Assembly (NCBI GenBank): GCA_037146995.1 | Contig: JBAWWA010000004.1 | Coordinates: 4,077 to 68,076, forward strand | Origin: a bacterium | GTDB lineage: Bacteria; Patescibacteriota; Patescibacteriia; Patescibacteriales; GWE2-39-37 | Direction: 5' to 3' | DNA length: 64,000 nucleotides | Part shown: positions 1 through 64,000 of the stretch, piece by piece | How positions within the stretch are numbered: the first letter of the stretch is position 1 | Layout of the letters: every line of letters starts with the position of its first letter | Made by a program: the position numbers and the translations under genes | The notes under the pieces: model-generated | What the model was told of the DNA's origin: nothing | The model's input: only the letters and a program-made list of their open reading frames with translations | Database searches by the model: none

Positions 1-1
1 A

Positions 2-988
2 ATTAAGATAATTGGCGCCAGGGAACATAATCTCAAAAATATCGATGTTGAAATTCCGCTTGGTAAATTGGTGGCAATTACTGGAGTGTCTGGTTCTGGT
101 AAATCAACCTTAATGACCGATATATTAGCCAAGGCCTTGAACCAAAAATTTTATCGAGCAAAAGAAGCTCCGGGCAAACATGATAGAATAGATGGTTTAG
201 TGCATATTGATAAGGTTATAAACATTGATCAATCACCGATTGGTCGGACACCGCGCTCTAACCCGGCCACCTATACTGGGCTTTTTACGCCGATTCGTGA
301 TTTGTTTGCGGCTTTGCCAGAAGCAAAGATTAGAGGTTACAAGGCTGGGCGTTTTTCGTTTAACGTGGTTGGTGGTCGCTGTGAAGCTTGTGGTGGTGAT
401 GGTATGGTCAAGATAGAGATGCAATTTTTACCTGATGTTTATGTTGAGTGTGAGGTTTGTCATGGTGCCCGTTACAATAGGGAAGCCTTAGAAATTCATT
501 ATAAGGGCAAGAATATCTCGAATGTGTTAGGCATGACCATCGAAGAGGCAGCTGATTTTTTCGAACATATTCCCATGGTGTCACAAAAGTTGAAAACTTT
601 ATGTGAGGTTGGCCTTGGTTATGTTAAATTAGGTCAGTCGGCCACCACCTTGTCTGGTGGGGAGGCTCAGCGTATAAAATTAGCAACTGAATTATCACGT
701 CGAGCAACTGGCAAGACTTTGTATATATTAGACGAGCCAACAACTGGTTTGCATTTTGAGGATATTAAGAGATTGCTTTTAGTCTTAAATCGTTTAGTTG
801 ATAAGAGCAATTCGGTGCTTATCATTGAACACAATTTAGATGTCATTAAATCGGTTGATTATATTATTGATATGGGACCTGAGGGTGGTGATCAGGGAGG
901 GATCGTGGTTGCCAAGGGTACGCCAAAAGAAGTGGCAAAAAATAAAAATAGCTTAACCGGTGCTTATCTGGCTAAAATCCTGAAATAA
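2..988 (+). CDS. uvrA: Excinuclease ABC subunit A (UvrA), C-terminal part; 5' end lies outside the window
   Basis: Frame is open from the window edge ([37 protein letters not shown], Walker A). Zinc-finger [17 protein letters not shown] signature LSGGEAQR, Walker [13 protein letters not shown]. Confidence 0.95.
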
Positions 989-998
989 TATAAATAAA

Positions 999-1023
999 CC
1001 CCGCTGAGTGAGCGGGGTTTTTT
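999..1023. terminator. Intrinsic terminator shared by convergent uvrA and the 1025-1606 ORF
   Basis: Stem CCCCGCT 999-1005 / AGCGGGG 1011-1017, loop GAGTG, T-run 1018-1023, A-rich on the other side. Confidence 0.8.
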
Positions 1024-1024
1024 G

Positions 1025-1606
1025 TTAAATCAGGGCTAACTTGCCGTAGCCCATCGAGTTTTTTTTATAGTAGGTTGTAGCTTCGCCCTCAGTTGTTATC
1101 TGAAAATAGCTGATGCGTTGCCATTGTTTTGAGATTGGACTCATGGCTACATTATTTCTGGGTGATAGTTGGATGTATTTTTTACCATTTTCCATGACAA
1201 AATTTACACTTGATATAGTGCCTGCCATGGTTATGCCAAGCGAATCCTCAAAAATAAATTTTCGATTTATAATATCGAAAACATTTTTTGGTAGGCCAAA
1301 ATTGCGCAGGGCGGTTTGATGGTGAAGTTGCTTCTCATTCAGAATTGTAACCTTGACTAACTTGTTGTCTGATTCGGTATCGGTTTTCCAAATATCACCA
1401 AACGAGCCAAGTTCCTTTACGGTTGCGCCATTGATCGTAAATTTGCTGGGTATAAATATTAACAGGCCCGTTCGGACGCTAGCACCTGAGATGGTACAGT
1501 AGCTGATTTGTTCATACTTAATCCCTCTTGGTGCTCGATATCTGACTTCAAGTATCTTGTCGAGCCAGGTGCTTGGATCTTGGGTGAGAGGCGATGATAA
1601 TGGCAT
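1025..1606 (-). CDS. Hypothetical protein (193 aa), no recognisable domain
   Basis: Long ORF. GGAGG lies 7 nt upstream of the ATG (minus strand tttGGAGGtattaaATG). Confidence 0.6.
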   Translation of the reverse strand: MPLSSPLTQDPSTWLDKILEVRYRAPRGIKYEQISYCTISGASVRTGLLIFIPSKFTINGATVKELGSFGDIWKTDTESDNKLVKVTILNEKQLHHQTALRNFGLPKNVFDIINRKFIFEDSLGITMAGTISSVNFVMENGKKYIQLSPRNNVAMSPISKQWQRISYFQITTEGEATTYYKKNSMGYGKLALI

Positions 1607-1779
1607 TTAATACCTCCAAATATGGAATGAACAAAAGCCTAATGGCTACTAATTGAATAGCACCTTTTTTAAAATATGTCAAGCTTGATAATTGCAAAAT
1701 AGGCTAATATTTGTTAAAATATTTTAAGGACAGGTAGAAGGTTTGACTCAAGAAGTAAAATAAAAGTAAGGTTAAAATT

Positions 1780-2907
1780 ATGACGAACATCTTGATAGTA
1801 TTTTTATTAGTGTTGTTATTGCTGGTTGTCGCAGTCATTGTTTTTTTGCTCATTAGGCAAGGGGCGGACAATTCGCAGGCCTTAGATTCAGAAAAATTAA
1901 AATTTTTGCTAGAAGGCTTGAGTGCTGAGAGTCGGGAACTTAGAAAGCACTTACGGGATGATAGCAAGGATTTACGGCAAATAATGGATTCTAAATTATC
2001 AGAAACTCATCGGGCAACTCAAGAACAGATCGGTCAGAGTATTAAAATGTCTCATGGTATTGCTGATCAAACTAGAAAAATTGTCGCGGAGGTGACGGAG
2101 AAATTAACCAAGCTCGATGAAACTAACAAACAAGTAGTTAATTTTTCTTCACAACTGCAAAATCTTCAAGATATATTAAAAAATCCCAAACAACGCGGAG
2201 TCTTGGGTGAATATTTTCTAGAAGAGACTTTGAAAAATGTCTTGCCGCCAAACTCGTATCAAATGCAGTATCCGTTCAAAGATGGGACAATTGTTGATGC
2301 CGTGGTTTTTGTCAAAGATAAAATCATACCAGTAGATTCAAAATTCTCATTGGAAAATTATGAGCGAATCTTGGGTGCAAGCGATAAAACGGCCAAGGAA
2401 AAGCTAGAAAAAGCTTTTAAGCAAGATTTGAAGAATCGCATTGACGAGACCTCTAAGTATATCAAGCCAGGCGAGGGAACGATGGAATTTGCATTCATGT
2501 TTATTCCTTCAGAAGCTATCTATTATGATTTGTTGGTTAATAAAGTGGGAACGGTCCAGATAAATACTAGGGATTTGATAGAGTATGCCTTCAAAGAAAG
2601 GCATGTTATTATAGTTTCACCCACCTCATTTCTGGCATATTTACAGACTGTGCTTCAAGGCTTGAGAGCAATGCAAATCGAAGAGAGTGCACAGCAAATT
2701 AAAATCAATGTCGAAAAGCTCGGCAAGCATATTATTGCCTATGATGATTATATAAAAAAACTTGGCAGCAGTCTTAATACCACCGTAAATCATTTTAATG
2801 CCGCCTCAAGAGAGTTTAAAAAAATTGATAAGGATGTACTAAAAATTGCTGGCGGTGAATCGGTCATTGAGACCTTATTAGTGGAAAAGATAAAAAACGA
2901 AGATTAA
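1780..2907 (+). CDS. rmuC: DNA recombination protein RmuC
   Basis: N-terminal TM helix, long coiled coil, then the RmuC nuclease-like core (MEFAFMFIPSEAIYYDLL, VIIVSPTSFLAYLQTVLQGL). Confidence 0.85.
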   Translation: MTNILIVFLLVLLLLVVAVIVFLLIRQGADNSQALDSEKLKFLLEGLSAESRELRKHLRDDSKDLRQIMDSKLSETHRATQEQIGQSIKMSHGIADQTRKIVAEVTEKLTKLDETNKQVVNFSSQLQNLQDILKNPKQRGVLGEYFLEETLKNVLPPNSYQMQYPFKDGTIVDAVVFVKDKIIPVDSKFSLENYERILGASDKTAKEKLEKAFKQDLKNRIDETSKYIKPGEGTMEFAFMFIPSEAIYYDLLVNKVGTVQINTRDLIEYAFKERHVIIVSPTSFLAYLQTVLQGLRAMQIEESAQQIKINVEKLGKHIIAYDDYIKKLGSSLNTTVNHFNAASREFKKIDKDVLKIAGGESVIETLLVEKIKNED

Positions 2908-2915
2908 GCAACCTA

Positions 2916-3842
2916 ATGAATGACCTTGATAAACAAATCGCAAAAGGCATTAGAAAAACCATTACGTGGTATGACATGTTTGATTTCCCTTTAACATTGA
3001 TGGAACTTTGGCGTTTTGGTTTGTATGATGCTGCTTGCGAATTGACAAGCGTCGATAATACTTTGTCTTTAATGCAGAGTGATATTAATCATTCTCATGG
3101 TTTTTACTATCTAAAAGGCCGAGAGGCCATTATTAAGACCAGGCAATTTCGCTATAGTTATGCCGACATTAAAGTTAAAAAAACTCTAAAAATTAGTAAG
3201 CTCTTTAGGTGGATTCCTTGGATAAAATTTATTGCCATCGTTAATATTTATGGTTCAGATAATCTGAAATCAAGTAGCGATATTGATCTTTTTATTATAA
3301 CTGCGCAAGGCAGGATTTGGTTATCACGATTATTCACGGTTGGCCTAATAAAGCTCCTAAATTTAAGGCCAACGAAAAATAATAAGCAGGATAAGTTTTG
3401 CCTAAGTTTTTTTATCGCCGAAAATGATTTAAATTTGACTCGAGTGAGAATAAAAAACGATTTATATTTTTCATACCTGGCTCATTTGATACCGGTTTAT
3501 GATAGGGGTGGCTATCTAGATAAACTTTATTGTGATAATTCATGGTTGAAACTTGATATGCCAAATTTTTCTCATGATCAAATTCATGGTCGACGGCAGG
3601 TCCGGTCATATTTTGGTGATAATTTTTTAAAGTTTAAGACAGTTTTTTTTGACATACTTGAGGCAGTAGTTAAAAAAATTCAATTGCGCATCTTGCCGAG
3701 TGCTATCAGCAACTTGATGAATGTGGACACGAGAGTTGTAATTAATGATAGTATTCTGAAGCTGCATACAAACGATAGTAGGCAACAATTAATTGAGCTT
3801 TATGAAAAAAAATATCATGACCTATTTGGAAAAATTGAATAA
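2916..3842 (+). CDS. Hypothetical protein with a nucleotidyltransferase-fold motif
   Basis: Pol-beta-type NTase signature GS-x8-DID (YGSDNLKSSSDIDLFIIT). Otherwise an orphan. Confidence 0.5.
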   Translation: MNDLDKQIAKGIRKTITWYDMFDFPLTLMELWRFGLYDAACELTSVDNTLSLMQSDINHSHGFYYLKGREAIIKTRQFRYSYADIKVKKTLKISKLFRWIPWIKFIAIVNIYGSDNLKSSSDIDLFIITAQGRIWLSRLFTVGLIKLLNLRPTKNNKQDKFCLSFFIAENDLNLTRVRIKNDLYFSYLAHLIPVYDRGGYLDKLYCDNSWLKLDMPNFSHDQIHGRRQVRSYFGDNFLKFKTVFFDILEAVVKKIQLRILPSAISNLMNVDTRVVINDSILKLHTNDSRQQLIELYEKKYHDLFGKIE

Positions 3843-4995
3843 ATACATATTGATTATTTTATTATTAGTCTGGCCGTGGCAAACGCGGTATTTTTTATGT
3901 CGTGGTGTGAGTGAATATACATCGTCCAGTATTTACGTGAGTGATTTATTAGTACTGATATTATTTTTACTTTTTGTATTTAGGGTTAAACAGCTTCTTG
4001 AGGCAAAAGGGATAATTAATTATTTTTTATTCAGCTTAATTCCGGTTGCCTTATTAGCTATTGCCCAGTTCTCACTTAACACTTCGTGGTCAACTAAGTG
4101 GCTGGGTCTGGCGAAACATGACCCCTTAACACTTGGTCAAGTTGTAATCGAGTTACCAAATGGCGAGCGGCTACTCCGGGCGTATGGTTCATTTGATCAT
4201 CCGAATATTTTGGGTGGCGTATTGGCCGTTGCTTTGTGGTTGCTTATTTTTTTGCCGAACAGTTTTAGTAGTCGCATTAAAATTTTTTTAGTTTTACTTT
4301 TTTCGACTGGATTATTTTTTTCATTTTCGCGTGCCGCCTGGTTTGGTTTTTTAGTAGGACTTATCATTTATGGCGGTCTTAATTTTAAAGAAGTTAAAAA
4401 TGTTTTAGCCAGATACGTGGAAAATAAAAAGACTCGAGCTAAACCATTTCAGGGTAAAAAATTGCCTGAATCTGTAGAATTAATGTTCGTGGTTTTTTTG
4501 TGTACTCTAATGTTATCATTTATTTATAGAGACTTGTTATTTAACCGACTGTCATTCGAGGGTCGACTTGAATATAAATCTGTTAATGAAAGGGTAAGTT
4601 ACTATCATGATGCTATAGATATTTTTTCTCATGTGCCATTCCTCGGCACTGGCTATGGAAATTATGTGCCAACCTTAATGAGATTAAAGCCTGGTTTGCA
4701 AACTTGGGAATATCAGCCCGTACATAATGTGTTTGTTTTAATATTGGTCGAGTTGGGCCTTGTTCGTTTTGTAATGCTTTTTATAACAATTTGGTGGTTA
4801 AAGTTGGCGTTGCAAAGGAGAAGCGGCCTAATTATGACGCCACTATTGTCTGGTTTTCTAGTTTCAATATTCATAATGATGCTTTTTGATCATTGGTGGT
4901 GGAGTTTACATGTGGGCCTTCTTTTAATTGGCCTACTTGGATTAATTGGTGTAAAATTAATGAATAATAATAAACAAAATATATGTATAAAATAG
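3802..4995 (+). CDS. O-antigen ligase / Wzy-like polytopic membrane protein
   Basis: About 10 TM helices with the Wzy_C-type loop FSFSRAAWFGFLVGLI. Start is uncertain (TTG 3793, ATG 3802 or ATG 3817); it overlaps the end of the upstream ORF. Confidence 0.7.
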   Translation: MKKNIMTYLEKLNKYILIILLLVWPWQTRYFLCRGVSEYTSSSIYVSDLLVLILFLLFVFRVKQLLEAKGIINYFLFSLIPVALLAIAQFSLNTSWSTKWLGLAKHDPLTLGQVVIELPNGERLLRAYGSFDHPNILGGVLAVALWLLIFLPNSFSSRIKIFLVLLFSTGLFFSFSRAAWFGFLVGLIIYGGLNFKEVKNVLARYVENKKTRAKPFQGKKLPESVELMFVVFLCTLMLSFIYRDLLFNRLSFEGRLEYKSVNERVSYYHDAIDIFSHVPFLGTGYGNYVPTLMRLKPGLQTWEYQPVHNVFVLILVELGLVRFVMLFITIWWLKLALQRRSGLIMTPLLSGFLVSIFIMMLFDHWWWSLHVGLLLIGLLGLIGVKLMNNNKQNICIK

Positions 4996-6287
4996 CAACT
5001 TATAAGAATGGACTCAAGGTTTTGACAGCCCCTGTTTCAGGCTCGAAAACGGTGACGGTGTTAGTGGCTATTGGTACTGGTTCGAAATATGAAAATAAGG
5101 AGAATAATGGAGTTTCTCATTTTCTTGAACATATGTTTTTTAAGGGGACTAAAAAATTTGCCACACCCTTGTCTTTGGCTAGTGCTATGGACGTCACTGG
5201 TGGGGAGTATAACGCCTTCACTGGCAAGGAAATGACGGCATATTACATGAAGGTCGATGCTAAAAAGGCTGATCGAGCCCTCGAATTGATTTCAGACATG
5301 CTGGTAAATTCTAAATTCGCTGAAGCGGAATTTGAGAGAGAGCGAGGTGTTATCATCGAGGAAATAAATATGTATGAGGATAATCCAATGATGTACGTTG
5401 AGGATTTATTTGAACAATGTTTATATGGTGATACGGCAGCTGGCTGGGATACGGCAGGTGACAAAGAAAATATAAAAAAAATGAAACGCAGTGACTTGGT
5501 TGATTATTTTACCAGTCAATATCAATTGCACAATACTTTAATTTGTGTCGCTGGCGCCTTGCCGAGCGGACTTGAGGCAAGAATTAATAAATATTTTGGC
5601 AATTATGCTAAAAATAAAAAACCGATTGACTTCATTGACAAGCAATCAGTCTTTGTCGAGCAGGATAAGGCGGCGGTAAAATTGAAATATAAAAAAACTG
5701 ATCAAGCTCATTTGTCACTTGGTGTTCCGACTTTTGCAACTGGGGATAAGCGTGAGACGATTATTAAAATAATTTCAGTTATTTTGGGAGGCTCAATGAG
5801 TTCCAGACTATTTACTGAGTTACGTGAAAAACGTGGTATGGCTTATTATGTGCATACGCAGGCTGAGGGTTATACGGATGCTGGCTATCTAACTACTCAA
5901 GCCGGTGTACCGGTTGATAAAGTCGATGAAGCTATTGAGTGTATTTTGCTCGAGTACAAAAAAATTAGCAGTGTTTTATTAAAAAAAGAAGAGCTTGCAA
6001 GAATTAAAGAGATGCTCAACGGTAAAATTGTGATGAAACTTGAGGGTTCTGATGATGTTGCCAATTGGTATGCGAGACAGGCTATCCTGTCAATTACTCA
6101 GGCGCGTGAACAAGGTAAGGGTAAAATTATTATGGAGCCAAAAACATTTTTGGCACAATTAAATAAAATAACGCCAGAGGACATTAGGTCAGTTGCTAAA
6201 GAAATATTCAAGGCTGAAAAATTAAATCTTGCGATTATTGGTCCCTATGAAGATTATGAAAAATTTGAAAATTTGTTAAAGCTATAA
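4983..6287 (+). CDS. M16 (pitrilysin/insulinase) family zinc peptidase
   Basis: Inverted zinc motif HxxEH (HFLEHMFFKGT) and downstream EE..E (RGVIIEEINMYED). Confidence 0.85.
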   Translation: MYKIATYKNGLKVLTAPVSGSKTVTVLVAIGTGSKYENKENNGVSHFLEHMFFKGTKKFATPLSLASAMDVTGGEYNAFTGKEMTAYYMKVDAKKADRALELISDMLVNSKFAEAEFERERGVIIEEINMYEDNPMMYVEDLFEQCLYGDTAAGWDTAGDKENIKKMKRSDLVDYFTSQYQLHNTLICVAGALPSGLEARINKYFGNYAKNKKPIDFIDKQSVFVEQDKAAVKLKYKKTDQAHLSLGVPTFATGDKRETIIKIISVILGGSMSSRLFTELREKRGMAYYVHTQAEGYTDAGYLTTQAGVPVDKVDEAIECILLEYKKISSVLLKKEELARIKEMLNGKIVMKLEGSDDVANWYARQAILSITQAREQGKGKIIMEPKTFLAQLNKITPEDIRSVAKEIFKAEKLNLAIIGPYEDYEKFENLLKL

Positions 6288-6288
6288 C

Positions 6289-9200
6289 ATGTCGAATTTG
6301 ATGGAACAATTAAATGAGGCACAGTTAGAAGCTGTCATGCACAAAGACGGCCCGCTTTTAATTGTAGCAGGGGCGGGAACTGGCAAGACGCATTTGTTGA
6401 CGCAAAAGATCGGTTATATGATCGAGCAGGGCTGGGCTGAGTCTGATCAAATCTTGGCTTTGACATTTACCGATAAGGCGGCCAATGAGATGGAAGAAAG
6501 AGTTGATCGGTTGCTGCCGATGGGTTATTTTGATTTATGGATCTTGACCTTTCATGGATTTGCCGAAAAAATAATTAAAACGCATGGTCTCGATATCGGC
6601 TTGCCAGTTGACTATAAATTATTGAATGATTTTGAGCAATGGATTTTGGTAAATAAGAATTTGGATAAATTTGAACTGGCATATTATCGCCCAGCAGGTA
6701 ATCCAAGTAAATTCATTGATGCTTTGCTGCGACATTTTTCTAGACTTAAGGATGAAAATATCAGCCCTTTAGAATATTTAGAATATACAAATAGTTTGTT
6801 GTCTGAGTTGCAATTAGCTAAAGGTATTTATACGAAGGTTGAAAATTCAACCGAGGGATTGAAGCTAACAAGGCTTCATCAGTTGCGTCTACAAATGGCG
6901 CTCGATGACGTAACTGATGAGATGCTGGAGCAAGAGGTACTACGTCTCCATGAAGTTGCTAGAGCTTATGCTGTTTATCAGCAATTATTACTTGATAATG
7001 CCTCACTTGATTTTGGCGATTTGATTGTTTATTGTCTCAAGCTTTTCCGCGAACGACCATATATCTTGGCTCAGTATCAGGAACAATTTAAATTCATTTT
7101 AGTCGATGAATTTCAAGATACTAATTGGGCTCAATATGAGTTGGTTAAGCTGTTATCAGCCAAGAGTGGCAATTTGATAGTGGTTGGTGACGACGATCAG
7201 GCAATTTATCGATTTCGTGGTGCGTCGATGAGCAACATTTTGCAATTTAAAAAAGATTTTCCGAGATCAAGGCAGGTTGTTCTGGTTGAAAATTATCGAA
7301 GTTGCCAGGCGATACTTGACCTCTCTTATGATTTTGTGAAGCTTAATAATCCGAATCGACTTGAGGCTCAGTTTGCCTTAATCGAAAATGAAAAGCCGCT
7401 GCTCAAGAAATTGATCGCCTCACGTTCAGAAAAGGCGGAAATTGAAGTGATTGAAGGCACTAATCTCGAAGATGAAGTTTCATTGGTCATAAATAAAATT
7501 GTAGAATTAAAAAGCTCTAACGGGTCTATTGGCTGGGGTGATTTTGCAATTTTGGTACGAGCTAATGACAGCGCCAAGGATTTTTGCGCGTTAATGGAGA
7601 AATTGGAATTACCATATCAATTTATTGCCTCAAAAGGTTTGTATGTAAAGCCATTGATTATGGATATTATGGCTTATCTCCAACTGCTTGATGATTATCA
7701 TGAAAGTAGGGCACTTTATCGGGTGCTTAATATGAAGATTTGGACCTTTACTGAAAAGGAGCTGATCGACTTTAATTTCGCCGCTAGTAAAAAATCAATT
7801 TCACTTTATGAGGTCTTGTTAACTGCTGATAAGTTTGATTTTACCGCCAAGACCAAAGACAAAATCATACCTCTATTGGATATGATCAAGGTTCACACGG
7901 AAATGGCGAGAGAAAAAAATGCCAATGAGGTTGTTTTGGCTTTTGTTAATGACAGCGGCTTGTTAAAAGAAGTGGTTGATCAGCCAGGAGTTCAGGCTAA
8001 AGAGGATTTAGCATACTTGAACCAATTTATGAAGCGCGTTAAGGCCTTTGAGCAAGGCTCAGCGGATAAAAAAGTGAAAAGCCTTGTGACTGAGTTAGCG
8101 ATGGAGATTCAGGCAGGCGAGCAAGGCGCCCTAGCTATCGATGTTGAGGTTGGTCCAGACACGATCAAGGTAATGACTGTACATGGATCAAAAGGGTTAG
8201 AATTTAAGCATGTATTTATAGTAAATCTGGTTGATAAGCGGTTTCCCGCTATCTCACGCTCGGAAGCAATTAGCATTCCAAGTGCTTTAATAAAAGAACA
8301 ATTGCCAGCTGGTAATTACCACTTAGAAGAGGAGCGGCGCCTGTTTTATGTGGCCATGACTCGCGCTAAAGATGGTTTATTTTTTTCTTGGGCCAGTGAT
8401 TATGGTGGCGCGAGAAAGAAAAAGCCTTCGCGGTTTTTGATTGAGACTGGGTTGGTGCAAGACTCGAAGGAACCAAAAATAAAAAAAACAGCAACCTTGA
8501 CTGAAGATATATTTCAAAAAGCCACAAGTAATAAAATTGTCGTGGCTGAAAATTTTGTCCTAGATTTATCTTACGTGTCCTATTCGCAAATTGAAGCGTA
8601 CAATAAATGCCCGTACCAATATAGATTTGCGCATATTTTAAAAATTCCTATCAGGGGTAAGGGTGTTTTTTCATTCGGCAAAACGATGCATGCAGTTTTG
8701 CAAAAAACGATTGAAAAAGTCAGGGAACGCCAAAATACAGCGCCAGTTAGTCTGTTTGATAATCAAGAAAAGAATGATGGTGGTGTTGTGATTAGTCTTG
8801 ATGAAATATTTGAAATATACAAAGAATCATGGCTGGATGATTGGTATAGTAACGCTGAACAAAGACAAGAATATTATGACAAGGGACTGCAAATTTTGAC
8901 TGAATTTTATCATAAATTTAAGGACCAATGGCCTGACAATATTTTGACGGAAAAGAAGTTTAATTTGAAAATTGTTGATGGGGCTGATGTTTATACGGTT
9001 CGTGGGGCAATCGATCGTGTGGACAGGGCAGATGACGGTTGGCGCATTATAGATTATAAAACTGGCAATCCAAAAGATAAATTAACATTTGATGAAAAAA
9101 AACAGTTATTAATATATCAGTTAGCGGTCAGGGATTTATTCAAGGAAAAAGTGGTGGGCCTGGTCTTTTATTATTTGGAAAATAATACCGAAGTAGAGTT

Positions 9201-9348
9201 TATTGGTACTGAACAAGAGTTGGAAAAGGTGGTTGAGGAGATAAAAGCAACTGTACAAGAGATTAAAAAAGGTGATTTTTCACCTACGCCATCACCGCTT
9301 TGCAAATTTTGTGATTTTTTTGATATTTGCGAATTCAGAAAAGGGTAA
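6289..9348 (+). CDS. UvrD/PcrA/AddA-type superfamily-1 helicase fused to a C-terminal Cas4/AddB-type PD-(D/E)XK nuclease
   Basis: Helicase motifs AGAGTGKT, LVDEFQDTN, VGDDDQAIYRFRGA, VMTVHGSKGLEF, YVAMTRAK. C-terminal Cys pattern C-x(n)-CxxCxxxxxC (CPYQY .. CKFCDFFDIC) and the nuclease core IDRVD..DYK. Confidence 0.85.
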   Translation: MSNLMEQLNEAQLEAVMHKDGPLLIVAGAGTGKTHLLTQKIGYMIEQGWAESDQILALTFTDKAANEMEERVDRLLPMGYFDLWILTFHGFAEKIIKTHGLDIGLPVDYKLLNDFEQWILVNKNLDKFELAYYRPAGNPSKFIDALLRHFSRLKDENISPLEYLEYTNSLLSELQLAKGIYTKVENSTEGLKLTRLHQLRLQMALDDVTDEMLEQEVLRLHEVARAYAVYQQLLLDNASLDFGDLIVYCLKLFRERPYILAQYQEQFKFILVDEFQDTNWAQYELVKLLSAKSGNLIVVGDDDQAIYRFRGASMSNILQFKKDFPRSRQVVLVENYRSCQAILDLSYDFVKLNNPNRLEAQFALIENEKPLLKKLIASRSEKAEIEVIEGTNLEDEVSLVINKIVELKSSNGSIGWGDFAILVRANDSAKDFCALMEKLELPYQFIASKGLYVKPLIMDIMAYLQLLDDYHESRALYRVLNMKIWTFTEKELIDFNFAASKKSISLYEVLLTADKFDFTAKTKDKIIPLLDMIKVHTEMAREKNANEVVLAFVNDSGLLKEVVDQPGVQAKEDLAYLNQFMKRVKAFEQGSADKKVKSLVTELAMEIQAGEQGALAIDVEVGPDTIKVMTVHGSKGLEFKHVFIVNLVDKRFPAISRSEAISIPSALIKEQLPAGNYHLEEERRLFYVAMTRAKDGLFFSWASDYGGARKKKPSRFLIETGLVQDSKEPKIKKTATLTEDIFQKATSNKIVVAENFVLDLSYVSYSQIEAYNKCPYQYRFAHILKIPIRGKGVFSFGKTMHAVLQKTIEKVRERQNTAPVSLFDNQEKNDGGVVISLDEIFEIYKESWLDDWYSNAEQRQEYYDKGLQILTEFYHKFKDQWPDNILTEKKFNLKIVDGADVYTVRGAIDRVDRADDGWRIIDYKTGNPKDKLTFDEKKQLLIYQLAVRDLFKEKVVGLVFYYLENNTEVEFIGTEQELEKVVEEIKATVQEIKKGDFSPTPSPLCKFCDFFDICEFRKG

Positions 9349-9368
9349 AAATATTATTAACAAAAAAT

Positions 9369-10400
9369 ATGATTAACGTTGAAAAATTAGGCTTACTACT
9401 TGAGCCGACGGCAAATTTATTTGAATCGAGGGCTGTTTTGAATCCTGCAGTTTATCAAGAGGGTAATGATGTGCATATTATCTATAGAGCAATTGATGAT
9501 AAATATGTCTCTTCTTTGGGTTATGCGAAATTGCAGGGGCCAACCACTATCGTTGAGCGCTGGGATAAACCTTTCATGTCGCCAAAAATCAAGGCAGAAT
9601 CAATGGGCATAGAGGATCCGCGAATTGTCAGAATTGATGGTATTTTTTATATGACCTATGTCGCCCATGACGGTAAAAATGCGGTTTCATATTTAGCTTC
9701 AGGGGATAATTTGTTTGAACTTGGTCGAGATGGCTTGATTAGTCCGAAGATTCCTTACAAAGAGGCAGGGGAGATTTTTCGCTATCAGAAATTGAAAGAT
9801 GATTATTATTTTTTTGAGGCATTTTATAAAGAATATGGTGGGAAAAATGTTTTAATCTGGCACAAGGACTCAATTTTATTTCCAGAAAAAATCAATGGAG
9901 AGTTTAAAATGCTGCAAAGGATTTTGCCAGATATCCAGCTTATTGGTTTCGAAGATTTCGGGTCATTAAAAGAGAAATATTTTTGGATAAATTACCTGTT
10001 AAATGATTTGGCAAGCAGTGTGGTGTTAGAGGGGCAACTTAGTTTTGAGGGGCGAAATATTGGCGGTGGTTGTCCGCCAATTAGAACAAAAGATGGTTGG
10101 CTTGTTATTTATCATGGCGTTCAGGAGTCAAATGAAAAACGTGTATATCGAGCTTGTGCCGCCTTGCTTGATTTGAATAACCCACAAAAATTGATTGCAA
10201 AATTGCCATACCCATTGTTTGAGCCAGGTAATGAGGCGGAAAATGTCGGCTTGGTAAATAACGTTGTTTTTCCTACTGGAACTGCGCTATTTGGCGATGA
10301 TCTGTATATATATTATGGCGCAGCAGATACTAGAATCGCTGTGGCAAAAGTCAGTCTAGAGTCGTTATTGAGCGAATTAAAAAATAATCCATTTCATTAG
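9369..10400 (+). CDS. Glycoside hydrolase family 130-like (beta-mannoside phosphorylase-type) protein
   Basis: GH130-like blocks NPAVY..IYRA, GIEDPRIVRIDGIFYMTYVAHDG, YYGAADTRIAVA. I chose ATG 9369; the longer TTG 9327 ORF overlaps the helicase gene. Confidence 0.7.
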   Translation: MINVEKLGLLLEPTANLFESRAVLNPAVYQEGNDVHIIYRAIDDKYVSSLGYAKLQGPTTIVERWDKPFMSPKIKAESMGIEDPRIVRIDGIFYMTYVAHDGKNAVSYLASGDNLFELGRDGLISPKIPYKEAGEIFRYQKLKDDYYFFEAFYKEYGGKNVLIWHKDSILFPEKINGEFKMLQRILPDIQLIGFEDFGSLKEKYFWINYLLNDLASSVVLEGQLSFEGRNIGGGCPPIRTKDGWLVIYHGVQESNEKRVYRACAALLDLNNPQKLIAKLPYPLFEPGNEAENVGLVNNVVFPTGTALFGDDLYIYYGAADTRIAVAKVSLESLLSELKNNPFH

Positions 10401-10401
10401 T

Positions 10402-10692
10402 ATGGATTTGATTGCTGACATATTACCTAATGCGTTACGTCGTGGTGGCTTTGGTAGAAAGATTAGGGAAGCTGAAATTTTAGATTATTTTAATTTAGAA
10501 TTTGATAATTTTCTACCTGGTGATGTGCGTAGTTCTGTTCAAGTAGTAAAAATCGATGGTAGTGTCGCAACTATTGCATCACTATCCGGGTTTGCGTTGC
10601 GTGAACTAAAGCGATTGGAAGTGGTAATTTTGGCCAATATTAACAAAAAAATAACCGGTAAAAAGATTTTAAGAATTCGTTATTTGGCTTGA
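10402..10692 (+). CDS. Small DUF721/DciA-like protein
   Basis: 96 aa. The pattern (..ILDYF..FLPGDV...VKIDGSVATIASLSGFALRELK) resembles DUF721 proteins. Similarity was judged by eye only. Confidence 0.4.
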   Translation: MDLIADILPNALRRGGFGRKIREAEILDYFNLEFDNFLPGDVRSSVQVVKIDGSVATIASLSGFALRELKRLEVVILANINKKITGKKILRIRYLA

Positions 10693-10752
10693 AAAATCTC
10701 GAAAATCATGTTAAATTAATAAAGTAGCCTTAAAGCTATTTTATTTTTTTTC

Positions 10753-11139
10753 ATGAAATTAACCACTTATCTATTGACCATGATTGGCGCTACCACGATG
10801 TGTTGGCTTTCATTTGTTTTTGTGTTGTTCGTGATTGATCCAGGGTCGACAACAAATGTTGGTTTCATGTTATTTTATGCATCACTTTTCTTGGCTTTGG
10901 TTGGTACCGGAGCAGTTATTGGCTTTTTAATAAGATTCATCTTTTTAAAATATAAAATTGCCCTGCGCTTGGTGATGGACGCATTTCGCCAATCCTTTCT
11001 TTTTGCTAGCTTGGTTTTAGTGGCGCTTTATCTGCTGTCCCAAGGACTATTTACTTGGTTAAATCTTTTTTTGTTAATTGCAGGTTTGGCTATTTTAGAA
11101 TTATTTATGATTAGTTATAGAAATACTACAAAACAATAA
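10753..11139 (+). CDS. Hypothetical integral membrane protein (4 predicted TM helices)
   Basis: ORF with four hydrophobic stretches; abuts pheS. Confidence 0.55.
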   Translation: MKLTTYLLTMIGATTMCWLSFVFVLFVIDPGSTTNVGFMLFYASLFLALVGTGAVIGFLIRFIFLKYKIALRLVMDAFRQSFLFASLVLVALYLLSQGLFTWLNLFLLIAGLAILELFMISYRNTTKQ

Positions 11140-11140
11140 T

Positions 11141-12169
11141 ATGTTAGAAGAATTACAAAAAATCAAGGAGAAAATATTGCTGGATTTGTCACTTTGTAAA
11201 GACTTGCTAAATCTGGGTGACCTTGAAGTCAAGTATATGGGGCGCAAAGGTGAATTTACCGAACAACTTAAAAAAATTGCTGAGTTGAGTCTTGAGGAGA
11301 AAAAAACAACCGGTAAGTTGGCAAATGAAATTAAGAGGGAGCTCGATAAAAAATTTAGCGACTTGAGAGATTCTCTATACAACGAAGGTACGTACAATAT
11401 GTCTATCGATCCGACTTTGCCAGGAAAGCAAATTATTGGCGGTCATTTGCATCCCTTATCGCAAGTTCAGTACGAGCTTGAAGATTTGTTTGTTTCGATG
11501 GGCTTCATGGTTTTGGATGGCCCAGAGCTTGAGTCTGATTTTTATAATTTTGAGGCGCTTAATATCCCCCCCCATCATCCGGCTAGGGATATGCAAGACA
11601 CATTTTATATTGACAAGAAAAACAAAGAGGGTGAGCTTGACCTGGTGATGCGTACTCAGACCTCATCCGTCCAGGTTCGAGCTATGCGAAAATATGGTGC
11701 ACCACTAAGGTGTGTGATTCCCGGACGTACTTTTCGTTGTGAAGCAACCGACGCCAGACATGAACACACTTTTTATCAGGTCGAAGGTATAATGCTTGAT
11801 GAAAATGTAAATATGGTCAACATGAAGAGTGTTTTGGAGACATTGGTCAAATCACTTTATGGTCAGGAAACACAATTGCGCCTGAGACCAAAGTTTTATC
11901 CATTTGTCGAACCTGGTAGTAATATCGAAGTGACCTGCTTTTTGTGTCAAGGTGCTGGTTGCAGAGTTTGCAAGCACTCAGGTTGGCTTGAAGTTGGTGG
12001 TTGTGGGATGGTTCACCCGAATGTGCTAAGAGCGGGTAACGTGAATCCTGATAAACACCAGGGTTTTGCTTTCGGTTTTGGCTTGACTCGTTTGACCATG
12101 TTGAAATATGGAATTACTGATATTAGGTATTTACAGTCCGATGATATGAGATTTTTGGGACAATTTTAA
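11141..12169 (+). CDS. pheS: Phenylalanine--tRNA ligase alpha subunit
   Basis: Class II aaRS motifs (HPLSQV, PHHPARDMQDTFY, FRCEATDARHEHTFYQVEG, GFAFGFGLTRL). Confidence 0.95.
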   Translation: MLEELQKIKEKILLDLSLCKDLLNLGDLEVKYMGRKGEFTEQLKKIAELSLEEKKTTGKLANEIKRELDKKFSDLRDSLYNEGTYNMSIDPTLPGKQIIGGHLHPLSQVQYELEDLFVSMGFMVLDGPELESDFYNFEALNIPPHHPARDMQDTFYIDKKNKEGELDLVMRTQTSSVQVRAMRKYGAPLRCVIPGRTFRCEATDARHEHTFYQVEGIMLDENVNMVNMKSVLETLVKSLYGQETQLRLRPKFYPFVEPGSNIEVTCFLCQGAGCRVCKHSGWLEVGGCGMVHPNVLRAGNVNPDKHQGFAFGFGLTRLTMLKYGITDIRYLQSDDMRFLGQF

Positions 12170-12214
12170 ATAAGGATAAGAATCAAAATATCAAGTCGAT
12201 AATTTTCAAATAAT

Positions 12215-14635
12215 ATGTATTTATCATTAAATTGGTTGAAGGATTTTGTAAAAATACCAAAGTCAATGACTCCAGAGGAGTTGGCGAGTTTTTTAACTTT
12301 ACATACAGTTGAGGTAGAAAAAATAGAAAATCAGAAAGACAGATTTGATCAAGTGGTGGTGGGTAAGATTTTAGCAGTCTTGCAACATCCCAATGCTGAT
12401 CGATTGCAGATGGCCGATGTTCAGGTTAATAAAAATGAAATTTTAAGAATAGTTTGCGGGGCGCCAAATATTGCAGTCGGTCAAAAAGTGCCAGTCGCCC
12501 TGATTGGTGCCAAGCTACCAAATGGCATGGAGATTAAGGCTGCAGAAGTAAGGGGTGAAAAATCATCCGGCATGCTTTGTGCGCCCGATGAACTGAGTCT
12601 CGGGGATGATCATTCTGGTATCCTGATCCTTGATGACAAGGCCAAGGTCGGCCAGTTATTATCAGAATATCTGGGCTTGGATGATCAAATTTTGGAAGTT
12701 GATAACAAGTCGATCACTAATCGCCCAGATTTATGGAGTCATCATGGTATGGCGAGGGACATATCAGCATTTTTAAATGTTAAATTTAACGCCTATAAGC
12801 CTAATGCGAAAATTCTTGAAAAGAAGAGTAGCGGCTTTGATTTTAGTGCCAGGGTTGAGGCAGATAATCTGTGTTCTCGCTATATGGCAATAGGTCTCGA
12901 GGGTGTAAAAATTGAGGGCTCTCCAGAATGGATGCAAAAAAAGCTTTTAGCAGTTGGCATGCGACCAGTTAATAATATCGTTGATATTACTAATTACGTG
13001 ATGCTTGAGTTGGGTCAGCCGCTGCATGCCTTTGATCAGTCATTGGTTGACAAAGTAATTGTTCGAGAGATTAAACAAGCTGAGCTTATGGAGACCTTGG
13101 ATGGTCAAAAACGTCAACTTGAAAAGGGCTTTTTGGTTATTGCAGACTCATCAAAGCCGATTGCGATAGCGGGTATCATGGGTGGCGGTAATTCTGAGAT
13201 ACTGCCAGAAACTACAAAAATAATCATAGAATCTGCTAATTTTGATCATGTCTCGATAAGAAAAACCTCAACAAAGCTTGGCCTAAGAACTGAATCATCG
13301 CAACGTTTTGAAAAAGCTCTTGATCCAAACTTGTGTGAGACCGCATTGATCAGGGCTGTAGAATTGATTTTACAGATTTGTAAGGGGTCGTCTGTTGCGA
13401 CTGATCTTGTTGATTTGAAAAGCAGGTCACTTGATAATGTTAAGAAAATAGAATTGAATTTTGATTGGCTTGAGAAAAAAATTGGAGAAGAAATAAAAGT
13501 TAGTAAAATAACAGAGATTTTGCATAACTTGGGTTTTATTACGGAAAAAATTAAACATGGCTTGATCGTGACTGTGCCAACTTGGCGCTCTACCAGAGAT
13601 GTGGAGTCACCTGAGGACGTGCTAGAAGAAATAGTACGAATCTATGGTTATAATAATTTGACCTCAAAAATGCCCCAAGTCGTTATGACTCCGCCGATTT
13701 TAAACAAAGAAAGGTTGCTTGAGCGCAAGATTAAAAATCTCTTATCCGGTGAGGTTGCTCTTTCTGAAGTTTACAATTATTCATTTGTTGGTGATGAGCA
13801 GTTAAAAAAACTACGCATAGACTATAGCGGCTATTTGCGTCTGGCAAACCCGATTGCCTCAGACTTAACGATGTTGCGACAAAATTTGGCTGAAAATCTG
13901 ATTATGAATGCACGTGTCAATCAGGCAAGACTCAAAAATTTTGGTTTTTTTGAAATAGGTAATGTGTTTCTAAATTTTCAAGGAGAATTAGAGCACGGCA
14001 AGAATTCGGGAGAATATTTGCCATATCAGGAATCTAGACTTGGCATCATGATTGCTGATGACGATGCTGCTACATCTTTCAATAAGGCTAAAGGTGCAAT
14101 TGAATATCTGATGAATTATTTTCAATTACCCTATGAGTGGCGTAAGAATGAAATTACTTTAACTTGGGGTAGTGAGGTGCTTGCTGCTGATTTGTATGTT
14201 TTTGATAAAAACTTGGGGTCAATCAGTTTAGTAGATCAGCGAGTGGCCAGGTCTCTCGGAATAAAAAGAGAAATCAGTGTGGCTGAGATATCCTTTGTTA
14301 GTTTGTTTAAATTTGTTAATCAGGCAAAAGTTAAAATTTTTACTGAAGAGTCGAAATATCCGGCTGTTATTCGCGATCTGGCATTTGTAGTTCCTGAGAA
14401 AGTGCTATATACTGAATTAAAGATGGGCATTCTAACATTTGATGAAGTTATAAACGAAGTAGATTTATTTGATGTTTATCAGGGTGATAAGCTTGCTGAC
14501 GGACTAAAGAGTTTGGCATTTCATATTAAGTATCAATCTGACAAGACACTGCTCAGCGAAGAGGTTGATGAGTTGCAAAAAAAATTACTCAATTTTTTGT
14601 ATGAAAAATTCGAGGCTAAAATAAGAGATTTCTAA
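12215..14635 (+). CDS. pheT: Phenylalanine--tRNA ligase beta subunit
   Basis: N-terminal tRNA-binding OB domain (VVVGKILAVLQHPNADRL), B3/4, B5 and FDX-ACB domains; directly follows pheS. Confidence 0.95.
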   Translation: MYLSLNWLKDFVKIPKSMTPEELASFLTLHTVEVEKIENQKDRFDQVVVGKILAVLQHPNADRLQMADVQVNKNEILRIVCGAPNIAVGQKVPVALIGAKLPNGMEIKAAEVRGEKSSGMLCAPDELSLGDDHSGILILDDKAKVGQLLSEYLGLDDQILEVDNKSITNRPDLWSHHGMARDISAFLNVKFNAYKPNAKILEKKSSGFDFSARVEADNLCSRYMAIGLEGVKIEGSPEWMQKKLLAVGMRPVNNIVDITNYVMLELGQPLHAFDQSLVDKVIVREIKQAELMETLDGQKRQLEKGFLVIADSSKPIAIAGIMGGGNSEILPETTKIIIESANFDHVSIRKTSTKLGLRTESSQRFEKALDPNLCETALIRAVELILQICKGSSVATDLVDLKSRSLDNVKKIELNFDWLEKKIGEEIKVSKITEILHNLGFITEKIKHGLIVTVPTWRSTRDVESPEDVLEEIVRIYGYNNLTSKMPQVVMTPPILNKERLLERKIKNLLSGEVALSEVYNYSFVGDEQLKKLRIDYSGYLRLANPIASDLTMLRQNLAENLIMNARVNQARLKNFGFFEIGNVFLNFQGELEHGKNSGEYLPYQESRLGIMIADDDAATSFNKAKGAIEYLMNYFQLPYEWRKNEITLTWGSEVLAADLYVFDKNLGSISLVDQRVARSLGIKREISVAEISFVSLFKFVNQAKVKIFTEESKYPAVIRDLAFVVPEKVLYTELKMGILTFDEVINEVDLFDVYQGDKLADGLKSLAFHIKYQSDKTLLSEEVDELQKKLLNFLYEKFEAKIRDF

Positions 14636-14681
14636 GAATCATTTGGTGCTTATTGAAATTTCTAAAGGATAAATTAAAGGT

Positions 14682-14975
14682 ATGATTCAAACAAGTGAGG
14701 ACTTATTAAGGATTGTATTGGCATTCTGTGCCTTATGGTTGACGATATTTATTGCCTGGTTTATATATTATATGGCCATGATAATGCGCCAATTTTTTCT
14801 TGGTACCAGGGAGATGCGAGAGCGTATTCATAAGGTTGATACTTTAATTGATGACGTACGGACAAAAATAGAACATAGCTCATCCTATTTATTGTTAATA
14901 GGCGAGGGGATAAAAAAATTGATTCAATTTGCTTACGACAAGACGGAAAAAAAATCAGCTGGTAAGAAGCGTTAA
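14682..14975 (+). CDS. Hypothetical small membrane-anchored protein
   Basis: 97-aa ORF with one N-terminal TM helix, followed by a terminator. Confidence 0.5.
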   Translation: MIQTSEDLLRIVLAFCALWLTIFIAWFIYYMAMIMRQFFLGTREMRERIHKVDTLIDDVRTKIEHSSSYLLLIGEGIKKLIQFAYDKTEKKSAGKKR

Positions 14976-14980
14976 AATAG

Positions 14981-15010
14981 AAAAAGCCCATTCATATGGG
15001 CTCTTTTTTT
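14981..15010. terminator. Bidirectional intrinsic terminator between convergent genes
   Basis: Stem AGCCCAT 14985-14991 / ATGGGCT 14996-15002, T-run 15004-15010, A-run 14981-14985. Confidence 0.75.
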
Positions 15011-15354
15011 ATGGTTAGATATTGATTGAGGTTCAGGTTTTTTAGGGTACTCATGCCCGCTCGATTTAAACTGTACACTAATTCGCCCTCAGGCAATAAT
15101 ACTCTATATTTTTGATTTTGAAAATCAAAATAAGCGTTCTTTAATAAAGTCTTATTCAATTTTTTTGGATTTTTGCCAGAGTATACGCATAGGCCTTCTG
15201 CTTCGTTGATTACCAGAACACATACTTTAAACTGTTCTTGATAGCCAAAATATTCAATTTTGGCCGTTGTACTCAGACCGCTCGCGATCGGTTGCCATGA
15301 TATCGACACTAGTGGCTCATTTGTTAAAAGGTCAATTGGTGATTTTTTTAACAT
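14992..15354 (-). CDS. Hypothetical protein (121 aa) downstream of topA
   Basis: AAGGAGG lies 8 nt upstream of ATG 15354, right after the topA stop. The longer ORF to 15405 overlaps topA. Confidence 0.65.
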   Translation of the reverse strand: MLKKSPIDLLTNEPLVSISWQPIASGLSTTAKIEYFGYQEQFKVCVLVINEAEGLCVYSGKNPKKLNKTLLKNAYFDFQNQKYRVLLPEGELVYSLNRAGMSTLKNLNLNQYLTIKKEPI

Positions 15355-15368
15355 GTTTAAAACCTCCT

Positions 15369-17600
15369 TTAGTCTTTTTTGTATTTGCAGCCTTTGGCTG
15401 AGCAACGAGCACTGCCATCTTCAATTTCTAATAGTAAAGCCGAGCATTCTGGGCATTTTTCACCAGTTGGCTTGGCGGAAAAGCTAGTTTTACAGGTCGG
15501 ATAATTATTGCAGGCAAAAAAAGTACCACGCCTTGAGCGTTTGCTGATAATTTCGCCCGTTTCACAATTTGGACATTTGATGCCTGTTTTTGAGGCTTCA
15601 TTATCAATGCCTTTGATATTTTTGCATTTTGGGTATCCGGAACAGGCAAGAAATGGACCGAATCTGCCAACTTTAACAATCATTGGTGATTGGCACTTGT
15701 CACAAACCTCATCTTTAAATTTTTCCTCCAGTTCTTTGTGGATCGCGAGTTGTTCAGGTGTTTCTTTTTTTAATGATTTGATATTTTTGCAATCAGGGTA
15801 ATTTGAGCAGGCGAGATATTTGCCAAAGCGTCCAATTTTTATAATCATTGGTGATTGGCACTTGTCACAAACCTCCTCGGTTTTTTCTTCCGGCATGATA
15901 TCTTCTTTTTTTAGTTCAGCCGTTTTAATTGCCAAGTTTGCGGCAAAGGGCTCGTAAAACTCTCTAATGACTGGTTGCCAAGGTGTTTTGCCGTCAGAAA
16001 TTTCGTCGAAATTATCCTCCATTTTAGCGGTGAACTCAAAGTCGACGATTTCAGGAAAGTTAGCCACTAACAAATCATTAACTGTGAAAGCAATATCAGT
16101 TGGTTTTAATTTTTTTGCCTCATCTCTTTCGACATAATTTCGTGCTTCAATGGTGGCGATTGTTGGGGCATAAGTTGAAGGTCGACCAATACCGTGTCGT
16201 TCTAAGATTTTAACTAAACCTGCATCGGAATAGCGAGCCGGTGGTTTGGTGAAATGTTGTAGTGGTGCCAGGCTGATAAGATTTAAGATGTCAGTTTCGG
16301 TCACGGCTGGCAGTATGGATTCCTCTGTTGTTTCAGGGTAAATTTTCAAATAGCCATCAAATTTCAAGATTTGGCCGCTGGTCCGGAAGTGATAGGGGGT
16401 ATTTTTTGCCTCGATGTCAATTGAGGTCTGGTCAACGATAGCATTAGGCATTTGACTGGCAATCGCACGTTGCCAAATTAGACGATATAAGCGCAATTGG
16501 CCAGGGTCGATTTTGTTTAATAGTTCTGGTGTTTTATTTGCTTCAGTTGGTCGAATAGCTTCATGAGCTTCTTGTGCGCCTTTTGATTTTGTTTTAAATT
16601 TTCGAGGTTCATTTAGATGATATTTTTCACCGAAACTTGTCGATAAATATTCTTTGGCTTCAGTCAAGAACTTGTCGGACAAATTCAAAGAATCGGTACG
16701 CATATAAGTTATATAGCCCTGTTCGTATAATTTTTGAGCCAGTGTCATGGTTTGCTTGGCGCTCATTCCCAGCATCCTATTTGCAGCCTGCTGAAGAGTT
16801 GAAGTAGTGAATGGCACTGGGGCGGTTTTTTTGCCCGCTCTTTTCTCCACATTTATAACTTGGTATTCTGCATTCAATAATTCAGACTCGATATTTTTTG
16901 CCTCATCCTCATTGCTAATGGCTAGTTTATCAAGTGTCTTGCCATTTTTTTTGTGCAAATTTGCAACCAAGGCTTCATTATTTTTAGTCTCTAGATTTGC
17001 TGAGATCGTCCAGTACTCGTCGGCTTTAAAGGCTTGTATTTCACGTTCACGTTCAACCACTAGTCTGACAGCAACACTTTGGACTCGACCAGCTGACAAG
17101 CCTTTGGCTACTTTTTTCCAGAGAAGGGGGGAGAGTTTGTAGCCAACTAGACGATCCAATACGCGCCTGGCTTGTTGTGCATCAACCATGTCCATGTCAA
17201 TTTCTCTAGGATTTTCTAGAGCATGCAAGATTGCATCCTTTGTAATTTCATGAAAAGCAATTCGTTGGACCAAAACATCGGTCTTTCTTTTTTTCTTGGA
17301 TTTTGTCAGGTCTAGCACCTCGGCCAAATGCCAGGCAATAGCTTCTCCTTCGCGATCTTCATCGGAGGCAAGAATAATCTTGTCAGCTTTAGCAGCAGCT
17401 TTTTTTAAAAGTGAGACTTTTGCTTTGGCCGTAGTTGGGACGATATAGGTTGGCTCAAAATTATTTTCTAGATCGACGCCAAGCTCTCTTTTTGGTAAGT
17501 CGCGCACATGACCAAACGAAGATTCTACTTGAAAATCTTTATTTAAAAACTTTGCGATAGTTTTAGCTTTGGTTGGTGACTCAACAATAATGAGATTCAT
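15369..17600 (-). CDS. topA: DNA topoisomerase I with four C-terminal zinc-ribbon repeats
   Basis: Toprim (IIVESPTKAKTI, SDEDREGEAIAWH), catalytic-Tyr block GYITYMRTDS, and repeated CDKCQSPM..C..C zinc fingers. Confidence 0.97.
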   Translation of the reverse strand: MNLIIVESPTKAKTIAKFLNKDFQVESSFGHVRDLPKRELGVDLENNFEPTYIVPTTAKAKVSLLKKAAAKADKIILASDEDREGEAIAWHLAEVLDLTKSKKKRKTDVLVQRIAFHEITKDAILHALENPREIDMDMVDAQQARRVLDRLVGYKLSPLLWKKVAKGLSAGRVQSVAVRLVVEREREIQAFKADEYWTISANLETKNNEALVANLHKKNGKTLDKLAISNEDEAKNIESELLNAEYQVINVEKRAGKKTAPVPFTTSTLQQAANRMLGMSAKQTMTLAQKLYEQGYITYMRTDSLNLSDKFLTEAKEYLSTSFGEKYHLNEPRKFKTKSKGAQEAHEAIRPTEANKTPELLNKIDPGQLRLYRLIWQRAIASQMPNAIVDQTSIDIEAKNTPYHFRTSGQILKFDGYLKIYPETTEESILPAVTETDILNLISLAPLQHFTKPPARYSDAGLVKILERHGIGRPSTYAPTIATIEARNYVERDEAKKLKPTDIAFTVNDLLVANFPEIVDFEFTAKMEDNFDEISDGKTPWQPVIREFYEPFAANLAIKTAELKKEDIMPEEKTEEVCDKCQSPMIIKIGRFGKYLACSNYPDCKNIKSLKKETPEQLAIHKELEEKFKDEVCDKCQSPMIVKVGRFGPFLACSGYPKCKNIKGIDNEASKTGIKCPNCETGEIISKRSRRGTFFACNNYPTCKTSFSAKPTGEKCPECSALLLEIEDGSARCSAKGCKYKKD

Positions 17601-18694
17601 TTAGTTTAAAATATAGTTCATGTTACCAATATTTTTGATAACTTTTTTAAGTTCCAGGATGGTAATCAACGAGTTCAGACTGGAAGTGTTAATTTGCATC
17701 TTTTGAATTAATTCCTCAAAATGTAGCGGTTCATGGGATAAAAATGAGAGAATTAAGCGTTCATTATCATTTTCGGCTTGGTAATGAATTTTACTATACG
17801 AGTTTAGAGACGATAAGTCAAGAGTATTTAGTATTTGTTCGGCAGAGGTTATCGGTATCGCACCTTGGGCGATGAGTGCATTGGTGCCCTGGACATGTTA
17901 GAAAAAATGTTGCCTGGTACGGCAAAAACTTCTCTATTTTGTTCTAGGGCGGTACGTGCGGTGATAAGTGAGCCAGAATCAAGGGCCGCTTCAATAACCA
18001 ACGTGCCGAAACTCAAACCGGAAATTATGCGATTTCTCATAGGGAAGTGGTATTTTAAAGGTTCAGTTTTGGGTGGGTATTCGGAGATAATTGCTCCGCC
18101 ATTATTGATTATTTTGTCGGCTAGCTGTTGGTTATGTCTTGGGTAAATACTTGAGCGGTCGATACCAGAACCAAGGACCCCAATGGTCCGACCGCCAGCC
18201 TCAAGTGTGGCGTTGTGGATTAGTGAATCTATACCCAGGGCCAAGCCGGACGTGATTGTTAGGCCAGAGCTTACTAGGGGTGGTATAAGATGATTGACTA
18301 ATTGCACGCCATAAGGACTGTGCTTGCGTGTACCAACTACTGCTAACGATTGCTCTTTGAGAGGAAATTTTCCTCTATAGTACAGGATGAATGGTGGATT
18401 AAATATTTGTTTTAATAGTACTGGATACTCGGCTTCGTTTTTGGTGATTATGTTTATTTCTTCTTGGTGCAACTGCTCGAGTAATTGGTTTAAGTCAAGA
18501 TTGGTGCGGTATTTGATAAACTCATGCGCAATCGCTTCTTCTATTTTTGCTGCCATTAATTCTGGTAGAGCCGCCTTGTATGCCTCCTCTGCCGTCTCAA
18601 AAAAATCATCCAAACGAGAGAGACGACTTTGTCCGAATTTTGCAAAGCTGCTTAATCCTAAAATATATTTGGTTTGCGCGTTTTTAATATCCAT
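17601..18694 (-). pseudogene. dprA: DNA-processing protein DprA, reading frame broken by a 1-nt frameshift (pieces 17849-18694 and 17601-17891)
   Basis: The N-terminal piece carries the DprA Rossmann core (VVGTRKHSPYG, GLALGIDS, FAVPGNIFSNMS). The conserved continuation QGTNALIAQGAIPITSAEQIL plus a winged-helix tail reads in another frame down to TAA 17601-17603, which abuts the topA ATG. Confidence 0.85.
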
Positions 18695-18782
18695 TTTTTT
18701 GACAATTCAATAAAGTAATGTTGTTATGGAAATACTCTTGACATGGTCAATCTATAATGATAAGGTGCTGACATAAATATTG

Positions 18783-19006
18783 TAAGCAGTTATCCGCTTG
18801 CTATTAGGGGTTATATATAAGTGGCTTTCCTCCTTGTTCATTTGTGTATTTACATCCTTTTAGCGGGCGAATAATTGCTTATATTATAATTGTAGCAAAT
18901 AGTATTTATTATTTATAGTAGCTATTATTTTGTCTAGAAGTGACTCATTTAAGCTTTCCCTCCTTTAGCTTGGTGATCTGAATGGGGTTCTCCTCGGCTT
19001 CTAGAC
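18783..19006. other. Two long imperfect hairpins in the pth-dprA intergenic region (candidate sRNA or leader; strand unresolved)
   Basis: Hairpin 1 pairs 18783-18803 with 18861-18881 (21 positions, 1 mismatch). Hairpin 2 pairs GTCTAGAAG 18932-18940 with CTTCTAGAC 18998-19006. Each displays GCTTTCC(C)TCCTT (plus) = AAGGAGG(G)AAAGC (minus). Confidence 0.3.
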
Positions 19007-19023
19007 ATGATAATATATATTAT

Positions 19024-19062
19024 AAAAAAATAGCCCTTCATTTATTGAAGGGCTATTTTTTT
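19024..19062. terminator. Bidirectional intrinsic terminator overlapping the pth stop codon
   Basis: Stem ATAGCCCTTCA 19030-19040 / TGAAGGGCTAT 19046-19056, flanked by an A-run on the left and a T-run on the right. Confidence 0.85.
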
Positions 19063-19551
19063 AATTTCATCGAACTGATTTTTTATGATTTCAACTTCTG
19101 ATTTTTTAAAACGGCCTAAAACAAAATTTTCAAGCGGTAACATTTCTAGATCAGCTGACTTTATGCCAACGCGAATTCTGAAAAAATCTTGACTGCCCAG
19201 GCTGTCTATAATAGACTTGACCCCGTTATTGCCCGCAGCTCTAGAGGAGGGGGCTAATTTGAACTTGCCGAGCTCGATATCTTTATCGTCATGTATGACA
19301 ACTAAATCTTCTTTTGTTAATTTAAAAAAATTAAGCGCTGAGACAACTGCCTCACCAGAAAGATTCATATAGGTTTGTGGTTTTAATAGGATGAATTCAG
19401 AATTTTTGGCGAGTAGACTCTTGGTTTTTTTGTGTTCACTGAAAGTAAGGCCAAGGTCCTTGGCAAGACCGTCGAGGGCTAAAAAGCCGACGTTATGACG
19501 ACTCAGTTCATATTTTTCGCCTGGATTGCCGAGACCGATAATCAGTTTCAT
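19042..19551 (-). CDS. pth: Peptidyl-tRNA hydrolase
   Basis: MKLIIGLGNPGEKYELSRHNVGF, HDDKDIELGKFKL, AGNNGVKSI. Confidence 0.95.
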   Translation of the reverse strand: MKLIIGLGNPGEKYELSRHNVGFLALDGLAKDLGLTFSEHKKTKSLLAKNSEFILLKPQTYMNLSGEAVVSALNFFKLTKEDLVVIHDDKDIELGKFKLAPSSRAAGNNGVKSIIDSLGSQDFFRIRVGIKSADLEMLPLENFVLGRFKKSEVEIIKNQFDEIKKIALQ

Positions 19552-19576
19552 ATTTTACTAATTTAAGAAAGGTAGT

Positions 19577-21082
19577 TTAAAAGTTCATTATTTCCTTTTC
19601 AATGTCTTCCTCATTTTCGTCCATTGGTACAAAAATTTCTTGCTCTCGTCCCGCGTTTTGTTGACCATGAACTTTTTTATTTTTAGATACCCAAACACGA
19701 ATTGGTGTCCCTAAAAAACCGAATTTTTCACGCAGGCGATTGCTGATAAATCTGACATAAGAGAAATGTAGCGTATCTTTGGCGCCAATTCTGACCTCAA
19801 ACATGGGCGGATTTGAACGGAGTTGAGTAAAACGTTTGATGTGTGGATGCTTTACACCTTTGGCCTTGGCTGGTAGATGAATCTTGACGATTTTCATCAT
19901 GAAGGTGTTGAGCGTTGTGTCGTTTAATTTTATTTTACGACCATCTGAAACCTTGATAATTAGGTCTAGTAATTTATTTACCTTTGAACCAGTCTTGGCA
20001 GACAAGAAATGTATGGGTGCCCAAATGGCAAAGGGGAATTTACGGTTGATGTTGAGCGTATATTTTTTAGTATCTTTATCCTCGATTAGATCCCATTTAT
20101 TGCCAATAATAATTAAACTTTTTTGTCGTTCTAGTATTTCTTCAACGACCTTGGCATCTTGATGAGTATAAGGTTCGGAAGCATCCACGATAAACAGGGC
20201 AATATCCGCCTCCGCTAGGCTGGTTAATGATTGTTCGATGCCGAGCTTTTCTAGTTTCTTGGGGTCGAATTTTTTTTCTGATCTCTGTCCTTGGCGACTA
20301 ATACCAGCTGTGTCGATTATTCTGATCGTCTTGTTTTTATATTCAATAACGGTGTCTTGAGGTTCTCTAGTTGTATGGGCAATCGGTGAAACAATGACTC
20401 GCTCTTCGCCGAGAATGGAATTAAATAAGCTGGATTTACCGACGTTTGGCTTGCCAATCATGATGACCTTGATTTCCTCAATTTCTGCCTCTTCAACTTC
20501 AGCAACTTTTTTGAATTTATTTTTGTCAGCCAAGAAATTCACAACCCGATCAAGCAAGTCTCCAGTGCCAGACCCTGTGGTTGCCGAGACTGTCAGTGGT
20601 TCACCTAGGGCAAGTTGATGAAACTCGCTGGCACGACTGCCTTGACGACGATAATTATCAACTTTATTGACTACCAACATTACTTTGTCTATTTTGTGGT
20701 TGAGTAACTTCTTGATAAGAATGGCTAGGCTGCGATCTTGCGGTAATAGGCCAGCCTTGGCATCAACTAAAAACAACACCACATCGGCTTTTTCGAGATA
20801 TGACTTGGCCTTTGCTTCAATTTTTGCCTGAATAATATCGGTTTCTCGATTTTGCTTGGGATTTAGGAACTGATCGAGATTAATAATACCTCCAGTATCA
20901 ACAAGCTCGAACTCATGATTTTGCCATTCGACTGTATTTAAATTGGCATCTCTAGTTGTGCCCTCAATGTCGGAAACAATGGCCCGACCGCTTTCAGTCA
21001 GGGCATTGAAGAGTGTGGATTTGCCGACATTTGTTCGGCCGAAAACGACGACTAAGGGTAATTTTTTTATAATTTTTTTCAT
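19577..21082 (-). CDS. der: Ribosome-associated GTPase Der (EngA), with an acidic C-terminal extension
   Basis: Two tandem G domains (GRTNVGKST..DTGG..NKVD; GKPNVGKSS..DTAG..NKWD) and a KH-like C-terminus. Confidence 0.95.
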   Translation of the reverse strand: MKKIIKKLPLVVVFGRTNVGKSTLFNALTESGRAIVSDIEGTTRDANLNTVEWQNHEFELVDTGGIINLDQFLNPKQNRETDIIQAKIEAKAKSYLEKADVVLFLVDAKAGLLPQDRSLAILIKKLLNHKIDKVMLVVNKVDNYRRQGSRASEFHQLALGEPLTVSATTGSGTGDLLDRVVNFLADKNKFKKVAEVEEAEIEEIKVIMIGKPNVGKSSLFNSILGEERVIVSPIAHTTREPQDTVIEYKNKTIRIIDTAGISRQGQRSEKKFDPKKLEKLGIEQSLTSLAEADIALFIVDASEPYTHQDAKVVEEILERQKSLIIIGNKWDLIEDKDTKKYTLNINRKFPFAIWAPIHFLSAKTGSKVNKLLDLIIKVSDGRKIKLNDTTLNTFMMKIVKIHLPAKAKGVKHPHIKRFTQLRSNPPMFEVRIGAKDTLHFSYVRFISNRLREKFGFLGTPIRVWVSKNKKVHGQQNAGREQEIFVPMDENEEDIEKEIMNF

Positions 21083-21087
21083 GTTCT

Positions 21088-22578
21088 TTATTTAGTGGTC
21101 GTTGCGTCTTTACCAATTACGATTATGAAGTCCGGTTGCTGATAATTATTGGTATAATTCTTATCGGTCTCTAGATCTTTTTTTAGCCAATTAGGTAGTT
21201 CAACACTAACTTGATTATATTGATTTTTTAAAAAATTTAAGGTTTCTGGTTTTTGCGCGTTTGACAGGTCGTACACGATAGTGGTGGTTGATGTTCTGAG
21301 GCTGGCATTTGAGATGTCAGCGATTATTAGTCCATGTGATTTTAAGTCAGTTGAAAAACGCGTGGCTAAGCCGCTGATTTTTGTGCCATTTTTCACGGCG
21401 ATATTGGCCTTTTCGGCCGTGACATCGATAGTTAGTTTGGCAGGTATCTCGTCAAATATATTGGCCATTAAATTCTGAACTTCGGAGAAATTGCCCGCCC
21501 GTGGCACGAGAATATAGGCACCGTCTTGGCCGCGGTCGTCAGTTAGCAAACCATCTGGGCTATTATCTAGGACCTTGTTTACGATTTGCTCTCTTTTGAC
21601 ATCTTTGAGCAATGTCCAGGCTCTCATCATGTTGGTAATAGTTAGGTTGGTCTCAGAATGTGTCTTGTAATTATCAATCATCTTGCTAATCAAGGCAGGC
21701 TTTAGAAGTAGTCCTGATGACAAAAGCTTGTCCTTTGTGGCTTCGATAATTTTTTGTTGTCTTTTGGCTCTGGCAAAGTCTGAGCCTTCATTTCCAAGAC
21801 CATGTCTTGACCTGGCAAATTTTAGGGCCAGGGCGCCATCCATATGTTGCAAGCCTGGTTCAACATGAAGATGCTCCCAACGTGAGTAATAACTTGGATT
21901 GTCTTCTTGGCCGAGAATCGGGTATTTGTAATCATCTAATACGTTATCGACAGTTACATCAACGCCACCAAGATCGTCAATGAATTTGGCAAAGCCTTCA
22001 AAGTCGATTTTTACATAATAATCAATAGGCGTGTTGAAAATTTGAGTGAAAGCCTGACTAATAGCGGCACCACCAGTTCCCGGATGATCTTTTTCGGCAA
22101 AGGCATTGACTGAATTGATTTTACGCCAGCCATAGCCCTCGATAGGCACAGTTAAGTCTCTGGGTACTGAGACCATGGCAATTCTTTTGTTGGTTGTGTC
22201 AATTGATAAGAGCATAATCGTGTCCGTGAGCTCACCGCCATCATGACCCTTGCCGCCAAGCCCTAATAATAGGATATTGACTCGACCACGGTCCTCGCCA
22301 TTTAATTTTTTTTCACCTAGACCAGTTAACTTTTGAATATTGCTTACAATTGAAAAATTTGTTAGCCAATTGTTATTGGCTTGGTCGTTTTGACCTGAAA
22401 TGGTCTTGGTTGTTGCCAGGGCTAAACCGATAAAGGCAAAAATACCTAAAATTATGCTAACTTTAAGCCAATATTTATAGGGGTTGTTTTTTTTTAGGGG
22501 TGATTTTACTTTTTCGAGGTTATTGTCTGAATAGACACCATAGAGCTCGTTATGTGAATCATTTATATTGTTTTCCAT
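21088..22578 (-). CDS. LytR-CpsA-Psr (LCP) family cell-envelope phosphotransferase with a LytR_C domain
   Basis: N-terminal TM helix, LCP core (NILLLGLGGKGHDGGELTDTIMLLSID, VSVPRDL, FARSRH) and a C-terminal LytR_C-like region. Confidence 0.85.
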   Translation of the reverse strand: MENNINDSHNELYGVYSDNNLEKVKSPLKKNNPYKYWLKVSIILGIFAFIGLALATTKTISGQNDQANNNWLTNFSIVSNIQKLTGLGEKKLNGEDRGRVNILLLGLGGKGHDGGELTDTIMLLSIDTTNKRIAMVSVPRDLTVPIEGYGWRKINSVNAFAEKDHPGTGGAAISQAFTQIFNTPIDYYVKIDFEGFAKFIDDLGGVDVTVDNVLDDYKYPILGQEDNPSYYSRWEHLHVEPGLQHMDGALALKFARSRHGLGNEGSDFARAKRQQKIIEATKDKLLSSGLLLKPALISKMIDNYKTHSETNLTITNMMRAWTLLKDVKREQIVNKVLDNSPDGLLTDDRGQDGAYILVPRAGNFSEVQNLMANIFDEIPAKLTIDVTAEKANIAVKNGTKISGLATRFSTDLKSHGLIIADISNASLRTSTTTIVYDLSNAQKPETLNFLKNQYNQVSVELPNWLKKDLETDKNYTNNYQQPDFIIVIGKDATTTK

Positions 22579-22829
22579 GGCATAACAAATACAGCCACTG
22601 ACAAAGTGGCATTTAATTAAAAAATTATTTTTATTATAATGTTTTTTTAATAATTATGCAAGTGATAAGACATTTTCAGAATCACTTTAGCCATTCTTGG
22701 TTTTGAGTGATTTTTTTGATTTTTGCTCATAAAATCAAGTGGAAGATATTTTTGATCAAGTTTTCTGAGGGGCTTGATTTTGATGTCAATTAATGGTATA
22801 ATTTTCAGCAGTTAAATATTAAAATCTCT

Positions 22830-23417
22830 ATGCTAAAAGAACAAATCAAGGCTTTATTTGGTCAGGTTTTCGAGTTGATTAAGATTGTGGTTATATCATT
22901 GGCTATCATTATACCCATAAGATATTATTTGATTCAGCCATTTTATGTAAAAGGTGCTTCGATGGAGCCAACTTTTTATGATCAAGAATATTTGATTGTT
23001 AATGAAATAGGCTATAGAATAAATCCGCCGCAACGAGGCGATGTGATAGTTTTTCGTTATCCTCGTGATCCTCAAGAGTATTTTATTAAGAGAATTATCG
23101 GTTTGCCGGGTGAAAAAGTTCAAGTCAAGGATGGTAAGGTAATAATATTTAATCAGGCGAATAACTGGCAAGGTGCAACAGTCATTGAGGATTATTTACC
23201 AAAAAATTTAAAAACTTACGGCATGAATGATGACATAGTGACTCTCAGTAGTGAAGAGTATTATGTTTTGGGTGATAATCGAAATGCCTCTAAAGATTCA
23301 CGAGTTTTTGGTCCGGTTAATAAAAGTTTTTTAATCGGCCGAGTGTGGCTACGCGGTTTTCCGTTTAGTCGAGCTCAATATTTTCCAGAAAAGTTAACCC
23401 CATTGAATATCAATTAA
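22830..23417 (+). CDS. lepB: Signal peptidase I
   Basis: Catalytic Ser box GASMEPT, Lys box KRIIGLPGE, GDNRNASKDSR. Confidence 0.92.
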   Translation: MLKEQIKALFGQVFELIKIVVISLAIIIPIRYYLIQPFYVKGASMEPTFYDQEYLIVNEIGYRINPPQRGDVIVFRYPRDPQEYFIKRIIGLPGEKVQVKDGKVIIFNQANNWQGATVIEDYLPKNLKTYGMNDDIVTLSSEEYYVLGDNRNASKDSRVFGPVNKSFLIGRVWLRGFPFSRAQYFPEKLTPLNIN

Positions 23418-23423
23418 TATATT

Positions 23424-24770
23424 ATGACAAAAATTTTTGAAAAGAAGAAAGTTGAAAAAGAGGACTTTCAAAAAAAGAAAGGAGTGAAATCTTATTCACG
23501 CTTGCGTGGCATGCGCGATATTTTGTTTGATGAATATAGATATTGGGACTTGGTGATCAAGAAGGCCAATGATTTGTCACGTGCCTATGGTTTTAAACGT
23601 CTGGATACGCCAGTTTTGGAGAAGTTGGAAATGTATGAACGATCATCTGGCAAGTCGAGTGATATCGTGACCAAAGAGATGTATTCATTTTTAGATAAAA
23701 GTGGAGAGAAGGTCGCTCTGAGGCCAGAGATTACGCCAGGCTTAGTACGTGCTTATGTTGAGCATGGTATGTTTAATATGCCTCAACCTATCAAAATGTT
23801 TACGATCGGTGCTGCTTTTCGTCATGACAAACCGCAAGCAGGTCGCTATCGACAGTTTCATCAACTAGACGTTGAGATGTTTGGCGAAGCTGGTCCAGTG
23901 GCTGACGTGCAATTGATTTTGTACGCCTATAATTTTTTCAAGGAGTTGCAGCTTGATATTTCGATTCAGATAAACAGTATCGGTTGTAAAGATTGTCGCA
24001 AGTCGTATCTTGATAAGTTAGTGAAATATTATAAAGACAGGAGCCGTAGTCCAAAACTGTGCGTTGATTGTAAGAAGAGAATTATCAAAAATCCTCTCAG
24101 ATTACTTGATTGCAAAGAGGAGGTTTGTGTGGCTATGAGAGCGGAGGCGCCGCAAATGGTTGATTCATTGGATGATGGTTGCCGTGAACATTTTGTCAAA
24201 GTCTTGGAATATTTGGATGAACTAGGCGTAAACTATAATCTTGATCCATTCTTGGTCCGTGGCCTTGATTATTATAATCGCACAGTGTTTGAGGTGGTAT
24301 TAGAAGAGGCAAGTGAAAGTCGACAGATGGCTCTTGGCGGTGGCGGACGTTATGACGAGTTAGTGGAATTTATGGGTGGTCGCCCAACCGCAGCCTGTGG
24401 TTTTGGTCTAGGTATCGAACGGACGATTCTGGCCATCAAAGAAAAGAATATTCCACTGAAGCAGGAAGAAGTAACCGATGTTTTTATTGCACAGTTAGGT
24501 GAGACCTCTAAGCGCAAGGCGATGACTATTTTTGAGGACTTGCGTCGGGCCGGCATTAGTGTTGGTCAGCTATTCGCCAAGGATAGCCTGAAGCATCAGT
24601 TAGAGGAGGCAAATCGTCTAGGTGTGAGGTTTAGTCTGATTTTGGGACAAAAGGAGCTGTCAGACGGGACAATAATGATCAGAGATATGGAATCTGGCGT
24701 TCAAGAGGTGGTTGACCTTAATAAAACTAGGCAAGAAGTTGAAAAGCGCTTAAATATTGCAAAAGGTTAG
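23424..24770 (+). CDS. hisS: Histidine--tRNA ligase
   Basis: Class IIa motifs (LRPEITPGLVR, FRHDKPQAGRYRQFHQ, GGGGRYD, GFGLGIER) and an anticodon-binding domain. Confidence 0.95.
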   Translation: MTKIFEKKKVEKEDFQKKKGVKSYSRLRGMRDILFDEYRYWDLVIKKANDLSRAYGFKRLDTPVLEKLEMYERSSGKSSDIVTKEMYSFLDKSGEKVALRPEITPGLVRAYVEHGMFNMPQPIKMFTIGAAFRHDKPQAGRYRQFHQLDVEMFGEAGPVADVQLILYAYNFFKELQLDISIQINSIGCKDCRKSYLDKLVKYYKDRSRSPKLCVDCKKRIIKNPLRLLDCKEEVCVAMRAEAPQMVDSLDDGCREHFVKVLEYLDELGVNYNLDPFLVRGLDYYNRTVFEVVLEEASESRQMALGGGGRYDELVEFMGGRPTAACGFGLGIERTILAIKEKNIPLKQEEVTDVFIAQLGETSKRKAMTIFEDLRRAGISVGQLFAKDSLKHQLEEANRLGVRFSLILGQKELSDGTIMIRDMESGVQEVVDLNKTRQEVEKRLNIAKG

Positions 24771-24846
24771 TTGTTTGACAAAATCAACTAAATATATTAG
24801 TATTTAAGGGCTAATTTATATAATCAATAGAAGGGATGGTGTTCAC

Positions 24847-25083
24847 GTGGTAGAATCAAAACGTAAAAAGGATGAAAGTTTCGAGGCATTTTTGCGCCGC
24901 TTTAATAAGCGCATACAGCAAAGTGGTAAGCTTAAAGAAGCTCGAGGATCTCAATATCACAAGGGCGACAAGAGTCATAACTTGAAGCGTCGTAGTGCTT
25001 TGATATCTTTGGAAATGAAATCAAAATTTGAATATTTGCGCAAAGTCGGCAAACTCAAAGATGAAAATAAGAATCGTTGGTAA
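24847..25083 (+). CDS. rpsU: 30S ribosomal protein S21
   Basis: GTG start. ESFEAFLRRFNKRIQQSGKLKEAR..YHK is typical of bS21. Purine-rich GGGATGG upstream. Confidence 0.85.
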   Translation: MVESKRKKDESFEAFLRRFNKRIQQSGKLKEARGSQYHKGDKSHNLKRRSALISLEMKSKFEYLRKVGKLKDENKNRW

Positions 25084-25092
25084 ATATATGAA

Positions 25093-25127
25093 ATTACGGC
25101 ATCTATCATGATGTCGTAATTTTTTTT
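25093..25127 (+). terminator. Intrinsic terminator after rpsU
   Basis: 10-bp stem 25093-25102 / 25111-25120 (one G-U pair), followed by a T-run to 25127. Confidence 0.8.
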
Positions 25128-25145
25128 ATAATTAATAAATTCAAA

Positions 25146-25595
25146 ATGTCACTACAAGATCAAATATCAAATGATATCAAGGATGCGATGAGGGCTAAAG
25201 ATGCTGATAAATTGTCAGTACTGAGAATGTTGAATGCCGCCATTAAAAATAAAATCATTAGCTTGCGAAACGGAGAATTAGTGGTTTTGACCGATGAGCA
25301 GGTGAAAGAGGTTATTGCGAGTGAGGTAAAAAAACGTCAAGATTCGGCTATTGAATATGAAAAGGGTGGCAGGCCAGAATTGGCAGCGAAAGAGACGGCT
25401 GAGGTGTCCATGCTAGTCGGCTATTTGCCAACCCCGATGTCTGACGATGAATCGGCAACAGGAATCAAAGAGGTGTTGGACGGGGCGGAAAAGCAAGATT
25501 TTGGCTTAATAATGAAAGAGGTGATGGCTAAGTTTAAGGGCAAAGTTGATGGTCGCAGGGCCGGCGAGATGATTAAAAAGCTGATGCAAAAATAA
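25146..25595 (+). CDS. yqeY: GatB/YqeY-domain protein
   Basis: Full-length YqeY pattern (IKDAMRAKD..LSVLRML.AAIKN, SAIEYEKGGRPELAAKE, YLP). Confidence 0.85.
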   Translation: MSLQDQISNDIKDAMRAKDADKLSVLRMLNAAIKNKIISLRNGELVVLTDEQVKEVIASEVKKRQDSAIEYEKGGRPELAAKETAEVSMLVGYLPTPMSDDESATGIKEVLDGAEKQDFGLIMKEVMAKFKGKVDGRRAGEMIKKLMQK

Positions 25596-25597
25596 TT

Positions 25598-25633
25598 TAA
25601 AAAAATGCCGACATTATTTGTCGGCGTTTTTTT
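25598..25633. terminator. Bidirectional intrinsic terminator
   Basis: Stem GCCGACA 25607-25613 / TGTCGGC 25619-25625, A-run before and T-run after. Confidence 0.8.
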
Positions 25634-27122
25634 AAAGTGAGTTGTTGATATAGTAATCGACCGGAGCAAAATTGTCTGTCAGGATCGGGATGTCTTCGGC
25701 AACTTCTTTTTTCCAAAGATGACTCAATTGGGCGTTGGTTTGTTGGCTTTGACTTGTGAGGCTTGGTTTGATTGCTGACTTAGTGGCTACGAGAATGATA
25801 TTTTGAATCTCTGTGCCGTTACTTGGTTTGGTGATTGGGAATAAAAATACTTGAGGAAAGATTTTTTTGTAGGTCGCATATTCAGCTCGTAGAAACTTGC
25901 CGTTATCACCATCGATAGCGGAAATTAAATTCAAGACGACTGTGCCATTGTCATTCAGGAGGTTATATTTTTTTTGCACGGCCTCTATGGTTGTGAGTTG
26001 GTAGGGGATAGAATAGTGAGAGCTAAAGGCATCACCAAAAATGATGTCATATTTTTTAGTGGTTTGATTTAGATAAACGCGTCCATCTTCATGATATATG
26101 GTTAAACGAGGATCGTCTTTGAGATTAAAATATTTTTTGGCGAGTTCGGTGATTTTCGGGTCAATCTCTATTACATCCATGGTTGCATCGGGATAAGTAG
26201 TTAGAAAATTTTTCGGGAAAGAGTAGCCAGCGCCTCCTAGCATTAAAGTCTTTTTAAAATCTGGATTAAAGTGCTTGGCTAGATGGTAATATTTGGTGTA
26301 TTCGTTGACTAGGAAGCTGCTATTATCGAGAAACATTGAGGAATGGTTTTCATTATTGATGCCCATGCGTTTGACCATTTTGCCAGTTGCTTGGTCTTTG
26401 GTATTGTAGATCAGGATGCGATTATAGGCAGTATCGACATCGACCAAGCTGATTTTTTTGGCAATATTGCCGAATTCATTAAACATAAATAGGCCTAATA
26501 TGGCAGCTGACAATAGCAGGATCCGAGTTTTAAATAAGTTTTTAAGTGATAGCGATAGAGAGATGATTATTAGTAAAATTACCATCATAAAGAGCAACTT
26601 GTTGGTGCCGTAGTTGGGAATCAAATAAAAACCAGCCAAAAATGTACCGATAATGCTACCCGCAGTTGAGATGGCATAAAGATTGCCGACTGTAACGCCA
26701 GAGTTGCTCAGATGCTCAATTTTTAAACGCACCGTATAGGGTGATACCATGCCGAGCAGGATGCTGGCTGGTGAAAACAAAATACTGGCGGCAATTGTGG
26801 CAGCAATTTTTGCATCAGCAATGGTGTATTGCAAGTAATTTAAAAGTGATCTTTTTATGAAGATTGAGATAAAAATCGATATGGCTGAGGCGAGAATAAT
26901 CGAGGCTAAATAGTTGATATTAGGCTTTTTGTCAGCGAGGCGTCCTCCAAAATAATAACCAAGACTGAGGCTACCCAGGATTATACCTATTAAACTGGTC
27001 CAAACAAAAGTTGAAGTGCCAAAGTATGGCCCTAAAACTCTGGATCCAACCAATTCAAAAACCATAACAATGGCGCCACACAAAAAGGTTACGATTTCTA
27101 GTGTATATTTTTTGAAATTCAT
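25632..27122 (-). CDS. Membrane-fused spermidine synthase-like aminopropyl/methyltransferase
   Basis: About 7 N-terminal TM helices, then a spermidine-synthase-type Rossmann domain (TLMLGGAGYSFP, VIEIDPKITELAKKYF, DIIFGDAFS). Confidence 0.75.
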   Translation of the reverse strand: MNFKKYTLEIVTFLCGAIVMVFELVGSRVLGPYFGTSTFVWTSLIGIILGSLSLGYYFGGRLADKKPNINYLASIILASAISIFISIFIKRSLLNYLQYTIADAKIAATIAASILFSPASILLGMVSPYTVRLKIEHLSNSGVTVGNLYAISTAGSIIGTFLAGFYLIPNYGTNKLLFMMVILLIIISLSLSLKNLFKTRILLLSAAILGLFMFNEFGNIAKKISLVDVDTAYNRILIYNTKDQATGKMVKRMGINNENHSSMFLDNSSFLVNEYTKYYHLAKHFNPDFKKTLMLGGAGYSFPKNFLTTYPDATMDVIEIDPKITELAKKYFNLKDDPRLTIYHEDGRVYLNQTTKKYDIIFGDAFSSHYSIPYQLTTIEAVQKKYNLLNDNGTVVLNLISAIDGDNGKFLRAEYATYKKIFPQVFLFPITKPSNGTEIQNIILVATKSAIKPSLTSQSQQTNAQLSHLWKKEVAEDIPILTDNFAPVDYYINNSL

Positions 27123-27186
27123 TTGTGCTTGAAATATTAAAATCTGACCTTGTGTTAATTATAGTTTTAATTAGTCCATACAGCAA

Positions 27187-27219
27187 ATAAAAAAGACTCA
27201 ATCCTGGTTGATTGAGTCT
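27187..27219 (-). terminator. Intrinsic terminator of the 27226-27753 ORF
   Basis: Stem 27194-27203 / 27210-27219 (AGACTCAATC / GATTGAGTCT); U-run on the minus strand (27187-27193). Confidence 0.8.
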
Positions 27220-27225
27220 TACGGT

Positions 27226-27753
27226 TTATTCACAGTCAAGTCGTATAATGGCCAATGAGGCGTTGGTGACGATTTGAAAATTTGTGTTACCATTGGCATT
27301 TGGTAACTTGAGATGGTGATAATGGTTAAACACTCCATTCTTTACCTTGAGAAGGGGTAATTTTTGTGAATTAATCTCAAGAATGAAGTTTCTGACATTC
27401 CTAATTGAGAGCTCGTCGTTCATGACAACAAAAAATTCGTTGGTTAGCTCGTTTTTCACGGCCATCACTTTAGTAGTTTTTGGGCGAATGCCTTTTTTCT
27501 GAGGTGCTGGATGATGAGCTTCAAAGAAAATAAAGTCGGTTTGGCCAACTGAGATGTTACCGCCGCCGATTGGCTTGAAGTAGTCGATAAATGGCTTGAC
27601 CACTACTTCATTGTTTAGTTGGTCATTGGAGGCTAGGGCAATAATACTTATCAGCCCGACTTTGTTATTGCGTTTGGCGTGATTAATAGTGATAAAATTG
27701 TCATTGATTACGACCAATCTTGCCTTTGGTTGATGGTGATTTGGAATTTGCAA
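27226..27753 (-). CDS. Hypothetical protein (175 aa), orphan
   Basis: TTG start preceded by GGAGGTG (minus strand acGGAGGTGccccTTG); has its own terminator. Confidence 0.6.
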   Translation of the reverse strand: MQIPNHHQPKARLVVINDNFITINHAKRNNKVGLISIIALASNDQLNNEVVVKPFIDYFKPIGGGNISVGQTDFIFFEAHHPAPQKKGIRPKTTKVMAVKNELTNEFFVVMNDELSIRNVRNFILEINSQKLPLLKVKNGVFNHYHHLKLPNANGNTNFQIVTNASLAIIRLDCE

Positions 27754-27855
27754 GGGGCACCTCCGTAGTTTATTTGACTGCAGAACAATAGATTACCTTA
27801 TAGTATTTTTTTATTATTGTAAAGAGGGGTTTGTAATTGGTTAAAAAAGCCAAAT

Positions 27856-28182
27856 TTACGACAAATCGTTAATTTCTGACACTATTTTATCGTATAATTC
27901 ATCACGGTATTCGTTCCAAGCTTGAATGCTGGCATCACTCAAGCATTCTTTGGCAGCTTCAATTTCACCGACTGCCAAATAGAGATGTGCCCGTTTGAGG
28001 TTTAAGTTTATTTGGGCCAAGGCGTAGTCATTTGTGAGCTCTGCTAGCTTCTCTTGATCAATTGTCCATTCGATGAGTAGTTTCTGGGTTTCAGGGTCTT
28101 TTGCACCCTTGGCTTTAAACGAGTCAATTAATTTTTGTTCATTAACTCTCTCGTTATTGAAAACTGGAAAATTTTCTTTCAT
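27856..28182 (-). CDS. Hypothetical helical protein (108 aa), orphan
   Basis: ORF only; helix-rich, TPR-like composition. No clear Shine-Dalgarno sequence. Confidence 0.5.
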   Translation of the reverse strand: MKENFPVFNNERVNEQKLIDSFKAKGAKDPETQKLLIEWTIDQEKLAELTNDYALAQINLNLKRAHLYLAVGEIEAAKECLSDASIQAWNEYRDELYDKIVSEINDLS

Positions 28183-28274
28183 TTGTTTGACGATGTTTTA
28201 AATCGATAAAAATAAGTTTTTTTGGATTTTTTTATGCAAATAGATTATGGCAGAACAGGGAATGATAGTGACGA

Positions 28275-28293
28275 CGCAGCGATTTTGCCGAAC
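28275..28293 (+). repeat. Copy 1 of a perfect 19-nt direct repeat CGCAGCGATTTTGCCGAAC
   Basis: Identical to 28940-28958. Here it is followed by its own small hairpin TGCCGA-acgta-TCGGCA (28286-28302). Confidence 0.9.
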
Positions 28294-28424
28294 GTATCGG
28301 CATCTCCTTAATAAAAAATAAAAGGGTGGGGAAATTTGAGCCGAGGGAAATTAACTTTCCATTTAAATATGAAAGTGTCGATTTTAAGATCCAGATATGC
28401 CGTGTTCTACGATGTTTCTCAAAA

Positions 28425-28730
28425 CTACTTCTTTATCGGCTCGCACCATTGATAGCTATCCAAACATTTCATCTCATTACGCACATATCCATCACCACAA
28501 ATGTTATTTTCGCTTAGCTTGTAGTTGCCTGCTTTCATAGCACCAACAGACGAAATACAACAATCATCATATTTATTTTTTGACTCACATTTTTTTGCCA
28601 ACTCATCATAATAATCGCCGACACTTGTAACTTCAACTTTTTTATTTAAATGCGTAACTACGTATAATCCAACAGCTGAGGCAACTATAATCGCCCCGAC
28701 TAATAAAACAATCTTCGTTAATTTTTTCAT
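28425..28730 (-). CDS. Small secreted Cys-rich protein (101 aa)
   Basis: N-terminal signal/anchor helix (KIVLLVGAIIVASAVGLYVV) and 7 Cys in the mature part. Lies between the two 19-nt repeat copies. Confidence 0.6.
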   Translation of the reverse strand: MKKLTKIVLLVGAIIVASAVGLYVVTHLNKKVEVTSVGDYYDELAKKCESKNKYDDCCISSVGAMKAGNYKLSENNICGDGYVRNEMKCLDSYQWCEPIKK

Positions 28731-28766
28731 ACGTTTTTAAATGAATAGTTTTGAGAAATTTCGCCC

Positions 28767-28958
28767 AATGGGCCCGGGCTTATGCGAAGTGGCGCCCGCG
28801 ATAGCGAGGCGACATTTCGCATAAGCCCGAGTTCGGCGATGTCGTGGTGACTGCCGAAGGCGGGCGACGCGGCATTGACGGACTCGGGGAACCCGGGCCC
28901 ATTCGGCAAATTAGCGGAGCTGCGAGCGAGAGCGAGAGGCGCAGCGATTTTGCCGAAC
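28767..28958. other. GC-rich multi-helix element (candidate structured ncRNA, folded-DNA recombination site, or MITE)
   Basis: Nested perfect helices: 28767-78/28892-903 (12 bp), 28779-88/28816-25 (10 bp), 28826-32/28882-88 (7 bp), 28832-37/28853-58 (6 bp), 28902-10/28949-57 (9 bp), 28919-24/28940-45 (6 bp). No known RNA-family signature recognised. Confidence 0.6.
28940..28958 (+). repeat. Copy 2 of the perfect 19-nt direct repeat CGCAGCGATTTTGCCGAAC
   Basis: Identical to 28275-28293. Forms the 3' side of the last helix of the GC-rich element. Confidence 0.9.
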
Positions 28959-28964
28959 TCGTTA

Positions 28965-28988
28965 TTATGCGAAGTTTTTTTCGTATAA
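28965..28988. other. 9-6-9 inverted repeat with the geometry of a tyrosine-recombinase core site (dif/att-like candidate)
   Basis: TTATGCGAA (28965-73) - GTTTTT - TTCGTATAA (28980-88). The same 9-mer forms the helix at 28780-88/28816-24. Lies 80 nt upstream of the recombinase ATG. Confidence 0.4.
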
Positions 28989-29005
28989 CATGCCAAATTG
29001 GCATG
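28989..29005. promoter_or_regulatory. Perfect 17-nt palindrome CATGCCAAATTGGCATG upstream of the recombinase gene (operator or binding-site candidate)
   Basis: Read directly: 8-nt arms around a central A, immediately abutting the 9-6-9 repeat. Confidence 0.4.
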
Positions 29006-29068
29006 AAATAGGAAGTTTTGTTAAAATTATTGTAATCATTAACTTTTTAAATTATACCCTTAAATTGT

Positions 29069-29887
29069 ATGAAAAGGGAAGAGTTGCTTCGGCGGATTGA
29101 AAATGAGTTTCGTTTGCGAAATTATAGTCGGCGAACTATTAAGAGCTATTTGGCCTGTTTGGGTGAGTATTTTAAATATATAAAAGAAGTAAATGATCGG
29201 CCGGATGTTGGTAAAATCAAGGATTATCTGCTGACAAAGTTTGACGCTGGTCAGTCATCGAATACGATTAATGTGCACTTGCATGCGATTAAGCATTTTT
29301 ATGAGCAGTTGATGCATTCGTTAGTGAAGATTGAAATTAAATTTGCCAAAACCGCCTCAAAATTGCCAGTTGTGCTTTCGCGGGAAGAGGTACATCGAAT
29401 AATCGACCTGACGCACAATATAAAACATCGTTTAATGCTCGCTTTGGCCTATGCAGCCGGTATGCGCGTTAGCGAGGTAATGAATCTGCGAGTCAAAGAT
29501 ATAAATGAGAGTGAATTAATTATTCATATCAAGGGTGCAAAAGGGAATAAAGATCGGATTACTGTTTTTCCTGAGAAGCTTTTGGGGGATATTCAGATAG
29601 TTTTGAATGGTAGAAATATTAATGATTTTGTCTTCGCAAAGGTGAATGGTGAAAGATTAACTGAGAGGACAGCACAAATGGTGTTTGGGCAGGCGCTAAT
29701 GCGAGCAAATATTCAAAAAGACGCTTCTTTTCATTCACTTCGACACTCCTTTGCGACGCATTTACTGGAAAATGGCGTCGATCTGCGCTATATACAGGAG
29801 CTACTTGGTCATGCTAATATCAAGACTACACAAATTTATACGCATGTTACTAATCCAGGGTTAAAAAATATCAAGAGTCCGTTTTAA
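29069..29887 (+). CDS. Tyrosine site-specific recombinase, IntI/XerD-like (SAM-like N-domain plus catalytic domain), lacking the integron-integrase-specific insertion
   Basis: LAYAAGMRVSEVMNLRVKDI..IHIKGAKGNKDRITVFP, catalytic HSLRHSFATHLLENG, LLGHANIKTTQIYTH (R..HxxR..Y). The stop overlaps the dus start (TAATG). Confidence 0.9.
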   Translation: MKREELLRRIENEFRLRNYSRRTIKSYLACLGEYFKYIKEVNDRPDVGKIKDYLLTKFDAGQSSNTINVHLHAIKHFYEQLMHSLVKIEIKFAKTASKLPVVLSREEVHRIIDLTHNIKHRLMLALAYAAGMRVSEVMNLRVKDINESELIIHIKGAKGNKDRITVFPEKLLGDIQIVLNGRNINDFVFAKVNGERLTERTAQMVFGQALMRANIQKDASFHSLRHSFATHLLENGVDLRYIQELLGHANIKTTQIYTHVTNPGLKNIKSPF

Positions 29888-30858
29888 TGTTTATGTCTAA
29901 TTTTTGGCAACAATTGAAGAATGCTGGTCAGCCAATCTTGGCGCTGGCGCCCATGGCAGGCGTTTCTGACAGGCCTTTCCGCCAAATTTGTAAAGAGTTT
30001 GGGGCTGATGTTTTGTATTCTGAGATGGCAAGCGCAACGGCCCTGAATTACAAGCCTGAGAAGACTTTAGAGCTAGTCAAATTTGATCGCGAGATTGAGT
30101 CGCCTTATGTGGTTCAACTTTTTGGCTCTAATCCGGAGTATTTTGCTAAAGCCGCTCGGATGATTACTGAAGTCATTCGACCAGGCGGGATCGATATAAA
30201 TTTTGGCTGTCCTGTGCCCAAGGTGCAAAAGCAAGGGGCGGGGGCGGTTTTGATGGGCAATCCAAAATTGGCACGTGAAGTGGTTGAAGCGACAATGAGC
30301 GGTACTAGTCTCCCAGTCTCGATCAAAATTCGGGCTCGCATGGAAAAAGGCGAGGGTGATGCCAAGCGTCGCGTTGATGCCTTGGAGTTTTTGGAAACTA
30401 TGAACGGTTTACCGATTGCTGCCGTGATGATCCATGGCCGTTCGATGGCGCAGGGCCATGTCGGCAGTGTTGATTTTCAGATCATCAAGGACGCTCGACA
30501 GTATGTAGCTGGAGTTTTACTAGCCAATGGCGGAGTTATTGGTGTGGCGAGTGCCAAGCAAATGCTCGTCGAGACAGGTGCTGATGGTCTTGGAGTGGCA
30601 CGCGGGGCTATGGGCAAGCCATGGATATTTGAGCAAATAAAATTGCAAGCAGAAAAGACGTGGGCAAGCGACAGAATATTTGAGGCGGCGCTCAAGCATG
30701 CTGAATTGGCTGATCGACTACTTGGCCAACAAGGCATTATAGAGCTGCGCAAGCATTTGTGTTGGTATATGACTGGTTTTGCTGGTGCGGCAGAGTTGCG
30801 CAGTCGCCTAGTACATGTTCAGACGCTTGAGGAGATTAGATCGATATTAAAAAGTTAA
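29887..30858 (+). CDS. dus: tRNA-dihydrouridine synthase
   Basis: LAPMAGVSDRPFR, VQLFGSNPE, DINFGCPVPKV, IHGRS. An alternative ATG lies at 29893. Confidence 0.9.
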   Translation: MFMSNFWQQLKNAGQPILALAPMAGVSDRPFRQICKEFGADVLYSEMASATALNYKPEKTLELVKFDREIESPYVVQLFGSNPEYFAKAARMITEVIRPGGIDINFGCPVPKVQKQGAGAVLMGNPKLAREVVEATMSGTSLPVSIKIRARMEKGEGDAKRRVDALEFLETMNGLPIAAVMIHGRSMAQGHVGSVDFQIIKDARQYVAGVLLANGGVIGVASAKQMLVETGADGLGVARGAMGKPWIFEQIKLQAEKTWASDRIFEAALKHAELADRLLGQQGIIELRKHLCWYMTGFAGAAELRSRLVHVQTLEEIRSILKS

Positions 30859-30909
30859 AATAAAAAAAATCGCTTGAAGCGATTTTTTTATTTGCCGTGC
30901 TTGATAAAA

Positions 30910-31878
30910 TTAGAGCCATTTTTTACGTTTGAAAATCATGATAATCGAAAAGGCGACAACGCCCATAATACCGACTATGACCCAGAAGGCATAGGGCCGA
31001 TTAACGATGGGCATGTTTTCCGTCCGCATCGCGAACAGGGCGGCGATGAAGGTCAGGTAAAAACTGATGATCGAAAAGACGGTCAAAGTCTTCATAATCT
31101 CTGACAAACGGTAGTTGAGGAGTGATTCGTTCGTGCTATTGAGAATCTCAATCGTTTCTTTTTGATTTTCGAGTATTTCCCAGATGGTGATCGAGTAGTC
31201 GATTAATTTTTTGTAGCATTCTTGGAGTTGTTTGGGCGAGACCAGCGTCGACTTCATCTCCATTAACTTGGTGATGATTTTTTTATGTGAATGCATGGTC
31301 GTGCTGAAATTGATGACGTTGTGCCTGAGAGCCAGGATTTCCGAGACTGCTTTTTTGGAGTCTTGTTGAAAAATTCTTTCTTGGACGCGTCTAATCTCTA
31401 GACTGATTTGGTCAAGCAAAGGGAAACAGCCATTGAGTAATTTGTCCATTAGTTCATAGAGCAAGATACTAGAAGACTCTAGCTTATAAGAAAGCAAACC
31501 TTCACCGTCTTTTTTGCATAAGCTAAAAAAATCAGTTAGGGCGGGTAAGTTGCCATTGTGAATTGTGACTAAAAAGCCATGACCAATGAAAAAATCAACC
31601 TCGGTTACGATCACCGTATGGTCGATGATGATGGGAAAATGGAGGACAGCAAAAATATAACCATCATAATGGTGAATGGCGGGACGTTGGGTAAAAACAT
31701 TAGCCGAGCACTGTTGCAGGTGGGTCAGCTGGAAACCGAATTTTTTGCGTAAATACTCAATTTCTTTTTTGCCAGCATTAACAACATTAACCCAAGCCAC
31801 TTTTTTGTTGATGGTTCTCGGGTTATCAATGGCGATTTCTTGGATGTTGCGCGTAAGCAGTATTTCCTCCTTGGGCAT
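30910..31878 (-). CDS. CorA-family divalent-cation transporter homologue with AMR in place of the GMN signature
   Basis: C-terminus YLTFIAALFAMRTENMPIV..KRKKWL aligns by eye with CorA PLTFIAGIYGMNFEYMPEL..KKKKWL. Start taken at ATG 31878 (MPKEEILL), 6 nt after a TATAAT box. Confidence 0.8.
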   Translation of the reverse strand: MPKEEILLTRNIQEIAIDNPRTINKKVAWVNVVNAGKKEIEYLRKKFGFQLTHLQQCSANVFTQRPAIHHYDGYIFAVLHFPIIIDHTVIVTEVDFFIGHGFLVTIHNGNLPALTDFFSLCKKDGEGLLSYKLESSSILLYELMDKLLNGCFPLLDQISLEIRRVQERIFQQDSKKAVSEILALRHNVINFSTTMHSHKKIITKLMEMKSTLVSPKQLQECYKKLIDYSITIWEILENQKETIEILNSTNESLLNYRLSEIMKTLTVFSIISFYLTFIAALFAMRTENMPIVNRPYAFWVIVGIMGVVAFSIIMIFKRKKWL

Positions 31879-31960
31879 AAAAATATTATAGCACAATTTG
31901 ACAAAAACGGTAAAATTTTTTAGGGTAACCATGTTCTTTAAATTAAAATGGAGGTGACGC

Positions 31961-32722
31961 TTGAAAAAACTCAATAAGATAATTGTTTTAAAAATTGGCT
32001 CGAAGGCAGTGACCAAAGATGGTTATATCAATAAGCCGTTGCTTTTGAATGTCTCTCGCGATATTAAATTAGTTAAAGCTAGGGGGTACGAGGTAGTGGT
32101 TGTCTCATCAGGTGCAGTGACTTGCGGCAGGACCCTATATCAGTCAGTGTCTAAAAAGGTTTTGAGTGATCAATGTCTTGCAATGATCGGTCAGCCGCTA
32201 CTGATGCAACATTGGACCTGGGCCCTTGAACATCATGGCCAAATTGTCGGTCAAGCGCTATTTACGAATTCGGCCTTGAAAAGCGAGTTGCGCAGACGCT
32301 CGGTTTTGATGGGGATTAATGATTGTTTACTAGCTGGCATAGTGCCAATTGTTAATGAAAATGATGCAGTAATTACGGATGAACTCAAGGAGATTGGCAC
32401 CGAAGGGGATAATGATCAGGTTTCGGCAAATTTAGCCATTGGGCTTGAGGCGGAAATGCTGGTTTTCTTAACTACCGTGCCCTATGTTGAAGACCCAGTT
32501 ACTGGCACGGCGATAAAAATTATTGAGGCAAGTAACGATACTCTGGAAAAAACTTTAAGCAGAAGACAAGGTGATAGCAGCGGTGGCATGGCCTCAAAAA
32601 TCAAGTATGGCCGGAAATTTGCCATGACGGGAGGCGAAGCGATAATCAAGCATTTTAGTTGCAATTTGCCAATGAGTCGCATTATGAGTGGTCTCTATGA
32701 AGGCACAGTTATTAAACGATAA
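31961..32722 (+). CDS. proB: Glutamate 5-kinase (amino-acid-kinase fold, no PUA domain)
   Basis: IVLKIGSKAVT, VVVSSGAV..GR, PIVNENDAV, GDNDQVSANLA, GGMASKI. TTG start with GGAGGTGA upstream. Confidence 0.8.
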   Translation: MKKLNKIIVLKIGSKAVTKDGYINKPLLLNVSRDIKLVKARGYEVVVVSSGAVTCGRTLYQSVSKKVLSDQCLAMIGQPLLMQHWTWALEHHGQIVGQALFTNSALKSELRRRSVLMGINDCLLAGIVPIVNENDAVITDELKEIGTEGDNDQVSANLAIGLEAEMLVFLTTVPYVEDPVTGTAIKIIEASNDTLEKTLSRRQGDSSGGMASKIKYGRKFAMTGGEAIIKHFSCNLPMSRIMSGLYEGTVIKR

Positions 32723-32802
32723 ATATTTAACACTGACGAAAAGTCAGTGTTTTTTTATATTTAGTAAATTGTGGTATAATATAACTTAACTGTGTATAAA
32801 CT

Positions 32803-33303
32803 ATGGCGACAGAAAAAGTTGTTAATAATTCTGAAAATCAATCGATTGACGGACGAATCATGAAAGTTGACGAGAGTCAGTCTTTTGAGCGTAGACCAGA
32901 CTTGCCAAGTCAAGCAATAGAACGCAGTGATAATAGTCAGGATGAAGGTGTTTCCAATAAGGAAGTCAAAAGCTCAGGTAGTCGTCTACCGTTACCAGTA
33001 CCGCCAAGTCTTGCCAGCTCTGAACAAGAAAAGAAAATTGAAAATATTTTAGCTCGCGACGTGGTTGAGTTGTACAAGGGTTTGAAAGATGCGGACAAGC
33101 TAAAATTCAAAAAAGAGGGCGAAACGACCGCTAAAAAAATCAGTAGTTTACTAGACGAGGGTAAGGTGCAAGTTTCTAAGATTTTTAATTTAATTAAAAA
33201 TTGGCTTAGTATGCTGTCTGGAGTAAATAAATACTTCATCGAGCAGGAGGCCAAAATCAAAGTTGATGAAATTATTCAGCTCAAGAAGGGGGGTGAACAA
33301 TGA
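32803..33303 (+). CDS. Hypothetical protein (166 aa), low-complexity N-terminus; translationally coupled to the pilin-like gene
   Basis: ORF only; ATGA overlap with the next gene at 33300-33303. Confidence 0.55.
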   Translation: MATEKVVNNSENQSIDGRIMKVDESQSFERRPDLPSQAIERSDNSQDEGVSNKEVKSSGSRLPLPVPPSLASSEQEKKIENILARDVVELYKGLKDADKLKFKKEGETTAKKISSLLDEGKVQVSKIFNLIKNWLSMLSGVNKYFIEQEAKIKVDEIIQLKKGGEQ

Positions 33304-33713
33304 AAAAAATAGTTAAACATTTGTTAGGTTTGATGGCTATAGTTGTTTTGTTCGCACCTGTATTGTCTGTACACGCGATTAGCAAGGATACGATGTTTGG
33401 TGGCAGTTCGATCAAAAGCAATACGGTTGGCGCAATCGGTTTGGCTGAATATGATGAAAATAAAAATGACCCGCGTATCATTATTGCTAATGTGATCAAG
33501 TTTATGCTTGGCTTCCTTGGTATTATCGCTGTTATTATTATTTTATTTGCTGGCTTTAAGTGGATGACCGCTGGTGGCGATAGCAAGAAAATTGACGAGG
33601 CAAAGGATTTAATGAAAAACGGCGTCATGGGCTTGATTATTATCTTGTCATCATGGGCAATCGCCAACTTCGTTATTGATCAATTGTTGAATGTTACTGG
33701 TAATGGGGCATAG
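33300..33713 (+). CDS. TrbC/VirB2-type (T4SS pilin-like) small membrane protein
   Basis: Signal peptide (LGLMAIVVLFAPVLSVHA) plus two hydrophobic helices separated by a charged loop (FKWMTAGGDSKKIDEAKDLMKNG), which is the VirB2/TrbC architecture. Confidence 0.65.
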   Translation: MKKIVKHLLGLMAIVVLFAPVLSVHAISKDTMFGGSSIKSNTVGAIGLAEYDENKNDPRIIIANVIKFMLGFLGIIAVIIILFAGFKWMTAGGDSKKIDEAKDLMKNGVMGLIIILSSWAIANFVIDQLLNVTGNGA

Positions 33714-33750
33714 TATACTTAGTTAAAAGTTTCGATTAAAAACGTTTTTA

Positions 33751-36285
33751 ATGGATTATCAATTGGAGGGAAATCCATCTTCAATAGTAGGGCTAACCAA
33801 CAAATCCACTGCAGATATCTTGCTTACGGATTTGTTTTGGTTTGCCCTATTTTTTGTAGTCCTTATTTTGCTGATTGTTGTAATAAAAAAAATCGCCAGA
33901 AACTGGCTAATTAAGCATCGTTATTTTGACAACGTCATTTATTTAGTACGACTCTCAAAAGAAAAACCACAGGATCAAGACAAAGAAACAACTGTTCAAC
34001 AAATGCGTGAAGAAATTGCTCACGGCGAAGTTATTTTTGCGGCGATCGGTGGTCTGCGGGCCGAGCGGGGCTTTAAAGCATGGTTGAAAGCCAGGTTTGA
34101 TCATTTTTCATTTGAAATAGTAGCCAATAAAAAGCAAATCGCTTTTTATATCGTCTCTTCGCGCAACATGTCTCGTTATATCGAGCAGCAAGTCCAATCG
34201 AACTACCCAGACGCTACCATGGAGATTGTAGCAGATTATAATATTTTTCAACCCAGTTCGGTTATTAAAGCTGGATATGTTAAAACGAGGCGTAATTTCA
34301 TCTTTGGGATCAAAACTTATAATAAAATGGAGACTGATCCGACGAGTTCGATAATCAATGTTATGTCGAAGTTGTCGGAAACAGAAAGTATCGCGGTGCA
34401 ATATGTCGTCCGTAGCGCCCATCCGCGCTGGCATCGTCGGATTACCAAAATCTTTCGCCTGGTTAGAAAGGGCAAGAACTTAAATGAGGCAATTAGGCGC
34501 AATACTGGGTCAGTGGTTTTTGAATTTTTTGCCGATTTTTTCCGTTTGGCTTTTGTGTCCAGTAAGGACAAGGAAAAAGAAAAGCAAACCCAGTTCAATC
34601 AAAAACCATCGGCCATGGATGAACAGATTCTTAAGAATTTCGAGGAGAAAAACGGCAAAGCTGGCCTGGATGTTAATGTTAGGATCGTGGCGAGTGCTGA
34701 CACGGAGGTGCAGGCGAAAATGCTACTTGATAATGTGGTCGGCGCTTTTAATCTGTGTAATTATTACGAGTATGGCAATAGTTTTAATACCACGCCAAAC
34801 ATGCGTAACAATCTGGTGACCGATTTTATAAATCGGCGTTTTGATGAAAAAATTAGTTTTTTATTGAATACTGAGGAATTAACGACTATTTGGCATTTGC
34901 CCTTGAAATGGATTGAAACGCCCAATATTCTTTGGTTGACAGCCAAGTCGGCACCTGCGCCATCGAACATACCAAGCGAGGGAATTTCACTAGGTTATAA
35001 TGAATTCAGGGGAGTTAAGAAAGAGATATGTTTTAAGCGTGAGGATCGGCGTCGTCATACATATGTAATCGGTAAATCTGGTGTTGGTAAATCGATTCTA
35101 TTGGCCAATATGGCTATTCAAGACGTTTTGAATGGTGATGGTATTTGTGTGATTGACCCGCATGGTGATTTGGTACAAGATATTCTTGAGCGCATCCCAG
35201 CTGAACGGGCAGAGGATGTAATTGTATTTTCACCTGGTGATATTGAGCGGCCGATTGCTTTGAATTTGCTCGAATTTGATCCGAAGTATCCTGAACAAAA
35301 GACCTTTATGATCAATGAAATGATCAAGATTTTTGACAAGCTCTATGATTTGAAGGCAACTGGCGGACCGATTTTTGAGCAATACATCCGTAATGCTATG
35401 TTGCTCATTATGGCTGATCCGGAATCAGGTTCGACCTTGATGGAAATTCCCAAGGTATTGTCTGATCCTGAGTTTAGGAATATGAAATTAAATCGCTGCA
35501 AAGACCAGACGGTAGTTGATTTTTGGCGTAAAGAGGCGGAAAAGGCTGGTGGTGATGCAGCTCTGGCTAATGTTGTGCCCTATATCACCTCAAAATTAAC
35601 GACTTTTATTTCAAATGATATGATGCGGCCGATTATTGGTCAGCAAGTCAGTTCATTTAATTTTCGCGAGGTCATGGATCAGCGCAAGATTTTATTGGTT
35701 AATTTGCCCAAGGGGCAAATCGGAGAAATAAACGCCTATTTATTAGGTATGATACTCGTAGGCAAGATTTTAGTTGCGGCCTTGTCACGCACCGATTTGC
35801 GCAAAGAGGATCGTAAGGATTTTTATCTGTATATTGATGAGTTTCAAAATTTTACCACTGATTCAATTTCCGCAATTTTATCTGAGGCCAGAAAATACGG
35901 CTTGAGTTTGATTATAGCGCATCAGTATATTGGACAATTAGTTAAAAATAATGACCAAGCGATAAAAAACGCCGTATTTGGTAACGTTGGTACGATTGTT
36001 TCATTCAAGATTGGTTCAGAAGATGCCAAGGAAATTGAAAAAGAAGTTGCGCCAGTCTTTAATGAATTTGATTTGCTGAACGTGGATGCGTATAATGCTT
36101 ATGTGAAATTGCTGGTTGATAATGCGGCTAGTCGACCATTCTCGATGCATACCAATTGGCCAATGCCTGGAGTACAAAATATCGAGCTTGCCAGGCGTAT
36201 CACTTCATTGTCACGCCTTAAGTATGGCCAGGACCGTAATATTATTGAAGCAGAGATTTTTAGACGAACTCAATCAGAGTTTTAA
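33751..36285 (+). CDS. Membrane-anchored VirD4/TraG/TraD-like (FtsK/HerA superfamily) P-loop ATPase
   Basis: N-terminal TM, about 400 aa of unknown domain, then Walker A IGKSGVGKS, Walker B FYLYIDEFQNF, and SLIIAHQYIGQL. Confidence 0.75.
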   Translation: MDYQLEGNPSSIVGLTNKSTADILLTDLFWFALFFVVLILLIVVIKKIARNWLIKHRYFDNVIYLVRLSKEKPQDQDKETTVQQMREEIAHGEVIFAAIGGLRAERGFKAWLKARFDHFSFEIVANKKQIAFYIVSSRNMSRYIEQQVQSNYPDATMEIVADYNIFQPSSVIKAGYVKTRRNFIFGIKTYNKMETDPTSSIINVMSKLSETESIAVQYVVRSAHPRWHRRITKIFRLVRKGKNLNEAIRRNTGSVVFEFFADFFRLAFVSSKDKEKEKQTQFNQKPSAMDEQILKNFEEKNGKAGLDVNVRIVASADTEVQAKMLLDNVVGAFNLCNYYEYGNSFNTTPNMRNNLVTDFINRRFDEKISFLLNTEELTTIWHLPLKWIETPNILWLTAKSAPAPSNIPSEGISLGYNEFRGVKKEICFKREDRRRHTYVIGKSGVGKSILLANMAIQDVLNGDGICVIDPHGDLVQDILERIPAERAEDVIVFSPGDIERPIALNLLEFDPKYPEQKTFMINEMIKIFDKLYDLKATGGPIFEQYIRNAMLLIMADPESGSTLMEIPKVLSDPEFRNMKLNRCKDQTVVDFWRKEAEKAGGDAALANVVPYITSKLTTFISNDMMRPIIGQQVSSFNFREVMDQRKILLVNLPKGQIGEINAYLLGMILVGKILVAALSRTDLRKEDRKDFYLYIDEFQNFTTDSISAILSEARKYGLSLIIAHQYIGQLVKNNDQAIKNAVFGNVGTIVSFKIGSEDAKEIEKEVAPVFNEFDLLNVDAYNAYVKLLVDNAASRPFSMHTNWPMPGVQNIELARRITSLSRLKYGQDRNIIEAEIFRRTQSEF

Positions 36286-36294
36286 ATTATATAT

Positions 36295-36696
36295 ATGACA
36301 AAAGAAAAAATATTATTAGTTGATGATGATGAATGGTTATTGAATTTGTATGGTGAACGTTTGAAGCTTGAGGGTTTTGAGGTAGTGACGGCAACTAACG
36401 GTCATGATGGCTACGAATTGGTTATAACGGAGAAGCCAGACTTGATTTTGACTGATGTGGTCATGTCAAATGGTGACGGGTTTTATTTGCTTGATAAAAT
36501 TCGCAGTAATCATGATTTTGGACATATTATAGTAATTTGTCTAACCAATCTTGCTTCTAGTCATGATTTTGAGGAGTTAGAAAATGCTGGAGCTAATGGC
36601 ATTTTAGTTAAGGCTGATTATACGCCCACTCAGGCGGTTGACAAAATAAAACAAATGTTGGATAAAATAAAAAAAGACGCTTTACCGGAAAAATAG
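36295..36696 (+). CDS. Stand-alone response-regulator receiver domain (CheY-like)
   Basis: LLVDDDE, phospho-acceptor LILTDVVM, conserved T and K (ICLTN, LVKADY). No output domain. Confidence 0.85.
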   Translation: MTKEKILLVDDDEWLLNLYGERLKLEGFEVVTATNGHDGYELVITEKPDLILTDVVMSNGDGFYLLDKIRSNHDFGHIIVICLTNLASSHDFEELENAGANGILVKADYTPTQAVDKIKQMLDKIKKDALPEK

Positions 36697-36757
36697 CGCC
36701 TTGATTCTTTACAAAAAAATAAAAATAGACTAACATAAAACAAAATTCAAAAATTAC

Positions 36758-37387
36758 ATGGAAAATCAAAATGACATGCATGTTGACCTATCTAGTCTGG
36801 GGCAACATCAAGCAAAAACTGAAGATGCGGTAATGGTTAGTAAGAGCAAAGTTGTATTGGCAAAAAAACTAGTTACTAACTTACGAGAAAATTTAGAACA
36901 ACTGAATTTGTTGCTTGGTTCGATGAGTGGTGAGGTGGATGATAGTTTTACTAAATTATCAGTGTCGGTTGATGAATCACTGAAGAGTGTTTTTAATCAT
37001 GTCGATTTGTCTGAGAAAATAATTGAAGGTATGTTTGACGGTGAGGCCATGATTGGTCCCGATGGTAAACGTTACAATGTATCGGCTAACTATGCATCTA
37101 AATCAAAATTGGTTGAAGGTGATATTTTGAAATTATCTATCACGTCTAGTGGTACTTTTGTTTATAAGCAAATCGGTCCGATTGAAAGAGTCAGGGTTAT
37201 GGGTACGATCAAGAGAATTAATGAAAATGATTTCATAATTATCAAGGACAATCGGACCTGGAAGGTTTTGAATGCTAGTGTCACATACTTCAAGGGTGAT
37301 GATGGTGATGAGGCCGTTATACTTGTTCCAAAGAATGCCGAGAGTAAGTGGGCTGCAGTGGAAAATGTTATTAAGGTCGGTCAATAA
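36758..37387 (+). CDS. Hypothetical protein (209 aa) with a beta-rich C-terminal domain
   Basis: ORF followed by a terminator. No domain recognised with confidence. Confidence 0.55.
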   Translation: MENQNDMHVDLSSLGQHQAKTEDAVMVSKSKVVLAKKLVTNLRENLEQLNLLLGSMSGEVDDSFTKLSVSVDESLKSVFNHVDLSEKIIEGMFDGEAMIGPDGKRYNVSANYASKSKLVEGDILKLSITSSGTFVYKQIGPIERVRVMGTIKRINENDFIIIKDNRTWKVLNASVTYFKGDDGDEAVILVPKNAESKWAAVENVIKVGQ

Positions 37388-37413
37388 TTTTTTAAATTTG
37401 TTATATTCGGTCT

Positions 37414-37442
37414 AAAAATCTCTGTTTTGCAGAGGTTTTTTT
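37414..37442 (+). terminator. Intrinsic terminator
   Basis: Stem around CTCTG 37420-37424 / CAGAG 37430-37434, extended by A-U pairs; T-run to 37442. Confidence 0.7.
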
Positions 37443-37523
37443 AGTTTTAATTATATGTATTTCTGTATTGTGAATGGTTTTATGGTTTAGTCCGACTTGC
37501 TTAATGAGGCCTAACCAGGTAAT

Positions 37524-39188
37524 ATGGATATATTAAATAAGAAAAATATGTCAACTTTATATAGAACTTATCGGCCCCAAACCTTTAACGAAACCCTGGG
37601 TCAAAACTACATAAAAATTATTCTCGAACATCAGATTTCGACTGGCAATTTGGCTCACGCTTTTATGTTTTGTGGTCCTCGTGCAGTTGGTAAAACAACC
37701 CTGGCTAGAGTCGTCGCCAAGGCCGTTAATTGCCTTGAGCGTCAAGATGGCGAGTCTGAACCATGCGGTAAATGCGAGGCCTGCGTAGAGATTAGTGCTG
37801 GGCGTAGTTTTGATGTTGTAGAGATTGATGCCGCGAGTAACACTGGCGTTGACAATGTGCGTGAACATGTAATTGCTAGCTCTCGTATTTCGCCAGCACA
37901 TTTAAAGAAAAAGGTGTTTATAATCGATGAGGTACATATGCTTTCAACTGCGGCCTTTAACGCTTTACTGAAAACCCTTGAAGAACCACCCTTGAACGTT
38001 TTGTTTATTTTGTGCACGACGGAAATCCACAAAGTGCCGCAAACCATTATTTCGCGCTGTCAGCGTTTTGATTTTAAGCGTATCGGCCTGAATGATGTTG
38101 TGAAAAAATTACAGTACATTATTAGTAAAGAGGGGATTGTCGCTGATAAAAAAATCCTCGAAGCTGTCGCGCGACATGCGGATGGTCATATGCGTGATGC
38201 CGAGAGTTTACTCGGTCAACTGGTAAATATTGGCGGCAAAGAAATTACTGAAGAAGAGGCTGGCTTGGTCATACCTCGGAGTGATTTAGCGGAAGTAATG
38301 CGCCTACTTGGCATGATTGCTGACAAGAATGCTTCTGATGCGATCCGTTTGGTAAATAAGTTGGTTGATGAGGGGATTGACTTGCGCGTGTTTGTAACCG
38401 ATATGATTGAGACATTACGCAAAATGCTGCTTTTAAAGATTAATCCGAGTTTGCTGAATTTTTTGAGTCTAGAAATGGGTGAAAACTTGGAATTGGATTT
38501 GAATAACATAAAAGAAAGACTGTCAGTTGAGCAAACGGTTTATTTGATTGAACAGTTGATTAAAGTTGGCAATGAAATAAAAAATAGCTTTATTGCTCAA
38601 TTACCTCTTGAATTAATGATTGCTCGAGTAAGTGTCGCCAGTGCTCAGGTTATTGCTCAGCAAGCCGTAGTGGCAATGACCAAGAATATGCCCAGTCCTG
38701 AAAATGGTGGCGATCAGGTAAAAAGTGAGGCATTAACTGCAACGACGACAGGGGCAACTAATGAAGGTTCTGTTGATTTTGCTACCGTGCTTGAGCGATG
38801 GAATGAATTTTTGGTTAGGGTAAAAAAGTATAATCATTCATTGTCCTTTATTTTGAAGGTATGCCAGCCCAGATCTATTAATGGAACGGAACTGTGTATT
38901 GCCTTTAAATACAAATTTCATAAAGACAGGGTAACTGACCCGACGATAAAAAGTTTGATCGATCGCGTTCTGACTGAAACCTATGGTGTTAATGTTACGA
39001 TGGAGGCGATAATTGATGACACCCTTGTGATTGAATCTGTAGCTAGTGCTGAGCCTAATGAGGCGACTGTACCGGTCACCTCTGCCTCGAAACCATATGA
39101 GGAGAAGGCGAAAAATGCTCCAGAAAAGGTAGATGATGAGATGCTGGATAACTTGCTTAAAACTTTTGGAGGCAAGGTTGTTGGTTGA
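37524..39188 (+). CDS. dnaX: DNA polymerase III subunit gamma/tau
   Basis: YRPQTF, CGPRAVGKTT, zinc module CGKCEAC, IIDEVHMLS, SRCQRF, plus a C-terminal tau-type domain. An alternative start lies at 37548. Confidence 0.93.
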   Translation: MDILNKKNMSTLYRTYRPQTFNETLGQNYIKIILEHQISTGNLAHAFMFCGPRAVGKTTLARVVAKAVNCLERQDGESEPCGKCEACVEISAGRSFDVVEIDAASNTGVDNVREHVIASSRISPAHLKKKVFIIDEVHMLSTAAFNALLKTLEEPPLNVLFILCTTEIHKVPQTIISRCQRFDFKRIGLNDVVKKLQYIISKEGIVADKKILEAVARHADGHMRDAESLLGQLVNIGGKEITEEEAGLVIPRSDLAEVMRLLGMIADKNASDAIRLVNKLVDEGIDLRVFVTDMIETLRKMLLLKINPSLLNFLSLEMGENLELDLNNIKERLSVEQTVYLIEQLIKVGNEIKNSFIAQLPLELMIARVSVASAQVIAQQAVVAMTKNMPSPENGGDQVKSEALTATTTGATNEGSVDFATVLERWNEFLVRVKKYNHSLSFILKVCQPRSINGTELCIAFKYKFHKDRVTDPTIKSLIDRVLTETYGVNVTMEAIIDDTLVIESVASAEPNEATVPVTSASKPYEEKAKNAPEKVDDEMLDNLLKTFGGKVVG

Positions 39189-39258
39189 CAGATAGAACGT
39201 TTAATGTTAGTTTAAAATAAGCCTATTATTTTAGGTATTTTCTTGATTTAAAAAATAT

Positions 39259-39329
39259 TCGGGGATCGTCTAGTGGTAGGACAACAGGTTCTGGTCCTGT
39301 TAACTGAGGTTCGAATCCTTGTCCCCGAG
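39259..39329 (+). tRNA. tRNA-Gln (anticodon CUG), CCA not encoded
   Basis: Cloverleaf folded by hand: acceptor UCGGGGA/UCCCCGA with U1-A72 and G73, D stem GUCU/GGAC, anticodon arm ACAGG-UUCUGGU-CCUGU, T arm UGAGG-UUCGAAU-CCUUG. Confidence 0.9.
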
Positions 39330-39375
39330 CATAAAGCAAAAAATGATTCAATAAATTTATTAATAAAATATTTGT

Positions 39376-39498
39376 ATGGCCAAAAGAGACACTGGAGTTG
39401 GAAGTAAGAAAAAGTCACACCCACATAAAACCGCCAAGCGCCTTGAAGTAAAAAGAGTAATGCTTGAGGTCTTAGCTGCAAAAAGAAAAAAAACCTAG
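39376..39498 (+). CDS. Possible 40-aa highly basic small protein (below the ORF-track cutoff)
   Basis: ATG..TAG ORF MAKRDTGVGSKKKSHPHKTAKRLEVKRVMLEVLAAKRKKT, followed 12 nt later by a strong terminator. No Shine-Dalgarno sequence. Confidence 0.3.
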   Translation: MAKRDTGVGSKKKSHPHKTAKRLEVKRVMLEVLAAKRKKT

Positions 39499-39508
39499 TT
39501 TGATAAAT

Positions 39509-39539
39509 AAAAAAACTCATTACTGTAATGAGTTTTTTT
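39509..39539. terminator. Bidirectional intrinsic terminator
   Basis: Stem CTCATT 39516-39521 / AATGAG 39527-39532, extended by A/T-run pairing; A-run left and T-run right. Confidence 0.8.
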
Positions 39540-39555
39540 ATTTATATGATTTAAA

Positions 39556-40377
39556 TTAGCGATTATATTTGGCCACTTCACGGGCTGCGCTTAATTTGTA
39601 ATAATTTATAGAAACATCGTCAATCCATTTTTTTACACTTACTGGGTCATGGCCAGCACAGGTCGAACCGCATTTCCAGCTGATCATTTGTGCCGGTGTC
39701 TTGCTGCCATGGCTTAACATTTCTGAAATTTTACCGCCAACGACAGCTATGGCATGTTCAGGTGAGTTAAAACAAGAATAGCCAGATGCGGTTGTATTTT
39801 CCTTGCCACGATAACCCCAATAATTGAAGCATTCATGACCATTTTTTTTGGGTGAGAATTTGCCGAATTTACTTTCTTTCATGGCAATACCAACTAAATA
39901 AGCTGCAACCGGTCGATCTTTTTGAGCCATTGCTACTGTCATAGTCTCCATGGGTGTGCCTTTGATAATAGCTCTGATATCATCGTCTAGTTTTTTGATT
40001 TCCGTAATTTTGTGACTATTTATAGATTTGCCTGTTACCGGATAATTATAGGTCCAATCGGCCTGAGGTGGCCAATTGATTTTGCTTATTTGATTATGGT
40101 AGCAGTATACGCTAAACGAGCGGGGTTTTATAAGATTATAAGTGGTTATTGAAAGTAATAACAACATAGCAACTAAGGCTGGCTTTTTAAATTGAGCTAA
40201 TGAAAGTATAAAAGATTTTTTTGTAATCTTTTCATCGTTCGATTTAAAACGTGTCTTGATGGATAGTTGTATTTTTCTTTTAGCAAGTGTTTTGTGGCGA
40301 TTTTTGGATATTTTTTTCATAAAATTAACTAAAACCGAAAAAACAAAAAAGTAGCAATTGGCTACTTTGATTTGCAT
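39556..40377 (-). CDS. Hypothetical membrane-anchored exported protein (weak resemblance to cell-wall hydrolases)
   Basis: One TM helix (PALVAMLLLLSITTYNLI), then a Cys/Trp-containing globular domain (AMKESKFG, NYWGYRG). The start may be ATG 40320. Confidence 0.5.
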   Translation of the reverse strand: MQIKVANCYFFVFSVLVNFMKKISKNRHKTLAKRKIQLSIKTRFKSNDEKITKKSFILSLAQFKKPALVAMLLLLSITTYNLIKPRSFSVYCYHNQISKINWPPQADWTYNYPVTGKSINSHKITEIKKLDDDIRAIIKGTPMETMTVAMAQKDRPVAAYLVGIAMKESKFGKFSPKKNGHECFNYWGYRGKENTTASGYSCFNSPEHAIAVVGGKISEMLSHGSKTPAQMISWKCGSTCAGHDPVSVKKWIDDVSINYYKLSAAREVAKYNR

Positions 40378-40425
40378 ACCTTAACATATTTTACTAAAAA
40401 AAGCAAGTGATCAAGGTTTTTAATG

Positions 40426-40454
40426 TTTGACAAATAAGACGTCTTGTGCTAATA
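40426..40454 (+). promoter_or_regulatory. Sigma-70-type promoter upstream of the DEAD-box helicase leader
   Basis: TTGACA 40426-40431, 17-nt spacer, TAATAT 40449-40454. Confidence 0.6.
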
Positions 40455-40516
40455 TCTAATTAATTATAACTCAAACAGGCTTTAACTCTCGCGTCATTAT
40501 ATTTAGATTTAAATAG

Positions 40517-40553
40517 GTAAGTGGCTTCGCAGAACTCGAGCCACTTATTTTTT
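40517..40553 (+). terminator. Intrinsic terminator inside the helicase 5' leader (attenuator or end of a ~90-nt sRNA)
   Basis: Stem TAAGTGGCT 40517-40525 / AGCCACTTA 40538-40546, T-run 40547-40553. Lies 80 nt upstream of the ATG. Confidence 0.7.
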
Positions 40554-40633
40554 TATTGCGCTGTCTCAATTTTTCGTCGAATTCCAGTGATTAGCTGGTT
40601 TTTACGAGCAATATTTGGCAGCAAATCTATTGT

Positions 40634-41989
40634 ATGAACAAACTTATAAACGAGAAGCCAGAAAGCTTCACAGATCTTGGTGTGGCCGCAAGTATTTTAG
40701 CCGTCTTGGATAAAAATGGCATCACTATGCCAACACCTATTCAACATAAGGCCATTCCCATTGCTCTAGAAGGCAATGACCTCATCGGTATCGCTCAAAC
40801 CGGAACTGGCAAGACATTTGCTTTTGGATTACCCATGATTGAAAGAATTAATTTGACCAAGGGCAAGGGGTTGATACTGCTACCAACGCGTGAACTTGCG
40901 TTGCAAGTCGAATCAGAGCTTGATAAAATTGGCCAGACTTTGGGTCTGCGTTTGGCTGTCTTGATAGGTGGCGAAGGTGCAAATAAGCAAGTTGCCGCTC
41001 TGCGCAGGAATCCACACATCGTGGTCGCCACCCCAGGGCGTTTGATTGACTTTATGAAAAGAGGGTTGATCCGTTTGAATCAAGTCAAGATTTTGGTCCT
41101 AGATGAGGCTGACATGATGCTTGATATGGGTTTTTTACCTCAGGTGGAGCAAATCTTGAAGGATGTTCCATTGGATCGTCAGACAATGTTATTTTCGGCC
41201 ACGATGCCAGTAGCGATTGCTAAATTGGCTAGTAAATATATGAAATTGCCAGTCAGTATCGAAGTTGCTCCAGCAGGCACAACAGCTGAACGCGTCGAGC
41301 AGGAATTGTTTGTCGTGCGACGTGATGATAAATTTAAACAGTTAGTGACGATTTTAGATAAATATGATGGTTCAGTGTTGGTTTTTACGCGCACTAAGTA
41401 TGCTGCTAAAAGCTTGACTAGACAATTAAAAGGTCAGCATTTTGCAGCGGCAGAGATTCATTCTGACAGATCGCTGCAGCAACGCAAAGAGGCCTTGCAA
41501 GGCTTTAAAGATGGAAAATTCAGGGTTTTGATTGCGACTGATATCGCGGCTCGTGGCATTGATGTTAAAGGTATTGAGTTAGTGGTTAATTATGATTTAC
41601 CTGATTCGCCAGAAGATTACGTGCATCGTATTGGTCGCACTGGCCGTGCCGGTCAAACTGGCCGTGCTATCTCCTTTGCTATTTCAACACAATGGAAAGA
41701 AATAAAGAATATCGAGCGCTTAATTAAAATGGAGTTGCCAAAAACTAAATTTGCCGAACTTGAAGAGGCCCCATCAAAGCCAGTCGGTGGTGGACGAAAA
41801 CCACCGCGAAATCGTTTTAGTTCGCATGGAGTTGCAGCAAAATTTAGGCCTTTATCCAAGCCTGTTTCAAATATTCGTCCAGCCAGTGGTCCAGCCATAA
41901 AATCACACACCGGTGAATATATTAGTGGTCAGGCCCCAAAATATCGATCATATGCTGAAAAATTAAAAGCCGAAAGCAAGGGGCGCTAG
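40634..41989 (+). CDS. DEAD-box ATP-dependent RNA helicase
   Basis: Q motif, AQTGTGKT, PTRELA, DEAD (VLDEADMML), SAT, HRIGRTGRAG; basic C-terminal tail. Confidence 0.95.
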   Translation: MNKLINEKPESFTDLGVAASILAVLDKNGITMPTPIQHKAIPIALEGNDLIGIAQTGTGKTFAFGLPMIERINLTKGKGLILLPTRELALQVESELDKIGQTLGLRLAVLIGGEGANKQVAALRRNPHIVVATPGRLIDFMKRGLIRLNQVKILVLDEADMMLDMGFLPQVEQILKDVPLDRQTMLFSATMPVAIAKLASKYMKLPVSIEVAPAGTTAERVEQELFVVRRDDKFKQLVTILDKYDGSVLVFTRTKYAAKSLTRQLKGQHFAAAEIHSDRSLQQRKEALQGFKDGKFRVLIATDIAARGIDVKGIELVVNYDLPDSPEDYVHRIGRTGRAGQTGRAISFAISTQWKEIKNIERLIKMELPKTKFAELEEAPSKPVGGGRKPPRNRFSSHGVAAKFRPLSKPVSNIRPASGPAIKSHTGEYISGQAPKYRSYAEKLKAESKGR

Positions 41990-42010
41990 ACTTAGTTTTT
42001 GATAGAAAAC

Positions 42011-42039
42011 AAAAATCGACACTAAAAGTGTCGATTTTT
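42011..42039. terminator. Intrinsic terminator after the helicase gene
   Basis: Stem TCGACAC 42016-42022 / GTGTCGA 42028-42034; A-run before, T-run 42035-42039. Confidence 0.8.
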
Positions 42040-42146
42040 AATTGTCATGTATTTACAAAAGTGAGTAATAATGTTATTGTAAATATAGCTTGTAATATTA
42101 ATATTATGTAAACGTCTTATATTATAAGAGTCATTAAAAGAAAAAA

Positions 42147-43631
42147 ATGTTTGAATATAAATACCGAATAAAAAGTATTAGCCAACCAGCCAACGATTTA
42201 GTATTAATCGATTTAGTTTCGGCTAATGGACAGCCAATTTTTAAGTATCGTCCAGGTCAATATGTGATGATTAGCTATCGCAATGAAGCTGGTCAAATCG
42301 AAGAGAAGCACTCATTTTCAATTGCGAGTTCGCCGACTGAACAGGGTGTTTTACGCCTTGGTATTAGAGTAATGGGTCGCTTCACTCAAGGTTTACTAAA
42401 ATTAAAGCCAGAATCAGATATCTTAGTTTATGGTCCGTTTGGCACATTTAGCTTTGATGAGGCAAGGCATGCAAGTGCTGTTTTTTTAGCTGGCGGCATT
42501 GGTATAACACCATTTTTGAGCGCCCTTGCTTACGCCACTGACAAGAAATTACCAAATCAATTGTCATTACTTTATAGCAATCGGACATTGAAGGGTACGG
42601 CATTTTTTGATGATTTAAAAAAAATCGAAAGTACAAATTCTAATGTAAAAATGTTGATGTCGGTAACTGATGAAAAGTCTTTGGCACCAACAGCTGGCAT
42701 AATCACCGAAAGATTTTGTACGTCAATATTAAAGGATTTTATTGGCGATGTTTATGCTAAGACTTTTTTCTTGTGCGGTCCAGCAGCCTTCATGAAAGGT
42801 ATGAAGAATTGCTTGCTTGAATTGGGGGCCAAGGAGGAGCAGATATTAATGGAGGAATTTTCTATGACGGCTAATCGCTCAGCCTTTTCAAGATTGAATT
42901 ATGTCGTATCGATGGCTGGCTATGGTGCCTTGGCGGCTTTATTGCCATTTTATGTGATCTATGCGGCCAATACCAAGGCTGAAAATCAAACGCCAATGCA
43001 AACGCCAACGCTTGATGTGGCAGGAAATATTGAGGAGCCTGAAACTATGATCGATAAAGCAATTGAATATTTACCGAATGCTTTGGATAAAGATGAAAAT
43101 GTCACCAAAAATGCGGTTACGGGTGTGAACGGTACAGAAACTGAGGCGCAAGCCGTTGTTTCACCGACGGTCTACAATACTCTAAAGAAAATTTCTAATA
43201 CACCAGCGGTGATTAAGGCTGCGGTGATTAAAGCTGCCACGCCGAATGTTGCAGCACCTAAAACGGCGTCATACAAAACGCCAGTACCTAAGACGACTAG
43301 CTCTATACCGGCTAATGAGGCCACGGCAAATTCTAATACTCAGCCAACGACGGCGCCAAAACCAACGACCGCCTCATCAATCACAACTCATACGACAACT
43401 CCAGGGCAGGCCAATCAGACACCTGCCAATACGACCCCAACGCCTAGTACAAGCGCCTCTGGCGCTACAACTGCTGGACCGTCAACGAATGGTGGATCAA
43501 CAGCAACAAATCCATCAACCCCGACTCCGATAACCAACGCCTCTGGTACGGTTATTAGCGGTGGATCGACTGCAACAACTGGTACAGGGGCTGTAAATAC
43601 TGGTCGAAACAGAGAAGAAGAAGATGATTAA
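42147..43631 (+). CDS. NOX/FRE-type FAD- and NAD(P)H-binding dehydrogenase domain protein with a C-terminal TM helix and a long Thr/Pro-rich tail
   Basis: RPGQYVMISY, FAD motif HSFSIASSP (compare NOX HPFTLTSAP), NAD(P)H motif FLAGGIGITPFLS, CGP. TM helix YVVSMAGYGALAALLPFYVIYAA, then about 220 aa of low-complexity T/P/A/S. Confidence 0.8.
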   Translation: MFEYKYRIKSISQPANDLVLIDLVSANGQPIFKYRPGQYVMISYRNEAGQIEEKHSFSIASSPTEQGVLRLGIRVMGRFTQGLLKLKPESDILVYGPFGTFSFDEARHASAVFLAGGIGITPFLSALAYATDKKLPNQLSLLYSNRTLKGTAFFDDLKKIESTNSNVKMLMSVTDEKSLAPTAGIITERFCTSILKDFIGDVYAKTFFLCGPAAFMKGMKNCLLELGAKEEQILMEEFSMTANRSAFSRLNYVVSMAGYGALAALLPFYVIYAANTKAENQTPMQTPTLDVAGNIEEPETMIDKAIEYLPNALDKDENVTKNAVTGVNGTETEAQAVVSPTVYNTLKKISNTPAVIKAAVIKAATPNVAAPKTASYKTPVPKTTSSIPANEATANSNTQPTTAPKPTTASSITTHTTTPGQANQTPANTTPTPSTSASGATTAGPSTNGGSTATNPSTPTPITNASGTVISGGSTATTGTGAVNTGRNREEEDD

Positions 43632-43639
43632 TAAAAAAT

Positions 43640-44056
43640 ATGAAAAATAAAATATTTACACTACCTATATTATTTTTAGCAATTACTGGATCAGCGCTGG
43701 GCTATTATTTTGGTGCCATTAATCAACGCAGTAAATCTATTGTCGTTGCTGTTAATAATCAACCATTAATTTCAGTCGGCAATACTCAGGTCAACAAGAT
43801 AAAGTCAGTAGTTGCAAAGCCAGTCACGCCAACTGCATCAACCAAGATTTCAAACAAAACAATACCGACACCGACATCCTCAGCAATTAAATCTAAACCG
43901 ATTGTTACGACGACTGTCAAAAAAACATCGGCTGTAAAAATTCCTACAAAAACTGTCGTGCCAGTGGCTAAGCCTGTTATTCAGCAGCCAGCCGCACCTG
44001 CGCCAACACCAGCGGCTGCAGTAACTACGCCAACTCCGACCACCAAGGCTTCTTAA
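43640..44056 (+). CDS. Membrane-anchored Thr/Pro/Val-rich low-complexity protein
   Basis: N-terminal TM helix (FTLPILFLAITGSALGYYFGAI), then a mucin-like T/P/K-rich sequence. Confidence 0.55.
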   Translation: MKNKIFTLPILFLAITGSALGYYFGAINQRSKSIVVAVNNQPLISVGNTQVNKIKSVVAKPVTPTASTKISNKTIPTPTSSAIKSKPIVTTTVKKTSAVKIPTKTVVPVAKPVIQQPAAPAPTPAAAVTTPTPTTKAS

Positions 44057-44061
44057 AATAT

Positions 44062-45009
44062 ATGGAACTATCTTGGAAAAAATTCAATGCAATGGGGACA
44101 GAAATCGTGCTGCTGGCCGAGTTGCAACCCGAGCAGAGGTATTTATTAGACAAGGCTGTGTCGGCGATAAATGAGTTTGATTTACGTTTTAGTCGTTTTA
44201 AGGAGAAAAGTGAATTGAACGTTTTTAATAAATTTCAGGGCGGAACATATCAGGCTAGTGAAATGCTGGCTGATATTTTGAAACATTCCCAGAAATACTA
44301 CAAAGAAACTAACGGCTTATTTGATCCGTTAGTTATTGATATCCTAGAGGCAATTGGTTATAAAAACACTTTCAATGAGACCGGCAAAGAACAACTTACT
44401 TACGATGAGGAATTAGCACGACGCAGTGTCGCTAAAAAAATTTTTGCTGCTAGGCCAAAGCTTGACCAACTTATAATTGACGGCACAAAGCTTGTGGTCC
44501 CAGAAGGTTTGCGCTTTGATACTGGCGGCATCGGCAAGGGTTATATAGTTGATATTTTAGCGAATGATATATTTAAAAATATAGACAATTATTGGCTTTC
44601 AGCTGGTGGTGATTTGTTAATCAAGGGAAGTGATTTGGGTAAAATTGGCTGGAAAGTTGGTGTGCAGAATCCATTAGTTGATAATCAAGAAAGTTTTTCG
44701 ATTAACACATTGGGTGAGACCATGGGGATAGCTACTTCTGGTGTAATTAAACGTCAAGGTATAGTAGGTGGTATCAAATGGCACCATATAATTGATCCAC
44801 GTACTGGTGAGCCAGCGGTTACGGATGTTATTTCCGTGACAATGATTGCTCCGACTGCCGAGGAGGCGGATATTTACGCCAAGACCGTTTTAATGTTAGG
44901 ATCAAAGGAGGGCTTAGAGTTCGTTGAATCACGTGACGGTTTGGAATGTGCTATCTTTTTTCGCGATAAAGCCCCAATATTTTCTAGAGGGATAATAAAA
45001 TACTTATAA
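44062..45009 (+). CDS. apbE: FAD:protein FMN transferase (ApbE family), no obvious signal peptide
   Basis: ApbE blocks AMGT, FDPLV, FDTGGIGKGY, ATSG, HHIIDPRTGEP. Confidence 0.85.
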   Translation: MELSWKKFNAMGTEIVLLAELQPEQRYLLDKAVSAINEFDLRFSRFKEKSELNVFNKFQGGTYQASEMLADILKHSQKYYKETNGLFDPLVIDILEAIGYKNTFNETGKEQLTYDEELARRSVAKKIFAARPKLDQLIIDGTKLVVPEGLRFDTGGIGKGYIVDILANDIFKNIDNYWLSAGGDLLIKGSDLGKIGWKVGVQNPLVDNQESFSINTLGETMGIATSGVIKRQGIVGGIKWHHIIDPRTGEPAVTDVISVTMIAPTAEEADIYAKTVLMLGSKEGLEFVESRDGLECAIFFRDKAPIFSRGIIKYL

Positions 45010-45013
45010 AAAT

Positions 45014-45724
45014 ATGAAACAATTAGTTAAGATATTGTTAATTTTGGTCGTTGCCATCGGTCTTGGCTTTTTCTTTGGCGTTTATAATACGCCACAAGCA
45101 GTAGAAGTTTACAATGCTTCTGGTCAATTAATTAGTTCAACATCAGCGCAAACCATCGGTTCTGTGTTTGTACCAGGCTTGAAGATAGAAAGCATTCCTT
45201 GGTATGTTTCTAGATCTTCGGCGATTGCTGCTTATTTATTGTTATTCTCGATCATCGCTTGGGGCTTAGGTATGGCGATTGGCTTTACCTATAGATTTGT
45301 CGATCCGGCACGCGCCTGGCAGGTGCATCAAGATATGAGCATGTCGTTTGGTGTTTTGGTGTTTGTTCACGCATTTTCTTTGCTTTTTGATAAGTTTATG
45401 AACTTTGATATTTTTGATATCTTGATTCCATTTTATTCGAATTACAAAACCTGGTTTTTAAGCCTGGGGATTGTCGGTTTTTATTTACTGTTACTAATCA
45501 TTATTTCTTCGGTATTTTTGCGCTTATCAAGTCCAAGATTCTGGCGTTTTTCTCATTATTTGGTTTATCCATTATTTTTATTTGCAACCATTCATGGTTT
45601 GCAGCTAGGAACAGATTCTAGTACAATGATAATGCAGACGGTTTATAAATTTGCAGGAGCGGTTATCGTCATTTTATTTGTTTATCGTTTTACTATTACT
45701 TTGTATCAAAATAGAATTAAATAA
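45014..45724 (+). CDS. Ferric-reductase-domain (FRD; NOX/YedZ-like) bis-heme transmembrane protein
   Basis: Six TM helices. His pairs H105/H119 (spacing 14) and H181/H194 (spacing 13) match the NOX/FRE heme-ligand spacing. Confidence 0.75.
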   Translation: MKQLVKILLILVVAIGLGFFFGVYNTPQAVEVYNASGQLISSTSAQTIGSVFVPGLKIESIPWYVSRSSAIAAYLLLFSIIAWGLGMAIGFTYRFVDPARAWQVHQDMSMSFGVLVFVHAFSLLFDKFMNFDIFDILIPFYSNYKTWFLSLGIVGFYLLLLIIISSVFLRLSSPRFWRFSHYLVYPLFLFATIHGLQLGTDSSTMIMQTVYKFAGAVIVILFVYRFTITLYQNRIK

Positions 45725-46651
45725 ATGTTTATCCAAAATTTGATTGTTATTGTTGGCCTGGTTGTTTTTGAAGTTATTTCCAGTGTTGATAATGCCATTG
45801 TAAATGCCCATGTCCTAAAAACCTTGCCGGAGAAATACCGCAAGATTTTTTTATTTTGGGGTCTCTTGTTCGCGGTTTTTGCAGTGCGCGGTCTCTTGCC
45901 TTTTGTGATTGTTTGGCTCGTCAATCCAGCCTTGTCATTTACTGAAGTGTTTCGTTTTGCTTTTTCAGGTGATCCGTTAATTACCGAATATGTAGAGAAG
46001 TCTAAGCCCATACTACTGCTTGGTGGTGGTGTTTATCTTTATCTGACAGCTTTGGCATGGCTTTTTTTGGAAGAAAAAAGTTATGCTTTTTTGGTTGAAA
46101 AATTCATCCATCGTAATAGTGTTTGGTTTTATGCCATTTCTTCGATTTCCGTAACGGCAATTACTTTTCTGGCCTTAAAAATTAATCCGATCTTAGCCCT
46201 GTCGGCCTCGATCGGTGCCACGTTCTTTTTTATTACTGACGGTTTTAAGAAAAATGCTGAAGAAAAAGAGGAACAATTAATTAAAGACTCATCCATGTCA
46301 GCTTGGTCAAAGATTATGTATCTCGAGGTCTTGGATGCTTCTTTTTCACTGGACGGGGTAATTGGTGCGTTTGCTTTTACAATTTCCGTGCCGTTGATCT
46401 TGATCGGTAATGGTATCGGGGCCTTCGTAGTGCGTGAATTAACAATTCGCGGCATTGATTTGATCAATAAGTTTGCGTATTTGAAAAATGGTGCTATGTA
46501 TTCGATTGGTTTTTTGGGTGCTATTATGGTTTTAGAATCACTCGGTCAACATTTTCCATTTTGGCTTTCGCCAGTAAATACTTTTGCATTGTTGGGTATT
46601 TTCCTGTTTTTATCATATCGCGAAACGAAATTGGCAGCACAAAAGTCTTAA
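45725..46651 (+). CDS. TerC/DUF475-family integral membrane protein
   Basis: Polytopic. N-terminal EVISSVDNAIVNA motif is typical of TerC-like proteins. Its start abuts the upstream stop (TAAATG). Confidence 0.6.
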   Translation: MFIQNLIVIVGLVVFEVISSVDNAIVNAHVLKTLPEKYRKIFLFWGLLFAVFAVRGLLPFVIVWLVNPALSFTEVFRFAFSGDPLITEYVEKSKPILLLGGGVYLYLTALAWLFLEEKSYAFLVEKFIHRNSVWFYAISSISVTAITFLALKINPILALSASIGATFFFITDGFKKNAEEKEEQLIKDSSMSAWSKIMYLEVLDASFSLDGVIGAFAFTISVPLILIGNGIGAFVVRELTIRGIDLINKFAYLKNGAMYSIGFLGAIMVLESLGQHFPFWLSPVNTFALLGIFLFLSYRETKLAAQKS

Positions 46652-46668
46652 TAAAATAACGTGCTTGT

Positions 46669-47523
46669 ATGAAAAAAAATATACCAAATCTTGGAGCACA
46701 TGTTTCAGCAGCTGGTGGGCTGTACAACGCTTTTATTAATGCGGAAAAAATCGGGGCGACTTGTGTCCAGATATTTGGTGGTTCACCCAAGATGTGGCGC
46801 GCTAGAGCGCAGACCGAAGTAGAAACCAAAAAATATTTCGAGGCGCAAAAACTTTCTAACGTTAAGAGCGTTTATTTACACGCATCATATTTGGTAAATC
46901 TTGGTAGTGACAAGGGAGCTAATCGTGAGAACTCTGTACTTTCATTGATTGATCACATGATGATTGCCGAGCAAATTAAGGCTAATGGCGTAATCTTTCA
47001 TATGGGTTCAAGTATGACTGGCACTAAGGAAGAAGCTTTGAAGTTTACGATTGCAGGCATGAAAGAGATTTTAAAACAGGTACCAGGGAAGACTTGGTTG
47101 ATACTTGAGAACTCGGCTGGCGGTGGTAACAAATTAGGCTTGGCTTTTAGTGAGGTGGCCGCCATTATTAATGGCGTTGGCTCGGAACGTGTTAAGGTTT
47201 GTCTGGATACTGCTCATTACTTTGAGGCTGGTGGTATTGAGGAGTATAGCAAAGCGAAAGTAAAAAAGATGTTCGATAATTTTGACCTGGAAGTTGGCCT
47301 CGATCGTTTAGTTGCCCTGCATGTTAATGACTCTAAAACGCCATACAACTCTCATAGTGATCGTCATGAAAATTTAGGTGATGGACACATTGGTATCGCT
47401 GGTTTTGAAAATTTGGCTAATGACGAGCGCTTAAGAGACAAGGACTGGCTACTTGAGGTGCCTGGTATTGATAATATGGGACCTGACACAGAGAACATGA
47501 AACGCTTGCGCGAATTGTTTTAG
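46669..47523 (+). CDS. nfo: Endonuclease IV (AP endonuclease, TIM barrel)
   Basis: GAHVS, HASYLVNL, HMGS, LENSAG, CLDTAHYF, HVNDSK, DRHENLGDGHIG. Confidence 0.93.
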   Translation: MKKNIPNLGAHVSAAGGLYNAFINAEKIGATCVQIFGGSPKMWRARAQTEVETKKYFEAQKLSNVKSVYLHASYLVNLGSDKGANRENSVLSLIDHMMIAEQIKANGVIFHMGSSMTGTKEEALKFTIAGMKEILKQVPGKTWLILENSAGGGNKLGLAFSEVAAIINGVGSERVKVCLDTAHYFEAGGIEEYSKAKVKKMFDNFDLEVGLDRLVALHVNDSKTPYNSHSDRHENLGDGHIGIAGFENLANDERLRDKDWLLEVPGIDNMGPDTENMKRLRELF

Positions 47524-47544
47524 TGAGATATTTAGATAAAAAAT

Positions 47545-47578
47545 AGGCTCGAATCACTTCATGTGATTCGAGCCTTTT
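47545..47578. terminator. Bidirectional intrinsic terminator
   Basis: 13-bp stem AGGCTCGAATCAC 47545-47557 / GTGATTCGAGCCT 47563-47575, followed by a T-run. Confidence 0.85.
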
Positions 47579-47585
47579 GTTTCTG

Positions 47586-47993
47586 TTATAGCTCCAGGTC
47601 TCTTAAGAGACAAAGCTTTTTGATGTCATTTGTGGCGCTAACAATCGCTTTTAATCCGATCCTAGAGTGAACACTTACTGTTGCGTTGGGTTTGCTTAAG
47701 TCGCAGTCGGCTTTAATTAATATGAAGTCGCCTTCTGGATGATTAATGTAACTGTAGTCGATGATGGCAACTAAACCGTGTTTATCTGATTCAGCAACTG
47801 AGTGATCAATCAATGAATGAAGAATTTTTTCTTCAAATTTATTGGTTGGTCTTGCGACATAGGTTGTGCCGGCATTTTTAGCATAAATTGCTTTGAAATT
47901 TTCGCCTGGAACGACAATTGCTGATGCAAATGCTGCATTTACAAGTGCCAGTGCTACGCCTACTGCGAATACAAATCGAAGAATGTTTTTCAT
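47586..47993 (-). CDS. Hypothetical secreted protein (135 aa)
   Basis: Signal peptide (FVFAVGVALALVNAAFA); AAGGA upstream of the ATG. Confidence 0.6.
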   Translation of the reverse strand: MKNILRFVFAVGVALALVNAAFASAIVVPGENFKAIYAKNAGTTYVARPTNKFEEKILHSLIDHSVAESDKHGLVAIIDYSYINHPEGDFILIKADCDLSKPNATVSVHSRIGLKAIVSATNDIKKLCLLRDLEL

Positions 47994-48215
47994 GTCTAAA
48001 TCCTTTTTTCCTTTGGATTTACCCTCAAATATGAGGATATTGAATGTTCATGATTATTAATATAGCATTTTTATCTAAAAGTGTCAAGTATTGTGGTGAT
48101 GTGCGCATGCATATGGCAGTTTTTTGACTAAAATATGGCTAAAATTAATAGTTTGCTATATATTTGGCTTTACTTTGACAATATTTAATAAATATGCTAA
48201 ATTAAGCGGTCATTC

Positions 48216-48431
48216 GTGACGATGCACATTAAAATCAAGGCAGTTAACGCTTCCGCCAGCTTTAAATTTTTCGAGAATGTCTACACCGAGGCTGAAGTCA
48301 AATATATGGCCCCGATGTTTTCACCCATGATCACTCAAAAAGGTTACCTGTTTTCGATGCTAATAAAGAATAACACTGACGTTTACTTTAAGCTTGAAGG
48401 TCAGGTGCTACAAATAAACCCCACTAAATAG
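48216..48431 (+). CDS. Hypothetical small protein (about 70 aa)
   Basis: ORF (GTG 48216 or ATG 48222) downstream of TTGACA-17-TAAATT; its end overlaps a terminator hairpin. Confidence 0.45.
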   Translation: MTMHIKIKAVNASASFKFFENVYTEAEVKYMAPMFSPMITQKGYLFSMLIKNNTDVYFKLEGQVLQINPTK

Positions 48432-48441
48432 TGGGGTTTTT
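48417..48441. terminator. Bidirectional intrinsic terminator
   Basis: Stem CCCCAC 48419-48424 / GTGGGG 48431-48436, T-run 48437-48441. Confidence 0.8.
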
Positions 48442-50554
48442 ATTTTAGATCGATGATGTAAAGTTTGCCATCGGTGAAATATTCGTCGAGCAGTTTTTTG
48501 ACGATCGTTGGTTGATTGAATTGCACGCGACTCCAGCTGGCGATTTTTTTATATTCTTTGAGTTTCTCAAAAATAAATTCGCGCTCGCCGTCAATATTAG
48601 GATTCAAACTTTTTTTGATGATTAGGCGAGTTGGTCTTTTGGCGGCGGCAATGCCGACAAAAATTATTTTATTGTTGGGCGTTCTGAAATTAGTTTCCCA
48701 GAACTTTACATAATTTCTTTCATCTGCTGATTTGTGCGTAAAGGCTAGATCGTTTACTTTTGTTTCCCAGAAAGACGGCGCAATTGGTAAGTTGTCGTAT
48801 TGCTTGACCATGAGGCCATTGCGTAGTGCCTTAACGAGCGCCTTGAAGTTTGGTTTGTCAGCTTTTTGCCAGCCAATTTCAGTAAAGGCACTTGCCAACT
48901 CGTCTTTATTGTTGGCTGCAATTATTAGACTAATCGGTTCTTGTTGGTCTCCGTCAAAGCTCTCACTATAGCTACTAAGCTTGTATTCATGTAGGCTGTC
49001 TACAATATTGTTGGTTGTGATAACAGGGACGGGCTCTAATTTTTTAAAATTAATGCGACTAGAGTAGTAGCCAAGAAATCCACTATAGAGAGTGATTGTT
49101 AGAAAAATCAAGATCAGTGAGACAAGTTTGAGGCCAGTTGAGAAGTGGCGTTTAAAAATCAGGGTTTTGTGTTGAAACCAAAAATATTGATTAATACCAA
49201 TGCCGACAGTTAACCACATGGCACCCAGTAAATAACCAGCCATGACATCCGATAAGAAATGGACGCGCAGATACAAGCGACTAAAACCGACTAGTCCGAT
49301 TAGGAGCGAGCTGAGAAAAATCGCGTTCACTCTTTTTTTGAAGGAATGTTTTCTGCAATAAAGATAAGTAATGTAGCCAAACATGGCCACGGCAACGGCT
49401 GAGTGAGTACTGGGAAAGGAATAAGAAGATTCATTGTAAAAGCTGTCGAGTGGTCTTGGCCTTTCAATGATAGTTTTTAAAAAGGCACTAGAAATAAAAG
49501 CTCCAAGAACGGCTACCCAATAGCCAAAGAGCGATTTTTCTCGACCCCTGATGTAGTAGGCAAGCGAGAATAAAATACTTAAGGCAATGACAATTTGCCA
49601 GCTTGCAATTGTCGTAGCACCTAATAATATTTTAATAAATAGAAAATTTTTAAAGGTACGCATTAAATTTTCAAGGCTTAAGTCCATTGCAAGAATTTCA
49701 CCTTGATTAAAAATACTGTCAGTTAGTGAGAGAAAATTATAAAACAGCAAGATAAAAATTAAAACTAGATAGGTTAATTTTTTACCGGTAAATTTTGCTT
49801 TATCAAACCTCTCATTTAAAAAATTAAAAAAATAATCATGACGTCCAATAAATTTTTGTAAGTCGTGGTTCTGTTTTAAAGATTGCTTGAATGATTGCCA
49901 AATGGCAGATATGATTATATAAAGTTCTTTGCCGTTTTTTATTATCAAGCGCTTACTGAGGTAAAAAATCGCGACAAATGAGGCGATATAAATTAACATC
50001 ACTTCTAAGCGACTAGACCATAACTTGATTAGCCAGAGCGCTTGGCCAAAAAAGAAGCCGGCTAAAATATGAATAGCTAACCAAGAGACAATGCTAATGG
50101 TGTTTAAAATAATGAAACGCAGCCAATTCATTTTGGCAACCCCGGCGATGAAGGGTGTTAATGGTCTAACAAAGCCGATATAACGACCGATGAGCACACT
50201 CTTGTTGCCGTGTTTGTTGAAAAATTCCTGACCCTTTTCCAGGTGAGCAAGCTTTAAAAATCTGGCATTGGCCTTGAACAGGCCTGAACCTTTACGTCCT
50301 AATGTGAAGCTAAGCAGATCACCGATAAAAAAGCCTAACGAGCCGAACAGCATGAGTTCTTGGAGTGAAAAAATACCTTTGGCGGCCAAGGTACCGATAA
50401 TGAAAGCGATTATTGCGCCGGGTACGATTAGGCCGATACCAACCAAGGCCTCACCGAAAAAAATTGCAAAAATAATAAAATAACCCAATAAACCCAGATT
50501 TTGAATCTGGGGGAGGAGGGAATTAAGCCATAATGAAATATCTGATATATGCAT
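48440..50554 (-). CDS. Triple-fusion membrane protein: DedA/SNARE-associated domain + PAP2 phosphatase + LssY-like C-terminal domain
   Basis: N-terminal DedA-like TM region; PAP2 motifs KTIIERPRP, PSTHS, SRLYLRVHFLSDV. The C-terminal ~200-aa soluble domain resembles LssY_C by eye. Confidence 0.75.
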   Translation of the reverse strand: MHISDISLWLNSLLPQIQNLGLLGYFIIFAIFFGEALVGIGLIVPGAIIAFIIGTLAAKGIFSLQELMLFGSLGFFIGDLLSFTLGRKGSGLFKANARFLKLAHLEKGQEFFNKHGNKSVLIGRYIGFVRPLTPFIAGVAKMNWLRFIILNTISIVSWLAIHILAGFFFGQALWLIKLWSSRLEVMLIYIASFVAIFYLSKRLIIKNGKELYIIISAIWQSFKQSLKQNHDLQKFIGRHDYFFNFLNERFDKAKFTGKKLTYLVLIFILLFYNFLSLTDSIFNQGEILAMDLSLENLMRTFKNFLFIKILLGATTIASWQIVIALSILFSLAYYIRGREKSLFGYWVAVLGAFISSAFLKTIIERPRPLDSFYNESSYSFPSTHSAVAVAMFGYITYLYCRKHSFKKRVNAIFLSSLLIGLVGFSRLYLRVHFLSDVMAGYLLGAMWLTVGIGINQYFWFQHKTLIFKRHFSTGLKLVSLILIFLTITLYSGFLGYYSSRINFKKLEPVPVITTNNIVDSLHEYKLSSYSESFDGDQQEPISLIIAANNKDELASAFTEIGWQKADKPNFKALVKALRNGLMVKQYDNLPIAPSFWETKVNDLAFTHKSADERNYVKFWETNFRTPNNKIIFVGIAAAKRPTRLIIKKSLNPNIDGEREFIFEKLKEYKKIASWSRVQFNQPTIVKKLLDEYFTDGKLYIIDLK

Positions 50555-50600
50555 TTATGCAAATAAAAATCGCCCCGTACTCCGAGACGATTTTAGATAT

Positions 50601-50780
50601 TTAGCTAGTAGCTAGTTTGGCAAGTGTACGAATACAGCTCGTACAAATTTTTAAAGTTTCGCCTTCAACTTTCTTGGTCTGAAGGTTGATGTGCTGGCGT
50701 TTTAAGCTTTTGATATTTGAGTGCGATCTGGTTGCACCCTTGGTGGCACTACGTTTGCAGGCGTCACAGCGTTTTGACAT
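50601..50780 (-). CDS. rpmB: 50S ribosomal protein L28
   Basis: MSKRCDACKRSATKGATRSHSNIKSLKRQHINLQ matches the bL28 pattern. Start taken at the internal ATG 50780. Confidence 0.85.
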   Translation of the reverse strand: MSKRCDACKRSATKGATRSHSNIKSLKRQHINLQTKKVEGETLKICTSCIRTLAKLATS

Positions 50781-50982
50781 ATAATTTATATACAATTACT
50801 TGATTACGATGATTTTTACAATATCATAAAGGTTTGCTTTTGGCAAGAGGGAGTGGTAGAATTAGCCTATAAAAGTTCAATTCTAAGGCTTTAGAACTAA
50901 TGAATAGCCGAATTGAGTCGCTTTTTCTGTTATTTATCTCGCCTATTGAGGGCGATAAATTTAAAAAATTAGCTAATATTAA

Positions 50983-51663
50983 ATGTTAATAACTATTTTT
51001 CTGATAGTGGCTTTGATTTTTTCGGCCATTTTGCATGAATTTGCGCATGGCTTTGCTGCTTATTTGCTTGGTGATAATACGGCTAAAAATGCGGGGCGTT
51101 TGACTCTCAACCCGGTAGCACACTTGGACCCGGTAGGTTCCATTTTGATGCCAGTGTTGATATTTTTTACCCATTTTGGGGTGGCTTGGGCTAAACCAGT
51201 GCCGTATAATCCCTACAATCTGCGCGACCAGCGTTTTGGTGATTTGAAAGTCGGTTTGGCTGGTCCGGGTATGAATGCCCTGATAGCCATTTTTTTTGGC
51301 TTATTTAGTCGATTGTTGCCGATTGCCCAGACGGTAAAAATTGAATCGATTAATGCTTTTATGTCGGGAAATTATGAGTTAATTCAGTTGAATATGCAGG
51401 GCTCACTTGCGGTTAGTTTGTTCGCCTTGTCATTGGTGGTTATATTTGTCAATTTGCTTTTAATGCTGTTTAATCTCTTGCCGATTCCGCCGCTTGACGG
51501 GTCAAAAGTAATATTGAACTTTTTGCCCTATCATTTGCAATTAAAATGGGCTCAGCTAGAGACGTATGGCTTCATGATTATTATTACTTTGTCATATTTA
51601 GGGGCGTTTAATTTGCTTGAGCCCGTTCTTGGTTGGTTGTTTTTGGTTTTAACTATTTATTAA
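50983..51663 (+). CDS. M50-family (site-2 protease-like) membrane metalloprotease
   Basis: HEFAHG zinc motif and NLLPIPPLDGSKV motif in a polytopic protein. Confidence 0.85.
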   Translation: MLITIFLIVALIFSAILHEFAHGFAAYLLGDNTAKNAGRLTLNPVAHLDPVGSILMPVLIFFTHFGVAWAKPVPYNPYNLRDQRFGDLKVGLAGPGMNALIAIFFGLFSRLLPIAQTVKIESINAFMSGNYELIQLNMQGSLAVSLFALSLVVIFVNLLLMLFNLLPIPPLDGSKVILNFLPYHLQLKWAQLETYGFMIIITLSYLGAFNLLEPVLGWLFLVLTIY

Positions 51664-51670
51664 AATTAAA

Positions 51671-51701
51671 AAGCAGATCGAGTTGATCTGCTTGTTTTTT
51701 T
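51671..51701. terminator. Bidirectional intrinsic terminator
   Basis: Stem AAGCAGATC 51671-51679 / GATCTGCTT 51685-51693, T-run to 51701. Confidence 0.85.
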
Positions 51702-51706
51702 GACAT

Positions 51707-52267
51707 TTATTTCGAAATAACCTCGCAATAGCTGATTTTTAGGGCTATTTCCTTGATTTGCCTGCGATGATGATCAAGAAAAGGTGTTATTACCTTGTTG
51801 ATGATTACCGTGTAGGCAGAAGTGTTATTCCAATCTACGCCGTAGTTAATGTCTGGGCCGGGTGGTGGATCATTTTTAACTGATTTCCAGTAAGTGAGGT
51901 TTTTGGTAAAGAGGCCGCATATATTGCCAAGATAGATGTCGTCACTCGTCACCACCTGATTGGTATTCGTACGATTCATACCGTGTGGATCCCTGGTGCT
52001 AATGAGCAATGTTTGAAGAATTTTTAAAATTTCAACTACTCCTTCAAAGTCTTTGATGCCGGAAAAAATTAAAATTTCCTTTTCAATGTCATTGCTCTCA
52101 TCAGCCATTTTTGAAATAATATTCAAATACATTTCAAGAGCCAGAGTTGGTTCAAAAATTTCCGTATCCTTTATAAAATAATAGATTTCACTGTACTTCT
52201 GGATGATTTTTTGTCGCGCGTCTGTCGTTCGCCATTTTTTTATGGCGCTTTGGATGGATTTTAGCAT
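51707..52267 (-). CDS. Hypothetical protein (186 aa), orphan
   Basis: Strong Shine-Dalgarno sequence (AAGGAGGcagtaaATG on the minus strand). Confidence 0.6.
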   Translation of the reverse strand: MLKSIQSAIKKWRTTDARQKIIQKYSEIYYFIKDTEIFEPTLALEMYLNIISKMADESNDIEKEILIFSGIKDFEGVVEILKILQTLLISTRDPHGMNRTNTNQVVTSDDIYLGNICGLFTKNLTYWKSVKNDPPPGPDINYGVDWNNTSAYTVIINKVITPFLDHHRRQIKEIALKISYCEVISK

Positions 52268-52632
52268 TTACTGCCTCCTTTTGATTTTGTTGGTAAAAAG
52301 CAATTAATTTAACAGGATAACACAAAATCAAATTATTGTCAATAATAGAGTAAAATTCGCTAAAATTAGGTTGACACATATCAATAAACCTGATAAATTA
52401 TAAAAGCACTAAAAAATATCTTTTTTAAGTATTATTTTAGGGTATTATCGATCGCATTTTGTGCTGATCCTAATTAACTACATAGCCAAGGAGCCAAGCT
52501 GCGCTCTATTGATGCTTTTCTGTTTCACTGACTTTCTTGTGGCGAGAAATGGGGGTGGATAGTGTTTTTATTTCACATGGCTAACATTGAAGAAATATTA
52601 ACATGTTTTTTTATTTATTACTTTTTTAAATT

Positions 52633-53061
52633 ATGCCAACAGTTAATCAATTGGTTCGTAAGGGTCGTACCTTGCAAAAAACCAAAAGCAAGAGTCCTGC
52701 CATGCAAACTGTACTTGATACCTTGCATCGCAAACGTTCAACTTTGCCACGTGGCGCAGCATTCAAGCGTGGTGTTTGCCTTAAAGTTACAACCACTACT
52801 CCAAAAAAACCTAACTCAGCTTTACGTAAAATTGCTCGTGTCAGATTATCAAATGGCGTAGAGGCAACTTGTTACATTCCTGGTATGGGTCACAACTTAC
52901 AAGAACATTCAGTTGTTTTGATTAAGGGTGGTAAGACTAAAGATTTACCAGGTGTGCGTTACAAAATCGTACGTGGTGTTTATGATACTCAGGGCGTTCA
53001 AAAGCGTATGCAAGGTCGCTCATGTTACGGTGCTAAGAAACCTAAGGCAGCTGCCAAATAA
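52633..53061 (+). CDS. rpsL: 30S ribosomal protein S12
   Basis: [12 protein letters not shown] .. [11 protein letters not shown] .. [27 protein letters not shown]. Confidence 0.98.
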
Positions 53062-53067
53062 ATATAT

Positions 53068-53535
53068 ATGAGAGGAAAACCAGCAGTTAAAAGAAAAATT
53101 GAGCCAGATGTAAAATATAACGATGTTGATGTAGCAAAATTTATCAATTACATCATGCAGGATGGCAAAAAATCAACGGCTCAGCGCGTTGTTTATGATG
53201 CTTTTGAAATTATTAAGGATGTTACAAAGCAAGATCCACGCCACATTTTCAACAAGGCGATGAAAAATATCGCTCCGCTAGTTGAGGTGCGTGGCAAGCG
53301 TGTCGGTGGTTCAAACTATCAAGTGCCATACCAAGTGCGTGGCGATCGTCGCTTCGTCTTGGCTTCACGTTGGGTGATTGCCGCCGCCAAGGCTCGCGGT
53401 GGACGTGCGATGTCAAAACTATTGTCAGACGAATTACTGGCCGCCTTTAAAGGTGAGGGTAATGCCATCAAAAAGCGTGACGATGTTCACAGAATGGCTG
53501 AATCAAACAAGGCTTTCGCCCATTTTTCACGTTAA
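53068..53535 (+). CDS. rpsG: 30S ribosomal protein S7
   Basis: DGKKSTAQRVVYDAF, PLVEVRGKRVGGSNYQVP, NKAFAHF. Confidence 0.97.
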   Translation: MRGKPAVKRKIEPDVKYNDVDVAKFINYIMQDGKKSTAQRVVYDAFEIIKDVTKQDPRHIFNKAMKNIAPLVEVRGKRVGGSNYQVPYQVRGDRRFVLASRWVIAAAKARGGRAMSKLLSDELLAAFKGEGNAIKKRDDVHRMAESNKAFAHFSR

Positions 53536-53615
53536 AGCTTTTAGTTTGCTTGTTAAATAATTCTATAATAATTCACGCACTATGCCATGGCTAGTGTGTA
53601 TACATAAAATAATTT

Positions 53616-55691
53616 ATGCCTCGAGAATATTCATTAGAAAAAACTCGTAATATCGGTATTATCGCTCACATTGATGCTGGTAAAACCACTGTTACTGAAC
53701 GCGTCCTATTTTATACTGGTAAAAAGCATAAAATCGGTGAGGTTCATGAAGGTGAAGCCACTATGGACTGGATGGAGCAGGAGCAGGAACGTGGCATTAC
53801 GATTACCTCGGCTGCTACTACTTGTTTCTGGAACAATCATCGTTTAAATATTATTGATACTCCGGGTCACGTTGATTTTACAGTTGAGGTTGAACGCTCA
53901 CTGCGCGTACTTGATGGTGGTGTCATGGTATTTGACGGCGTTGCTGGCGTAGAGCCACAATCAGAAACAGTTTGGCATCAGGCTGAAAAATATAAAGTAC
54001 CTCGAATTGCTTTTATTAATAAAATGGATCGCACTGGTGCTGATTTTTATAAGGACGTGCAATCTATTCATGATCGTTTGACCAAGGCTGCATATCCTAT
54101 TCAGTTGCCAATTGGTGCTGAAGAGAACTTCTTGGGTATTATTGATTTGTTGACTCGTGAGGCTCATTTTTATTTGGATGATTTAGGTACAAAACATGAA
54201 ATTCGTGAGGTACCAGAAGATATGAAGGCCAAGGTGGAGGAATATCGCAACCGTTTGGTTGAGGTTATTGCCGAAAATGACGAGTCTTTAATGGAGCGTT
54301 ATTTGGCCGGCGAAGAATTGTCAGCTGAAGAGCTACTAGCTGGTATGCGTAAGGCAGTTATTAAGAATGCTTTCTTGCCAGTTTTATGCGGTTCAGCTTT
54401 GAAAAATAAGGGTGTTCAATTTTTACTCGATAATGTTGTGGCTTTGTTACCATCACCTTTAGATGTGCCACAGATTTTGGGTTACGATATCGATGATGTG
54501 GAAAAGCGTATTCCGGTTGAGGCTAGAGACGATGCGCCGTTTTCCGCGTTGGCCTTTAAGATTGCAACTGACCCATTTGTGGGTAAACTTTGCTTTATCC
54601 GTGTGTATTCTGGTGTTATGACCTCTGGTTCTTATGTTTTGAATGCCTCAAATGGTGAAAAGGAACGTATCGGACGTATCGTTCGCATGCATGCTAACAC
54701 TCGTGAAGAAGTAAAAGAAGTTTATTCTGGAGAGATTGCCGCGGTTATCGGTCTGAAATCTACAACTACTGGTAATACTTTGTGTGATGTTGATAAGCCA
54801 ATTATTTTAGAATCAATCGTTTTCCCAGAGCCAGTTATTCAGATTGCTGTTGAGCCAAAGACTAAGGCTGACCAAGAAAAGATGGGTATGGCTTTGTCTA
54901 AGCTTGCCGAAGAGGATCCAACTTTCCGCGTAACCTCTAATGAAGAAACAAATCAGACTTTAATTGCTGGTATGGGGGAACTTCATTTGGATATTATCGT
55001 CGATCGCATGAAACGTGAGTTTAATGTCGAGGCAAATATTGGTAATCCGCAGGTTGCATATCGCGAAACGATCAAGGGCTCGGCTGAGGCTGAAGGCAAG
55101 TACGTCAAACAATCTGGTGGACGTGGTCAATTTGGTCATTGTTGGTTGCGCGTTGAACCATCAGAGGTTGGTAAAGGTTTTGAATTTGTTGATGAGACTA
55201 AGGGTGGATCGATTCCACGTGAATATATCGCTCCGATTGGTAAGGGTGTTAAAGAGGCAATGAATCGTGGTGTTTTGGCTGGTTTTCCAATGGTAGATGT
55301 TAAGGCAACTGTCTTTGATGGATCGTACCATGAAGTTGATTCCAACGAAGCTGCCTTTAAGATTGCCGGTTCAATGGCCTTTCAGGATGCAGTACGCAAG
55401 TCACAACCAATTATTCTTGAGCCGATGATGAAGGTGGGTGTTATTACACCTGAGCAGTTCATGGGTGATGTAATCGGTGATTTGAATTCAAAGCGCGGAC
55501 AAGTTGAGGAAATGACCGATCGTGGTCAGGTCAAGTTTATTATGGCTAAAGTTCCTTTGGCAAATATGTTTGGCTATTCGACTCAGTTGCGTTCCATGTC
55601 TCAAGGTCGTGCCAGCTACTCAATGGAATTCTCGCATTATGCAGAAGTTCCTGGTAACGTAGCCGCCGAGATCCAGTCAAAGAAGTCATAA
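53616..55691 (+). CDS. fusA: Elongation factor G
   Basis: [29 protein letters not shown], and domains II-V throughout. Confidence 0.98.
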
Positions 55692-55704
55692 TTTTAGAGA
55701 AAAT

Positions 55705-56193
55705 ATGTCAAATCAAATCAAAAGAGCGCTTGAGCTGGCTAAAAAAACTGGTGATCGACTAATAATTTTTGATGGTCCGGAATCTGAAAATGCTTTTGTG
55801 GTCATGAATTTGGAGCAGTATGAGGATATTATCGAGGGTGGTTGTGGCGAAGATTGTGATTGTGGCCACGACCATGAAGCTGATTTTGAGGATGATTTTG
55901 ACCTCGAAGATGATTACGAAAATGATGTTGCTAGCTTGACAGAAGAGGAGATGCTTGATAAAATAAATCGCGACATTGCACTCTGGAAAGAGGTGCATGG
56001 CGAGGAAAATTCGCAAGATAATTTAGATTCAAATGAAGAAATGCCTGCCGGTTTTGATCTGAAAAATGATACTGAACAGGCAGTTCGCAATAATCAGCAA
56101 CGTAGTCGCTGGGCTATCAGGAATGATGTCAAAGAGGCAGCAGAGGAGATTATCGAAGAGGATCGACATTATCTAGAAGAAATTCACTTTTAA
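55705..56193 (+). CDS. Highly acidic orphan protein (162 aa) inserted between fusA and tuf
   Basis: ORF 13 nt after the fusA stop. The N-terminal ~45 aa (DRLIIFDGPESENAFVVMNLEQYEDI) vaguely resemble Phd/YefM; the rest is D/E-rich with GGCGEDCDCGHDHE. Confidence 0.55.
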   Translation: MSNQIKRALELAKKTGDRLIIFDGPESENAFVVMNLEQYEDIIEGGCGEDCDCGHDHEADFEDDFDLEDDYENDVASLTEEEMLDKINRDIALWKEVHGEENSQDNLDSNEEMPAGFDLKNDTEQAVRNNQQRSRWAIRNDVKEAAEEIIEEDRHYLEEIHF

Positions 56194-56275
56194 TTAATTT
56201 TAATATCACGGCTGGGTGCCAATTTAAATAGGCAAAGAACTCCGGTAACGGAGGCCGTTAATAAACAATAATAAT

Positions 56276-57463
56276 ATGGCGGAAAAATTCGACCGATCAA
56301 AAACCCATGTCAACATTGGTACAATTGGCCACGTTGATCACGGTAAAACAACTTTGACAGCTGCGTTGTTGCAAGTTCTTGCTGCACGTGGATTGTCTGC
56401 ATCAAGTAAATCTATCGACCAGATCGATGCAGCTCCTGAGGAAAAAGCTCGTGGTATTACTATTGCGACTGCTCACGTTGAGTACGAATCAGAGGCTCGT
56501 CATTATGCTCACGTTGATTGTCCTGGACATGCTGATTATGTAAAAAACATGATTACTGGTGCTGCTCAAATGGATGGTGCTATCTTGGTGGTAGCCGCAA
56601 CTGATGGCCCTATGCCTCAGACACGTGAACATATCCTACTTGCTCGTCAGGTTGGTGTGCCATATATCGTAGTATTTTTGAACAAATGTGATATGGTGGA
56701 AGATCAGGAATTGATCGACCTAGTTGAAGAAGAGGTTCGTGATTTATTGAAAAAATATGAATTCCCTGGAGATATTACTCCAATCATCCGCGGTTCAGCT
56801 TTGCAGGCATTAAATGCACCTGAAGGTGAGTGGGGTGATAAGGTTATGGAATTGGTTAAGGCTTGTGATGAATACATTCCAGATCCAGTTCGTGATACTG
56901 ATAAGCCATTTTTGATGCCTATTGAAGATATCTTTTCTATCGAGGGTCGTGGTACAGTGGTGACTGGTCGTATTGAGCGAGGTGTAATCAAAGTTAACGA
57001 AGAAGTTGAAATCGTTGGTTTGGGTGACACTCGCAAGACAGTTGTAACCGGTATCGAGATGTTTAACAAGTCTTTGGATCAAGGTCAGGCTGGTGATAAT
57101 GCTGGTTTGTTGCTCCGTGGTACAAAGAAAGACGAAGTTGAGCGTGGTATGGTTTTGGCTAAGACCGGAACCGTTACTCCTCACACCGAATTCGAGGCTG
57201 AGGTTGTTATCTTAACCAAAGAAGAAGGTGGTCGTCACAAACCTTTCTTTAAAGGATACAAGCCACAATTCTACATCCGTACTACTGATGTTACTGGTGA
57301 GGTAGAGTTGCCAGCTGGCGTTGAAATGGTAATGCCTGGTGATACTGTAAGCTTTACCGTTAAGTTGATGGCTCCAGTGGCACTTGAGGAAAAGATGCGC
57401 TTCGCTATTCGTGAAGGTGGTCGTACCGTTGGTGCTGGTGTTGTAGTTAAAATTTTGAAATAA
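56276..57463 (+). CDS. tuf: Elongation factor Tu
   Basis: [25 protein letters not shown]; full-length EF-Tu. Confidence 0.99.
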
Positions 57464-57580
57464 TTTCAGATTCATCCCCGCTTTTCTGTGAAGAGCGGGG
57501 TTATCTGGTATTTATTACCGTTATTCATCCCTTGGATAATAATTTAAAAATTAAATAATAAGCTTTTGCTCATTAATTCT

Positions 57581-57907
57581 ATGGCAGAGAAAAAAACAGA
57601 GTTTTCACAGAGACTCAGAATCAAAATCAAATCCTTCGATCACAAGATCATTGACCAGGCTACCAAGACAATTATCGACACGGCTATTCGTAGCGGTGCC
57701 AAAGTTTTTGGTCCGATTCCACTTCCGACAGAGAAGACAATTTACACTGTAAATAAATCAACTTTCGTTCACAAGGATGCTCGTGACCAATACGAGATGC
57801 GTATTCATAAGCGTTTGGTTGATATTCTTGAGCCATCTGCTCAGACGATTGAGTCGTTGACCACTCTGTCTTTGCCGTCTGGTGTTGACGTTGAAATTAA
57901 GATGTAA
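57581..57907 (+). CDS. rpsJ: 30S ribosomal protein S10
   Basis: QRLRIKIKSFDHKIIDQ .. GPIPLPT .. RIHKRLVDI; start at ATG 57581. Confidence 0.95.
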   Translation: MAEKKTEFSQRLRIKIKSFDHKIIDQATKTIIDTAIRSGAKVFGPIPLPTEKTIYTVNKSTFVHKDARDQYEMRIHKRLVDILEPSAQTIESLTTLSLPSGVDVEIKM

Positions 57908-57930
57908 TTGCTTATCGCTCAAAATAAAAA

Positions 57931-57956
57931 AATCCTACTTTAGAGTGGGATTTTTT
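57931..57956 (+). terminator. Intrinsic terminator directly after rpsJ
   Basis: Stem AATCCTACT 57931-57939 / AGTGGGATT 57944-57952 (one G-U pair), T-run to 57956. Confidence 0.8.
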
Positions 57957-58026
57957 GTTTACTTTAATTATTTTGTGTGTTAGTTTGGTTTTAAATAGTT
58001 CATTAAATTTTTTTGGGGGTGGGGTC

Positions 58027-58353
58027 ATGTCTGGAAAATATAAAAATATTTGTTTTACGGAAATGCTTGACTTAATAACTGCAGACTTGATTCAAATAAA
58101 AGAAGTTGACAGAAGAGCCGTGATTAAAATTGTGCAAAACACTGAGTTCTTTAAAGATAATTTTATAAAAGAACATGAAATGTTGAATCTTGAATATCAA
58201 GAAATTATCAATAATCTAATTTTACTTTTTATTAGTAATGAACAAATGTTTAAGGAGTGTAAGATAAAGGCACTTGGTCAGATTAAAATATACCAACGAA
58301 TACATCTTTTAGTTGAAAAATTAAAAAATCAAGATCGATCAGTTTATCTTTAA
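58027..58353 (+). CDS. Hypothetical protein (108 aa), orphan
   Basis: ATG 58027 preceded by GGGGGTGGGG. The longer TTG 57955 ORF begins inside the rpsJ terminator. Confidence 0.5.
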   Translation: MSGKYKNICFTEMLDLITADLIQIKEVDRRAVIKIVQNTEFFKDNFIKEHEMLNLEYQEIINNLILLFISNEQMFKECKIKALGQIKIYQRIHLLVEKLKNQDRSVYL

Positions 58354-58356
58354 TGC

Positions 58357-58383
58357 AAAGAGCTCTTTATGAGCTCTTTTTTA
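58357..58383 (+). terminator. Intrinsic terminator
   Basis: Stem AAAGAGCTC 58357-58365 / GAGCTCTTT 58371-58379, followed by a T-run. Confidence 0.8.
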
Positions 58384-58436
58384 TTTTTCAAAATTGGACA
58401 AATAAATATGGTCATAGTACATATATTAAGTATTTA

Positions 58437-58465
58437 TTGCCCTCTTTCTACAATATTGGTATAAT
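58437..58465 (+). promoter_or_regulatory. Sigma-70-type promoter with an extended -10, only 9 nt upstream of the adhesin ATG
   Basis: TTGCCC 58437-58442, 17-nt spacer ending in TGG, TATAAT 58460-58465; ATG at 58475. Confidence 0.5.
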
Positions 58466-58474
58466 AACCACACT

Positions 58475-61400
58475 ATGAATAAAAAAATCCTCCCCATTTT
58501 TTTAGCTTTTCTCTTTGTGTTTGCCGTGTTCGCCATCAGCCAGACCATCCTCGCCCAAAACTCTCCTGACGCTATCGCCATCCGTATCATGAGTAATCCT
58601 AGGCACATGAGTCCATTGCGTTGGTATCAAGACCAAGGATTTAAGGGTGCACCCCAGAACATAACCGTTGACGGTTATGATGCGATCCGTGATGGCAACA
58701 CGGTCTATGTCAATACGGCTCATGTTATTGATGCAGTTCCACCATCTAGCACTGCGACCTTGTATACCAATGTTTTTGTGTTGACCACATCGGTTGGTTC
58801 TGACAATCAAACTCAGGAGATATTTAATCGAATTATTACCAATTTTAAATTTAATACAAATTTAACCGACGAGGTTGGTGAATATGGTAATTGTTTGCAA
58901 AAAGTTACTAGTACAGCACCCGAAACTTCAAATACTTGTTTGTCTACAGGTGAATGTACTGACAAGTTAGTTTGTACGAGTCGTAAAGCCAGGACTATAC
59001 GTGACGTGAAACGCTTGGCAGATCTCGATTATCTCAATTATTTGCTAAGTGATTATAAAAATAAGCACGGCAATAAGTGTCCAGAGTTTGATGCTGGTAG
59101 TTATGAACCACGACGCACTATTTCTACTTGGAACAGCTGGCAGAATGGCCTGGGTATTTACTTGGGGGCTAAATTGCCTATGGATCCAGTAAATCAGCTT
59201 GGGCAATGTGAATTGGACGAGGCTTTAAATCTTAAATATGATCCTAGTACTTGTTGGGATGTGGCAAATAAAAAGTTCTCAACATCAACCCCAAAAAATC
59301 AATTAAGAAAAAATTTACCAGCTGATAGTTTTGTTTATACTTATAGCGTTAGTGAGAGTGGGATGCAATGTGGTTTTTATATGCAATTTGAGACCGGTCT
59401 TACTTGTAACAGTATTGGCAAGTGTGGTGTTTTAGATGAAAATAATCATGCTCCGATATTTACAGCCACTTCGTTTAATGGTCAGACTAGACAGGAATTT
59501 AATGGATATGCAACGGCTTTTGATGAGGATGGTGACATATTGACCTTCAAGGCTGTATTACTTGAGCCGGTTAATGAATCAACTTGGCTTGCATCGCCAA
59601 ATAAGTGGGTCTGGGATCCTGGCTTTTCTGGTCCAAAAATTTTTACGATGCCGAATCCTAATCAACGACGGTTTCACATGGTCAAGGCTGGTAAAGCGAA
59701 ATTCTCAAATCATGACAGATTGAGACTTTTTGTCAGTGATGGGCGGGGAAAGTCAAATAGTACGACCTCAATAGATGTTAATTTGCAAATTGCTGGTGTG
59801 CCAATGACTGTTACAAATCCAGCGGTTAAAACTATTACAATAGGTCAGGCAACTGATTTAGTAATAGCGGCCACTGATTCGAGTCTTGATCCCATTAATA
59901 CATTTAGTTTCGATTCAGCTGAATATAATAAAAATTCCTCAACCACTTTAAATATCTCAGATTTGTCACTTCGCGGCTTTGATTTAGTGCCGTCAGCCCT
60001 AAAGCTCAGTGAGTTTTATGAGCCTGGTCAGAAGACTGGCAATTATAGAGTGGCAGTTTCTTTTTTGGATACGTTAACTTTAAAATCAATTAAGGGATAT
60101 TTTGGAGTTAATGTAATTAATAATCCACCAATTTTTGATTCGGCTAAAGTAACTTTTGGTAATGGTACTGAGACTGATTGTTTAATCAGTAGTGGCGTCT
60201 GTGATGTTGCAATTGATAATCTTGAAAATGCTAAAATTCAAGTTGCGGCTCATGATAATGATCCTGGTCATAATGTAACCTATGGCTTTAAGTCACCTGT
60301 GCCATTGGGACTTAATATTGACAGCGTGACTGGTCTTATCACTGGGTTTGAAAATTTGAATGCCCATGGACTATTGCAAACCACGACATCTTTTAAGGTT
60401 GTGGCGAGTGATCAACATTGCATGAATTCGAGTAGTGAGGAGTGTTCGGTTGAATATGGCTTTAATGTGTCGGTTATGCCTTATTGTAATATTAATGAAG
60501 CCAGCTCTACGCTAAAGGGTGGTGATGCTACTGTCTATAAGAAATATAACAATGATATTGTTTATGAAAATATAGCTAATTTAAAAAATTGTTCCGCTGC
60601 TAAGGCATATACGGATGTAAAATATAATGGTGAGGCGCGCAGTAAGTCAATTGTGGTGGTAAGTGATTTGTCTGATAGCATGAATAACAGAACCCCAACG
60701 GCCGCTAGTCCAAAGGCAATTGACTCCTTAAAAGATGCAATTAAAAATGCTAATGGTTTAATTGATAGGCTATACAATATTGCCACACAACTGCCCACAT
60801 CGCACGCTATAACTATTGGTACTGTGGCCTTTAACTCTAATGTAAAGGATTTTACCGGCATGGATAATATTTTGGGGGCAGGAGTTGTGACTAATAATGT
60901 TTTACACGTAACAAGTTATGCAACTAACTATCAAACCAATACCTTGAGTGGTCTAAATAAGGCAGAGTCGCTACTTTTATCAGAACCAGTAGTTGCAGAT
61001 AAGGATAGGGTGGTAATTTTGATCAGTGATGGCAAACCAGTGGTTTCTACTACACAGGTTCTGCCAGGTGCTGAGTGTGTCTCTTATGAGGTGTGCAATC
61101 AATGTGGTACACTAGGAAGTTGTTTTGGTTACGGCACGGCAAGTTGTGCTGCAGGCGAAACGGCATGTTGGTGCTCTTGTTATCCGACTGATAAACCAGC
61201 ATATTGTGGTGCTGATTGTAGTTATTCTTGTGGATCTTGTAGTTGTCCATCTGAACCTTCTGAGCCTTGCGTGCCAATAAAAGACTGTACAGGTGAGTGT
61301 AATTGTAATAATGGCTGTGGATGGATTACACCACCATGTAGCTCTAGAGGTAATAATGTGAATTTGGATTATTTTTCGATGCTAAAAAATTTTTTTAGTC

Positions 61401-61975
61401 CCTTGCAGGTAAATGCGATTACAAATCAATCTCAATGCTTGAGTACAGAATGTCCTGCCGTTACTTGTCCTGCTTGCGTCACTACAGTGGCAGACTCATA
61501 TTGCGGATCATACTTTAATTGTAGCGTGCAATTTGATCCAAACTGTTCGATTGAGGCTGACACCAATGTAGAGGCAAGCGCTTTAAAAAATATTTTAAAT
61601 GCAAAAATTTATTCAGTTTATTTTGACACGCAGCATAATAATTCTGGTAAATCAGAAATGATGAATTGGTCGTCAGATAATGGTAGTCCGGCTGGGCAGT
61701 ATTTTTTTGGTGGATCAAATATCTCGGAAATGCTTGACAATGTGTTAAAGGATATTGTAATAAAGCCTAAAAATTTAAAGATTGGTGATACTACATTAGT
61801 CGACACTGAGCCGTTCTCTATTGCCAACACTACGTTGCAGGAAAAAATAGAGATAGGGGATATGTGCAAAGCTGATTACAACGGATTCAAGATTACGTAT
61901 GATGGGTCTGGAACAGTAAATGTGCAAGCGTCTAATTTAAAATATGAATATTGTCCAGTTAAACTTCATCCCTAA
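58475..61975 (+). CDS. Giant secreted surface protein (1166 aa): cadherin/Ig-like repeats, a VWA domain with a MIDAS motif, and a Cys-rich insertion
   Basis: Signal peptide; repeats with APIFTA..AFDEDGD and NNPPIF..AHDNDPG; VWA MIDAS DLSDS (60665-60679) and VILISDGKP; Cys-dense block at about 61076-61345. Confidence 0.75.
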   Translation: MNKKILPIFLAFLFVFAVFAISQTILAQNSPDAIAIRIMSNPRHMSPLRWYQDQGFKGAPQNITVDGYDAIRDGNTVYVNTAHVIDAVPPSSTATLYTNVFVLTTSVGSDNQTQEIFNRIITNFKFNTNLTDEVGEYGNCLQKVTSTAPETSNTCLSTGECTDKLVCTSRKARTIRDVKRLADLDYLNYLLSDYKNKHGNKCPEFDAGSYEPRRTISTWNSWQNGLGIYLGAKLPMDPVNQLGQCELDEALNLKYDPSTCWDVANKKFSTSTPKNQLRKNLPADSFVYTYSVSESGMQCGFYMQFETGLTCNSIGKCGVLDENNHAPIFTATSFNGQTRQEFNGYATAFDEDGDILTFKAVLLEPVNESTWLASPNKWVWDPGFSGPKIFTMPNPNQRRFHMVKAGKAKFSNHDRLRLFVSDGRGKSNSTTSIDVNLQIAGVPMTVTNPAVKTITIGQATDLVIAATDSSLDPINTFSFDSAEYNKNSSTTLNISDLSLRGFDLVPSALKLSEFYEPGQKTGNYRVAVSFLDTLTLKSIKGYFGVNVINNPPIFDSAKVTFGNGTETDCLISSGVCDVAIDNLENAKIQVAAHDNDPGHNVTYGFKSPVPLGLNIDSVTGLITGFENLNAHGLLQTTTSFKVVASDQHCMNSSSEECSVEYGFNVSVMPYCNINEASSTLKGGDATVYKKYNNDIVYENIANLKNCSAAKAYTDVKYNGEARSKSIVVVSDLSDSMNNRTPTAASPKAIDSLKDAIKNANGLIDRLYNIATQLPTSHAITIGTVAFNSNVKDFTGMDNILGAGVVTNNVLHVTSYATNYQTNTLSGLNKAESLLLSEPVVADKDRVVILISDGKPVVSTTQVLPGAECVSYEVCNQCGTLGSCFGYGTASCAAGETACWCSCYPTDKPAYCGADCSYSCGSCSCPSEPSEPCVPIKDCTGECNCNNGCGWITPPCSSRGNNVNLDYFSMLKNFFSPLQVNAITNQSQCLSTECPAVTCPACVTTVADSYCGSYFNCSVQFDPNCSIEADTNVEASALKNILNAKIYSVYFDTQHNNSGKSEMMNWSSDNGSPAGQYFFGGSNISEMLDNVLKDIVIKPKNLKIGDTTLVDTEPFSIANTTLQEKIEIGDMCKADYNGFKITYDGSGTVNVQASNLKYEYCPVKLHP

Positions 61976-61978
61976 AAT

Positions 61979-62965
61979 ATGAAAAAAACTTATTTATATT
62001 TAGTTTTACTGATAATTATAATTTTTGGTGTTTTTGGTTTGGCATTTTTTTGGGCAAAACATTCAAGTGTAAGAAGTAGCGTATTTAGTAACAACAAGCA
62101 AGCAGAAACTGAACAATTAGCATTAAAAAATTTGGACAATGCCACTACAACCATATTAATATCAACTACAACCATAGATACTACTGTAAATGATGCCTTA
62201 CCAGGGTCAAACGATTATTTGCTCTACAATCAGGCAACAAAAGAGAATAATTCAGTGGCTTGTCGTAAAATTTTCAGTCAAAAGACGAGGAATTTTTGTT
62301 ATAGCAATCTTGCTGTTAAGTTGTTGGATCGGTCAATTTGTACTCAAATTGAGGATTTGAAGATAAAAACCGATTGTCTTGATTTTGTCGGTGCTGCAGC
62401 TGCTTTGAAATCGGGCAAGGTATCAAATTGCAATACAATCACAGGCGAAATGGAGCAAAAAAATTGTGTTGAGCAAGGCAATTGGAGTATTAATGAGTGT
62501 AAAACATTAAAATCAAGTAATTTGGTTAATATTTGTTTAGATAAAATAAATTTTTTACTTGCCACTAACAAAGACGATATTAATTTGTGTCAAAAGATTG
62601 TTGATAGTGTGAAACGTGCTGAGTGTGAAATGAAAATCAAAAAAATAACTAATCCATTTATCGATAAGGATCATGATGGTTTAAACTACCTTGAGGAATT
62701 TAAAGCCGGCACCAATCCGGACAAGGCAGATAGTGATGGTGATGGCTACAATGATGGTGACGAGTTGAAAGCTGGTTATAATCCCTTGGGTTATGGTTTG
62801 CTTGACTCCAAGGAAAATGAGAAGTATATATTCTGTGAGCAGATAGAAGATAAATTGGTTCAGAATGCCTGCTTAATGATCAAGGAGAAGCGCATAGAAA
62901 AAAGGCTTTGTGAAAAATATGACAATATTTTGATCAGGATGTATTGTCGAGAACATGGAAAATGA
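61979..62965 (+). CDS. Membrane-anchored Cys-repeat protein with thrombospondin type-3-like calcium-binding repeats
   Basis: N-terminal TM helix; repeated Cys spacing; DKDHDGLNYLEEFKAGTNPDKADSDGDGYNDGDELKAGYNP. Confidence 0.65.
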   Translation: MKKTYLYLVLLIIIIFGVFGLAFFWAKHSSVRSSVFSNNKQAETEQLALKNLDNATTTILISTTTIDTTVNDALPGSNDYLLYNQATKENNSVACRKIFSQKTRNFCYSNLAVKLLDRSICTQIEDLKIKTDCLDFVGAAAALKSGKVSNCNTITGEMEQKNCVEQGNWSINECKTLKSSNLVNICLDKINFLLATNKDDINLCQKIVDSVKRAECEMKIKKITNPFIDKDHDGLNYLEEFKAGTNPDKADSDGDGYNDGDELKAGYNPLGYGLLDSKENEKYIFCEQIEDKLVQNACLMIKEKRIEKRLCEKYDNILIRMYCREHGK

Positions 62966-62992
62966 TGTACGAACGGATATTGATAAAATTAT

Positions 62993-63541
62993 ATGAAAAT
63001 AAATATTGGAACAACTAATTTAGGCAAGATTGAAGCGGTCAAGCGGGCTGTTGCAGTTTATGATGCATTGTCTGGTTCTCTAACTGAAGGAGTTGCAGTT
63101 GAATCTGGTGTCAATGCTCAACCGATTGGGCTCGAGATGATCATTCAAGGGGCAATGAATAGGGCCAAGGCGGCTTTTGAAGTTAGTGAATGCGAACTTG
63201 GTTTTGGACTAGAGTCGGGTATTTATCCGGCCCCTTTTACAAAGTCAGGTTATTTTGATACTTGTGCATGTGCTATTTATGATGGCCTTAATTTTCACCT
63301 TGGCATGTCTTCGAGTTTTGAATATCCGCCAAAAATGATTGAGCTAGTATTGAATGAGGGCAAGGAGGTGACCGAGGCGGCTTTGAGTTTGGGTTTCAGT
63401 GAGGACAAGAGTTTTAGGGAGGGACTTGGGATGATTGGCATCCTGACACATGGAAAATTAACGCGTATCGACTATTCATTTCAGGCAGTCCAATCGGCGA
63501 TGATCCATCTTGAGAATAGAGAACATTACGGTAATACATAA
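62993..63541 (+). CDS. Inosine/xanthosine triphosphatase-like (YjjX / NTPase_I-T family) protein
   Basis: MKINIGTTNLGKIEAVKRA.., GVNAQP, GLESG pattern of the DUF84/YjjX family, judged by eye. Confidence 0.65.
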   Translation: MKINIGTTNLGKIEAVKRAVAVYDALSGSLTEGVAVESGVNAQPIGLEMIIQGAMNRAKAAFEVSECELGFGLESGIYPAPFTKSGYFDTCACAIYDGLNFHLGMSSSFEYPPKMIELVLNEGKEVTEAALSLGFSEDKSFREGLGMIGILTHGKLTRIDYSFQAVQSAMIHLENREHYGNT

Positions 63542-63547
63542 AATAAA

Positions 63548-63581
63548 AAACGGACGTCGACTTTTTGTCGATGTCCGTTTT
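63548..63581. terminator. Bidirectional intrinsic terminator
   Basis: Stem AAACGGACGTCGAC / GTCGATGTCCGTTT (one mismatch) with a T5 loop; A-run and T-run flanks. Confidence 0.8.
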
Positions 63582-63603
63582 GCAATTTAAAAATGAAGCA
63601 GGT

Positions 63604-63879
63604 CTAAAGGATTAGCTTAAAAGACGAAAAAACGAATTTTGGACAGCGGAATGGCTCTGACATGAGGGGTCGATTCGGGGGTGTTGCAAAAAATTTGTTA
63701 CCGATTTCATCTTCTATCCAGTGGTTCATATCGTGGTGCTTTTCGTTCATTGAGCGAGCGCAAGACTGTAATGTTTGCAGGGATTCATTCCATGGACCGT
63801 AAAATTCTACGCCGTTGTGCTTATAGCAGCATACTAGACGATATGATTTTTCGGCCTTGTTGTTCAAGACAATTTTCAT
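63604..63879 (-). CDS. Hypothetical protein (91 aa), orphan
   Basis: AAGGAG 6 nt upstream of the ATG on the minus strand; several Cys/His residues. Confidence 0.55.
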   Translation of the reverse strand: MKIVLNNKAEKSYRLVCCYKHNGVEFYGPWNESLQTLQSCARSMNEKHHDMNHWIEDEIGNKFFATPPNRPLMSEPFRCPKFVFSSFKLIL

Positions 63880-64000
63880 TTTTAACTCCTTTTGAGGTAT
63901 TTAGTTTCTATTTGAAATGTTCATAATTTTTACTATAGCATTTTATTATATATTTGTCAATATTGATGTTGATTTGATAGTAGAGCTTATTGCGGTACAC

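Follow-up and report, generated by a model that had tools for sequence, protein, structure and literature searches.

The GC-rich element at positions 28767 to 28958 of the plus strand, here called module A, is probably a repeat unit of an integron-like mobile-cassette array and not a free-standing RNA gene. It lies in a 64-kb window (the whole stretch of DNA that was analysed), and its extent and architecture, a three-way junction followed by a 3′ hairpin, are supported by folding, by covariation, by homologues upstream of orthologous recombinase genes, by repeat arrays in other genomes, and by identity with a second assembly that begins at exactly 28767. The explanation that we favor, and that we regard as reasonably likely, is that A is a folded single-stranded DNA module of a cassette array located upstream of a XerA/IntI-like recombinase gene in many CPR genomes. 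These arrays, composed of small variable genes and of structured repeats that are uniform within any one genome, are headed by an Xer/XerA-type recombinase with a symmetric dif-like site.

Module A is a highly structured, strand-biased element

As the preliminary description of this DNA had it, the element is a GC-rich island in an AT-rich background: its GC content is 0.65, and 200-nt windows of its region have values of 0.53 to 0.57, as compared with 0.31 to 0.44 in the surroundings. One full copy is present within the 64-kb window, and all of the ORFs that overlap it have a low-complexity translation. When folded as RNA, the plus strand reached −122 kcal/mol, compared with −82 ± 4 kcal/mol in 200 dinucleotide shuffles, none of which folded as well (0/200; z = −9.8), and with DNA parameters the same strand gave −69.7 kcal/mol (z = −9.3). 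The minus strand folds less well in both cases (RNA, −95.9 kcal/mol, z = −5.2; DNA, −54.2 kcal/mol, z = −5.9), and the plus strand was the more stable of the two in 11 of 11 related elements, with RNA and DNA parameters alike. The upstream region from 28180 to 28430 showed no significant structure (z = +0.4).

In the minimum-energy fold, P1 pairs 28768–28778 with 28892–28902, P2 pairs 28779–28791 with 28813–28825, P3 is composed of three segments (28826–28835/28879–28888, 28837–28846/28868–28877 and 28851–28855/28859–28863), and P4, the 3′ hairpin, pairs 28903–28910 with 28949–28956. These four helices, as well as the inner GCTGCG/CGCAGC pairing, are present where the preliminary description had placed them (P1, 28767–28778/28892–28903; P2, 28779–28788/28816–28825; P3, 28826–28832/28882–28888; P4, 28902–28910/28949–28957). 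An additional helix, P3a, had been described with the right coordinates (28832–28837/28853–28858), but it is not used in the minimum-energy fold, in which P3 is extended through the second and third segments instead.

Homologues of module A are linked to the recombinase gene, and their helices covary

All of the covariance-model matches to the element in 525 kb were found on the plus strand, directly upstream of recombinase orthologues, the sole other match being the window element's own palindromic minus strand. The nhmmer and blastn searches concur. Near-identical copies without such linkage, which the preliminary description had set against its proposal, were not seen. The same architecture is seen from Parcubacteria through to Gracilibacteria, in loci whose recombinases are 44–70% identical to that of the window; across CPR lineages the sequence of module A has turned over, and the helices have been retained.

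A MAFFT alignment of the full elements was structurally useless, and a covariance model built from the single sequence recovered closer homologues only, turning to forced, poor global alignments with the filters off. Because alignment of the whole element was unsuitable, covariation was tested on register-anchored segments of P1 and P4. Across nine genomes, with the P4 register set by complementarity and the P1 register not, 97% of the cells in these two helices pair, and 15 of 20 tested pairs have changed on both sides. None of 500 shuffles reached this level, and slid controls paired at 29–40%. The P1 helix (8–15 bp) differs in each genome and stays complementary: 8.8 of 9 positions of a P1 strand pair with its own partner, compared with 4.75 of 9 with the partners from other genomes. 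Conservation and compensatory changes, the absence of which had been counted in advance against the element, are both present. Furthermore, perfect covariation is seen in P1 and in the GC-rich extensions of the helices, neither of which is part of the boxes that resemble recombination-site arms (see below), and this indicates that the folding itself is under selection.

The locus encodes a single Xer-family recombinase

The start codon of the recombinase gene (29069–29887, plus strand) lies 110 nt downstream of module A, as had been reported. The product is a tyrosine recombinase of 272 aa (Pfam PF00589, 3e-43) that is XerA-like as well as resembling a short IntI. It scored 216 bits with the NCBIfam model XerA_Arch (cut-off 220) and 201 bits with the integron integrase model TIGR02249 (cut-off 265). 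Its best match in the PDB, and the closest solved structure, is XerA (4a8e, 2.5e-43). VchIntI4 (2a3v, 1e-37) aligns in two pieces, comprising chain residues 9–174 and 242–316; in this alignment the protein is without a counterpart of the IntI-specific insertion (about residues 175–241). The protein belongs to the 'Cand' subgroup of simple tyrosine recombinases (bioRxiv 10.1101/542381). It is encoded by the single recombinase gene of the locus: we found no second recombinase or Xer paralogue, and the one other ORF that was checked, at 39556–40377 and of similar length, has no Pfam domain.

A dif-like site adjoins module A and is copied within it

A pattern scan of CPR loci identified a 28-bp dif-like core site at 28947–28974 on the plus strand, with the L arm ATTTTGCCGAA, the centre CTCGTT and the R arm ATTATGCGAAG. 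The L arm doubles as the 3′ strand of P4. The scan gave a match in 45 of 65 loci, 43 of these being the core site, and the median distance from the site to the start of the recombinase gene is 113 nt. In 42 of the 45 matches there is a 7-nt gap between AAC and TATRCGAA. The candidate-site consensus is ATTTCGCATAA-CTCGTT-TATATGCGAAC, an 11-6-11 arrangement of inverted 11-bp arms around a 6-bp centre, in which both arms are the same box, L being roughly the reverse complement of R. Crossover would take place at AA|C, between 28957 and 28958. Four matches to the core site were found in viral contigs; only the one in a phage contig (L165) looks real, and the other three are chance-like matches inside genes.

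Module A itself contains roughly three boxes of each arm type. In addition, the whole recombination site recurs as an inverted pseudo-copy on the minus strand at 28812–28847, at the junction of P2 and P3. It reads ACATCGCCGAAC|TCGGGC|TTATGCGAAAT, the main site being GATTTTGCCGAAC|TCGTTA|TTATGCGAAGT. An inverted pseudo-copy was also found in L009, where it carries that locus's own genome-specific arms, and could be read in the sequences of L003 and L083. A further inverted copy of the R arm (TTATACGAA) lies on the minus strand at 28980–28988 and forms a 9-bp inverted repeat with 28965–28973; this is the core-site-like repeat that had been said to share a 9-mer with the element. The sharing is real, although the common sequence is the 11-mer TTATGCGAAGT. 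Downstream of these sequences, the perfect palindrome CATGCCAAATTGGCATG (28990–29006) shares sequence with the −35 hexamer of TTGGCA-18-TAAAAT (28998–29027, plus strand), the best promoter-like site, which is itself downstream of module A. From its sequence, the 28990–29027 region is probably the promoter and operator of the recombinase gene.

The array is composed of three kinds of module

A 19-nt direct repeat of the 3′ end of module A, including the L arm (CGCAGCGATTTTGCCGAAC), was overlooked in the preliminary description. Identified by its sequence and by the pattern match, it lies on the plus strand at 28275–28293 and marks the distal junction of the array. Module B begins directly after it, with GTATCGGCAT, and the resulting 'AAC|GTATCGGCA' junction recurs after internal module A copies in L002, L003 and L084. 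Module B (28294–28403, plus strand) lies between cassettes, is AT-rich, is bounded by terminal inverted repeats (GTATCGGCATCT ... AGATATGCCGT) and has a right-arm-like box at its 5′ end. Homologous B modules, at the same position and with covarying terminal stems, are present in L002, L003, L004, L018 and L084.

Module M (28404–28769) is the gene cassette. It starts with GTTCTACGATGT, ends with the L arm ATTTCGCCCAAT (28758–28769), and carries an ORF of 101 aa on the minus strand (28425–28730) that has no Pfam family and is enclosed by inverted repeats (28410–28435/28738–28763). The same layout, an ORF between inverted repeats of 36–79 nt, was seen in 14 of 15 other tabulated loci; in about 11 loci, no more than a few nucleotides separate the end of the right repeat from the AAC preceding the site. 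G.T mismatches outnumber A.C mismatches in the long repeats of M, but not significantly (28 versus 15, p = 0.066), so the argument for folding rests on A and not on M. The cassette ORFs are small and mostly unannotatable, and most are divergent from the recombinase gene. The right ends of cassettes that we examined by reading the sequence (e.g. L006 and L011) have a strong RBS and perhaps a promoter.

Read on the plus strand toward the recombinase gene, the array has the order A, B, M (a gene with flanking inverted repeats), repeated, followed by a last A and the 28-bp site. Each module has an R-arm-like box at its start and an L-arm-like box, ending in AA(C/T), at its end, and every inter-module junction therefore resembles a recombination site, with L arm, spacer and R arm in all cases. 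The module borders fall at AA|C, the boundary between arm and centre, which is where tyrosine recombinases cut. The central regions are unlike one another between junction types (CTCGTT versus GTATCG versus GGGCCC).

Module A recurs in arrays and differs between assemblies

Four copies of module A are present in L002, where the block of identity runs exactly from AAT|GG to ..AAC|, three in L018 (a complete Wolfebacteria genome) and two in L037. In all three loci the copies are near-identical, in direct orientation, and alternate with gene-bearing DNA; they have diverged between genomes. The array copies are 0.8–1.6 kb apart, away from the recombinase gene, and the last one always adjoins the dif-like site, which is found some 113 nt ahead of the recombinase start codon. 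In L002, the identical copies have unlike upstream sequences. L018, L002 and the second assembly each have one more A copy than they have cassettes, in strict alternation with B-M units. The cassette ends of L006 and L018 are common to both; L018 has a module A between ..GTTGAAC| and the site, whereas L006 lacks it. Blocks at cassette ends that are 77–98% identical differ in rank from one genome's array to another's. Lineages that lack A still have arrays of B-M cassettes. Contig ends are frequent at this position, with 21 of 66 contigs stopping no more than about 350 nt ahead of the recombinase gene.

The second assembly provides a comparison with the window itself. Its contig L161 is 100% identical to the window from 28767 to 35887, and the preceding 6 nt differ; L162 has an extra unit, composed of B′, a 148-aa ORF and A, at 28958|28959; and L163 ends at 28261. 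The window and the second assembly together hold two cassettes. Part of this difference could come from one assembly having collapsed the 192-nt repeat, but SNPs also distinguish the two sequences in other places (5 in 2.8 kb), which is a point against it.

RNA or DNA as the folded species

With Rfam 15 at gathering thresholds, the only match in the whole window was a tRNA-Gln at 39259, and ARAGORN likewise found only this tRNA (39259–39330) in the window and none in four related loci. A permissive Rfam scan of 28600–29100 gave chance matches to miRNA- and snoRNA-like hairpins, at least 28 bits below threshold, and six homologous loci had no Rfam match. The earlier judgment that the element contains no tRNA, tmRNA or known RNA family is in agreement with these scans. 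We found no promoter-like site directly upstream of module A and no terminator after it. C-GNA-G triloops, which are stable minihairpin loops in DNA, account for 14 of 37 hairpin loops, and the CGNAG pentamer occurs 42 times on the plus strand and 6 times on the minus strand, as compared with 12 ± 3.4 in shuffled sequences.

The preliminary description had left three hypotheses, namely a novel structured ncRNA, a folded single-stranded DNA recombination substrate, and a MITE. According to the first, A would be a structured RNA made from the plus strand that regulates the recombinase, assists it as a cofactor or forms the leader of its mRNA, its helices mimicking the DNA site for protein binding. 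Such an RNA would have a very stable fold, with G.U pairs on the plus strand only, strong covariation, and a GC-rich sequence in an AT-rich genome, all of which are seen here, and A is oriented like the recombinase gene, 110 nt ahead of its start; moreover, the asymmetry of the plus strand (G.T versus A.C) is equally expected for an RNA made from that strand. However, there is neither a promoter-like site directly 5′ of A nor a terminator, the best promoter for the recombinase gene lies downstream of A, and seven loci have yielded no Rfam family. The identical copies in L002 are preceded by unlike sequences, the array copies lie far from the recombinase gene, the ends of the element are recombination junctions, and GNA triloops predominate among the loops, in place of GNRA or UNCG tetraloops. 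Since stems enclose the site-like sequences, these could not act as guides through base pairing. We consider it quite improbable that A is such an ncRNA.

Another hypothesis is that A is a double-stranded accessory region, with extra recombinase-binding sites that shape the synaptic complex, so that intrastrand pairing is irrelevant. The accessory sequences of cer and psi and the arm sites of phage attP are precedents, and the several L-like and R-like boxes, the full inverted site copy, and the direct contact of A with the core site would suit such a role. This hypothesis predicts conserved boxes and not compensatory changes, whereas P1 varies and 97% of cells pair nonetheless, and the advantage of the plus strand and its strand-specific GNA triloops have no meaning for duplex DNA. 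We think that it is very unlikely to be the explanation. A third alternative, that A is a selfish mini-cassette without an ORF, a MITE-like passenger that exploits the recombinase, spreads within arrays by virtue of its arms, and has hairpins that are a by-product of packed inverted arms and serve neither host nor platform, is unlikely in our view, although it has several points in its favor. A is absent in many lineages that keep B-M arrays, which means that it is dispensable and could be a passenger; its presence and absence between L018 and L006 are clean, its copies are near-identical within a genome and diverged across genomes, and it has neither coding capacity of its own nor an Rfam match. 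On the other hand, covariation outside the arm boxes would not be expected of a by-product, the strict alternation with B-M (A being cassettes plus one) is not that of insertion at random junctions, and the architecture has been retained from Parcubacteria to Gracilibacteria. As for the MITE hypothesis, A is repeated, non-coding and apparently mobile, but it is not dispersed: its copies, all in direct orientation, are confined to the array that precedes the recombinase gene.

A model for module A as a folded recombination substrate

The folded single-stranded DNA substrate gives the best fit to the junction borders, the arm copies, the arrays next to the recombinase gene, and the strand-biased, covarying fold. 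The structure with its strand bias, the covariation, the arrays to which A belongs, the junction positions, the linkage to the recombinase gene and the cassette ends common to different genomes are results of the analysis; we infer from them that the folded species is DNA, which of the junctions is active, and that exchange involves a single strand. In this model, the plus strand of A, when single-stranded, would fold into the three-way junction and hairpin; the P2-P3 region would restore the entire site as a duplex, and in P4 the terminal L arm would become duplex. In the predicted fold, the R arm (in P2) and the centre with the L-like arm (in P3) share one coaxial duplex, which mirrors the main site. 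Folded A could then be a compact, preformed substrate of the recombinase for the capture, excision or shuffling of cassettes at the adjacent site, with strand exchange taking place on one strand and replication completing it, and it would act as integron attC or CTX-phage attP(+) do. Some observations weigh against this model. The module borders (28767–28769 and 28958) are not at the internal site copy at P2/P3, the unlike central regions of the junction types are awkward for a classical two-strand exchange, and lineages without A still have B-M arrays, so that A is dispensable and could be a passenger.

Discussion

CPR bacteria are ultra-small episymbionts with genomes of about 1 Mb, and their gene exchange is poorly known. 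Integrons are the textbook example of a tyrosine recombinase system that collects gene cassettes through folded single-stranded DNA; we know of no settled account of how they arose from Xer-like recombinases or of how attC sites and cassettes originated. One broader interpretation of our results is that CPR carry an undescribed, phylum-wide gene-capture platform parallel to integrons, consisting of a minimal 'Cand' recombinase, a dif-like primary site, and composite folded single-stranded DNA sites A and B, which between them would capture, excise and reorder cassettes, with A as a lineage-specific counterpart of attC; to us the case for and against this interpretation is evenly balanced. In the searchable literature we found no account of this arrangement of array and recombinase in CPR, Patescibacteria or Parcubacteria, and to our knowledge no function has been assigned so far to the 'Cand' recombinases of CPR. 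If the interpretation is correct, this family would gain a function, the locus would be a hotspot for variation between strains at which metagenome assemblies also break, and the recombinase and its folded site would be a compact pair for mechanistic work.

Several known systems share features with the locus. MITEs and REP/BIME elements are also short, non-coding, hairpin-forming repeats in multiple copies, but all of the A copies are in arrays, there is no transposase or RAYT, and the ends are arms of the recombinase core site. With one full copy in 64 kb, no target-site duplication, and ends (AA|T ... AA|C) that are site arms, A does not belong to the MITE class. The XerS/difSL, XerH/difH and archaeal XerA/dif systems resemble the locus in having a lone Xer-family recombinase with a 28-bp site immediately upstream of its gene; their sites are at the replication terminus and serve dimer resolution, whereas the site here heads a cassette array. 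A chromosomal dif at the terminus can be rejected, the GC skew being +0.06 to +0.22 in every 4-kb window of the 64 kb and having no sign change near 28.9 kb.

In CTX phage, the single strand of attP(+) folds to a forked hairpin that mimics dif. Likewise, the single strand of A is predicted to fold so that its inverted site copies would make a duplex Xer target, and, as in CTX and IMEX elements, the junction is at the arm/centre boundary with little homology elsewhere in the centre. Exchange of the IMEX type at such a boundary, with little central homology, implies a one-strand exchange that is completed by replication. The difference is that A, about 190 nt long, non-coding and repeated in an array, does not constitute a phage genome, and its target is away from a switch in GC skew. 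Users of the core site that are of the IMEX type may exist as well, given the copy in the phage contig.

The pdif modules of Acinetobacter are small gene modules that are bounded by 28-bp XerC/XerD sites and are moved as units (PMC12907356). The modules described here also have Xer-type 28-bp borders and inverted-repeat ends, the same cassette-end blocks occur at different ranks, and one arm is nearly the same (XerC arm ATTTCGTATAA versus ATTTCG(C/T)ATAA). In contrast to the Acinetobacter modules, which use the host XerC and XerD in trans, there is one recombinase, whose gene is attached to the array, and the arrays are chromosomal, in direct orientation, contain GC-rich structured modules and reside in a CPR host. 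The alternation of distinct XerC and XerD arms that typifies pdif is not found, since both arms are the same box and the locus has one recombinase gene.

In overall plan the locus resembles integrons, which combine a tyrosine recombinase gene, a primary site and a direct array of small, mostly unannotatable ORFs. A direct cassette array next to the integrase gene and primary site, by which integrons are recognized, is present in L002 (4 units), L018 (3 units) and L037 (2 units). The attC site is an imperfect palindrome of 55–140 nt with R″/L″-L′/R′ boxes and extrahelical bases; its structure and not its sequence is conserved, and its bottom strand is the substrate. In both systems it is the structure of the repeat that is conserved between species, with near-identity within a chromosomal array, one strand of the repeat folds better, and the putative crossover AA|C on the folding strand corresponds to G|TT on the ORF-sense strand. 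The recombinase scored 201 bits on the integron-integrase model and matched VchIntI4 at 1e-37. It nevertheless differs from an integron integrase, being below the TIGR02249 cut-off (201 versus 265) and having no insertion segment in its 272 aa, that is, no I2 helix region. The repeat differs as well, with 150–240 nt and a three-way junction plus hairpin instead of a single bulged hairpin, and it is accompanied by a further element, B, and by long inverted repeats on either side of each ORF. The right ends that were examined carry a strong RBS and perhaps a promoter, which would set them apart from integron cassettes, usually promoterless, and the primary site is symmetric and dif-like (11-6-11). 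The locus looks like a parallel or intermediate solution relative to integrons.

Results

Element A has a conserved, strand-specific fold

The sequence at 28767-28958 agreed with the preliminary description of a GC-rich, multi-helix module (element A), and all of the proposed helices were recovered with the exception of P3a, which was replaced in the best fold. GC content was 0.53-0.57 in 200-nt windows and 0.65 inside A, compared with 0.31-0.44 in the surroundings. In the predicted + strand fold, the closing helix P1 and the long hairpins P2 and P3 make a three-way junction, and P4 is a separate 3′ hairpin. The folding energy of the + strand was −122 kcal/mol as RNA (z = −9.8 relative to dinucleotide shuffles) and −69.7 kcal/mol as DNA (z = −9.3), whereas the − strand was markedly weaker (−95.9 and −54.2 kcal/mol, respectively). 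A matched no Rfam family at gathering or permissive thresholds, and ARAGORN identified no tRNA or tmRNA at A. The 64-kb window carries a single full copy of A. Two tandem 115-nt units at 15612-15891, 77% identical and 165 nt apart, are unrelated to it.

Sequence searches, together with a covariance model built from the window sequence alone, detected relatives of A on the + strand only and directly upstream of recombinase orthologues. Full covariance-model matches were obtained in loci L002, L003, L009, L023, L083 and L085; L015, L037 and L096 were recovered with the search filters off, and L018 by sequence search. The hosts extend from Parcubacteria, Moranbacteria and Wolfebacteria through Gracilibacteria. 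In every relative, P1 begins straight after an upstream L arm (...AA(C/T)) and encloses P2 and P3, and the 3′ strand of the following P4 is the L arm of a dif-like site. The helices vary in sequence among genomes and keep their complementarity: in register-anchored P1 and P4 segments of nine genomes, 97.2% of cells were paired and 15 of 20 pairs had both-sided changes, a level reached by none of 500 shuffles, and slid registers paired only 29-40%. Furthermore, the + strand was the more stable strand in all 11 elements with both RNA and DNA parameters. The fold of A is therefore selected, and on one strand. A is linked physically and evolutionarily to the recombinase gene.

A dif-like site precedes the recombinase gene

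We fetched 66 loci from CPR bacteria (Patescibacteria), each encoding a recombinase orthologue of 40-70% identity. A pattern scan gave matches in 45 of 65 upstream regions, 43 of them being a conserved site positioned a median of 113 nt ahead of the recombinase start codon and composed of the L arm ATTT(C/T)G-nnn-AAC, a 7-nt gap and the R arm TAT(G/A)CGAA. Read as 11-6-11, the site (ATTTCGCATAA-CTCGTT-TATATGCGAAC; 28947-28974 in the window) has the architecture of a dif site, and its arm nearly equals the XerC arm of the pdif sites in Acinetobacter (PMC12907356). A role as the replication-terminus site was ruled out because GC skew is positive across the whole window. The complete site (ATTTCATCCTAAC|TCGTTATTATGCGAACT) also occurs on the − strand at 9703-9721 of L165 (IMGVR_UViG_3300025065_000185), an IMG/VR phage contig encoding a terminase large subunit and a replication initiator, with no recombinase homologue within the 13.6 kb fetched; this copy may be an attP through which the phage exploits the recombinase of its host, as IMEX elements do. 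In the Peribacteria-like loci L025 (about 190-290) and L102 (about 1440-1580), long G-rich runs, (GGTGAGG)n and GGGG tracts with G-quadruplex potential, separate the site from the recombinase gene.

The tyrosine recombinase ORF (29069-29887, 272 aa) scored 216 bits with the NCBIfam XerA model, just below its 220-bit cut-off, and 201 bits with the second-best model, integron integrase (cut-off 265). The nearest solved structures are Pyrococcus XerA (2.5e-43), Thermoplasma XerA and Vibrio IntI4, and the alignment with IntI4 passes over the integron-specific insertion. The protein thus matches 'Cand', a subgroup of the simple tyrosine recombinases that has been reported from candidate phyla only and without assigned function (bioRxiv 10.1101/542381). 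Its best promoter-like site (28998-29027) is downstream of both the site and A. A perfect palindrome, CATGCCAAATTGGCATG (28990-29006), overlaps the −35 hexamer of this predicted promoter, and many related loci carry an extra R-arm copy (TTATGCGAAAT) between a TTGTAT −35 and a TATAAT −10, which suggests that the recombinase represses its own gene. Further downstream, 4-7 kb from the recombinase gene, the region 32803-36285 encodes a T4SS-pilin-like protein and a coupling protein of the VirD4/TraG type, which together might allow transfer of single-stranded DNA.

A is a repeated component of cassette arrays

A occurs in direct cassette arrays with borders at the arm/centre boundary of the dif-like site. 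The parcubacterial locus L002 has four direct copies, whose identity extends exactly from AAT|GG to ...AAC|, with 0.8-1.6 kb of unrelated gene-bearing DNA between them; the complete Wolfebacteria genome (L018) has three direct copies, and two cassettes separate a clpB-like gene from the site there; the Gracilibacteria locus L037 has two identical copies. The last copy always adjoins the site, and internal copies are followed by GT(A/T)TCGGCA..GAAGT, with which another conserved element, B, begins. Locus comparison gave the order, on the + strand toward the recombinase, of [A][B][M] repeated and then A plus the site, so that A copies number one more than cassettes. The gene cassette module M starts with GTT-nnnn-GATGT, ends with ATTTC-nnnn-AA(C/T), usually carries one − strand ORF and has 36-79-nt inverted repeats at its ends; these ORFs are small, and most belong to no Pfam family. 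The window obeys this grammar: an L-arm repeat at 28275-28293 (a 19-nt direct repeat of the 3′ end of A) is followed by B (28294-28403), M with a 101-aa ORF (28404-28769), A and the site. Lineages without A (L004, L005, L008, L084 and others) have B-M arrays.

At the right ends of M (for example, L006 3466-3600, L018 3575-3709 and L011 about 3780-3830), the ~135 nt before the L arm are 82-98% identical between genomes and contain, on the − strand, a strong ribosome-binding site (AGAGGGGG) and the start codon of the cassette ORF, with which the cassettes seem to carry their own expression signals. In L091 (1960-3888), a whole cassette is perfectly duplicated in tandem (966 nt), ending exactly at the AAC of the site. 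A secondary junction in three genomes (L007 597, L013 490, L089 85) has a common distinct centre, ..AA(C/T)|GT(T/C)AGGGA|TATACGAAGTTT, suggesting that a second class of cassette start is conserved.

Module borders lie at recombination junctions

Contig L161, from sample ERZ27300110, is 100% identical to 28767-35887 of the window and differs in the preceding six bases. L162 carries 28243-28958 with one mismatch; what comes after ...GCCGAAC| is a B unlike that of the window, an ORF of 148 aa and the start of a second A copy, which overlaps L161. The ERZ27300110 population therefore has one extra cassette at 28958|28959. A 192-nt repeat could be collapsed by an assembler, but the two assemblies also differ by SNPs, which counts against this. 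The first 55 nt of L162 in window orientation (ena:ERZ27300110:k141_229285) are Illumina Nextera adapter (…TCGTCGGCAGCGTCAGATGTGTATAAGAGACAG), an assembly contamination. Position 28905, in the P4 5′ strand, is C in the window and G in the distal A copy of L162, where this strand is thereby complementary to the neighbouring cassette's L arm (GCCCAAT) and not to A's own; the change may be a strand-exchange footprint or simply a SNP.

Independently of this pair, cassette ends are common to different genomes. The cassettes of L006 and L018 have ends 82-84% identical and hold different ORFs; A lies between ...GTTGAAC| and the site in L018 alone. Cassette-end blocks that are 77-98% identical differ in rank between genomes, being first in one and second or later in another; in one such case, L005[-57..0] corresponds to L084[-785..-729], where B follows. 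Also independent of the pair, contig ends cluster ahead of the recombinase gene, with 21 of 66 contigs breaking off in the roughly 350 nt upstream of it, as would be expected of repeats that exceed the assembly k-mer in length. The base that follows AA shows covariation with its pairing partner in A (pair 3/26; T-A in four genomes, C-G in four, one mismatch), which would place the crossover at AA|C, the arm/centre boundary. In integron sites, the crossover is at the corresponding position on the bottom strand.

A contains a pseudo-copy of the site

A pseudo-copy of the whole site, ACATCGCCGAAC|TCGGGC|TTATGCGAAAT, is located on the − strand at 28812-28847. L009 shows the same feature, and on reading the sequences we found it in L003 and L083 as well, each with genome-specific arms. 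In the predicted + strand fold, P2 is a duplex R arm and P3 a duplex centre plus L-like arm; a coaxial P2-P3 helix would rebuild the site with the P1 branch opposite the arm/centre boundary, and P4 would render the terminal L arm duplex. C-GNA-G triloops account for 14 of 37 predicted hairpin loops, and CGNAG pentamers number 42 on the + strand versus 6 on the − strand (shuffles, 12 ± 3.4). GNA triloops of the d(GCGAAGC) type form exceptionally stable DNA minihairpins; stable RNA hairpins favour GNRA and UNCG tetraloops.

Discussion

From the sites contained in A, the chemistry of its loops, its lack of transcription signals and its analogy to attC and to CTX attP(+), we infer that A works as folded single-stranded DNA. 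One could envision instead that A is a non-coding RNA, one of the three hypotheses of the preliminary description, but we found nothing positive for this reading, which we consider improbable, and A is not a new RNA class. That A is a selfish mini-cassette is compatible with its dispensability; this is unlikely, given that it would leave unexplained both the covariation outside the arm boxes and the strict alternation of A with B-M units. A purely duplex accessory site is contradicted by the compensatory changes and the strand asymmetry, and seems to us highly improbable.

As folded single-stranded DNA, A would present the recombinase with duplex arms already formed, on which cassettes could be captured or excised; one strand would be exchanged, and replication would complete the exchange. 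Possibly, A provides the L arm with a nearby pairing partner, which would otherwise lie a whole ORF away. In the window, as in 48 of 55 loci, the + strand is the G-rich one. The usual skew convention would make it the lagging-strand template, and hence periodically single-stranded, which is only suggestive, being confounded by gene orientation.

Full-text literature searches returned no description of this arrangement in CPR bacteria, and A points to a cassette platform that is so far undescribed and spans a major radiation of bacteria. The system works like integrons and like Xer-dependent dif modules or IMEX elements but lacks defining features of each. Unlike an integron integrase, the window recombinase has no IntI insertion, and the cassettes, in contrast to those of integrons, seem to carry expression signals of their own. 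Unlike a terminus dif, the site is not at the terminus; the system has one recombinase and identical arms, and the copies of A are not dispersed.

Follow-up and report, generated by a model that had tools for sequence, protein, structure and literature searches.

To date, the closest described relatives of the locus reported here are the single-recombinase Xer modules, the pdif modules of Acinetobacter, the IMEX of the CTX-phage type, and integrons. In XerS/difSL, XerH/difH, and XerA/dif, a single Xer-type recombinase is paired with a near-palindromic site beside its gene (PMC5357621), and the present locus has the same organization. However, the sites of these modules are found in the terminus region, whereas no skew switch is present here, and cassette arrays have not been described for them. 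The pdif modules are small accessory-gene modules between Xer-type sites of alternating orientation, some of them without an ORF; both features recur here, and the left-arm sequence, ATTTCGTATAA, is essentially identical (PMC13141974, Table 1). Yet, pdif modules are plasmid-borne and depend on XerC and XerD, whereas the array described below is chromosomal and accompanied by a single recombinase. Their 28-bp sites have identical or nearly identical spacers, in contrast to the differing central regions of the joined partners here, and they possess neither a hairpin element nor an adjacent recombinase gene.

The CTX-phage-type IMEX of Vibrio cholerae resemble the present cassettes in having no recombinase of their own and in using the host Xer site. 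At the XerC-type arm, they exchange a single pair of strands, and the resulting junction is resolved by replication (PMC3442271, PMC4246890). Their attachment region, with two head-to-head dif-like sites able to fold into a forked hairpin, would be a further point of likeness, as would the regeneration of the target site, which makes tandem arrays possible. The cassettes here differ in lacking phage or replication genes, in being served by one recombinase rather than by XerC and XerD, in lying at a site away from any skew switch, and in their size of 0.2–2.7 kb.

In integrons, the primary site adjoins the recombinase gene, and promoterless-looking cassettes stack there, mostly pointing away from it. 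Each cassette has an imperfect palindrome 3′ of its cargo, with fixed mismatched bases and strand-biased folding, and partner sites do not need identity in their central regions. All of this is also seen here, where the arm end, RYYYAAC, moreover resembles the inverse core.

The recombinase gene and its dif-like site

The window, i.e., the whole 64-kb stretch of DNA analyzed here, has its best protein matches in metagenome genomes of Patescibacteria (CPR). It encodes a Xer-like tyrosine recombinase of 272 aa (29069–29887, + strand), which is closest to archaeal XerA, and no other tyrosine recombinase. The protein matches Pfam Phage_integrase at 3e-43, and its best structural relatives in the PDB are XerA of Pyrococcus and Thermoplasma (4a8e and 5hxy). 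The NCBIfam XerA model is its best match in that collection, at 216.4 bits, just under the cut-off of 220. The catalytic R-K-H-R-H-Y set is complete, and 43 orthologs share R133, K158, H222, R225, H248, and Y257 without exception; these proteins are highly conserved across CPR phyla, with a mean column identity of 74%. The extra domain specific to IntI was not found: TIGR02249 scores 201 against a cut-off of 265 with its match in two stretches, and the approximately 70 IntI positions between these stretches face only about 15 residues of the recombinase. VchIntIA (2a3v) likewise aligns in two stretches. The stop codon of the recombinase gene overlaps the dus start (ATGA, 29884–29890), and the gene order recombinase-dus-corA-proB is retained in close relatives (loci L001, L163, and L164), although in L164 an inserted Zincin_1 gene separates dus from the recombinase gene. 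The sole RNA gene detected in the window is tRNA-Gln (CTG) at 39259–39330.

A promoter is predicted for the recombinase gene at 28998–29027 (+ strand; 10/12 matches, TG present), consisting of the −35 hexamer TTGGCA (28998–29003), an 18-nt spacer, and TAAAAT ending at 29027, with the extended −10 TGTTAAAAT at 29019–29027. The spacer holds a degenerate right-type arm, AAATAGGAAGT (29006–29016). The −35, the extended −10, and the arm-like ATGCGAAT of the spacer are conserved in relatives, and the arm-like motif may enable the recombinase to regulate its own gene.

The initial annotation had drawn attention to a 9-6-9 inverted repeat upstream of this gene, followed by a perfect palindrome, and had proposed that the repeat is a core site of the kind used by tyrosine recombinases. 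Upon re-reading of the sequence, its coordinates are exact: TTATGCGAA at 28965–28973, GTTTTT at 28974–28979, and TTCGTATAA at 28980–28988, with the G-to-A asymmetry between the arms giving a G·T wobble on the + strand. The palindrome CATGCCAAATTGGCATG (28989–29005) has an 8-1-8 layout, and repeat and palindrome together lie 64–104 nt 5′ of the recombinase ATG (29069). The 9-mer is also present, as claimed, at 28780–28788 (+ strand) and 28816–28824 (− strand), and a window scan found one further, unrelated copy at 9521. A count of four 9-mers is unremarkable alone, being reached in 4/100 shuffles; for the whole arm-6-arm pattern, the shuffles give an expectation of 0.00. Chance does not account for the 9-6-9 repeat.

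For comparison, 160 related loci were gathered. A common site, tATTTCg.ATAAC/TCgTTttTAT.CGAA (slash, predicted crossover point), was curated upstream of 48 CPR recombinase orthologs sharing 44–79% identity. The version of the window, ATTTTGCCGAAC-TCGTTA-TTATGCGAAGT, occupies 28947–28975 and has a near-palindromic layout of the dif type, with arms of 11 nt on either side of 6–7 nt. In the consensus, the reverse complement of the left (L) arm matches the right (R) arm at 9/11 positions with TTAT/ATAA facing the center, a near-palindromic form that is expected for a single recombinase. The L-arm consensus, ATTTCGnATAA, is the XerC-arm form of the Acinetobacter pdif sites, ATTTCGTATAA (PMC13141974, Table 1). 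A strict regular expression for the site found it in 19/63 CPR loci and in 0/78 control windows, and likewise in none of the regions upstream of 42 distant homologs from DPANN archaea, Spirochaetes, and Bacteroidota (0/42). No other complete core site is present in the 64-kb window, in which partial or inverted ones lie within the array described below. Generic L-arm scans of the window gave matches at chance level, since the arm carries too little information; they were replaced by locus-specific searches with each locus's own L arm.

In the window, the primary site is composed of the left arm L3, GCGATTTTGCCGAAC (28944–28958, + strand), with the predicted crossover directly after 28958, the central region TCGTTA (28959–28964, + strand; consensus TCgTTt), and the right arm R3, TTATGCGAAGT (28965–28975, + strand). 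The left 9-mer of the 9-6-9 repeat is R3, the right arm of this core, and the right 9-mer is part of L4, an extra left-type arm, TTTTCGTATAAC (28978–28989, + strand), which is inverted relative to R3. As judged from these sequence comparisons, the repeat is the edge of a conserved dif-like recombination site adjoining the Xer-like recombinase gene. Thus, the proposal of an att-like region held in so far as dif-type arms are present and a matching site lies by the recombinase gene at 48 orthologous loci, but the core itself had been misplaced: it is the overlapping L3-TCGTTA-R3 unit at 28947–28975, with its predicted crossover between 28958 and 28959.

It is very improbable that the 9-6-9 repeat is itself the core site with the 17-nt palindrome as an accessory site, although the repeat is statistically non-random and the R3/L4 hairpin is retained with compensatory changes in relatives at 77–79% identity. 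Compared with any Xer-type core, the arms of the repeat are turned inside-out: TTATG borders the spacer in dif but lies at the far end of the arm here. Every mapped junction lies at 28958/28959 and none within the repeat. The conservation upstream of orthologs anticipated for the repeat applies to the core-type site (48 loci), whereas the R3/L4 hairpin is clear in only about 18/48 loci and reaches z < −2 in only 11/48. L4 is thus optional and varies between lineages, an extra inverted arm retained in only some of them. The palindrome (28989–29005) is not conserved, even among the relatives at 77–79% identity. It occurs once in the window and overlaps the predicted −35; this lineage-specific sequence may be an operator.

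A chromosomal dif function deserves more weight than this, although we consider it on the unlikely side. The site would then serve a single-recombinase Xer system in dimer resolution, as in XerS/difSL and XerH/difH, and the nearby repeats would be integrated elements exploiting Xer, or remnants thereof. The arms are of the dif type, and the palindromic form of the site suits a single recombinase (PMC13141974, Table 1). The module of gene and site is that of XerS and XerH and of some XerA systems (PMC5357621). The recombinase is the sole one of its class in the 64-kb window and shows 74% mean column identity across CPR phyla, and the Xer-related “Cand” recombinases of CPR are assumed to replace Xer (PMC8138268). 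GC skew argues against it. The initial annotation had asked for a check of whether the locus coincides with the skew terminus, but no switch is seen, the skew being +0.156 left of the site and +0.144 right of it; it is positive throughout the window, the cumulative skew is monotonic over 64 kb, and a sign change was seen in only 4/11 other loci, with weak values. A terminus dif role is therefore unsupported within the 64 kb. This reading overlaps with the explanation preferred below, to which it adds a dimer-resolution function.

The probable cassette array and its fixed junction point

Upstream of the primary site, the window is parsed into two putative cassettes, one at 28294–28768 with a cargo ORF (ORF101) and a cargo-less, GC-rich one at 28769–28958. 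The distal boundary of the array is marked by L0 (28275–28293, + strand), a left-type arm with its flank, CGCAGCGATTTTGCCGAAC, which is an exact 19-nt direct repeat of L3; the two copies end in AAC at 28293 and 28958, and the distal crossover point lies between 28293 and 28294. It is followed by E0 (28294–28403, + strand), the imperfect-palindrome (E) element of the distal cassette, which begins with GTATCGGCAT and ends with ATATGCCGT, carries the family motif AAATTTGAGCCGAGG, and has a decayed right-type arm; its ends resemble the E element of L090. Next to it lies L2′_0 (28404–28420, − strand; reverse complement GAGAAACATCGTAGAAC), an inverted left-type arm of the ACATC class and the inverted-repeat partner of L1. 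ORF101 (28425–28730, − strand) specifies a 101-aa protein with a hydrophobic N-terminal segment, for which a Pfam search gave no match. The cassette closes with L1 (28747–28768, + strand), a left-type arm with its flank, AGTTTTGAGAAATTTCGCCCAA, whose junction with the next element is at 28767–28769; a second assembly has GCGTATAA at this L1/E1 junction instead.

The proximal cassette opens with E1 (28769–28830, + strand), a GC-rich hairpin with the stem arms TTATGCGAAGT (28780–28790) and ATTTCGCATAA (28814–28824). The reuse of the 9-mer in this region, to which the initial annotation had pointed, is meaningful, as those copies are the stem arms of the E1 hairpin site. E1 is of a GC-rich type also found in L037 and does not contain the AATTTGGG motif of most E elements, showing that the E families are heterogeneous. 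The adjoining L2′_1 (28831–28844, − strand; reverse complement CGACATCGCCGAAC) is again an inverted left-type arm of the ACATC class and, together with the right half of E1, forms an inverted dif-like site, GAAC-TCGGGC-TTATGCGAA. The GC-rich interior (28845–28943, + strand) has no ORF and contains degenerate extra arm copies, e.g., CCCATTCGGCAAAT. What had been described as a GC-rich structured element is, on this parse, the predicted cargo-less cassette. The strongest GC island of the window, which has 39% GC overall, extends from 28743 to 28983. The second-highest and only other island, at 53269–53445, was considered as a further copy and rejected; it is the coding sequence of ribosomal protein S7.

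The same architecture recurs across loci. The locus's own L arm is found again upstream in 20/48 loci, and homology stops at AAC every time. Indeed, own-L-arm matches number 23 in 146 kb upstream versus 0 in 231 kb downstream of the gene. The recombinase gene is directly preceded by arrays of 2 to at least 5 units; in the complete genome of a Wolfebacteria member (L005), a 191-nt unit occurs three times, and in L031 a 244-nt unit occurs twice. Toward the recombinase gene, the order within a unit is direct arm, crossover, E, crossover, inverted arm, interior or cargo, direct arm, and crossover. E elements measure 63–184 nt, interiors or cargo from 2 nt to 2.5 kb, and whole elements 0.2–2.7 kb. 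Inverted arm copies, extended by 30–90 nt of flank, bound the cargo. In 16/17 cases, the inverted arms read ACATC where the direct arms read ATTT(C/T), within otherwise well-matched repeats, as illustrated in the window by the ACATC-class arm at 28831–28844 and the direct arm at 28944–28958. The repeated units explain why assemblies break just upstream of the recombinase gene: contig ends cluster 100–200 nt upstream of it in 16/80 loci, versus 3/80 in the same bin downstream, and several contigs begin 0–8 nt from the AAC end.

Defense systems are otherwise considered scarce in CPR genomes. The cargo found at other loci includes three type II restriction-modification systems, all complete, which are HinP1I-like, BglII-like with a C protein, and ThaI-like (cassettes of L098, L107, and L117), as well as a radical SAM protein, an Asp/Glu racemase, a VanW-like protein, and small ORFs. 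Cargo genes are almost always oriented away from the recombinase gene. No recombinase gene is encoded within the cassettes, no phage or replication genes were found in their cargo, and viral contigs scanned for the E motif and the core site gave no match.

A second assembly of the same organism (contigs from sample ERZ27300110) bears on the crossover point. One of its contigs, L166, is 99.9% identical to window positions 28243–28958. Beyond ...GATTTTGCCGAAC, where the window continues into its own central region, TCGTTA, L166 has a different E element, an inverted arm, a 148-aa ORF, and an arm ending in GCGTATAA, followed by E1 again; the extra E element belongs to a family also present in L083 and L023. 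Contig L001 starts with GCGTATAA joined to E1 and is then 100% identical to window positions 28767–32887. The predicted point is thus exactly where one and the same arm meets two different right-hand partners. The central regions of the joined partners differ (TCGTTA vs. GTGTCG...), such that a two-strand exchange would leave mismatches, a situation that fits a one-strand exchange. Either the window reflects a genuine variant having fewer cassettes, or a duplicated 192-nt unit was collapsed during its assembly; other assemblies, L002 among them, break inside this unit. The alternative junction arm, GCGTATAAT, was also sought in the window, where only unrelated matches were found; it is explained by the extra cassette of L166. 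A single difference between the window and L166 lies at 28907, in an arm-like segment of the cassette interior (CCCATTCGGCAAAT vs. CCCATTGGGCAAAT). L166 positions 1512–1567 (contig k141_229285, ERZ27300110) end in a Nextera transposase adapter, ...TCGTCGGCAGCGTCAGATGTGTATAAGAGACAG, a contamination of the public assembly; once L166 is turned to the window orientation, this end falls to the left of window position 28243.

In more than 12 loci, the cargo is enclosed by inverted arms with 30–90 nt flanks, and contigs break at the site. Both would be seen if the recombinase flipped the cargo between inverted arms, as an invertible DNA switch for phase variation comparable to the Mycoplasma Xer1 systems or shufflons. 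This has little to recommend it. Frequent flipping would not fix the orientation of the cargo, which almost always points away from the recombinase gene. The inverted site pairs differ in their central regions and right arms, and some of the supposed segments are just 2–35 nt long. In addition, direct-repeat arrays and added cassettes are better explained by integration. The 9-6-9 repeat probably marks the recombinase-proximal end of a cassette array, in which cassettes without a recombinase of their own integrate at L3/TCGTTA/R3 through a top-strand crossover between 28958 and 28959.

Folding and mobility of the E elements

The E elements are mobile: they share 83–87% identity between loci whose recombinase genes share only 56–59% at the DNA level. 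Upstream, 51 copies of the E motif AATTTGGGYGRAG lie on the + strand, with no more than 5 copies per locus, versus 24 in all other compartments. The motif is conserved where two variable sub-hairpins of E meet, as seen in L107, L109, L098, and L099 and at 28331–28345 of the window. Head-to-head sites flank E, and the 11-bp stem beside the crossovers is formed by 315/319 Watson-Crick pairs in 29 E elements with 17 distinct sequences, so that covariation in E is strong. The arm stem has a fixed T·G wobble and a T-T mismatch, which are the defects that ACATC opposite ATTT(C/T) produces if the arms pair, and the top strand has about three extra bases (GTT) at the crossover. In L009, the E element, located approximately 1.5 kb upstream of the recombinase gene, contains the hammerhead core motif CTGATGAG after the junction motif, which is probably a coincidence.

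Folding is biased toward one strand. The recombinase-sense (+) strand folds better in 27/29 E elements with either RNA or DNA parameters (p about 1e-5), and in the GC-rich region of the window the + strand folds at −150.8 kcal/mol (z = −11.6) compared with −110.6 kcal/mol for the − strand. This bias suggests a single-strand recombination of the attC or CTX-phage kind, and an RNA made in the direction of the recombinase gene would fit it too. Both observations would be expected if the GC-rich element and the two hairpins downstream of it acted as a structured noncoding RNA, as a terminator-containing leader, or in regulating the recombinase transcript. We nevertheless regard an RNA function as improbable. 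No Rfam family matches the element: with Rfam 15 at the gathering score, the window and 10 related loci yielded nothing but tRNAs, and a search of the region at a permissive E-value gave only chance-level microRNA and snoRNA matches. The site contains neither a tRNA nor a tmRNA. A terminator-like T run is absent, and a terminator was set aside as a reading of the hairpins, with no terminator-like site found in 28200–29120. Moreover, the conserved promoter is situated 3′ of the element, neither strand is favored in the R3/L4 hairpin when the loci are compared (26 vs. 21), and the boundaries of the elements coincide with recombination junctions, the elements being repeated with cargo.

Under the favored explanation of an integrating cassette array, the recombinase would bind both arms (L and R) of the chromosomal site and cleave at the boundary between the L arm and the central region. 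In the circular form of a cassette, top-strand folding of the direct L arm together with E and the inverted arm could yield a hairpin that mimics the duplex site; the hypothetical circle junction would place the cassette's own L arm on its own E, e.g., ...GATTTTGCCGAAC/TGGGCCCGGG. At none of the loci was a circular cassette or an empty site seen directly. One strand pair would then be exchanged with the chromosomal site after AAC, and replication would complete the integration, as in the integron attC × attI or the CTX-phage attP(+) × dif1 reaction (PMC3442271, PMC4792948). Such a route would reproduce the observed arm order and regenerate the primary site for the next insertion.

Relation to integrons and implications

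Despite the features shared with integrons, several differences are evident. The recombinase here is Xer- or XerA-like, without the IntI-specific insertion, and is highly conserved in a housekeeping-like manner; its arms are dif-type 11-mers. The E elements, 63–184 nt long with a conserved junction motif, have no sequence homology to attC. Furthermore, the crossover splits the palindrome, whose outer stem becomes the terminal inverted repeats of the integrated cassette. We place the system among the site-specific cassette platforms; it works with dif-type arms and an enzyme of the Xer family. A search of the literature, the coverage of which is incomplete, found no account of such an arrangement.

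Tentatively, and with somewhat less than even confidence, the loci may represent a Xer-based “proto-integron” widespread in CPR/Patescibacteria, in which a conserved Xer-like recombinase captures cassettes at its own dif-like site through recombination of a folded single-stranded DNA hairpin (E and arms) with the duplex site. If true, the system would represent an extant intermediate linking Xer/dif to integrons. The integrases of integrons are considered to be derived from Xer-like recombinases (PMC4792948), and a natural Xer-family system that stacks hairpin cassettes by its own gene would make the Xer-to-integron transition testable. The site and the E elements provide a simple signature for locating further arrays. 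To our knowledge, the routes of horizontal transfer in CPR bacteria are poorly known. The system, if it operates as proposed, would be a main route of gene gain, e.g., of restriction-modification systems, in the reduced genomes of CPR, and it would give CPR gene acquisition a defined hotspot and a mechanism, with defense systems among the cargo.
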